32,000 nucleotides of DNA from Opitutales bacterium (GCA_965219535.1 CBDCNV010000001.1:1170001-1202000); one strand, 5' to 3'; positions 1 to 32,000 are shown, counted from the first letter of the stretch. The notes: generated by a model from the letters alone, not told the origin. Translations and numbers: made by a program.

Positions 1-1
1 C

Positions 2-1921
2 GGGGCACTAGAACATTGGCAAGACGGCGAGCATGTCTGGGCGGTGCCTTTTGCTTATGCGACGAGGATGATTTTTTATAATAAAACGCTGTTTAGAGAT
101 AATGGATGGGAAATTCCTCAAACTTGGGATGAGCTGTTCAGCCTCTGCGACCAAGTTAAAGCGGTCAATATTGCGCCCTTCGCATTCCCGGGTGTTTACA
201 TGAGCTATGGTGATATGATTTTAAGAGCGGCCTATTACAACCTGGCTGGACCGGATGGGTATCGACGTTTTAATCTACTCGAGAAAGGGTCGCGTTCCAA
301 TCCACAATTTAAAAAAGCCGCAGGTATTCTTCAGCGGCTATCCACCCAGTATTTCCAGGAGGGTTGGGAAGGTATGAGTCACACCGGTTCCCAATTACAG
401 TTTTTTCAAAGTAATACCGCTATGATTGCCAACGGCTCATGGATGGTGAGCGAAATGTCAGGTAAAATTCCTGAGGAATTTGAGCTCGGTGCATTTAACA
501 TGCCTGTTTTCCCAGAGGGAATAGGGTCCCGGAATGCGGTCCAGGCCGGAAGTGGTTATTTCTTCCTTTTTAGTGAGGTGGAAAACAGAGATGTAACAGT
601 TGATTTTTTTCGTTTTATGACCTCACGTCGATGGGCGACAGCTTTCACCGAAAGGCGGGATTCCTCCACCGCGATCATCGGAACACCCCTCGAAAGCTAC
701 TCACCGCTAATGAATGATGTGGCAAAGATGATTGAGAATGCAACCGCTACTTTTGGTACACCCTTTGGCTCATCACCCCCTTATCCAGGGATGGCTCAAG
801 CTGAAGAAGATGCGCGGGCGATGCTCATGTATAATGAAATTACACCCGAAGAATACGGTGATTTTCTCGAGACAGCGGCAGAAAAAGAAAGGATTATTAG
901 AATTAATCCCAAACAAGTAGTCTATCGTCATACTACGGCCGGATCCCTGTTTGTTTTTATTATGGTAGCTGCTTTTGCCTACACGGTTTACCGCGAGCTT
1001 AAAGTGAGAAAAAAAGTGAAGTCGGTCAGTTATTTTCCGGGCAAGTTGAATTCGCGCTACGTGCTTTTATTCATTGGACCGGCGATGGTGATGTATCTGG
1101 TTTTTTCGATTAAACCGTCATTGGAATCATTTGTCTGGGCCTTTACGCGGTGGGATGGAATTACGGATCGTGAGTATGTGGGATTGCTGCATTTCAAAAA
1201 ACTTTTGTTTGAGAGCGATACATTCTGGAAGGCTTTAAAAAATAATTTATTCGTCATGTTTGTTCCGCCTCTCTTTGTCATTCCGATCGCGCTTTCCATT
1301 TCCTTTCTTATCAGCCGTCGGATTTGGGGCAGCAATATGTTTCGCATCTGTTTTTTCTTTCCCAATATCATGGGAGCAATCGCGATCACTCTTTTGTGGA
1401 TGAACGCTTACGATCCCCAGGGTGGCCTGGTTAATGGTGCGCTTGTCGGGCTGGGTTTTACCCAGTTTGAGAATTTTCCCTGGTTGTCACAGGAACATTT
1501 ATACTGGTCTCTCATTCCCATCGCGATATGGGGGGCCTGCGGATTTAACATGATTCTCTACCTCGCTGCGATGGAGAACGTGGATATCGCCTTATATGAT
1601 GCGGCGTCGATCGATGGTGCTTCCACCTGGCAACAGTTTTTTTTCATTACTATACCGCAGATCTGGGAAGCACTGACGATTTCCGCGGTATTCATGGTCA
1701 TCGGCGGATTAAAAACATTTGAATATATCTGGTTGCTGACCAGCCAACAGCCGACATCAAATACGCATGTTATAACCACCTACATGGTTACCACGATGTT
1801 TAAGGAATTTAAGGTTGGTCAGGCGACGGCGATCGCGGTTCTATTATTTGTCTTAGTATTCTTTGGCGCGATGCTTACTCTACGATTGATGAAACGAGAG
1901 ACATCGGAGGTCTATCAATGA
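2..1921 (+). CDS. ABC importer fusion protein: family-1 (sugar-type) solute-binding domain + MalF/UgpA-type permease domain; 5' end off-window
   Basis: The frame of ORF 44..1921 stays open back to nt 2 (GALEHWQDGEHVWAVPFAY), so the GTG at 44 is not the true start. The first ~300 aa are SBP-like (YNKTLF..TWDELF, SWMVSE). One extra TM follows (AGSLFVFIMVAAFAYTVY). Then comes a full permease with an EAA loop (YDAASIDGASTWQQFFFITIPQIW). Confidence 0.8.
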   Translation, partial: GALEHWQDGEHVWAVPFAYATRMIFYNKTLFRDNGWEIPQTWDELFSLCDQVKAVNIAPFAFPGVYMSYGDMILRAAYYNLAGPDGYRRFNLLEKGSRSNPQFKKAAGILQRLSTQYFQEGWEGMSHTGSQLQFFQSNTAMIANGSWMVSEMSGKIPEEFELGAFNMPVFPEGIGSRNAVQAGSGYFFLFSEVENRDVTVDFFRFMTSRRWATAFTERRDSSTAIIGTPLESYSPLMNDVAKMIENATATFGTPFGSSPPYPGMAQAEEDARAMLMYNEITPEEYGDFLETAAEKERIIRINPKQVVYRHTTAGSLFVFIMVAAFAYTVYRELKVRKKVKSVSYFPGKLNSRYVLLFIGPAMVMYLVFSIKPSLESFVWAFTRWDGITDREYVGLLHFKKLLFESDTFWKALKNNLFVMFVPPLFVIPIALSISFLISRRIWGSNMFRICFFFPNIMGAIAITLLWMNAYDPQGGLVNGALVGLGFTQFENFPWLSQEHLYWSLIPIAIWGACGFNMILYLAAMENVDIALYDAASIDGASTWQQFFFITIPQIWEALTISAVFMVIGGLKTFEYIWLLTSQQPTSNTHVITTYMVTTMFKEFKVGQATAIAVLLFVLVFFGAMLTLRLMKRETSEVYQ

Positions 1922-2790
1922 AAAACAGACTGGGCAAAAAGCCATTTCTTGAGCCGATTGTGAAGATGCTGATATTCAGCGTGCTCCTGTGTTATCTCAT
2001 TGTCGTTGTTTATCCTTTAATATGGATGAATTATACCGCGTTAAAAACGGACCAGGAAATATTCATGGAGCCTTTTGCGCTTCCCAGTCTGGATAATCTG
2101 CAATGGGAAAACTTCGAGCGCGCCTGGGTTGGCGCACATTTTTCGCAATATTTTCTCAATAGCGCCCTCGTAACGGCTTGCGCGCTCACTCTCTGCCTGA
2201 TGCTTGCATCGATGGCAGCCTATGCCCTGAGCCGATTTCGTATTCCCGGTGGGACGGTAATGTTTTACCTCTTTCTTTCCGGACTCATGATCCCCGTGCA
2301 ATTGTCGATCATTCCCCTCTTTTTCCAAATGCGCGAGTGGGGATTGCTTAATTCTCGCGTGGGCCTGATCCTTGTCTATATAGCTGGGGGACTGCCCTTT
2401 GCTATTTTTATCCTCGCTGGTTTTTTTAAAACATTACCCCGATCGCTTCACGAAGCCGCGCAAATTGACGGTTGTAGTGAATGGCGGATTTTCTGGAGCA
2501 TCATGTTGCCGCTCGCCCGTCCTGGTCTCGTAACGGTGGCTATATTTACCTTTCTCTCGTTCTGGAATGAGTACTTCATTGCCTACATGTTTCTATCTGG
2601 TGAAGGCAGTGAAAGTATTCGAACCCTGCCCCTGGGCCTGGCAAATATTGCGATTACATCACAATATCGCAGCGACTGGGGAGTCTGTTTTGCGGGACTC
2701 GTCTTAGTGCTCATCCCCACACTTATCTTTTATGTAATACTTCAAAGACAAATTGTTAAAGGTGTTGCCGCCGGCGCCCTTAAAGGGTGA
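1918..2790 (+). CDS. ABC sugar transporter permease (MalG/UgpE type)
   Basis: 290 aa with 6 predicted TMs and an EAA loop (AAQIDGCSEWRIFWSIMLPLARPGL). The start ATG overlaps the upstream stop (ATGA), which suggests translational coupling. Confidence 0.9.
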   Translation: MKNRLGKKPFLEPIVKMLIFSVLLCYLIVVVYPLIWMNYTALKTDQEIFMEPFALPSLDNLQWENFERAWVGAHFSQYFLNSALVTACALTLCLMLASMAAYALSRFRIPGGTVMFYLFLSGLMIPVQLSIIPLFFQMREWGLLNSRVGLILVYIAGGLPFAIFILAGFFKTLPRSLHEAAQIDGCSEWRIFWSIMLPLARPGLVTVAIFTFLSFWNEYFIAYMFLSGEGSESIRTLPLGLANIAITSQYRSDWGVCFAGLVLVLIPTLIFYVILQRQIVKGVAAGALKG

Positions 2791-2919
2791 TTATTTAAAA
2801 ACTATAGTTGTGAAGCTTTTAATGAACAGCATAATAAACTTTTAGAGAGAGTAACTTATCAAACGGGAATATATTCACCAAACATAATAATTAAATTTTC
2901 CTTAACCTGAAAGGAAGCG

Positions 2920-3642
2920 ATGTCAGTAGCAGAAAATAATGAAGTCCTTTTGACTAAACATACACGAAGAGAATTTCGGGAGAGAATGCAGAGCGGTGAA
3001 CTGAAAGCATGTATTATCCCTGTAGCCGCTACCGAGCAGCACCTTGAACATTTATCCATGGAGCATGATTGGCGGAGCGTCATGCATATTTCTGTGGAAG
3101 TTGCTAAACGTCTCCAACCGCAAGTATTGGTCGCGCCCTCAATGAGCATTGGGATCAGCGAACATCACATGCGGCATATTGGAACCTTGACCGCACTACC
3201 TGGAAGTTGGTTGGGGGTGTTGTTTGATACTATACGCAGTATGAACGACGCCGGGTTTACCAATATACTCGTGCTCAATGGCCATGGGGGAAATGTTGCC
3301 CCCTGCGAGGGAATGTGGGGACAATATCTCCAGCGGCTTGAGATAAACCTCACCTTTGTTCCCTATTGGGACTTTCTCTCTAAAGATGTCGCCGATGCAA
3401 ATTTAAAGACCAAGCGGTACCCGGGACATGCTCAGGAATTTGAAACCGCTTTTGCCCTCGCCGTTTTTCCCGAGAATGTACGTCACGACGCGATGCAGGA
3501 GCAGGAGGATAAAGAACCGCTCGAAGCAACGGCCGAAGCGGGTGCCGCGATGATAGAATCGATCGTTGAAAATACCGCTCAATTTGTCGCCGGTATGATT
3601 GACGGCACTAACGTTGAAGAAATCCCCGAGTTTCATCCTTAA
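2920..3642 (+). CDS. creatininase-family amidohydrolase
   Basis: PVAATEQHLEHLSMEHD and VLNGHGGN resemble the creatininase-family metal-binding segments. AGGAAG lies just upstream of the ATG. Confidence 0.7.
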   Translation: MSVAENNEVLLTKHTRREFRERMQSGELKACIIPVAATEQHLEHLSMEHDWRSVMHISVEVAKRLQPQVLVAPSMSIGISEHHMRHIGTLTALPGSWLGVLFDTIRSMNDAGFTNILVLNGHGGNVAPCEGMWGQYLQRLEINLTFVPYWDFLSKDVADANLKTKRYPGHAQEFETAFALAVFPENVRHDAMQEQEDKEPLEATAEAGAAMIESIVENTAQFVAGMIDGTNVEEIPEFHP

Positions 3643-3662
3643 TTCATTCAGGAGATAATACA

Positions 3663-4928
3663 ATGCCCGGAAATTTAAAAATAACCGATGTCGAACGCAT
3701 CGTTGTCGCAGTGCCGTTTACTCCGCGTTGCGAAAAATGGAATGCCCGCGAAGTCTATCAGTGGCGGATCACTGAAATCATTCGTTTATCTACTGACTCC
3801 CCTGACATCGTCGGATTCGGTGAAACGATAATACACTATACCTGGAGCTGTGTTCCCGATGAAGCAATCGAGCGAGTGAAGGGTGGCAATCCCGCTGATT
3901 TCCTAGGGGATGATTCGCTTGGGGCGGGCCTGCAAATGGCAATGTATGACGTCGTGGGTAAAGCACTGGGTGTCCCCGCCTACCGCCTTTTTGGCTTACA
4001 CCGTGTCCGAGAATGGTGCCCCATTTCCTGGTGGAATATCGATTTTCCACCCGAAGAATTTGCGGCCGAAGCAAAGGAGGCTTTAGAGCACGGCTATACT
4101 TCTTATAAGATCAAGGCACGCCCCTGGTGGGATGTCTATGAGCAAGTGAAGGCAATCAGTAAAGTATCCCCTCACTATTTTGAACTCGATCTCGATTGGA
4201 ATCAGATGCTGCTAAATGCCGGTAATGCTACACCAGTCTTAACGGAGCTCGACGAATTTGAACGCATTGCTATTTATGAGTCACCTATTATGCAGCACGA
4301 CATTGAAGGGCATCATCAATTGCGGCAAAAAATAAAGCATCCGATCGCCCTTCATTTTGCCAATCCACCCTTTCCCAGCGTTGTTCGCGATGAAGTGTGT
4401 GATGGATTTGTCATTGGCGGTGGTGTAGAGAGGGTGATGCGAGAAGGCCAGCTGAGCGAGGCTTTTGAAAAACCTTTTTGGTTACAGTTGGTGGGGACCG
4501 GTTTGACAACGACTTTGGCATTGCATCTCGGCGCGGTGCTGAAGTTTGCCCAGTGGCCGGCGGTGAATTGTCTGAATAATTACGCCGATGATCTTCTTGT
4601 TGAACCCTTGACGATACAAGGCGGTTACGCGCGTGTGCCGGATGGACCGGGACTGGGAATCGAAATTGATGAAGAGGCGCTTACTCGATATAAGATGGAA
4701 CCACCTTATAAACTTCCTGTGCCGCGACAGATTCTCTCGGTAATCTGGAGTAGTGGTCATGTGCGCCATTATTCTGACATGACGCAATGCAGAAATGACG
4801 CTCTCGCTGGCAATGTTCCCGCTCAAGAACGTGGCGTGAAAATGGATGTAAAACCTGACGATGGATCAAAAGATTGGGCGGAGCTCTATGCGAGGACCGA
4901 GTGCGGGCCCGTTATAGATAAACTTTAA
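3663..4928 (+). CDS. enolase-superfamily enzyme (mandelate racemase/muconate lactonizing family)
   Basis: KxK motif (SYKIKARPWW) and metal-ligand-like segments (ELDLDWNQ, IAIYESP). AGGAG lies upstream, 20 nt after the previous stop. Confidence 0.75.
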   Translation: MPGNLKITDVERIVVAVPFTPRCEKWNAREVYQWRITEIIRLSTDSPDIVGFGETIIHYTWSCVPDEAIERVKGGNPADFLGDDSLGAGLQMAMYDVVGKALGVPAYRLFGLHRVREWCPISWWNIDFPPEEFAAEAKEALEHGYTSYKIKARPWWDVYEQVKAISKVSPHYFELDLDWNQMLLNAGNATPVLTELDEFERIAIYESPIMQHDIEGHHQLRQKIKHPIALHFANPPFPSVVRDEVCDGFVIGGGVERVMREGQLSEAFEKPFWLQLVGTGLTTTLALHLGAVLKFAQWPAVNCLNNYADDLLVEPLTIQGGYARVPDGPGLGIEIDEEALTRYKMEPPYKLPVPRQILSVIWSSGHVRHYSDMTQCRNDALAGNVPAQERGVKMDVKPDDGSKDWAELYARTECGPVIDKL

Positions 4929-4945
4929 AAGGAAGGAATGGGTCA

Positions 4946-5599
4946 ATGATTAATCTATCCAAGTACCGCATCATAGATCTATCACACGAATTAATTCCCA
5001 GTGAACAGAAGACGGATGGGCACCATCGACACGGGAAACCCATTAATGGACGTCCTGTTGAGCTCTCCGAGTTTTTTCATTCAGATGACAATGCTCGCAT
5101 GCATTTTATCAGGAGCCAGACTCATAACGGAACGCACGTCGAAGCTTCCTATAAATTTTCGGAGACCGGTGCGGATCTCGCCTCAATGCCGATTGAAACT
5201 TACCTGGGAGAAGCCGTGGCCTGTAACTTTACAGAGAAAGCGGGTCAACCCCTTACTCCGACCGATTTTAAAAATGCTGGCGTAAAGCAAAATGACATTG
5301 TCCTTGCGTGGAGCAGCCCGGACGGAGCCTATCTGACATTTGAAACGGTCGACTGGCTCGTAGAAACAGGAATAAAGGCATTAGGATTAGAAAACATATC
5401 GCTCGCTCCACCGGGGACTCCCTTGGACCAGGCGCCGACTCCGGATGCCAAACTCTTACTCGCTGGAATCGGGTTTATCGACAATGGAAGAGGTTTTGAT
5501 CAAATTACTAAACCACGTGTTTTTTTTATCGGTCTTCCCGTCAGAATGCGACGCGCCACCGCTTTCTGGACTCGAGCAATAGTCCTCGAAGAGATATAA
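4946..5599 (+). CDS. cyclase-family protein (kynurenine formamidase-like), divergent
   Basis: THNGTHVEA resembles the HxGTHxDxPxH cyclase motif but is degenerate (E for D, distal H missing). AGGAAGG SD; 17-nt gap to the upstream gene. Confidence 0.6.
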   Translation: MINLSKYRIIDLSHELIPSEQKTDGHHRHGKPINGRPVELSEFFHSDDNARMHFIRSQTHNGTHVEASYKFSETGADLASMPIETYLGEAVACNFTEKAGQPLTPTDFKNAGVKQNDIVLAWSSPDGAYLTFETVDWLVETGIKALGLENISLAPPGTPLDQAPTPDAKLLLAGIGFIDNGRGFDQITKPRVFFIGLPVRMRRATAFWTRAIVLEEI

Positions 5600-5632
5600 A
5601 AAGCGCGGTAATATATTTCAATTTACGATTGC

Positions 5633-5770
5633 GGAATTTCGATTGTCGATTGATTCTCTTTGTCATCGCGAGGCTGCTTGTCAGCCGTGGCGATCCAGGG
5701 GAATGTCGAACGCATATTGTTAGCCCCCTGGATTGCCGCAGTCGGCTACGCCTCCCTCGCAATGACAAGA
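5633..5770. repeat. ~135-bp imperfect palindromic element, copy A (TTGTCATCGCGAGG ... CCTCGCAATGACAA, inner ATCCAGGGG/CCCCTGGAT)
   Basis: The reverse complement aligns base for base with 22729..22865, except for the flipped 23-nt centre. Confidence 0.9.
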
Positions 5771-5878
5771 GAGAATGCAGGATGGCCAGACAATCGGAAA
5801 ACCTGAAAACCGGATTAATGAAATTTTCAAGATGCAAGAAATTCGTAGAAATTCACGCATCATCGCATTCACACATTT

Positions 5879-5903
5879 CCTTTTGACTTTTTGACCTTTT
5901 GAC
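5879..5903. repeat. (CTTTTGAC)3 simple-repeat arm ending 6 nt before the sixA start
   Basis: ccttttgactttttgaccttttgac, then TGATAT, then ATG at 5910. Confidence 0.9.
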
Positions 5904-5909
5904 TGATAT

Positions 5910-6374
5910 ATGCGCTTATACTTGGTCCAACACGGCGAGGCAAAATCGAAAGAGGAAGACCCTGATCGGGGACTTACTGATAAGGGTATTCGTGATGTTG
6001 AAAAAGTAGCTGTCGCCCTAAAATCATTAGGCCTGAGAATCGACAGTCTTTGGCACAGTGGTAATACGCGCGCGCGCCATACAGCCGAGATTTTACATCC
6101 ATCGATTGCCTCGTCGTGCGAATTAATCGAGCGTGATGGATTATCCCCCAATGATCCGGTAGGAGATATGAAACAGGTGATAGAAGAGGGTGGAGCCGAC
6201 ATTATGATCGTTGGGCATTTACCTTTTCTAAATAGACTTGCGGCACTGCTCGTAACCGGCGACGAAAATTTGGATGTTGTTACCTTTCAAAACGGCGGAA
6301 TTCTCTGCCATGAATACCGGGAAATTGACAATTGGTCTATTGCTTGGATGATTGTTCCGGAAGTTTTAGAATAG
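5910..6374 (+). CDS. sixA: phosphohistidine phosphatase SixA-like (histidine phosphatase superfamily)
   Basis: 154 aa. N-terminus is MRLYLVQHGEA (QHG variant of the RHG motif), with VGHLPFL near the C-terminal half. Size and layout are typical of SixA. Confidence 0.75.
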   Translation: MRLYLVQHGEAKSKEEDPDRGLTDKGIRDVEKVAVALKSLGLRIDSLWHSGNTRARHTAEILHPSIASSCELIERDGLSPNDPVGDMKQVIEEGGADIMIVGHLPFLNRLAALLVTGDENLDVVTFQNGGILCHEYREIDNWSIAWMIVPEVLE

Positions 6375-6449
6375 GTCAAAGGTACTGGTCAAAAAGTCAA
6401 AAGGCCAAAGCTAAATAACATACACGCATTTCCTTTTTGACCTTTTGAC
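6375..6449. repeat. complete GTCAAAAG/CTTTTGAC hairpin cassette filling the whole intergenic spacer
   Basis: GTCAAAGG starts at the nucleotide after the TAG stop (6372-6374). The right arm CCTTTTTGACCTTTTGAC ends 6 nt before the ATG at 6456. Confidence 0.9.
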
Positions 6450-6455
6450 TAATAC

Positions 6456-7277
6456 ATGCACTACGGCATCAGCACTCTGATTGTGCAAGGTGAAGACTTG
6501 GAACCCGGTCTCCAAAGAATAAAGGATGCGGGTTTTAATGAGATTGAGTTGTTATGGGATCCCCCACATTTCAACGCGAGCGAGCACTCGACGAATGCGG
6601 TGCAAGCGCTTATGAAGCGTCTGGATCTTTCGATGCGCGTCGGTCACAGCCCTATTACTGATATCGATTTGGCCTCTCTCAATAAGGAAAAAAGAAAAGC
6701 TTCGATTGAAGTGATAGCCCGATCGTTTACGGTGTTCAAGGAGCTGGGAGCTGAATCGGTTGTTGTGCACGTCAATGGCTATTCGCTTGATTATACCGAA
6801 GAAAATCGAAATGCGAGCACAGTGAATTCTAGAGAATCCATTCTCGCGTTGGTTGACAGCGCATCTGATGCGGGAATCAAGATGGCATTGGAAAATCTGC
6901 CGCATCGCGGGACATCGAGGCCCTTTCATTCGATGGAAGAACTGCAAGCTTTAATAGTGGACATGCCCAGGGAACATGTAGGCTTATGTCTCGATACTAC
7001 TCACGCCAGGTTCGCGGGACATGATCCGCTGCAGCAGTTAAACGTGGCCGCAGATAGATTGTTCACTTTACATTTGCATGATACGGACGGAGACGGCGAT
7101 CGTCATTGGGTGCCGGGGAGGGGTATCATTGACTGGGACGCGTTTATCGACAGATTGTCAGTATTGAATTTTACGGGTTCAAGGACACTTGAAGTACAAT
7201 CCACTCCAACGACAAGCGATGGCGTACTTAAAGCGTGTTTTAGTGTAGCCAAAAACTGGGAGTCACGCTATACGTAG
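6456..7277 (+). CDS. sugar phosphate isomerase/epimerase (xylose isomerase-like TIM barrel)
   Basis: VVVHVNG, ALENLPH and TLHLHDTDGDGDRH match the metal-binding layout of AP endonuclease 2/xylose isomerase-like TIM barrels. Confidence 0.8.
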   Translation: MHYGISTLIVQGEDLEPGLQRIKDAGFNEIELLWDPPHFNASEHSTNAVQALMKRLDLSMRVGHSPITDIDLASLNKEKRKASIEVIARSFTVFKELGAESVVVHVNGYSLDYTEENRNASTVNSRESILALVDSASDAGIKMALENLPHRGTSRPFHSMEELQALIVDMPREHVGLCLDTTHARFAGHDPLQQLNVAADRLFTLHLHDTDGDGDRHWVPGRGIIDWDAFIDRLSVLNFTGSRTLEVQSTPTTSDGVLKACFSVAKNWESRYT

Positions 7278-7288
7278 GGGTTATAAAA

Positions 7289-7711
7289 ATGGAGAACGAA
7301 AAGCTGTATATAAAAATTTTCATCGGGGGTTTGGCGTTTCCAGCAACTCTTCTCCCTTTTGTTTATTCCCTTTTGATATTTTCAGGTCATAGCGCAGCAA
7401 TGACTATTCCCCTCCAATTCATTCCCCATTTTTTACCCATTCTTTTCGGGTTATGGAATATGCTTTATTTTGCGATAGGAGAGAAATGTCCGATAAAGAA
7501 TAGAAGTATACGATTATGGGTGTGGGGTGCGCTACTTGGTTTCATCGCGGCATTGATCGGCGTGTTTATGATCGGCTTACCTGAATTACTGTTTGGTCTA
7601 ACGGGTGCGTTACAATACCTGCCCCTCATTATCATCCCCATTTTATATGGTTTCATTTGGAGATATATCGTAGGCGCAATAAATGATTTACTCGGCTTGC
7701 AGGAGTGGTGA
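7289..7711 (+). CDS. small integral membrane protein (4 TM), unknown function
   Basis: 140 aa with four hydrophobic helices. It starts 11 nt after the upstream stop, with AGGGG upstream. Confidence 0.55.
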   Translation: MENEKLYIKIFIGGLAFPATLLPFVYSLLIFSGHSAAMTIPLQFIPHFLPILFGLWNMLYFAIGEKCPIKNRSIRLWVWGALLGFIAALIGVFMIGLPELLFGLTGALQYLPLIIIPILYGFIWRYIVGAINDLLGLQEW

Positions 7712-7724
7712 GGAGAGACATCCT

Positions 7725-7810
7725 GTTCCGAGTTCCGCAGACGTGGAACGACATCTACCAAACCGGAAAGCCGGAAGGCCAGTTCCGAGTTCCGCTGTCG
7801 CGGAACGACA
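7725..7810. repeat. two direct 29-nt copies of GTTCCGAGTTCCGC-NNNN-GYGGAACGACA (each a small hairpin)
   Basis: Copies at 7725..7753 and 7782..7810, 25/29 identical, directly after the 7289..7711 stop. Confidence 0.85.
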
Positions 7811-7881
7811 AGTGAAGGGACGCACTCTGTTACGTCCGATTTAATAATTTGTAATGGACGAAGACGAAGATTTATTGTCCT

Positions 7882-9504
7882 CTACACTTCCATTGCCATG
7901 CCGTCACTACCGGTATCGGCGGCTCCGGCAAGTTTACCGCTCACGGGATCTATGGTAATCGCGTTGACCAAGCCTAATCCCCCATGGCTGTAAGGCATGC
8001 GTACTACTGGATGTTTTTTTCGTATCTCAGCACAGACCATTTCAGGGATTCGGGCCTGGCATTGAATCAAATCACCTTCGCAATCACAGCGGGGGGCGTG
8101 AACCGCGTCGCTGATGCTCATTCCAAAATCAATCACGTTGAGGATTACCTGCAATATTGAGGTAATAATTCGTGTTGCACCCGGGGCGCCAAGAACAAGG
8201 ACCGGTTTACCCTCCTTATAAATAATCGTGGGTGCCATGCCGGTAGTTCGACTTTTACCCGGGGCATAGGAATTCGGATGACCTGCCAGGGGATGGTAAT
8301 TGATCATCGAATTATTATACATAAATCCCAACCCTGGAGTAATTACTCCCGAAGACATACCAAGCGAGTGAGTAAGGGCTACACAGTTCCCCTTACTATC
8401 GACGACGGTAACATGAGTCGTGTCAGGAGATTCAAACGGAGTGAAAGATACATCAATAGGCTGACCGGAGTCGATGTGCTTACGCCACTCATTTGCACGC
8501 TCCTTTGATACCATCCATTCCAAAGGTAGATCGACGAAAGTAGTGTCCGCTAAATGTTTATTGCGATCGGCGAATGCCGCTTTCATTGCCATCGATATGA
8601 GATAAATGTAATCGGCGGAATTATGATCATAAGATGACAGGTCATACCCTTCGAGAATGTTGAGGATCGCGAGCAGGGTTGGACCGCCATGCGGAGGAAG
8701 AACGGTGCTTAGTGAAAATTCCTGATAAGTACCGACGAGTGCTTCATCCTCACGGATCCGATAATTTTTAAAATCCTCAGCTGTAACAAAACTGTCATTG
8801 GCTTCCAGGTCCTGAAGCATATTAGTAGCCAACTCGCCTTCATAGAAGTCATTCGGGCCTTCTTCCGCGAGGCGCAGCAGGGTGCTTGCGTAGTCCGGAT
8901 TGTGCAGTCGTTCACCAGCGTCATAAGGACTGCCGTTAGCTTTAAGGTAAATCCGGCTGGCTTCCTTGTTTTCCTTAATGTAGTCAAGCATGGTGGAAGA
9001 TTCAGGGAACTTGGCTTTACTCTTCCATGAATCTGCAAGCGTGGAACCTACGCTGAATCCCTCTTCAGCAATCTGCGCTGCCGGGCGGATGGCCTGTTCC
9101 CAGGATAGTGTACCCAATTGTTGCAATAGGGTTGATAACCCTTTGACCGTACCCGGCGTACATATCGACTGGTAACCGCATTCGTTTACTTTACCTTCCA
9201 GAAAGTAACCCCACCCGTCAGGATTGGCACGGATAACTTTATCCACCCACATCGTGGGATCGACTTTTGATCCCGCCAAAGCAGGGGCATCCAGAACCGC
9301 GGCTTTCATATTACCCTCGGAAGAGGGAAGTGCCGGTTGCAGCGTTATTAAAATATAGCCACCGATACCACAACAGTGAAAATCAACAATCATCTGGACA
9401 AAAGCGCATGTCACCGCTGCATCGATTGCGTTACCACCGTTCATTAAGACTTTAGCCCCTTCTTCCACTGCCTGTGGCTGCGGCGCGACAATCATACTTT
9501 TCAT
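7882..9504 (-). CDS. ggt: gamma-glutamyltransferase family protein (no signal peptide)
   Basis: 540 aa. It has the autoprocessing/nucleophile Thr context ESPDTTHVTVVD, and the GGT family is recognisable along the full length. The N-terminus MKSMIVAPQPQAVEEG lacks a signal peptide. Confidence 0.9.
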   Translation of the reverse strand: MKSMIVAPQPQAVEEGAKVLMNGGNAIDAAVTCAFVQMIVDFHCCGIGGYILITLQPALPSSEGNMKAAVLDAPALAGSKVDPTMWVDKVIRANPDGWGYFLEGKVNECGYQSICTPGTVKGLSTLLQQLGTLSWEQAIRPAAQIAEEGFSVGSTLADSWKSKAKFPESSTMLDYIKENKEASRIYLKANGSPYDAGERLHNPDYASTLLRLAEEGPNDFYEGELATNMLQDLEANDSFVTAEDFKNYRIREDEALVGTYQEFSLSTVLPPHGGPTLLAILNILEGYDLSSYDHNSADYIYLISMAMKAAFADRNKHLADTTFVDLPLEWMVSKERANEWRKHIDSGQPIDVSFTPFESPDTTHVTVVDSKGNCVALTHSLGMSSGVITPGLGFMYNNSMINYHPLAGHPNSYAPGKSRTTGMAPTIIYKEGKPVLVLGAPGATRIITSILQVILNVIDFGMSISDAVHAPRCDCEGDLIQCQARIPEMVCAEIRKKHPVVRMPYSHGGLGLVNAITIDPVSGKLAGAADTGSDGMAMEV

Positions 9505-9677
9505 GCTTTTGCTTTCTTTTAGAATAATCGATCTTCTATCTTAAAATGTTAATATAACATAGCGATAGGTATAGATTTAAAGGTAATTCGTAATTATAAG
9601 TCTACGGCCTTAAATCGTCATCGCGTATCCTGCGAATGCGGAATGACATCTGCCATTTAGAGGTTGACGGTACGCAA

Positions 9678-9861
9678 TAGACATCCCCCTAGATTGCTTC
9701 GTCCCACGGTCGCGGGACTCGCAATGACAATTGGAAGAACAGAGGTAGCGTGTTCTAAAAAATCCACTTACCGATTACATCCCTATTGTCATTGCGAGGA
9801 GTGGAGCAACGAAGCTACCGAGCGTGAATCGCGACATCTTCCATTCCAGGGGGATGTCTAT
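9678..9861. repeat. 184-bp nested palindrome (ATAGACATCCCCCT ... CTCGCAATGACAA / TTGTCATTGCGAG ... AGGGGGATGTCTAT)
   Basis: The outer 14-mers at 9678..9691 and 9848..9861 are perfect inverted repeats. Inner inverted pairs are gattgcttcg/gcaacgaagc and ctcgcaatgacaa/ttgtcattgcgag. Confidence 0.85.
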
Positions 9862-9992
9862 ATGCTATTCTCCAGCCAATGACACGTTGAATGTCGATAA
9901 AGCTTCTTTTGCAAAACATTGTTCTTATATACCCCCGACACGTGTTGTCTCTCCAATAAACATTTACCCTTACGGCCACGACCAACCTTCGC

Positions 9993-10078
9993 TAAGGCTA
10001 TGGCTGGCAGGACTTCGATGATCTCCCTTCGGCATGAGCTCAGGGCCGAATGCAGCCGAATCGCAGTCCGTTCCACCA
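9993..10078. repeat. dispersed repeat (AAGGCTATGG..CAGGACTTCGATGA..GAGCTCAG..CGAATCGCAG..CGTTCCACCA), copy 1
   Basis: It matches the reverse complement of 20298..20357, with two short insertions. Confidence 0.8.
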
Positions 10079-10092
10079 TTCCCTAAATCTTT

Positions 10093-10127
10093 TTCTTGTG
10101 TTTTTTGTGTCTTTTGTGCCTCTTGTG
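10093..10127. repeat. (YTTTTGTG)4 simple repeat, period 8-9, ending 8 nt before the start codon
   Basis: ttcttgtg ttttttgtg tcttttgtg cctcttgtg, then gttatccc, then ATG at 10136. Confidence 0.85.
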
Positions 10128-10135
10128 GTTATCCC

Positions 10136-12688
10136 ATGCGATACAGTCTATTAGTATTCTTCTTTTTTTTAATTACACTCTGCTCTTCCATCGCGGCAGA
10201 ATCCGCTAAAAACAATACTTCTGATGAATTATTCACCTGGGAGGAATTACCGGATTATCCCGATGAGGCGGGCGTTGCCGGTGCTTTTGTCGGAACTAGC
10301 AATGGCGCATTGATTATCGCCGGGGGGTCACGATCAGTTCAAGCCATTAGCAAAGGTGTAGATAGCGTCACTCATGATTCCATTTATGTTTTAGAAAAAA
10401 CAGGTGAAGAATACCACGCGTATACAGATTTTAAATTGCCGCACCCTGTAACCCAGGGCGCTTCGGTCGTTACCGATGAAGGTCTTGTCTGCCTGGGTGG
10501 ACGTGATGAAAACAACACTTACGATGATGTATATGTTTTAATCTGGAATAAAGAGACGAATGAAATTGTAAGAAAAGATTTACCCAGTCTCCCGCAAAAA
10601 TGTTTCGGTTTAGCAGCAGCATACATGGGGAATAAGATCTATGTAGCGGGGGGGATGAATGAAGAGGGAATACTCAATAATTTCTGGAGCTTAGATCTTA
10701 CACCGGGTGAGATGTCAGATTGGCAGGAACTACAACCATTTCCCGGTTTAGAACGGTACGGCGCGACACTGATTGTCCAAAACAACGGTTACCACCCTGT
10801 TCTCTATCTCTTTAGTGGTAAGCGTGATGATGAGTATCTTAAAGATGCTTATTTCTATGATCCGGAAGTAGATGATTTAAGTAAGCGCTGGAAACAGATT
10901 GTCGAAATGCCACGCGCCTCATTCCAGGCAGCGGGAGCTGCTGTCGGTAAGTCGCATATCATGATATTCAGCGGTTCTCATAACAACGAGATGAGTTCGT
11001 TGAATGACGAGATTCAATATTCAGATGATATTATTGCTTATCACACAATTACCGACACCTGGGTGACATTCGGACACACGCCGCAAGGCGTGGTAAAAAC
11101 CGGCATCGTCCCCTTTGCTGACGGATACGTTTTAGCGGGCGGTGAAACTTCGTTGGGATTCCGGACACCTAAAGTTTATCACGCGCGAACCAAAAGCATA
11201 ATTAAAAGGTACTTTCATCTCCTCGATTACGTCTCCCTCATTGTCTATCTGGTCATACTTATGGGTATGGGATTTTATTTTTCAAAGCGGGAAAAAACGA
11301 CGAAAGATTATCTGTTAGCTGGGCAGCGAATTCCTTACTGGGCGGCGGGGTTGAGCATGCTGGCCACAGGTGTGAGCTCGATTGGATTTATGGCCATTCC
11401 CGCAAAAGCTTTTGCCACTAACTGGGTCTATTTTTCCGCTATATTCATTTGGTTTATCATTGTCCCGTTTGTTAATAGCATGATCGTACCCTTTTATCAC
11501 AAATTACAGATCACTTCTGTTTACGAATACCTTGAAGCAAGATTTAATATCGCCGTTCGTCTAATTATTGCTGCTTTATTCTGTCTCTTTCAAATCCTCG
11601 GACGTATGAGCGTGGTTCTTTTCCTGCCCGCACTCGCACTCTCCGCGGTAACCGGTGTCGATAAATACACCTGCATTCTTCTCATGGGTGTATTCGCCAC
11701 TCTCTATACAGTGATGGGTGGCATGGAAGCTGTCATCTGGACGGATGTTATTCAACTTTTCGTTCTCATGGGAGGTGCGATACTCTGTATCGTGCTCGTT
11801 ATCTCGGGCATTGATGGCGGGGTGGGGACTTTCTTTGACGTGGCCTTTGAAGATAAGAAGATGAAGCTGGCCGTTTTAAAATGGGATTACACGGAAGCGG
11901 TATTATGGGTTGTTCTAATGAATGCGCTGATTTATCGCCTGCTTAACTTCAGCACCGATCAAACGATCGTTCAGCGAATCATGACGACGTCGAATACAAA
12001 GGAGGCGAAAAAAGCGATATGGTGCGATTGCCTGTTTTCAATTCCCTGGTCTTTTATCGCGTTTGGTTTGGGAACTGTTCTCTATGTCTTTTATAAAACG
12101 CATCCAGAAAAATTAAATCCAACCCTGGCAACCGATGCAATTGTCCCTTTGTTTATTGTTCAGAATGTACCTATTGGACTCAGTGGTATTATCATTGCCG
12201 GGGTTTTTGCCGCTGCGATGTCGAGCCTGGACAGTTCGATGCATAGCACGGCGACGGTGATCGTCACTGATTTCTATAAACGTTTCAAACCGGCAGCTAC
12301 CGATCATCATCTTCTTACTGTCTCGCGCTGGTTGACTGGACTGCTCGGTATGTTTGGCACGGGAGCAGCCCTTTGGATGGCAAAAATGGACAGCTCTTCG
12401 ATGTGGGATGTATTTATTATCGCACTAAGCCTGTTTGGTGGAGCGATAGGAGGAGTATTTGCGCTCGGCATTTTTACTAATCGCACGAATAGCTCCGGCG
12501 CTATTCTCGGAACGTTATTAAGTGTCGTTATATTGTATTTTGTAAAACAATATACCGAGATTCATTTCTTCCTTTATGCCTTTGTCGGTATGACAGCAGG
12601 AATTATTCTGGGGTACATTTTAAGTTTTATCACACCCGGTAAACCAAAATTCGAAGGGTTGACGGTTTATAGCCGGAAAGGGGAATAA
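10136..12688 (+). CDS. fusion: signal peptide + Kelch-repeat beta-propeller (NanM/YjhT mutarotase-like) + sodium:solute symporter (SSS family)
   Basis: The start is placed at MRYSLLVFFFFLITLCSSIAAES (signal peptide). The ~330-aa N-terminal domain has repeated GG/YV..GG Kelch-like blades. The C-terminal ~500 aa are SSS-like (DYLLAGQRIPYWAAGLSMLATGVSSIGFMAIPAKAF; 13 or more TMs). Confidence 0.85.
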   Translation: MRYSLLVFFFFLITLCSSIAAESAKNNTSDELFTWEELPDYPDEAGVAGAFVGTSNGALIIAGGSRSVQAISKGVDSVTHDSIYVLEKTGEEYHAYTDFKLPHPVTQGASVVTDEGLVCLGGRDENNTYDDVYVLIWNKETNEIVRKDLPSLPQKCFGLAAAYMGNKIYVAGGMNEEGILNNFWSLDLTPGEMSDWQELQPFPGLERYGATLIVQNNGYHPVLYLFSGKRDDEYLKDAYFYDPEVDDLSKRWKQIVEMPRASFQAAGAAVGKSHIMIFSGSHNNEMSSLNDEIQYSDDIIAYHTITDTWVTFGHTPQGVVKTGIVPFADGYVLAGGETSLGFRTPKVYHARTKSIIKRYFHLLDYVSLIVYLVILMGMGFYFSKREKTTKDYLLAGQRIPYWAAGLSMLATGVSSIGFMAIPAKAFATNWVYFSAIFIWFIIVPFVNSMIVPFYHKLQITSVYEYLEARFNIAVRLIIAALFCLFQILGRMSVVLFLPALALSAVTGVDKYTCILLMGVFATLYTVMGGMEAVIWTDVIQLFVLMGGAILCIVLVISGIDGGVGTFFDVAFEDKKMKLAVLKWDYTEAVLWVVLMNALIYRLLNFSTDQTIVQRIMTTSNTKEAKKAIWCDCLFSIPWSFIAFGLGTVLYVFYKTHPEKLNPTLATDAIVPLFIVQNVPIGLSGIIIAGVFAAAMSSLDSSMHSTATVIVTDFYKRFKPAATDHHLLTVSRWLTGLLGMFGTGAALWMAKMDSSSMWDVFIIALSLFGGAIGGVFALGIFTNRTNSSGAILGTLLSVVILYFVKQYTEIHFFLYAFVGMTAGIILGYILSFITPGKPKFEGLTVYSRKGE

Positions 12689-12912
12689 GTCAAAAAGTCA
12701 AAAGGTCAAAAGGTCAAAAAGTTTAAGACGCGAATTTCACCTATCTTCTGCGTACTTCTGTATCTCTGTGGTTCAAACTTTTTCCCGCATTATCACATTC
12801 ACGTATGAGAGGTATCCATCCGTAGCACGAGGCTTTGGACGACAGGCGGGCTTCGTCTTCGGTACGCATTTACGAATTTCTTTTTGACCTTTTGACTTTT
12901 TGACCTTTTGAC
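12689..12912. repeat. complete GTCAAAAG/CTTTTGAC hairpin cassette (33-nt arms, ~158-nt loop) filling the whole intergenic spacer
   Basis: The left arm gtcaaaaagtcaaaaggtcaaaaggtcaaaaag starts at the nucleotide after the TAA stop (12686-12688). The right arm ctttttgaccttttgactttttgaccttttgac ends 6 nt before the GTG at 12919. Confidence 0.9.
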
Positions 12913-12918
12913 TACTAG

Positions 12919-13776
12919 GTGATGATGACTTTGGACATCAACCGACATACAACTGAACTTAAACGTGAGGGATACACGATTATTCACGCTGTTATGTCAT
13001 CTTCGGAGATCGATGCGACGAAGCAGGCGATCGAAGAGACCTTGAATGCTGAAGAGACCCTAGGGCGAAAATACGGGTTACAGAATGAAAATCTGCGTAT
13101 GTCATTCAATGTCCAAAGCAAGCACCCTCATTTCTATGGGATGCCACTGCGCAACCCGGAGGCGGTTGAGGTTGCACGGCGCGTGTTGGGGGATGACATG
13201 TTTGCGCACGATGTCACAATCCGGACACCATTGCCGACCGGTAAAAAGAATTGGAGCAAGTATGGAGGAAATCTACACACCGATTGGCCCGACTTTACGG
13301 TAAAACCATTTACTGAAGGCAAGCATTACCCCATGGCTATTCAGTCGGTGTGGGCGGTGTCTGATTTCACGAAAGAGACCGGGGGACCGATGATCTGGCC
13401 GCGATCCCATTTGTCACTTGAAGTTCCACCAGAAGAGCCTGAAACTTTGCCTCCAGGATGGATCATTGCTGAAGCACCGGCCGGCTCTGTCGTCATGTGG
13501 GATTCGGGATTATGGCATACCGGCGGTACCAATTGTAGCGATTCCCCGAGGTATTCACTTATCTTTTACTTCCAGCGATGGTGGATCAAGGGGTTCAACG
13601 ATTCCTACCGTTTTGTGCCGCCTGAGGTGCGTGCCGCAATGACCAAAGAGGAGCGCCGTATGTGGGGTCTTGAAGCGGGGATCCCGCCTAACACCCATCT
13701 TCGAGGGATGAGCATTGAACAGATTGCAGCTTTCACCACTGAAGAGAAAGCGGTTTTAAACATCGCACCTTATTAA
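12919..13776 (+). CDS. phytanoyl-CoA dioxygenase (PhyH) family Fe(II)/2-oxoglutarate oxygenase
   Basis: HTDWP (HxD) and WHTGGTN (distal His) form a facial-triad layout. The start could be GTG 12919, ATG 12922 or ATG 12925. Confidence 0.8.
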   Translation: MMMTLDINRHTTELKREGYTIIHAVMSSSEIDATKQAIEETLNAEETLGRKYGLQNENLRMSFNVQSKHPHFYGMPLRNPEAVEVARRVLGDDMFAHDVTIRTPLPTGKKNWSKYGGNLHTDWPDFTVKPFTEGKHYPMAIQSVWAVSDFTKETGGPMIWPRSHLSLEVPPEEPETLPPGWIIAEAPAGSVVMWDSGLWHTGGTNCSDSPRYSLIFYFQRWWIKGFNDSYRFVPPEVRAAMTKEERRMWGLEAGIPPNTHLRGMSIEQIAAFTTEEKAVLNIAPY

Positions 13777-13796
13777 GCTAAGCAGGATATTATATT

Positions 13797-14492
13797 ATGA
13801 ATCAAAATTCTATACCTAAATTAATCGAGAATCTACGGGGATTCGACAGTGCAACAATATCCAACGCGATTGAACATTTCGAGGTTCGTGATCCAACGAT
13901 GGGTTTTGCCAACAATGAGTTGATCTGCCAATTGCCTGAGATCGGCGCACCGATGGTCGGTTACGCGCTCACTGCGACCGCAGATTCCACCACGCCGGGT
14001 GATAAAAGAACCTCACGAGTAGACGACCTGGTCGCGCATATCGACGCGGCACCTAATCCTGTCATCCTCGTCGTCCAGCACGTTGGACATGATCGTAAAC
14101 GCTGCTGCCTGTTTGGAGACCAGTTTTGCACGATTGCCGAAAAACTTGGCGCGGTGGGCCTCGTCACCGATGCCAACTGCCGTGACCGAACCGGGATACG
14201 AAAGCGGACACCCAATTTCCATGTATTTGCTGCTGGTTGGGTTGTCTCTCATGGTTACGGAGCCTTCCTCGACTTCAACATTAATATCGAGGTAGGTGGA
14301 CTGACCATTGCTCCGGGCGACCTGCTACACGGTGATGAAAGCGGGCTGGTTTCTGTTCCAAAAGACATTGCTGAGGATGTCGTGAACCGGGCTAAGGACG
14401 TGATTAAGGAAGAAGCCGATTACTTTGATTTTCTGAAAAGCGATGATTATACCTTTGAAAAACTCCAACGCCGAATTCTACCGCATGAGTGA
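13797..14492 (+). CDS. RraA-family protein (RraA / 4-hydroxy-4-methyl-2-oxoglutarate aldolase-like)
   Basis: 231 aa with GDQFCTIAEKLGAVGLVTDANCRD and GDLLHGDESGLVSVP, typical of the RraA/demethylmenaquinone methyltransferase-like fold. Confidence 0.75.
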   Translation: MNQNSIPKLIENLRGFDSATISNAIEHFEVRDPTMGFANNELICQLPEIGAPMVGYALTATADSTTPGDKRTSRVDDLVAHIDAAPNPVILVVQHVGHDRKRCCLFGDQFCTIAEKLGAVGLVTDANCRDRTGIRKRTPNFHVFAAGWVVSHGYGAFLDFNINIEVGGLTIAPGDLLHGDESGLVSVPKDIAEDVVNRAKDVIKEEADYFDFLKSDDYTFEKLQRRILPHE

Positions 14493-14511
14493 AAAATTTA
14501 TAATTTTTTAA

Positions 14512-15246
14512 GGGTCATGCCTAGAATAGACACATATCAGATGTGTAAGCTATTCTAGACAAATGAGAAATAAGTATGTACATCGTTCAAAAATTTCTGA
14601 GGCCAAATTTCGGCAGTTAGTAAAGTGTTTTAGCTTGGATATGGAAGCGTTGAAGATAGCCCAATTGACAGGATTGAATCGTAACACGGTCAACCGTTAT
14701 TTGCGCTTGTTGCGGGAGCGTTTGTTGCAGCAATGTGCGCAGGCCTCGCCTTTTAGGGGGTCGGTGGAAATGGATGAGTCCTACTTTGGAGGCAAAAGAA
14801 TTCCAGGGCAAAGAGGTCGGGGTGCATTCAAGAAAGTGCCCGTCTTCGGGTTGCTCAAGCGTAATGGGAAAGTCTATACCCAGGTTGTACGCAATGTCTC
14901 CAGAGCCGCTCTGCATGCGGTGATCCAAGGGAGAGTTACTTTTGACAGTGTGCTTTATTCTGACGGGTGGCGTGCTTACAACGGCCTCGTGGATCTGGGC
15001 TATAAGAAGCATTACCGTGTCAATCACAACGACAACGAGTTTGCCCAGGGACACTCCCACATTAACGGGATTGAATCTTTTTGGGCTTTTGCTAAACTTC
15101 GATTGGCTAAGTTCAAAGGTCTTTCTCGTAGGACCTTCCAACTGCACCTCAAAGAAACTGAATATCGCTTTAACCATCGTCATCAAAACCTCCATCGTAA
15201 CATCCTTAATATGTGCTTAAGATACCCTCTGTTCTAGGCATGACCC
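14512..15246 (+). mobile_element. IS1595-family insertion sequence (735 bp)
   Basis: Terminal inverted repeats GGGTCATGCCTAGAA(T/C)AGA (18/19 match) and a single ISXO2-like transposase ORF. It is flanked by the 8-bp direct repeat TTTTTTAA (14504..14511 and 15247..15254). Confidence 0.85.
14563..15237 (+). CDS. IS1595-family (ISXO2-like DDE) transposase
   Basis: 224 aa with an N-terminal HTH (IAQLTGLNRNTVNRYLRLLR) and the VEMDESYFGG ... YSDGWRAY ... HINGIESFW signature of DDE_Tnp_IS1595. The stop codon lies inside the right IR. Confidence 0.85.
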   Translation: MRNKYVHRSKISEAKFRQLVKCFSLDMEALKIAQLTGLNRNTVNRYLRLLRERLLQQCAQASPFRGSVEMDESYFGGKRIPGQRGRGAFKKVPVFGLLKRNGKVYTQVVRNVSRAALHAVIQGRVTFDSVLYSDGWRAYNGLVDLGYKKHYRVNHNDNEFAQGHSHINGIESFWAFAKLRLAKFKGLSRRTFQLHLKETEYRFNHRHQNLHRNILNMCLRYPLF

Positions 15247-15268
15247 TTTTTTAATTATAAATTTTTCA

Positions 15269-15365
15269 GTTTTAAGTGTCAGGTGTTAGGTTTTAAGTGG
15301 AGAGCTTAATTGGAAAATCCTACTGATCTTCTCTTACCTAAAACTTAACACCTAACACATAACAC
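15269..15365. repeat. GTGTTAGG/GTTTTAAG simple-repeat hairpin (~35-nt arms)
   Basis: Left arm gttttaagtgtcaggtgttaggttttaagtggagag; right arm ctcttacctaaaacttaacacctaacacataacac. Single arms of the same family occur at 16391..16412 and 24614..24642. Confidence 0.8.
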
Positions 15366-15366
15366 A

Positions 15367-15388
15367 GCACTAGGCTTTTGCCTAGTGC
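15367..15388 (-). terminator. 9-bp hairpin containing the stop codon of the upstream (minus-strand) gene, followed by a GU-rich repeat
   Basis: mRNA sense is GCACUAGGC-AAAA-GCCUAGUGC. The 5' arm includes the last codons AAG CAC UAG. Confidence 0.5.
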
Positions 15389-16257
15389 TTAATCTGTTCC
15401 TGCAAGGCGGCGGTTTCTTCCATTAGCTTCATAAACGGTAGCGTTTTGCGCACGAGCGTTTTCCAATCGGGTATTGGAGGGACGCTGTCCAGCGCTAAAT
15501 AACCGTTGAACCCGATCTCGTTCAACGTGCGCATCACGTCGAGGAAATCGATATGACCAGTGCCGGGCGCCTGACGGTTACTGTCGGCAAGGTGGATGTA
15601 GCACAGGCGGTCACCCCCTCGCCGCAAGGTGTCAGTGATCGGACCGTCCTCTATGTTGACGTGAAAAAAGTCGGCCAGGACATAGAGATTGTCCATCCCT
15701 AGTTGTTCCACGATACTCATTGCTTCATGGATAGTGTTCATGAATCCGGCATACGATTCGAACCGGTTACAAGGCTCAATCGCAATTTTCACGTCACGCT
15801 CCGCAGCGTACTTTGTAATTTCTTCTGTCGTTTGTAAGAAATTCTCGAACAGTTCGTCGTAAGGTATGCTCGTTTGCGGGTAACCGGTGTCTTTCGGGCA
15901 GGGAACAATTTCATAGTAGGGAGGTTCCTCGAACGTGGCCGCCAGATCGACACACATTTTCGCGTATCTGACGGCATTGGCGCGGACCGCTGCATCGGGA
16001 GAGGCTAAATCCCGCTCCTCCCCGGCGTGCCAACAAGCCCAGGCTCCAAGGAGAGCCGGGATCTTCAGCCCAAGGGACGTGGCCATGTCTCGAACCTCGT
16101 TGAATTTCTTTTCAGGGATTCGATCCGGTTCCGCATCGAGGTCGACGCCATCATATCCCGCTTCCGCAATTGTTTCCAACACTTCGCGTGGGTTTTTCCA
16201 GACATCCCCACCATCTTCGGCGAGGTTTGCGAGAACGACAGAGTATTTGTGGCTCAT
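15382..16257 (-). CDS. sugar phosphate isomerase/epimerase (xylose isomerase-like TIM barrel), tandem paralog 1
   Basis: 291 aa from MSHKYSV (the same N-terminus as paralog 2; the 8-codon upstream extension in the ORF track is not conserved). Motifs: IAIEPCNRFE, HVNIEDG, YIHLADSNRQAPGTGHIDF. Confidence 0.85.
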   Translation of the reverse strand: MSHKYSVVLANLAEDGGDVWKNPREVLETIAEAGYDGVDLDAEPDRIPEKKFNEVRDMATSLGLKIPALLGAWACWHAGEERDLASPDAAVRANAVRYAKMCVDLAATFEEPPYYEIVPCPKDTGYPQTSIPYDELFENFLQTTEEITKYAAERDVKIAIEPCNRFESYAGFMNTIHEAMSIVEQLGMDNLYVLADFFHVNIEDGPITDTLRRGGDRLCYIHLADSNRQAPGTGHIDFLDVMRTLNEIGFNGYLALDSVPPIPDWKTLVRKTLPFMKLMEETAALQEQIKH

Positions 16258-16408
16258 GGCGATATCCCTAAGGAGCGACAAGTGGTTTTTGTCGAATAAT
16301 TAGGGTCAAATGGATAGGGGTGGATGAATGATTTAAATCAAAATGCATTTTTTACGACCTTCGACTTTAGACCTTCGACATTAGACTCCTCTCCTAAAAC
16401 CTAACACA

Positions 16409-16430
16409 ACACTAGGCAGTAGCCTAGTGT
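16409..16430 (-). terminator. 9-bp hairpin containing the stop codon (paralogous to 15367..15388)
   Basis: mRNA sense is ACACUAGGC-UACU-GCCUAGUGU. The closing pair has changed G-C to A-U relative to paralog 1. Confidence 0.5.
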
Positions 16431-17299
16431 TTTATTTTCTCCTGTAAAGCGGCGGTTGCTTCCATTTGTTTCATGAAAGGAAGTGTCTGACGTACGAGTG
16501 TTTTCCAATCGGGTAGTGGGGGAATACTATCCAGTGCCAGGTAACCGTCGAACCCGATTTCATTCAGGGTACGGATTACGTCGAGGAAATCGATGTGCCC
16601 GGTCCCGGGCGCCTGACGGTTGCTGTCGGCCAGGTGAATGTGGTAGAGTCGTTCACCCGCGCTCCGTAAAGCTTCGGTAATTGGGCCATCTTCCATGTTG
16701 ACGTGAAAAAAGTCTGCCAGGATATAGAGATTGTCCATTTCAACCTGCTCTATTAAATTCATTACCTCTGGAATAGTATTCATAAATCCAGAATACGACT
16801 CGAACCGGTTTATCGGTTCGATCGCAATATTCACATTACGCTCCGCCGCGTGTTTTGTAATTACTTCTGTCGATTGTAAGAAATTTTCGTATAGTTTGCT
16901 GTAAGGAATGCTGGTGCGCGGGTAACCGGATTCAACCGGGCAGGGCACTATTTCATAGCACGGGGGTTCGTCGAATGTAGCTGCCAGGTCGACACACTTT
17001 TTCGCGTAAGCGACTGCATTAGCGCGGATGGCGGCATCAGGTGAGGCCAAATTGCGCTCCTCACCGGCGTGCCAGTAACCCCAGGCTCCAACGAGAAACG
17101 GGATCTTCAGCCCGAGGGAAGTGGCCATATCTCGTACCTCGTTGAATTTCTCTGCAGGGATTCTATCCGGTTCCGCATCGAGGTCGACGCCATCGTATCC
17201 CGCTTCCGCAACCGTTTCCAATACTTCGCGAGGATTTTTCCAGACGTCACCACCATCTGCGGCAAGGGTGCAAAGGATAACCGAGTACTTATGGCTCAT
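16424..17299 (-). CDS. sugar phosphate isomerase/epimerase (xylose isomerase-like TIM barrel), tandem paralog 2
   Basis: 291 aa, collinear with 15382..16257 and roughly four-fifths identical by eye. Confidence 0.85.
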   Translation of the reverse strand: MSHKYSVILCTLAADGGDVWKNPREVLETVAEAGYDGVDLDAEPDRIPAEKFNEVRDMATSLGLKIPFLVGAWGYWHAGEERNLASPDAAIRANAVAYAKKCVDLAATFDEPPCYEIVPCPVESGYPRTSIPYSKLYENFLQSTEVITKHAAERNVNIAIEPINRFESYSGFMNTIPEVMNLIEQVEMDNLYILADFFHVNMEDGPITEALRSAGERLYHIHLADSNRQAPGTGHIDFLDVIRTLNEIGFDGYLALDSIPPLPDWKTLVRQTLPFMKQMEATAALQEKIKH

Positions 17300-17454
17300 G
17301 ATGTCATTCCGAGGGAGCGTTTAGTGTGGGTTGTATATTAGTCGGTGTAAAGGGGGGCAAGCAATTGGGTATAGTTAGGATATTTTCGTCCATGTCTTCG
17401 TCCCGCATTCGCGGGAGGACTACGCCGTGGCAAGCGAAGAAGAAGCAATTGAGC

Positions 17455-18210
17455 TTAAATAAATTTGTCAGCTGAGTCCTGGGGTTCGAAGCCGACGACC
17501 TCGCGGGCATGGGTAATATCGCGGTAACTCCACTTGTTGTTCGATACGCCGTAGAAAATATCGTATTTCAGACTGTCAGGTGCTTCGATGCACTTTTCTA
17601 TTAACTGTGCAATGTCACGTTGACTGCACCAGATTGCATTCTGACGCGTTTGAAGGGGCTTATCTTCAGCGTTAACACCACCTATGCGAAGGCAAATGAT
17701 GGAGAGATCGGTGGTATCCGTGAAGTGACGTGCCAGGGCCTCACCCCATATTTTACTCGCTCCATAAAGACCTATCGGACGTGTGACCGATTCATGCGTC
17801 ATCATATCCCAGGAGTCGGGTGCTTCATCGTAATTACCTTCTGCTATAGCCTTATACGGATTTTCTTTCTCCCAACCGGCAATCGTTGCACCACTGCTTG
17901 CTGAGACAATCCGTTTAACTCCGGCACACCTTGACGCTTCAAAGACATTGTAAGTACCAATGACATTTGCATTATGGATCTTATCCCAAGTTGCACCTAA
18001 TTTTGCAAAGGCAGCCAGATGGACGACTACATCCTGACCCTCAAATGCGGGCCGGATCGCATCCAAGTCCGCGATATCAGCCTGAAGACATTTAACTCCG
18101 GGGACGTCGCTACGATTGAGCGCGCTGAGCTCATACTTCCCTTCTAACTGCTTGCGCACTGCACCACCTATCAGTCCACTCATTCCGGTTATTAGCACTT
18201 TTTTACTCAT
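17455..18210 (-). CDS. NAD-dependent epimerase/dehydratase (extended SDR)
   Basis: VLITGMSGLIGGAV (GxxGxxG) and YGASK (YxxxK). An ATG at 18210 is preceded by an in-frame GTG at 18213. Confidence 0.8.
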   Translation of the reverse strand: MSKKVLITGMSGLIGGAVRKQLEGKYELSALNRSDVPGVKCLQADIADLDAIRPAFEGQDVVVHLAAFAKLGATWDKIHNANVIGTYNVFEASRCAGVKRIVSASSGATIAGWEKENPYKAIAEGNYDEAPDSWDMMTHESVTRPIGLYGASKIWGEALARHFTDTTDLSIICLRIGGVNAEDKPLQTRQNAIWCSQRDIAQLIEKCIEAPDSLKYDIFYGVSNNKWSYRDITHAREVVGFEPQDSADKFI

Positions 18211-18454
18211 CACGCTTCTACGGTTGTTAGTTTAGAAAATGGGTCAAGTTCGAATGAATTAAAAATCAGTTGAATGTTCATTAAACGCGGTAGGGACACC
18301 GCGTTCCACCACTTTTGATTTATTCAATATCATCATAAAAAGAAGTATAGGTGGAGCGAGCTGTCTCAGCGCGCTTCTTAAAATACACTTAATAAAGGGC
18401 GGTTGGACTATACTCATCACAGGTCGCATTTCACCTTTTTGTTATTTAACTATA

Positions 18455-18487
18455 AGGACGAAGACGAGGAGGCAGACGCAGACGAAG
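18455..18487. repeat. GACGAAGAC-type hexamer-periodic arm (AGGACGAAGACGAGGAGGCAGACGCAGACGAAG), no adjacent partner
   Basis: It is near-identical to 31747..31781 and complementary to 20383..20411. Confidence 0.8.
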
Positions 18488-18703
18488 CTATTGAAACTTA
18501 ACAGTTCTAAGCATAACAGAAAGGCCAGTCTTTTCATTTCTCTTCAATTATCACTGAATTAAGCAGGGTAGATTCCCCTTCTCATTCTTCCCTTTGTAAA
18601 AAACTCATCGAATACGGATTTTAATTGGAATATTTCGTTACGGTGACCATATTATAGCTATCGTTTTAGGATAAACAAGCTCTCAACAAGAAAGGAATAG
18701 GAC

Positions 18704-20209
18704 ATGATCGCAACACAAGAAGCTGCATTTCCCGAAGTCGGGTTTTCTCCAAAAGCAAAGGAATTTATCTCATCACCGAAACAGATGCTGATCGACGGCC
18801 AATGGGTCGATGCTGCATCCGGTAAAACGTTTCCCGTGTATAATCCGGCAACGGGTGAAGAAATTGTTCAAATCGCTGAAGGCGAAAAAGAAGATATCGA
18901 GCGCGCCGTGACAGCGGCAAGAAACTCTTTTGAGAAAGGTGTCTGGCGTAAATTAACACCTTCAGAAAGAGGAAGTATCGTTTGGAAAATTGGGGATCTC
19001 ATCGCGGAGAATGCCGAAGAGTTTGCCGAACTGGAATCGATCGACAATGGAAAACCCAAAGCGGTTGCCAGTGTTGCAGATCTGCCACTCGCGATTGATC
19101 TCTTTCATTATATGGCTGGATGGGCGACAAAGCTTGAAGGCAATACGATTCCTATTTCTATGCCGGGCAGTTATCACGCTTACACGATGAGAGAACCCGT
19201 CGGTGTTGTCGGACAGATCATCCCCTGGAATTTTCCATTGCTTATGGCTGCCTGGAAATTAGGGCCTGCCTTAACAACCGGAAATAGTATTGTCCTCAAA
19301 CCCGCTGAACAGACACCACTGAGTGCAATACGCCTGGGTGAACTTCTTGCGGAAGCTGGCGTTCCCGATGGCGTTATTAATATTGTGCCCGGTTATGGTG
19401 AAGCCGGGGCGGCATTAGCCGCTCATGATGGGGTGGATAAAGTCGCATTCACGGGTTCAACTGAAGTCGGTAAACTCATTGTTCAAGCCGCCGCAGGGAA
19501 TTTAAAAAAGCTTACCCTGGAATTAGGAGGAAAATCTCCCAATGTTCTTTATAAAGACGTCCCCGATTTAGGAGCCGCGATCGAAGGTGCCGCAAACGCG
19601 ATCTTTTTCAATCACGGCCAATGCTGTTGCGCGGGCTCGCGCTTGTATGTTGAAGCCGACGTTTTTGATGATGTCCTTAGTGGGGTCGCAGAACACGCCA
19701 ACAATATAAAAGTCGGGCCTGGTTTAGCTGGCGACACTGAAATGGGGCCGCTCGTTTCAGACGAACAATTGGAACGCGTCTGCGGCTATATGGCTTCAGG
19801 AGTCGAGCAAGGAGCCGAACAGGTTGCGGGTGGTAATCGTCTCGGTGATTCCGGGTATTTCGTCCAACCGACGGTATATACCAAGACGAATCAAGATATG
19901 AAAATTGTTAAGGAAGAAATTTTCGGACCTGTCGTGGTTGTCGAACCCTTTAAGGAAGGCGACCCGCTTTTACAAAACGCTAATGATAGTTCCTACGGTT
20001 TAGCCGCCGCGGTGTGGACGAGTGATATTTCTAAAGCGCATCGGACCGCCGCTGAACTACGTGCCGGTACGGTATGGGTAAATTGTTACAATGTATTCGA
20101 TGCCGCGCTGCCATTCGGCGGCTATAAACAATCCGGTTGGGGTCGGGAAATGGGTCACGAGGTTCTAAACAATTATACCCAAACTAAGGCCGTTGTCGTC
20201 GCATTGTAA
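18704..20209 (+). CDS. NAD(P)-dependent aldehyde dehydrogenase
   Basis: 501 aa with ELGGKSP, FNHGQCCCAGSR (catalytic Cys) and EEIFGPV. AAGGAA SD. Confidence 0.9.
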   Translation: MIATQEAAFPEVGFSPKAKEFISSPKQMLIDGQWVDAASGKTFPVYNPATGEEIVQIAEGEKEDIERAVTAARNSFEKGVWRKLTPSERGSIVWKIGDLIAENAEEFAELESIDNGKPKAVASVADLPLAIDLFHYMAGWATKLEGNTIPISMPGSYHAYTMREPVGVVGQIIPWNFPLLMAAWKLGPALTTGNSIVLKPAEQTPLSAIRLGELLAEAGVPDGVINIVPGYGEAGAALAAHDGVDKVAFTGSTEVGKLIVQAAAGNLKKLTLELGGKSPNVLYKDVPDLGAAIEGAANAIFFNHGQCCCAGSRLYVEADVFDDVLSGVAEHANNIKVGPGLAGDTEMGPLVSDEQLERVCGYMASGVEQGAEQVAGGNRLGDSGYFVQPTVYTKTNQDMKIVKEEIFGPVVVVEPFKEGDPLLQNANDSSYGLAAAVWTSDISKAHRTAAELRAGTVWVNCYNVFDAALPFGGYKQSGWGREMGHEVLNNYTQTKAVVVAL

Positions 20210-20297
20210 GGCGTAGGAAATTATTAGCAGTTTTTAAGTTTAAACTAAGGGGCGTAAGGGGTGATTCCCCTTCGTCCCGAAGATTTGATATAGGATC

Positions 20298-20357
20298 ATG
20301 GTGGAACGCGCTGCGATTCGGCTGAGCTCATCGAAGTCCTGTCCGACATAGCCTTGG
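20298..20357. repeat. dispersed repeat, copy 2 (inverted relative to 9993..10078)
   Basis: atggtggaacgcgctgcgattcggctgagctcatcgaagtcctgtccgacatagccttgg. Confidence 0.8.
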
Positions 20358-20382
20358 GTTGCAAGAAACAGGTTGTGAAATA

Positions 20383-20606
20383 ATCTTCGTCTTTGTCTGC
20401 CTCTTCGTCTCAGAGGATTCAAGGATTAGTGAGACACTAAACTTCATCTAATCCTACACTCGCTCATAGGTTACCGGGAGTATAGAAATAAATTGGACAA
20501 GGATTAGTGAGACACTAAACTTCATCTAATCCTACACTCGCTCATAGGTTACCGGGAGTATAGAAATAAATTGGACGAAGACGAAGAGAATGACGAAGAC
20601 GAAGAT
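20383..20606. repeat. CTTCGTC/GACGAAG hairpin element whose loop carries a 2 x 78-bp tandem duplication
   Basis: Arms at 20383..20411 and 20573..20606 are imperfectly complementary and use the same unit vocabulary as 31683..31781. Confidence 0.75.
20421..20576. repeat. perfect tandem duplication, 2 x 78 bp
   Basis: 20421..20498 and 20499..20576 are identical base for base. Each unit contains the hairpin AGGATTAG-N18-CTAATCCT. Confidence 0.95.
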
Positions 20607-20611
20607 CCCCT

Positions 20612-21298
20612 TTACATAATCCCATAGGTATCGAAGGCTTCCTGAGAGGGCATTCCCTCTTCAATGGACTTTCGAACCATGTTCTCACCTCTGACTTTTT
20701 CCAGCGCGCGATTGACTACATCCTCCTCGTGCTCCTGGGGAATGATGACAACACCGTCAATATCGCCAAAAACAATATCGCCGGGGCTTACCTCAACTCC
20801 ATTGGGGAACTCGATCCTGCAGCGAAAGTCAATGACCCGACCGCGAACGCCTTGGTCCTGCGCGTACCGACCGGTAGAAAAAGTAGGAAAATTTAATTTC
20901 AAAATGCCGTTCGTATCACGACTGACCCCGTTTACAACAGCACCCACAGCTTTTCTTTTCATAGCGCGCACACTCATGAGTTCCCCCCAAAGGGCATAGG
21001 TTGGTGAAGCTCCGGATGTTATGTAGACTTCCCCCTCATTCAAATCGTCCAGGGCTTTAAACATTAAACCGAAAGGTTTATCGCGACCTTTCTCGAAAGG
21101 TGCCCTATCCCCGTAATCTGCTTCCTGCACGGGCATCGCTCTGCCAATGACGATCATATCATCCCGCAAGGGCTGTATCTGTCTTGGCAAAAATTGATGG
21201 AACAAGTCTATATCATCCATGACATCTCCAACAACGGCAGAAAATAACTCCCGATTGAGGAGATCAAAAAGCTCAGTGTCGTTATTCCAGTCAGGCAT
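20612..21298 (-). CDS. RraA-family protein (second paralog)
   Basis: 228 aa with WGELMSVRAMKRKAVGAVVNGVSRD and GDIVFGDIDGVVIIP. It starts 34 nt downstream of the ThrC-like gene, so co-transcription is likely. Confidence 0.8.
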   Translation of the reverse strand: MPDWNNDTELFDLLNRELFSAVVGDVMDDIDLFHQFLPRQIQPLRDDMIVIGRAMPVQEADYGDRAPFEKGRDKPFGLMFKALDDLNEGEVYITSGASPTYALWGELMSVRAMKRKAVGAVVNGVSRDTNGILKLNFPTFSTGRYAQDQGVRGRVIDFRCRIEFPNGVEVSPGDIVFGDIDGVVIIPQEHEEDVVNRALEKVRGENMVRKSIEEGMPSQEAFDTYGIM

Positions 21299-21332
21299 TT
21301 TAAGTTAAACGATCTATTGAGAGATTTTAATG

Positions 21333-22568
21333 TCAGGTCAAGCTTTCCACTTGCGCCGCTTTTACGAGCGTCGATGACAGCTCTTTTAGATCAGTCGACT
21401 CTTTCTTTAGCGGTCGACATTCCATCGTCGTCGCGGTCTCTCTGAAACCGGATCCGCTGATCATCGCGACAACGCGATCTTTTGGCTGTAGTTTTCCAGA
21501 GTCTACTAATTTACTTAACCCCGCGAGGCACGCGCCGCTCGAAGGTTCTATGTACAGTCCCTCACTATGGCCGATTTTTTGTTGAGCGTTCAACGCTTCT
21601 TCATCGGTGACCGAGATAAAAAAGCCCTCTGAGGCTTTTATCGCGCGTGGTGATTCAAGTTGGTCAGGGGGGTAGGGATGAGCTAATTTTACTAGGACCG
21701 AGGGTGGAGCATCTTCAAAGGGCATAGCCAAAACATCATTCCAATTCGCTATGCCCTGATCAAATGCGATTTCCAATGCATTGTAATCGTGTGGAACCAC
21801 GCCGATCATCTTCGGGCATGTGGTAATTATATTTAATTTTTTTAGATCAGAAAACCCCCGCCAAATACCAGAGATACTCCCGCCGCCGCCGACAGGTACT
21901 ACCATCCAATCCGGTGCGCGGCCTAATTGTTCGACAATTTCAAAGGCAATCGTTTTGTTCCCCTCGCTTTGGTAGGGATTTGTCTTTCTGCTTGTGGAAG
22001 TAGAGTAGAGTCCATGCTCACGGCAGATATCAGCGACTAGATCAACAACCGGATCAATATCGGCACTGACTTCCACAAGAGTAGCACCCAGCATATAGAG
22101 GGGATAGAGTCTTTCCGCCGGGGTGCACTCGCACATTACGATTACACTGCGCATCCCAGCGCGAGCCGATAAGGCTGCATTGGAAACGCCCGCGCTTCCC
22201 GTCGATACGATATAAGTGACTTCAGCACCGATACTTTTCCCATGATTTATGGCCACTGATAGAGCGCGATCCTTGTGTGACCCCGTGGGATTTCGCGTCT
22301 CGTCTTTTACATAAATCTCATGGTTGCCATAAGCTCGGGTGGAAAGGAGGGGAGTAGCCCCTTCATCGAGGGTAACCAAACTATCAGGATTAGTAATCGG
22401 TAAAAGCGGCCAATAGCGCCACATATTGTGTCGAAAACGATCATCCCAAATCACGTCTTTGAAATTATAGTCAAATCCGAGTAGTCCGGAGCAGCTGGTG
22501 CAAACCATCGCCATGGGGTCGGTTTCTTCCCGCTCACATTCAAGACAGACTTTTTTAAAATGACTCAT
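21333..22568 (-). CDS. threonine synthase-like PLP-dependent enzyme with N-terminal Cys4 zinc ribbon
   Basis: The start is placed at MSHFKKVCLECE..CTSCSG (CxxC..CxxC). PLP-lysine context NPTGSHKDR and glycine loop VPVGGGGSISG. The 42-codon upstream extension in the ORF track runs through repeats. Confidence 0.8.
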   Translation of the reverse strand: MSHFKKVCLECEREETDPMAMVCTSCSGLLGFDYNFKDVIWDDRFRHNMWRYWPLLPITNPDSLVTLDEGATPLLSTRAYGNHEIYVKDETRNPTGSHKDRALSVAINHGKSIGAEVTYIVSTGSAGVSNAALSARAGMRSVIVMCECTPAERLYPLYMLGATLVEVSADIDPVVDLVADICREHGLYSTSTSRKTNPYQSEGNKTIAFEIVEQLGRAPDWMVVPVGGGGSISGIWRGFSDLKKLNIITTCPKMIGVVPHDYNALEIAFDQGIANWNDVLAMPFEDAPPSVLVKLAHPYPPDQLESPRAIKASEGFFISVTDEEALNAQQKIGHSEGLYIEPSSGACLAGLSKLVDSGKLQPKDRVVAMISGSGFRETATTMECRPLKKESTDLKELSSTLVKAAQVESLT

Positions 22569-22587
22569 TGTTGTGTATAGGCGGGTT

Positions 22588-22695
22588 ATGCGTGTATGCG
22601 ATGAAGCGTGCCGAGGGCGAAGCCCGACATCCTCAAATGCGTGTATGCGGTATAGTGCGAACAAGTGGCTCGAGGGTAAAGCCTGATATCCCAAA
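22588..22695. repeat. imperfect tandem direct repeat (~49 + ~58 bp), each unit starting ATGCGTGTATGCG
   Basis: Units at 22588..22636 and 22637..22695 share atgcgtgtatgcg..gagggYRaagccYgaYatcc. They lie in the 5' region of the ThrC-like gene. Confidence 0.8.
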
Positions 22696-22728
22696 AAAAA
22701 TTAAGATTATGTATATAATGCATTCTAC

Positions 22729-22865
22729 CTTGTCATTGCGAAGGAGGCGTAGCCGACTGCGGCAATCCAGGGGAATGTCGGTCACGTATTGACAGCCCCC
22801 TGGATCGCCACGGCTGACAAGCAGCCTCGCGATGACAAAGGGAATCAATCGACTATCTGAATTTC
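22729..22865. repeat. ~135-bp imperfect palindromic element, copy B (inverted relative to 5633..5770)
   Basis: The arms match the reverse complement of copy A with 1 mismatch in the left arm and 2 in the right flank. The central 23 nt (22774..22796) are in the opposite orientation. Confidence 0.9.
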
Positions 22866-23201
22866 AGTCACTCCGGCTTGCTTGTTCAGTTTATCGAGTC
22901 GCATTTGCAGTTCAGTTTCCAGGAGCTTAAGTGTTATAAGTTCTCTCGCCTCCTGTATCTCTGCATGAAGTTGCCCCTCGGTCTCGGAGGGTGTATCAAA
23001 CATTTGATCGGGGAATCGAAGCCAGAACTCTATTAGTTTTCGCGGCGATATTTGATAAAGGTAAGGTTTTTCGGGTAATGAAATTCGAAACCTACTTGGA
23101 GAATCATTTGAAGGTTCAGCCGTAAATATATTAACATCTCCGTAAAGTGGAGAGACTGAAAGGGGGATGAGAATAAATATTATACTAAGTTTAATTTTCA
23201 T
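22845..23201 (-). CDS. small secreted hypothetical protein
   Basis: The start is placed at MKIKLSIIFILIPLSVSPLYG (signal peptide). The C-terminal half is predicted helical. The last ~7 codons and the stop lie inside repeat copy B. Confidence 0.45.
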   Translation of the reverse strand: MKIKLSIIFILIPLSVSPLYGDVNIFTAEPSNDSPSRFRISLPEKPYLYQISPRKLIEFWLRFPDQMFDTPSETEGQLHAEIQEARELITLKLLETELQMRLDKLNKQAGVTEIQIVD

Positions 23202-23285
23202 GATTCTGAGGTGAAGTATAGAATTTACCATTACATTACAACGCAACGATTAATACAAAGTCTCCACTCTAATTGATTATTGGAA

Positions 23286-24173
23286 TCAAGAAGATTTCTC
23301 TAAGGTATCCTTCAGGATATCTATCATTTCAATTAATGTACGATCTTTATCGCGCGACTCGAATGTTTCATCGGCCAGAGAAGACTTACCGACAAACTGG
23401 TATAATTCCGCTGCACCCTGGTATATTTTTGGTGTCAATCCAACGTCTTCAAAAGTTTTAGCAATCTCTTCCATCTCACCTATCCAGCGTCGCGCTTTGG
23501 TCGGCATGCCGGGAAGTCCGCGTTCCAATGCAGTATAGGGCTGTAGCTGACTTAATTGAAATTCTTCGGCTAATGGTTTAATAAGTCCCATTTTTGATGC
23601 GGCGACCAATAATTCCGTCGATAACGCGGCCGTTCCTTTTGTTAAAGCGGCATAGCACATTTTTAATCCCGAAGCCTGGCCGATCTCCGGTCCAACGACA
23701 CGTATATCGAGACCGTAGTTTCTCAATTCTTCAAATTTACCTGCATCCTTGCCCGAGGCGTAAAAACGTGTAGTCGATTTTTTTCTTGGTGGAGGTCCAA
23801 TAATTCCTGCATCCACAAATTGGTTGCCTGTTTCAGTTACTATTTTATTTATCGACTTAGTCGTTTTTGGGGCGATGGCATTACAGTCCACGTAGATAAT
23901 CTGATCACCGGTTGCTTTAGTCGCCACCACTACTTTCTCGGCCACTTTCTTTGCTTCCGCGGGGACCAGGATGGAGAGAATCATATCCGATTCACTCACG
24001 AGTTGATTGTAGGATGCAACTTCACGGATCCCCACCTCCTTCGCCAGCGATCGCGTCAACTCACTGCGATCCTCAAGGCAGGAGACTACTGGCATTCCCT
24101 CTTCGATGAGCACTTTCGCCACGACATGACCCATTTCACCCGGACTTAACACCCCCACTGTCTTCAACTGCAT
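23286..24173 (-). CDS. NAD(P)-dependent oxidoreductase (6-phosphogluconate dehydrogenase-like NAD-binding domain + DUF1932-like C-terminus)
   Basis: N-terminal Rossmann motif VGVLSPGEMGHVVA. 295 aa. GGAG SD (ggagattaaagaATG). Confidence 0.7.
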   Translation of the reverse strand: MQLKTVGVLSPGEMGHVVAKVLIEEGMPVVSCLEDRSELTRSLAKEVGIREVASYNQLVSESDMILSILVPAEAKKVAEKVVVATKATGDQIIYVDCNAIAPKTTKSINKIVTETGNQFVDAGIIGPPPRKKSTTRFYASGKDAGKFEELRNYGLDIRVVGPEIGQASGLKMCYAALTKGTAALSTELLVAASKMGLIKPLAEEFQLSQLQPYTALERGLPGMPTKARRWIGEMEEIAKTFEDVGLTPKIYQGAAELYQFVGKSSLADETFESRDKDRTLIEMIDILKDTLEKSS

Positions 24174-24251
24174 TCTTTAATCTCCTTCATCATATTTATT
24201 AATAAAATATATATCCCGGTATTTTTTCAAACCGAGGGTAGTATGATAAAA

Positions 24252-24268
24252 GTCAAAAAGTCAAAAGG
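24252..24268. repeat. GTCAAAAAGTCAAAAGG arm without a partner
   Basis: Same unit as 6387..6404 and 12689..12721. It shares the inner flank T(G/T)AAGACGCGAA with 12722..12734. Confidence 0.8.
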
Positions 24269-24310
24269 TTGAAGACGCGAACGCGCTTCTTTTATGAATA
24301 CTTATAACTA

Positions 24311-24524
24311 ACGCCCTGGAGGGGCGATACATTACTAGCCCACTGCGCAAGCTGTGGGATAGGAAGATTGATATAATTTCGAAGCCCCAGCGGGGCGACA
24401 CAATTACAGATGGAAGGTTTATTGTGTCGCCCCGCTGGGGCTGTTTTCTTACCTTTATAATTATCCCATAGCTTGCGCTATGGGCTTTGTTTATCACACT
24501 TCGTTTATCACACCCCTTCGGGGT
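24311..24524. repeat. ~210-bp composite palindrome of GC-rich hairpin modules
   Basis: The centre is a perfect 21-bp stem (24382..24402 with 24421..24441). It is flanked by CCCACTGC-GCAA-GCTGTGGG (24338..24357) and its mirror CCCATAGC-TTGC-GCTATGGG (24464..24483). Additional small hairpins are CGCCC-TGGAG-GGGCG and ACCCC-TTC-GGGGT. Confidence 0.85.
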
Positions 24525-24675
24525 TAAAAAATAACTATAACAACTGTTCATCATCCTTTATAAATTGTAAACCATTTCCTGACCTAAATCTGTAAACGAT
24601 GATCTGGTTGTACCTTTCAACTCTTATATCCTAACACCTAAAACTTAACACGCGCGTTAACGCTTCGCCCCAGGT

Positions 24676-25353
24676 TCAGGAAGAGACACTAGGTATATTA
24701 TAAAACCAGAGCGCAACCAATGCCCCTGATATAAATATAATAGCCAGTATAGGTATGCATGCGGATAACTTCAGCGCGCCAAAAATGAGATAGCGTAAAC
24801 CATTCAGACTCTCGAGGACGCCCGCGATAATTAATCCATAAAAGACGACGCCAAAACCGAGCATTCCGAGGACACTGGAAAAGACGAGGCTTAATGCGAG
24901 ACCACCAATAATACTGCCAATACCGATAAAAATGTGAAACAAACCAGCGCCTCGGTGTTCCGTATGCCGATTTCTGTTTACTTCTTTTATAAGCTGAAAT
25001 CCTATTTTTTCTGTCACACCATTTTCTGACAGCTCACGTAATATTTTATTCTTAGAAACTCCTTCTGCCATGCGTACGTTTATATGGTGGGCAACCTGAT
25101 CGATACTATATTTTCCCGCAGAAATATCTTCATTACCATAATCATCCCCTTCTCTTGAAGCTTGATTATTTGCGGGTTTACTTTTTGAACTGCTAAACTC
25201 TGTGATCTCATCTATAGGGACCCAGTCAGCACCCAGGTTTTCGTTCCAGACATAATCCTCAGTGGTCAGTGTCCCTTTAATTAAAAGTGACTTTACAGCT
25301 TCAGTCCCTACGGGTCCGACCTGTTCATCGTGCATTACATAGTACCATTCCAT
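24676..25353 (-). CDS. GYF-domain (DUF4339-like) membrane protein
   Basis: The N-terminus (WYYVMHDEQVGPV..L..G.LT.EDYVWNENLGADWVPI) matches the GYF_2 pattern. The C-terminal third has 3-4 TM helices. Confidence 0.65.
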   Translation of the reverse strand: MEWYYVMHDEQVGPVGTEAVKSLLIKGTLTTEDYVWNENLGADWVPIDEITEFSSSKSKPANNQASREGDDYGNEDISAGKYSIDQVAHHINVRMAEGVSKNKILRELSENGVTEKIGFQLIKEVNRNRHTEHRGAGLFHIFIGIGSIIGGLALSLVFSSVLGMLGFGVVFYGLIIAGVLESLNGLRYLIFGALKLSACIPILAIIFISGALVALWFYNIPSVSS

Positions 25354-25606
25354 TGGATTTTCCTCTTTTCTGTGTAATATTGAAAATAGCTCTCGCCATG
25401 CTGATCATTCAAAATAGTTAAATCGGAGAAATTAATTTTACCTTAAGCAACCACCCGTTTCATAGGGGATTCAAAATTAACCGAGCTTTATTTTTAACCA
25501 AAAAAATAAGGAAGTTGCTTAAAAATGTCTAGGTTAAATACCCTATTTATGTTCGGGGAGTAACTTTTAACATTTTTTTACCAAATACCCGTCATAAAAT
25601 TGATAT

Positions 25607-27064
25607 TCAGGTATTTACGGTTGGCCAGATCGCCGCCATCTTCCAGATATTGAGCGATCGTACTTTGGCATCCCCGCTTTGAGAAAAGAGAGACAGCGCG
25701 AGACTATCTGCACGGACGGGATAGATCCGTTTAGTCAAGCATTGCCGACTATTAGCAAAAACTTCGATTACAGAACGATCACAATAAATATGTAACTTTA
25801 AACTTTCTCCCGCTCGGAGTTTGAAGGGGCCTCGTTGGATACTCAGATTACCAACTTCCTTACTTAAGCTGGACCACTCTGGATCGAGTTCCAAACAGTC
25901 GCGTTCTTGATTATAAGCAATACGTGTAAACTCATTGCCATCGGGAGAGCACCGCACATTAATACCGAATTTTTTCGCATCGCACGGTTCAAATTCTGCA
26001 TCTATCTCAAGACAGTCTCCTTTAATTCCATCAATCATCCCACTTGTATTCGATGAGATTTGAAGGTTTGTATAGGAACGATGCTCACGCCGAAGCTGCT
26101 CCAATTCGGGTACCGGTTCAATGCAAAGATTGTTTTCATTGTCCAGCGAGAGTATTCTTGGAATGGATGCGATACCCGCCCAACCAGCCTCATGTTGACT
26201 TCTGTATTTGCGCCCTTCTGCGATCCAACCAAATAAAATACGACGACCCTGATCATCTTTCAAAGTTATCGTTGCGGATAAATTACCACTTTCGAGGTTA
26301 AAATCGCCGTAATTCATCCTGCCATGCTTCTCAATGTAAAATCGATGATCGCGATAGGTGCCGATATAATACTGTGGTCCTCGCGCGTGACTGGAGAAAA
26401 GCAACATGTGCTTATTTCCAAGCGGGAAGAAATCAGGTACGGCACAGTCGGACTCACGGGGTTTGCCTTCATATCCTTCATAAAAAGGATGCATGTAATC
26501 CCAATGAATTAAATCATCAGATTTAAAAAGGAACGCGATGTCACCAATCCCTTCGAAACTGCCACCAGAAAGTGAATACCAGGTATCACCGTCTCGCCAT
26601 GCACAAGGATCGAAAGGTTCCCATTCTTCCTGCCCTTTCGGGGGATGAGGAATCACCGGGTTAGCGGGATGTTTCTTCCAGTTGATTAATTCGTCATCAC
26701 CTGTCGCGATGCAATTACCCGCATCTTTACCGTAATAAATGAAAGTGGGGACTCCATCGTTATCAAAAGCACCTCCGCTGTAGCAGCCGCCCTCGTCGGG
26801 TTCGCCCGGGTTCAGTGAGAGGGCAACAGGCAAATCTTTCCAAACGACAAGATCTTCGCTTACGGTATGTCCCCAATGCATGGTGCCATGGAAAGAGCCA
26901 TGGGGGTTGTATTGGTAGAATAAATGGTATTTCCCTTTCCAATAGATCGCGCCGTTGGGATCATTCATCCAGTTGGCCGGGGGTAGGAAATGATAGAGAG
27001 GACGATAGGGATCAGTAGCCAGGTCGATACGACGGGCATCGAAATCATTATTCTTATCTGCCAT
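25607..27064 (-). CDS. glycoside hydrolase family 32 (beta-fructofuranosidase/levanase-like), cytoplasmic
   Basis: WMNDPNG nucleophile motif, WRDGDTW (RDP-like), a beta-propeller plus a C-terminal beta-sandwich length (485 aa), and no signal peptide. Confidence 0.9.
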   Translation of the reverse strand: MADKNNDFDARRIDLATDPYRPLYHFLPPANWMNDPNGAIYWKGKYHLFYQYNPHGSFHGTMHWGHTVSEDLVVWKDLPVALSLNPGEPDEGGCYSGGAFDNDGVPTFIYYGKDAGNCIATGDDELINWKKHPANPVIPHPPKGQEEWEPFDPCAWRDGDTWYSLSGGSFEGIGDIAFLFKSDDLIHWDYMHPFYEGYEGKPRESDCAVPDFFPLGNKHMLLFSSHARGPQYYIGTYRDHRFYIEKHGRMNYGDFNLESGNLSATITLKDDQGRRILFGWIAEGRKYRSQHEAGWAGIASIPRILSLDNENNLCIEPVPELEQLRREHRSYTNLQISSNTSGMIDGIKGDCLEIDAEFEPCDAKKFGINVRCSPDGNEFTRIAYNQERDCLELDPEWSSLSKEVGNLSIQRGPFKLRAGESLKLHIYCDRSVIEVFANSRQCLTKRIYPVRADSLALSLFSQSGDAKVRSLNIWKMAAIWPTVNT

Positions 27065-27108
27065 TACTTTATCCTTTGATTAACCGGAGGGACTACCAGC
27101 AATATCAA

Positions 27109-28293
27109 CTATTGAGAGGATTGGGGTCCGGCAAAACCCTCCGTTGCATGCGCCCTCATATATTCACGATCGAGGTTGATTCCAAGACCTGGTCGATCTG
27201 AAAGATAGAGATCTCCATTTCTGATATCTAATGGGTAGTCAATAAAAGGATTATAGTCACTTAAGTCGTACTTACTCGTCTCCAGTTTATAGAAATTCGG
27301 TACCGTCATCATCACTTGGGCTCCCGCGATAACGTTAATCGGCCCGCTGGCGTCGTGGGGTGAAACCGGTATATAGTAACTTTCCGCCAGGGTTGAGATC
27401 TTTTTAAGCTCACTGATGCCACCCGTCCAGGTCACGTCAGGCATTATATAATCAGCGAGATTGTCTTCAAATATAGGAATGAATTCAAACCGTGTGTATA
27501 GCCTTTCGCCGACCGAGATCTTCAGGTTTATTTTTTCCCGTACCTGCTTAAGCGCGTGATAGCTTTCAGGTGGGCAAGGTTCTTCAAACCAGAATATGTC
27601 ATAAGGCTCAAGCCTTCGGGCGAGATCAATGGCAGTTGGGACGTTAAATTTACCATGGGCATCAATGAGAAGTTCAATGCTTGGCCCTACTGCTTCTCTG
27701 ATTGCCGCCGTAATTTCTGTTGCCTCTTCTGCTCCCTTAATTGAAATCTGTCCATCCATGTAAGCGGCATTTCCTTCAGGAATTGCGTGCATGAAAGGGT
27801 CGAATTTAAATGCGCGATGCCCTGATTCAACAATAGCTTTCGCGTCCGCTGCCGCGGTCGCTGGATCCTCTGGCTGCGGTGGGTGACAGTATAGACCGAT
27901 TCGGTCCCTGACGGGTCCACCAAGCAGCATGTAGATAGGTTGGTCGAGAACTTTTCCTCGAATATCCCAGAGCGCAATGTCGATAGCACTGACTACGGCA
28001 CTTGCCGCTCCTCGTATACCGACATAAGTCAAAGACCTGAGCGTTTCCTGCCACAACGTTTCGATATGAGAAGGATCGCGACCGATAAATTCCTTGCCAA
28101 TTTCCCTGACCATGGAAGCCACAGCGAGATTTGCCGTTGGGCCGGGATAGGTTGTGATTTCCCCCCAACCGATCAGGCCTTCATCGGTGTTAACTTCGAC
28201 AAAGAAGTATTGACGATCTTTGGCGCTAGGTTCACCGACACGCTTCATCCATGGAACATTAATTATCCACGGGCTGATAGACGTAATTTTCAA
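27109..28293 (-). CDS. enolase-superfamily dehydratase (D-galactonate dehydratase-like)
   Basis: MKITSI.., TDEGLIGWGE, ALWDIRGKVLDQPIYMLLGG, DAHGKF, WFEEP, GERL, SPH. It is collinear with DgoD-type proteins as I remember them. Confidence 0.85.
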   Translation of the reverse strand: MKITSISPWIINVPWMKRVGEPSAKDRQYFFVEVNTDEGLIGWGEITTYPGPTANLAVASMVREIGKEFIGRDPSHIETLWQETLRSLTYVGIRGAASAVVSAIDIALWDIRGKVLDQPIYMLLGGPVRDRIGLYCHPPQPEDPATAAADAKAIVESGHRAFKFDPFMHAIPEGNAAYMDGQISIKGAEEATEITAAIREAVGPSIELLIDAHGKFNVPTAIDLARRLEPYDIFWFEEPCPPESYHALKQVREKINLKISVGERLYTRFEFIPIFEDNLADYIMPDVTWTGGISELKKISTLAESYYIPVSPHDASGPINVIAGAQVMMTVPNFYKLETSKYDLSDYNPFIDYPLDIRNGDLYLSDRPGLGINLDREYMRAHATEGFAGPQSSQ

Positions 28294-28346
28294 TTTCCAC
28301 TAAGTAATGGATTAAAAGAAAGAGACCCGATCAGCAAATTCTAAAA

Positions 28347-28523
28347 CTAAGAGCTTTCAAAAATCCGCATACGATTTTCTTCAGTTTCAAGTTCCAGTAA
28401 TGCTTTGATAAAATCTATGTTGTTATCAAAATCATGCTGCTTGTAAATATCCTGAAGTTCTGCGTACTTTTTTAACGTAGCTTCAGCTTCTTCTTTTGCT
28501 TTTTGTGCTTCCTCGTATTTCAT
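28347..28523 (-). CDS. possible small helical protein (58 aa), hypothetical
   Basis: My own translation is MKYEEAQKAKEEAEATLKKYAELQDIYKQHDFDNNIDFIKALLELETEENRMRIFESS. It lies directly upstream of, and co-oriented with, the dehydratase gene. There is no SD, and it falls below the ORF-track length cutoff. Confidence 0.3.
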   Translation of the reverse strand: MKYEEAQKAKEEAEATLKKYAELQDIYKQHDFDNNIDFIKALLELETEENRMRIFESS

Positions 28524-29106
28524 GAGTTAATTAATTGTTAGTTAAAAACCATTCGGTGCATATTTAGTCACTCAATTTAAAAGCAAAGTCAATACTTGAA
28601 CTAATCGGTGGAGATTTCATAAATGATACGCTACCTGGATAGCTATATACCATCGAATTATTTTAAGATTATTAAGATTCATAAAAGATTATTAGTCCCA
28701 CCAATGAGCGTAAATTGGAAGGGTTAAGAGACACGCTTTCAAAGCATGTCTGAGATATGATAGCGTGAGTATTAGATTTCTGTTCACTTCATTATAATAA
28801 AACTGTTGAACCTTATAATGAGTGTTTTCCAAGCTCATCATTTAGAGGAATTGTTGGTTAAAGAAATGTAAAAATGGAATCTTAATTGCAATGACTCTTG
28901 CTTAAAGAATCGCTTAATATATAAATAGTATTTGTTGTAAATCGTTGTATGGCAGGGACAGTGGAATGACAGATAGATTGAAATCGTTTACCGGGTTAAC
29001 TGTTTTTAACTGGAGCACAGATAGAGGTGGCAGGATAGAAAGGAGAATGACTTAACTCCAATTATTAATGGTCGATTAAGTAATAATCTAAACCGACTCT
29101 TAAATC

Positions 29107-29529
29107 ATGAAAAATATTTACATAATTGAAGACGATGAAATCGTGCGTAATCTTCTCAGCACGTATTTAAGTGAAATAATACCGGATCACAATATAGTGG
29201 GAATAAGTGAAGATGGCGTTGAAGCAAAAGACGACTGCGTCAGACTGAATCCAGATCTCGTAATCTTAGATCTATATTTGCCGGTTATAAATGGCCTTGA
29301 GATATTACATTTTCTAAAACGCAGAATGCCTGATACGAAAGTTATTATTTTTTCAGGTATTGCTGAGAAAAGGATTTACGACATTGCAGTCGAAGGAAAG
29401 GCCGATGGGTATGTGGTTAAAACTTCAGGGTTTGAAGAATTCTACCACGCAGTAAAGACGGTTAGCGAAGGGGATACTTATTTTAGCTCTGAATTACAGA
29501 ATCCAGGACTATCAACTGCGGTTTCATAG
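29107..29529 (+). CDS. response regulator, receiver domain only (NarL/FixJ-like receiver without HTH output)
   Basis: DD..(IIEDDE), phospho-acceptor context LVILDLYLP, IIFSG, and K in YVVKT. It ends just after the AVKTVSEGDTYFSSEL segment that normally precedes a LuxR-type HTH. Confidence 0.85.
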   Translation: MKNIYIIEDDEIVRNLLSTYLSEIIPDHNIVGISEDGVEAKDDCVRLNPDLVILDLYLPVINGLEILHFLKRRMPDTKVIIFSGIAEKRIYDIAVEGKADGYVVKTSGFEEFYHAVKTVSEGDTYFSSELQNPGLSTAVS

Positions 29530-29741
29530 GAGTGTTGTATTAAGCTAATTGAATTTTACCGGGTTACCCTTTTACCGTGCTATTAGCCAATACATTGTAA
29601 TCTGCTCAGATTATCACGTATAAATTTAGATAAAACTAAATCAAAGATCTCACAAACTAAAGTGAAGCGCGCTGCTTAAGCGAACTTCGCTTTTTTTATT
29701 GAGCAAACACTAATGAGTTCTACTCTGAGACTGTTGAGAGA

Positions 29742-30341
29742 TTAAATACCCTCTTTAATAAAACTTACAGCGGAGTCGTTTTCTTTGATAACAATTTCTT
29801 CCAGACCGTCTGTTTTTTCACCAATATAGGGAATAGCCGCCGCAGCCATAATCGGTAAATATTTTCTCAGATCTGAATTTTCATCTGAGTATCTTATATC
29901 AACACTCCAAATCTGGGTCGCCCTCTTTTTTTCAGCCAACTGCCGAATGTCACTCGATTCCATACGCAGGTGCTTTTCATAGGTTGTAACTGGGTAGTAA
30001 CTTTCTTCAACCATCGTGCTGGATCCGATAACGGGATCTCTGACTCTTTTAAAGCTTGTCGTTTGCGGTCCGCCCACTCCGCAGGAAATAGCGACAACCA
30101 TTTCCGCCTGATCAGGATCGGGTGATTCATAGTAGCCTTTGCCCGATAGTGCGGTTTTAATATAATCAGATGTCTCTTCAAATATTAACGGTTGATCATC
30201 TACGTTTATAACCGAGCTAACAAGTTTATAGGATTCAGGTAGGTTTCCCAGCAACTGCTGATTGTTGATAGCATCTACTTTAAAAGTGTAGGTTGTCTGG
30301 GTGCAGCCGCCGAAAATTAAACCGGCACTGATTGCTATCAA
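29742..30341 (-). CDS. putative lipoprotein; N-terminus probably mis-framed (see findings)
   Basis: Lipobox-like LIFGGC lies 9 aa after the TTG start. The frame stays open upstream through RRLNLLFLFL, but the only ATG (30379) is out of frame by 2 nt. Confidence 0.6.
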   Translation of the reverse strand: MIAISAGLIFGGCTQTTYTFKVDAINNQQLLGNLPESYKLVSSVINVDDQPLIFEETSDYIKTALSGKGYYESPDPDQAEMVVAISCGVGGPQTTSFKRVRDPVIGSSTMVEESYYPVTTYEKHLRMESSDIRQLAEKKRATQIWSVDIRYSDENSDLRKYLPIMAAAAIPYIGEKTDGLEEIVIKENDSAVSFIKEGI

Positions 30342-30881
30342 AAATAGAAAAAGTAAATTTAATCTTCGTGTGTGATCATCGACAAAAATTTCTGCAATTG
30401 TAGGTATTGTTTTAATTATAAGAATAATTAATGGTTAGTGATTTTAATATTACAATATCTACTCAAAAATGGCGACAATATAGTGCTAAAACACCTGTCA
30501 ATAAAATGTGAAAATCACTGATTACCAATGGGATGGTTCGATGGGGTGGCCGTTACTTGTGACCCTAACGCCTATAATTCCCAAGTGGCTGATTTTAGCA
30601 GATATACGCAAGAGTATAGGCCAAAATTTCAAGCCGAGATATTACTCATCCAAGGCGTGAGAAATGGCGAATGGCGCTGTGGCCATCTGGAATTTGAAAA
30701 AAAAGTAAAACCCAGGTTTTAAGCTCTATCAAATAGAGAAAATCATACCTTAAAAACTGCGGCTGTGGTTTTTAGTCACGACTAATGATTACTCAGTTTG
30801 CGATAACGATTCAATTGCTTACAGGAATAAATCCTTATAGTTTACGCTGTATATACATAACCAGTTGGATTTATTGCACAG

Positions 30882-30914
30882 AAAAACCGTCAGTTCACGG
30901 GTGTGAACTGACGG
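30882..30914 (-). terminator. rho-independent terminator
   Basis: Perfect 12-bp stem (ccgtcagttcac / gtgaactgacgg) with a 4-nt loop, followed on the minus strand by UUUUU. It lies ~55 nt downstream of the 30970 stop. Confidence 0.65.
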
Positions 30915-30969
30915 CGTGGTCGAAGAGTAATTAACCTCTTTTCTTACCTTTTTAAATAAATAGAATCAG

Positions 30970-31528
30970 CTAGCTGGAACTTATAGTTCTAAATTGAAGT
31001 TCCGGGATTAGCTTCTCTGCAGCGAGACGGGCAGAGGTTTTCAAATGTTCAATCGTCGTCGCCGGTGGATTGAAATCGATCGTAATATAACGCCCGACAA
31101 AAATACCAAGTTTTTCCTTTCCACCTGGTGAACTCAGGGTGGCAGATAAGCGTGTCTCAAATTCACCAAAACGGTTTATTCTCCAGGATAATAAACCAAT
31201 ATTCAGGACCGTTACATTATCCGGAGTGTCACTGCCGGAACGAACAAACTTTAAATCAACCGGAATTTCTTTGTTCTCAATGACCGAACTTATGCTCTGG
31301 CTTAGATGGTTAAAACGATCTTTCTCTCCAATGTCTGAAAGATAACCGTCTGTTGAAAATACGCCTGTTTGATCATTTTTTTTTAACGTATAGTGTATCG
31401 TAGGCAGATATTTTTACTCTACTATCATCTAGAGCATACAAGGATCCAACTAATGTAAACCCATGTGCAGATCCTGCTAATGTAAAAATAAGTGACGCCA
31501 GTATTACTCTTATCAATTTTATTTTCAT
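30970..31528 (-). pseudogene. secreted protein gene interrupted by a frameshift at an A9 tract
   Basis: ATG 31528 opens MKIKLIRVILASLIFTLAGSAHG..YVKKK, which stops at 31373-31375. A second frame then runs 138 codons without a stop and without any ATG/GTG/TTG start (KKNDQTGVFSTDGYLSDIGEKDRF...EKLIPELQFRTISSS) to TAG at 30970-30972. The junction is the T9/A9 run at 31376..31384. Confidence 0.65.
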
Positions 31529-31682
31529 TTCAGTATTTATTTTAAGTTAACAATATCAGGTACTTTTCATGTTATACCTGAATCTTACTTTCTTTATATA
31601 ATAAGAGGTAATTCGCTGGTTATTATTCCCTGACTGGCTATCCAGGTGACATGAAGATAAGACCAAATTTTGTATTGTATTT

Positions 31683-31781
31683 ATCTTCGTCTTCGTCCAC
31701 GTCTGCCTCTTCATCCCTGTAATATCAAGCTGTGGATAAGCATAAGAGGACGAAGACGATGAGGCAGACACAGACGAAGAT
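31683..31781. repeat. CTTCGTC/GACGAAG hexamer-periodic hairpin element
   Basis: Left arm atcttcgtcttcgtccacgtctgcctcttcatcc; right arm aggacgaagacgatgaggcagacacagacgaagat; 30-nt loop. Confidence 0.8.
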
Positions 31782-31837
31782 TGGTTACATTCTATCCACG
31801 CACACTTCTGCGCTCTAACGAGGGTTGTTTTAACTAA

Positions 31838-32000
31838 GCCCCGGAGGGGCGGCATAGTCGTAGCCCACAGCGCAAGCTGTGGGTTTGGAGTTAAAAAAAA
31901 TCCAGAGCCCCAGCGGGGCGACACAACTTCTTATTCAACCGGAATTGTGTCGCCCCTCCGGGGCTATTTCTTAATCTACATTAATTTACCCACAGCTCAC
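31838..32000. repeat. second copy of the GC-rich composite palindrome (runs off the window)
   Basis: AGCCCCGGAGGGGCG, CCCACAGC-GCAA-GCTGTGGG (31864..31883), AGCCCCAGCGGGGCGACACAA (31906..31926) and TTGTGTCGCCCCTCCGGGGCT (31945..31965). The window ends inside the mirrored CCCACAGC module. Confidence 0.85.

Follow-up and report, generated by a model that had tools for sequence, protein, structure and literature searches.

The window, a stretch of 32,000 nt, comes from a low-GC marine member of the Opitutales (Verrucomicrobiota). The spacer under study (12689–12912, plus strand) lies between a Kelch/NanM-SSF symporter gene (10034/10136–12688) and the PhyH gene. The TAA stop codon of the symporter gene (12686..12688) adjoins, without a gap, the G-arm (12689..12721), which consists of four octamer units (GTCAAAAA GTCAAAAG GTCAAAAG GTCAAAAA G) and contains no stop codon in any frame. 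It is followed by a mosaic core of 158 nt (12722..12879) and by the C-arm (12880..12912), four units (C TTTTTGAC CTTTTGAC TTTTTGAC CTTTTGAC) that repeat with a 16-nt period at 100% match and supply TGA in all three frames. Within the core, TTTAAGACGCGAA, which is present at 24270 as well, lies beside the G-arm; further inside are CGCATTATCACATTCACG, a module of the AATGCGAT type with a second occurrence at 5856–5876, and, in diverged form, the dispersed REP-like module GTCGGGCTTCGCCCTCGGTAC (12845–12867). Written as consensus units, the arms are (GTCAAAAR)4 and (YTTTTGAC)4: they are 94% complementary over 34 nt, stand 158 nt apart, and pair end to end in the predicted RNA fold of 12689–12912 (−79.2 kcal/mol, z −3.5). 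RNA folding thus renders the spacer as one long hairpin bracketed by inverted octamer runs, as the original prediction had proposed.

The spacer is completed by the gap TACTAGGTG and the probable start codon of PhyH (12913..12924). This start is most likely ATG 12922 rather than GTG 12919, since 45 PhyH homologues begin at the equivalent position (MxxxDI, mostly 284 aa), and the distance from the C-arm to PhyH is therefore 9 nt. The gap region also contains the sequence AGGTGAT (12917–12923), which resembles a Shine-Dalgarno sequence (SD) for ATG 12925.

A second cassette (6372–6458) and an orphan arm (5879–5903) were found as described in the original prediction. In the cassette, the TAG stop of SixA is followed by a degenerate G-arm (GTCAAAGG tactg GTCAAAAA GTCAAAAG GCCAAAG; 6372..6409, plus strand), a site that is orthologous in the related assemblies L242 and L250, and a C-arm of two units precedes TAATAC and ATG 6456 of a xylose-isomerase-like TIM-barrel gene (6433..6455, plus strand). 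The orphan C-arm has three units, followed by TGATAT and ATG 5910 of the SixA-like histidine phosphatase (5879..5909, plus strand). Folding of the spacers, which had been suggested as a check, yielded structures for the paired cassettes (z −2.6 to −5.8) and left the orphan arm unpaired (z +1.2). A fourth arm had been overlooked: a C-arm of two units on the minus strand (24252..24269), 78 nt upstream of ATG 24173 of an NAD-binding dehydrogenase gene (23286–24173, minus strand) that has its own AAGGAG SD. All copies in the window lie outside ORFs, TRF gives a period of 8 (or 16) and 2–6 copies at every site, and the two-unit pattern is found 11 times where 0.04 would be expected, which bears out the claim that this is not random simple sequence. 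A DNA uptake or skewed oligomer signal (USS, DUS, Chi, KOPS) was considered and rejected, because, of 11 exact GTCAAAAG units in the window, 9 belong to arrays and the 2 singletons are at chance level (1.2 expected). A scan with Rfam 15 covariance models at gathering score produced zero matches in arms and core; the sole Rfam match in the window, Acido-Lenti-1 (31837–31883, minus strand), is unrelated to the arms. The window also holds cassettes of like design with other arms, namely (TCTTCG)n/(CGAAGA)n at 20376–20606 and GTTTTAAG/CCTAAAAC at 15263–15365, and one insertion sequence, an IS1595-family element (14563–15237) placed exactly at the same post-stop position.

Position and orientation were tabulated for 149 non-redundant arms among the matches listed. 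In this set, C-arms precede a long-ORF start by 6–12 nt in 20 of 70 cases and G-arms in 2 of 63 (ORF starts were called heuristically, and because C-arms contain stops the calls lean slightly toward the arm, in an estimated ≤ ~7% of cases, too few to account for 20 of 70). Likewise among the matches listed, a stop codon lies at most 25 nt before 25 of 73 G-arms and 5 of 70 C-arms, and an ATG is found within 15 nt 21 times in the C orientation versus twice in the G orientation. The rule that C-arms stand before starts and G-arms behind stops is supported widely, and the strong bias toward gene termini, in position as in orientation, agrees with the proposal of a positioned intercistronic module. 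The strict geometry attached to that proposal did not hold up: neither gap is fixed, with 4–12 nt before starts and 0–19 nt behind stops, some arms lie 78–150 nt from starts, and others flank the stops of convergent genes and serve no start. The hexamers TGATAT and TAATAC do separate C-arms from ATG at two sites, but "three of three" arms with 6 nt is not supported, given the 9-nt gap at PhyH and the fourth arm, and the hexamer consensus dissolves even between orthologues (TAATAC, TAATAG, AATCAA, TTAT, CTTATATTC). Similarly, TAA and TAG abut G-arms in the window, but distances of 4, 5, 7 and 19 nt occur elsewhere. Within start-side gaps of 4–12 nt no SD fits, and arms farther from starts coexist with an SD; three genes without an SD are nevertheless unremarkable, since only about 11 of 25 genes in the window have an SD-like 4-mer.

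The comparison set comprised six related assemblies, including L120, L242, L248, L249, L250 and L252. The same cassette is carried by the Opitutales MAG OY829953.1, and the PhyH homologue P0001 is 95% identical to that of the window. In L242, L250 and L252, however, the PhyH spacer is a common arm-free sequence of ~165 nt, which is unrelated to that of the window upstream of GTGATGATG and bears its own A7-TCGATAGA-T9 hairpin. Judged from this shared sequence, the cassette between the symporter gene and PhyH recently took the place of an ancestral spacer without arms. Moreover, the symporter gene of L242 ends four codons sooner, at a TGA that is absent from the window, which makes the 0-nt gap a lineage-specific accident of the stop used. 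Unit numbers are equally fluid: the C-arm of the TIM-barrel gene has 2 units in the window and 6 in the strain variant L120, the fourth arm has 2 versus 4 in L242, and at another arm close relatives differ by 3 versus 4 units. Core modules are found again at further loci, and arms mark the breakpoints of rearrangements: L248 lacks SixA, and Nmad3 has opposite orientations in L120 and L248.

Against this turnover stands the persistence of certain C-arms. The TIM-barrel gene retains its C-arm in six assemblies (L242, L248, L249, L250 and L252 among them), down to 75% identity and even with a different upstream neighbour, and that of SixA is kept to 67–73% identity while its units drift (CTTCGAC, TTTCGAC). 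Before both genes, a C-orientation array (YTTNGAC)n thus holds its position to 67–75% protein identity, whereas elsewhere these spacers cannot be aligned and (GGATRCA)n has taken the place of the G-arm. The SixA site at 5879 is a full cassette with a G-arm in L242 and L252, and an orphan in the window. The hairpin is therefore not supported as the conserved feature: arms are unequal and strain-variable, G-arms are lost or replaced where C-arms persist, and orphan C-arms are unstructured. In one paired cassette, between the convergent RraA and TIM genes, gaps of 5 and 4 nt to the two stops are conserved in L242, L250 and L252.

The spacer upstream of PhyH accordingly belongs to a family of mosaic intergenic repeats specific to this lineage of low-GC marine Opitutales, of which it is one copy. 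The order within a cassette is stop, (GTCAAAAR)n, core modules, (YTTTTGAC)n, 4..12 nt, start, in which the arms are inverted arrays of 8-nt units in variable number, and the cassettes combine several short tandem-repeat and REP-like modules in a mosaic. Copies have been gained, replaced and resized among close relatives, and the piece that persists in evolution is the T-rich C-orientation array 4–12 nt before particular starts, where a ribosome-binding site would be expected. By analogy with published repeats, the tentatively preferred reading, held with somewhat less than even confidence, is that of an octamer, inverted-pair variant of the start-proximal repeats of the TAACTGA/STRR type, carried on a BIME/MITE-like mosaic and with a putative post-transcriptional role. 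The element would act at the RNA level: a U-rich, G-poor array at the Shine-Dalgarno position, with UGA in all three frames and presumably single-stranded if unpaired, could provide an SD-independent leader and a pad for OB-fold RNA binders such as ribosomal protein S1 and cold-shock proteins, as proposed for the TAACTGA repeats. S1, Csp or another protein would be the candidate binders of (CUUUUGAC)4 RNA. Where an antisense G-arm follows the preceding stop, the arms could zip the spacer into a hairpin of 16–34 bp, which would loop the inserted DNA out and bring stop and start to within a few nucleotides of each other. Such a hairpin might keep the leader inaccessible until the helix is opened by a terminating ribosome or a chaperone, or, between convergent genes, might simply cap both 3′ ends; it would be an optional overlay and not the core function.

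This reading of the array as a leader draws on the bias in position and orientation, the persistence of C-arms, the missing SD, and a published parallel with the same properties (PMC4679880). On the other hand, PhyH functions in relatives without an arm, so that the array is dispensable there; unit number varies from 2 to 6 without visible constraint; arms occur at convergent stops and at 78–150 nt from starts; and the orientation bias may follow from a palindromic cassette with gene-facing outer ends, of which the orphans would be decay products (compare 5879 in the window with L242). A more elaborate scheme, which would amount to an unreported architecture, seems rather unlikely: here the sense (YUUUUGAC)n would replace the SD and recruit ribosomes via an OB-fold protein, the antisense array would zip the spacer, and downstream translation would proceed only once the helix base had been unzipped, either by a ribosome terminating at the upstream stop or, in these cold-water bacteria, by a cold-shock chaperone, with strain-level changes in unit number tuning the coupling.

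It is possible, if doubtful, that the cassettes are selfish or neutral mosaic repeat DNA without any cis function, i.e., MITE/BIME-like palindromes or locally expanding tandem repeats that colonise short operon junctions. The tight gaps would then reflect original spacers of only a few nucleotides, insertions would survive only if their terminal hairpin looped out harmlessly, and the orientation rule would arise incidentally, because the outer ends are formed by the arms. Presence, absence and replacement at one junction between genomes at 95% protein identity, variable repeat number, core modules at differing loci, the differently armed cassettes of like design, the post-stop position of IS1595 and the breakpoints at arms all fit this picture. 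The MITE named in the original prediction fits in part, through the shared core modules and the recent PhyH copy; a fixed spacing is not supported, and no consistent target-site duplication was seen at the flanks examined (ATAA/TACTAG, ATAG/TAATAC, TCGA/TAAAT). Terminal inverted repeats are present (34 nt, 94% complementary), though as tandem arrays that are variable and unequal, and the cores share some modules across loci and are otherwise heterogeneous. No transposase with matching ends was found, the inverted repeats of the IS1595 element in the window being unrelated, and no empty insertion site was recovered in the relatives compared; the PhyH event was the replacement of a whole spacer and not a simple insertion. 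Above all, C-arms are retained at two starts across 25–33% protein divergence while spacer and G-arm turn over, and given the deletion bias of bacteria, neutral DNA should not persist so selectively. That the hairpin itself is functional, as dsRNA cleaved by RNase III or protecting 3′ ends, or by coupling stop to start through unzipping of the helix, is distinctly unlikely. Stems of 16–34 bp do close exactly at stop and start, stop-to-G-arm gaps of 0–7 nt are inside the ribosome footprint, the 5- and 4-nt gaps of the RraA/TIM cassette are conserved, and the predicted stem at 12689–12912 reaches the ~20 bp or more of near-perfect dsRNA expected of an RNase III hairpin; the Correia elements of Neisseria are processed by hairpin cleavage of this type. 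However, arm lengths vary independently (2 versus 6 units), G-arms have proved dispensable in evolution, among the matches listed about half of the C-arms near starts lack a partner within 500 nt, and coupling is impossible in convergent or divergent contexts.

An element acting at the DNA level, be it a site for regulators or nucleoid proteins, a promoter (TTGAC as −35, TAnnAn as −10, leaderless mRNA) or a phase-variable switch, is quite improbable. TTGAC does recur every 8 bp before a T(A)-rich hexamer, strains differ in copy number, and heptamer arrays of Nostoc affected NtcA/LexA action at recO (bioRxiv 10.1101/2022.06.06.494920). However, no sigma-70-like site with a 16–18 nt spacer maps to any arm: TTGAC-to-TAnnAn spacings can only be 7, 15 or 23 nt, and the hexamer abuts ATG, so that transcription would begin inside the ORF, while a gap of 4–12 nt leaves no fixed leaderless geometry. 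The 8-bp period places successive sites on different helix faces, the same arms lie behind the stops of convergent genes, and units are gained or lost upstream of the last one with arm-to-start spacing unchanged, unlike in known promoter-spacer switches. Highly improbable is an intrinsic (Rho-independent) terminator, bidirectional between convergent genes. The hairpins have the right geometry directly after stops, but their stems are A/U-rich with loops of 25–160 nt, the spacers showed no G+C-rich stem followed by a U-tract, no terminator-like site was found in or beside the arms, cassettes lie inside apparently co-directional gene strings, and the ancestral PhyH spacer has its own A7/T9 hairpin instead. 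The terminator/re-initiation cassette of the original prediction is not supported, given the same lack of terminator-like signal and the cassette between convergent genes, where re-initiation is impossible.

Several described systems share parts of this design. Correia elements (CREE/NEMIS) are small, non-autonomous inverted-repeat elements beside or between genes, which are co-transcribed, form hairpins and are polymorphic in presence between strains; their 26-bp terminal repeats are fixed, they have a TA target duplication and an IHF site, and their promoters are defined. In contrast, the ends of the Opitutales cassettes are tandem octamers in variable number, the cores are heterogeneous, and target duplication was not seen. 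Enterobacterial BIMEs/REPs, pneumococcal BOX elements and the NIMEs of Neisseria are likewise mosaics of modules in variable number, intergenic or 3′ of genes, with potential stem-loops in mRNA, and the REP-like mini-hairpin module GTCGGGCTTCGCCCTCGGTAC accompanies the arms. The arms themselves, however, are tandem octamers strongly tied to starts and not palindromic units of 20–45 nt. Membership in REP/BIME (20–40 nt palindrome, GT[AG]G head, alternating, RAYT) was therefore rejected; the module GTACCGAGGGCGAAGCCCGAC found with the arms resembles a REP apart from its GTAC head, and no RAYT gene was found in ~100 kb of related sequence.

The closest parallel is provided by the TAACTGA heptamer direct repeats of marine Beggiatoaceae, some cyanobacteria and Bacteroidetes, with S1, Csp and CsrA as proposed binders (MacGregor, 2015; PMC4679880). 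Both are intergenic head-to-tail arrays of a short unit (within 6–8 nt, its length not a multiple of 3) in 2–6 copies; both favour the forward orientation a few nucleotides before starts, where they overlap the position expected for a ribosome-binding site and an SD is seldom present (here among the matches listed), and both contain stops in all frames forward and are translatable in reverse. The Opitutales unit differs in being an octamer, YTTTTGAC, of unrelated sequence in another phylum, Verrucomicrobiota, with a typical gap of 6–12 nt instead of ~1 nt, and its arrays are embedded in mosaics with other modules; they also form inverted pairs, with an antisense array after the preceding stop and spacer-spanning hairpins, whereas BOGUAY had a single inverted case. 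In cyanobacteria, several tandem families with units of 6–8 nt likewise share the intergenic DNA of one lineage, with some arrays near or over starts: in Nostoc PCC 7120, (TTTTGAA)3 lies upstream of recF and eight copies of GAC(C/T)AAT overlap the recO start, and deletion of a heptamer array affected reporter regulation, mainly through regulator access to the promoter (bioRxiv 10.1101/2022.06.06.494920). Units and lineage again differ, and inverted pairing was not reported there. By sequence, YTTTTGAC does not belong to TAACTGA or the described STRR heptamers, though it would work like them. The earlier statement that no described element has this architecture was thus too strong, since start-proximal, SD-replacing arrays with all-frame stops have been described, and the Opitutales cassettes present this arrangement with an octamer unit and inverted pairs.

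The octamer cassettes constitute a lineage-specific, fast-turnover family of mosaic repeats with variable-number octamer ends, of which the C-oriented array, (YTTTTGAC)n, is preferentially located and selectively kept 4-12 nt upstream of start codons. In the spacer between the symporter and PhyH genes, (GTCAAAAR)4, the G-arm, begins at 12689 directly after the symporter TAA, and (YTTTTGAC)4, the C-arm, ends at 12912, as originally predicted. Each arm is 34 nt long, and the two are 94% complementary at a separation of 158 nt. Folding of the spacer RNA, proposed as a check in the original prediction, pairs the two arms over their full length (-79.2 kcal/mol, z -3.5). The cassette between SixA and a xylose-isomerase-like TIM-barrel gene (6372-6458) and the orphan arm between the cyclase and SixA genes (5879-5903) had also been described correctly; folding is predicted for cassettes with both arms (z -2.6 to -5.8), and the orphan arm comes out as unstructured. 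Within the window, 11 copies of the two-unit pattern stand against an expectation of 0.04, and octamers that occur singly, outside arrays, show no enrichment. From n = 3 upward, (YTTTTGAC)n contains TGA in all three frames; its reverse orientation is stop-free and can be read through, as in the ORF in L001, a locus of an Opitutales MAG.

Other parts of the prediction required revision. An identical 6-nt gap had been assigned to three start-proximal arms; however, in PhyH homologues (MxxxDI, mostly 284 aa), the protein begins at the counterpart of the ATG at 12922, and this gap is therefore 9 nt. The three arms are not the full set, since a fourth lies at 24252-24269, 78 nt upstream of a minus-strand gene with an AAGGAG Shine-Dalgarno (SD) sequence. 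Moreover, the proposed hexamer consensus TRMTAN is not kept among orthologues, and an SD-like 4-mer, expected for most other genes, precedes only ~11 of 25 window genes.

The preference for start codons is borne out by metagenome contigs, in which a scan with a three-unit pattern returned at least 120 stretches; statistics were based on 149 non-redundant arms from the scan matches listed and related loci. Among these arms, the first long-ORF start falls 6-12 nt from the arm in 20/70 C-oriented but only 2/63 G-oriented cases, and an ATG start lies within 15 nt in 21 and 2 cases, respectively, where starts are ORF-based and stops within C-arms shift the calls slightly toward the arm. Conversely, a stop precedes the arm by 25 nt or less in 25/73 G-oriented and 5/70 C-oriented cases among these arms. 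The listed 6-12 nt cases come from contigs with a GC content of 0.44-0.51, with the sole exception of L174 (0.63), and their gaps mostly open with T(A), a partial repeat unit, and hold no SD; where arms are at greater distance from starts, an SD is also present. The starts are supported by the SixA Pfam alignment, which begins at residue 3, and by conserved TIM and PhyH N-termini. Among the matches listed from a two-unit scan of genome contigs, most are chance occurrences in unrelated taxa and only L001 and L072, both from Opitutales MAGs, were useful; a scan of viral contigs gave six matches in unrelated contexts.

A PhyH homologue (P0001) shows 95% identity. Selective retention is apparent from related sequences, which were obtained by exact-protein look-ups. 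L120/L121 represent a strain-level variant, and syntenic relatives are L242 (~95% protein identity), L248/L249 (89%), and L250/L251 and L252 (~75%). The Opitutales MAG OY829953.1, matched by repeat pattern, has the same kind of cassette. The loci of more distant PhyH homologues (L243-L247, GC 0.61-0.66) show neither synteny nor arms. A C-array directly upstream of the TIM-barrel start is found in the window, L120, L242, L248/L249, L250 and L252 (gaps of 4-9 nt), even with a different upstream neighbor. Upstream of SixA it is found in the window, L242, L250/L251 and L252 (gaps of 6-11 nt), although SixA itself is only 67-73% identical. The array units drift (CTTCGAC, TTTCGAC) while the YTTNGAC periodicity stays; the remaining spacer is unalignable. 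As for the G-arm, some loci have it, and others carry a degenerate copy or (GGATRCA)n in its place. In L242 and L252, the counterpart of the "orphan" arm at 5879 is paired with a full G-arm. At the site of this G-arm, the window carries one copy of a ~145-nt inverted repeat pair (5635-5779 and 22719-22863, 17 kb apart, 92-95% complementary).

Copy number and entire cassettes, by contrast, change rapidly. The C-arm before the TIM-barrel gene counts 2 units in the window but 6 in L120, with identical flanking proteins; the arm at 24252 has 2 units in the window and 4 in L242, and for the SixA arm 3 units contrast with 4. The symporter-PhyH spacer of L242, L250 and L252 is a common arm-free sequence of ~165 nt with an A/T hairpin and GTTTTAAG modules, and its homology to the window has sharp limits, "...ATAA" being the last shared sequence on the left and the start region the border on the right. 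The window cassette has thus recently replaced the entire spacer. Without the loss of a TGA in the window, the G-arm would not directly follow the stop: in L242 (9830-9845), the symporter ends at this TGA, followed by AAAGGATAA, whereas in the window (12674-12688) four extra codons (K G E stop) lead up to the TAA that abuts the G-arm. The opposite distribution is seen in the convergent spacer between the RraA-like gene and the minus-strand TIM-barrel gene: L242, L250 and L252 have a GTCAAAAG cassette, 5 and 4 nt from the two stops, and the window instead has an IS1595 element and a cassette with GTTTTAAG/CCTAAAAC arms. This element (14490-15268; DDE transposase gene 14563-15237, 41-nt inverted repeats at 14490-14530 and 15228-15268) has its insertion point precisely at the stop codon (TGA) of the RraA-like gene and is missing at the orthologous site of the three relatives, where the GTCAAAAG cassette sits. 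For the octamer cassettes, a search for a TA target-site duplication gave nothing consistent, and empty sites were not encountered. The core of the convergent cassette is ~85% identical by eye between L242 (11606-11722) and L252 (16264-16385), with proteins only ~76% identical, which exceeds the expectation for neutral spacer DNA and may reflect a conserved small RNA or structure. Gene-order differences between L248 (7891-8000; 1802-1857) and L120 (1375-2660) fall at arms: L248 lacks cyclase and SixA, and the TIM C-arm there is joined to the cyclase-SixA cassette core, an arrangement that resembles the outcome of a deletion between direct C-arms; the orientation of Nmad3 differs between the two loci, with arms at both ends. 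This coincidence suggests that arms serve as recombination substrates.

The cassettes are mosaics, in which recurring modules appear in varied combinations: (AATGCGAT)n, (GTGAACAG)n, (CCCTGAA)n, (GACGAA)n, ACGCGCGTCAGCGC with a C-rich tract, CCTAAAACYTAACAC and a REP-like mini-hairpin. The latter (GTCGGGCTTCGCCCTCGGTAC/GATGTCGGGCTTCGCCCTCGGTAC) occurs at 29 places in the window, related and metagenome loci, with window copies at ~22606-22628 (-) and, in diverged form, at 12845-12867 (+). It is a GGGC-loop-GCCC structure with a compensatory GAGC..GCTC variant in L001, is often bordered by (GGTTCAG)n and (GATATGC)n runs, and has a broader conservation than the octamer arms. Copy number also varies in other units, e.g., (GGATRCA) with ~5 copies in L250 (7335-7385) and ~9 in the near-identical L251 (7307-7385), and (CCCTGAA) reaches 9.7 copies between Nmad3 and an M28 peptidase gene in L120 (2476-2543). 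A second palindromic cassette type (15263-15365 and 24623-24651) has arms of GTTTTAAG/GTGTTAGG and CCTAAAAC/TTAACAC units; its modules are also seen beside GTCAAAAG arms at numerous metagenome loci (L157, L172, L195, L226) and in the ancestral spacer between the symporter and PhyH genes (L242, L250 and L252). A third type (20376-20606) has 28-nt (TCTTCG)n and (CGAAGA)n arms, 86% complementary, which enclose a perfect 78-nt tandem duplication (20420-20575); its right arm lies 5 nt from the stop of a convergent RraA-like gene (20612-21298, minus strand), and GACGAA runs of a related kind are present at 18457-18487 and 31684-31782. A match to the Rfam family Acido-Lenti-1 RNA (RF01687; 31837-31883, minus strand; 38.5 bits versus a gathering score of 37) has a similar copy at 24313-24364 (81% identity). 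Because the matching sequence is a repeat of the intergenic mosaics, this "sRNA" motif appears here to be another dispersed module. Tandem paralogous TIM-barrel genes (15382-16257 and 16424-17299, minus strand) share 77% DNA identity over 300 nt at a spacing of 1042 nt.

The main rival explanation is that the cassettes are a functionless selfish or neutral element, with their geometry as a by-product. This would account well for the polymorphism, but less well for the selective persistence of C-arms. We infer that the C-array acts within the mRNA as an SD-independent leader; being U-rich and single-stranded, it would plausibly be bound by S1 or Csp-type proteins. The hairpin formed with the G-arm could be an optional overlay that loops out the spacer, brings stop and start next to each other, and may gate transcripts or cap them. 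A promoter model (TTGAC as -35, TAnnAn as -10, leaderless) was rejected on the basis of spacing and the promoter scan, and an intrinsic terminator on the basis of a scan that places none at the arms; likewise, no Rfam family or sigma-70-like promoter maps to them. A split SD re-joined over the hairpin base would suit symporter-PhyH (AAGGGG before TAA), but was dropped because SixA-TIM and cyclase-SixA do not fit.

To our knowledge, start-proximal short tandem repeats in place of ribosome-binding sites (Beggiatoaceae, cyanobacteria) have been noted, but never explained. That an octamer version exists independently in an unrelated phylum suggests that such arrays have been recruited convergently for SD-independent gene expression. 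In this version, arrays persist at specific orthologous genes, copy number varies between strains, and the antisense partner is optional. It also provides a natural allelic series, in which the unit number is 2, 4 or 6, the G-arm is there or absent, and PhyH has the entire cassette or none of it. In addition, the arrays sharpen or shift ORF ends (as in the window symporter, which gained four codons), coincide with deletion and inversion breakpoints, and will mislead gene calling and assembly of marine Verrucomicrobiota MAGs. A literature search on the octamer itself returned only incidental primer or sequence matches. The cassettes differ from Correia-type MITEs in that target duplication is absent and terminal repeats are not fixed, and they also fall outside the definition of REP/BIME elements. 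The closest described phenomenon is provided by the TAACTGA heptamer arrays of Beggiatoaceae, which lie in forward orientation a few nt upstream of starts, where SD sequences are rare, contain stops in all frames and have an unknown function (PMC4679880). A further close case is that of the heptamer arrays found next to start codons in Nostoc. The Opitutales arrays differ in unit and phylum, in their inverted pairing across the spacer and in being embedded in BIME/BOX/NIME-like mosaics.
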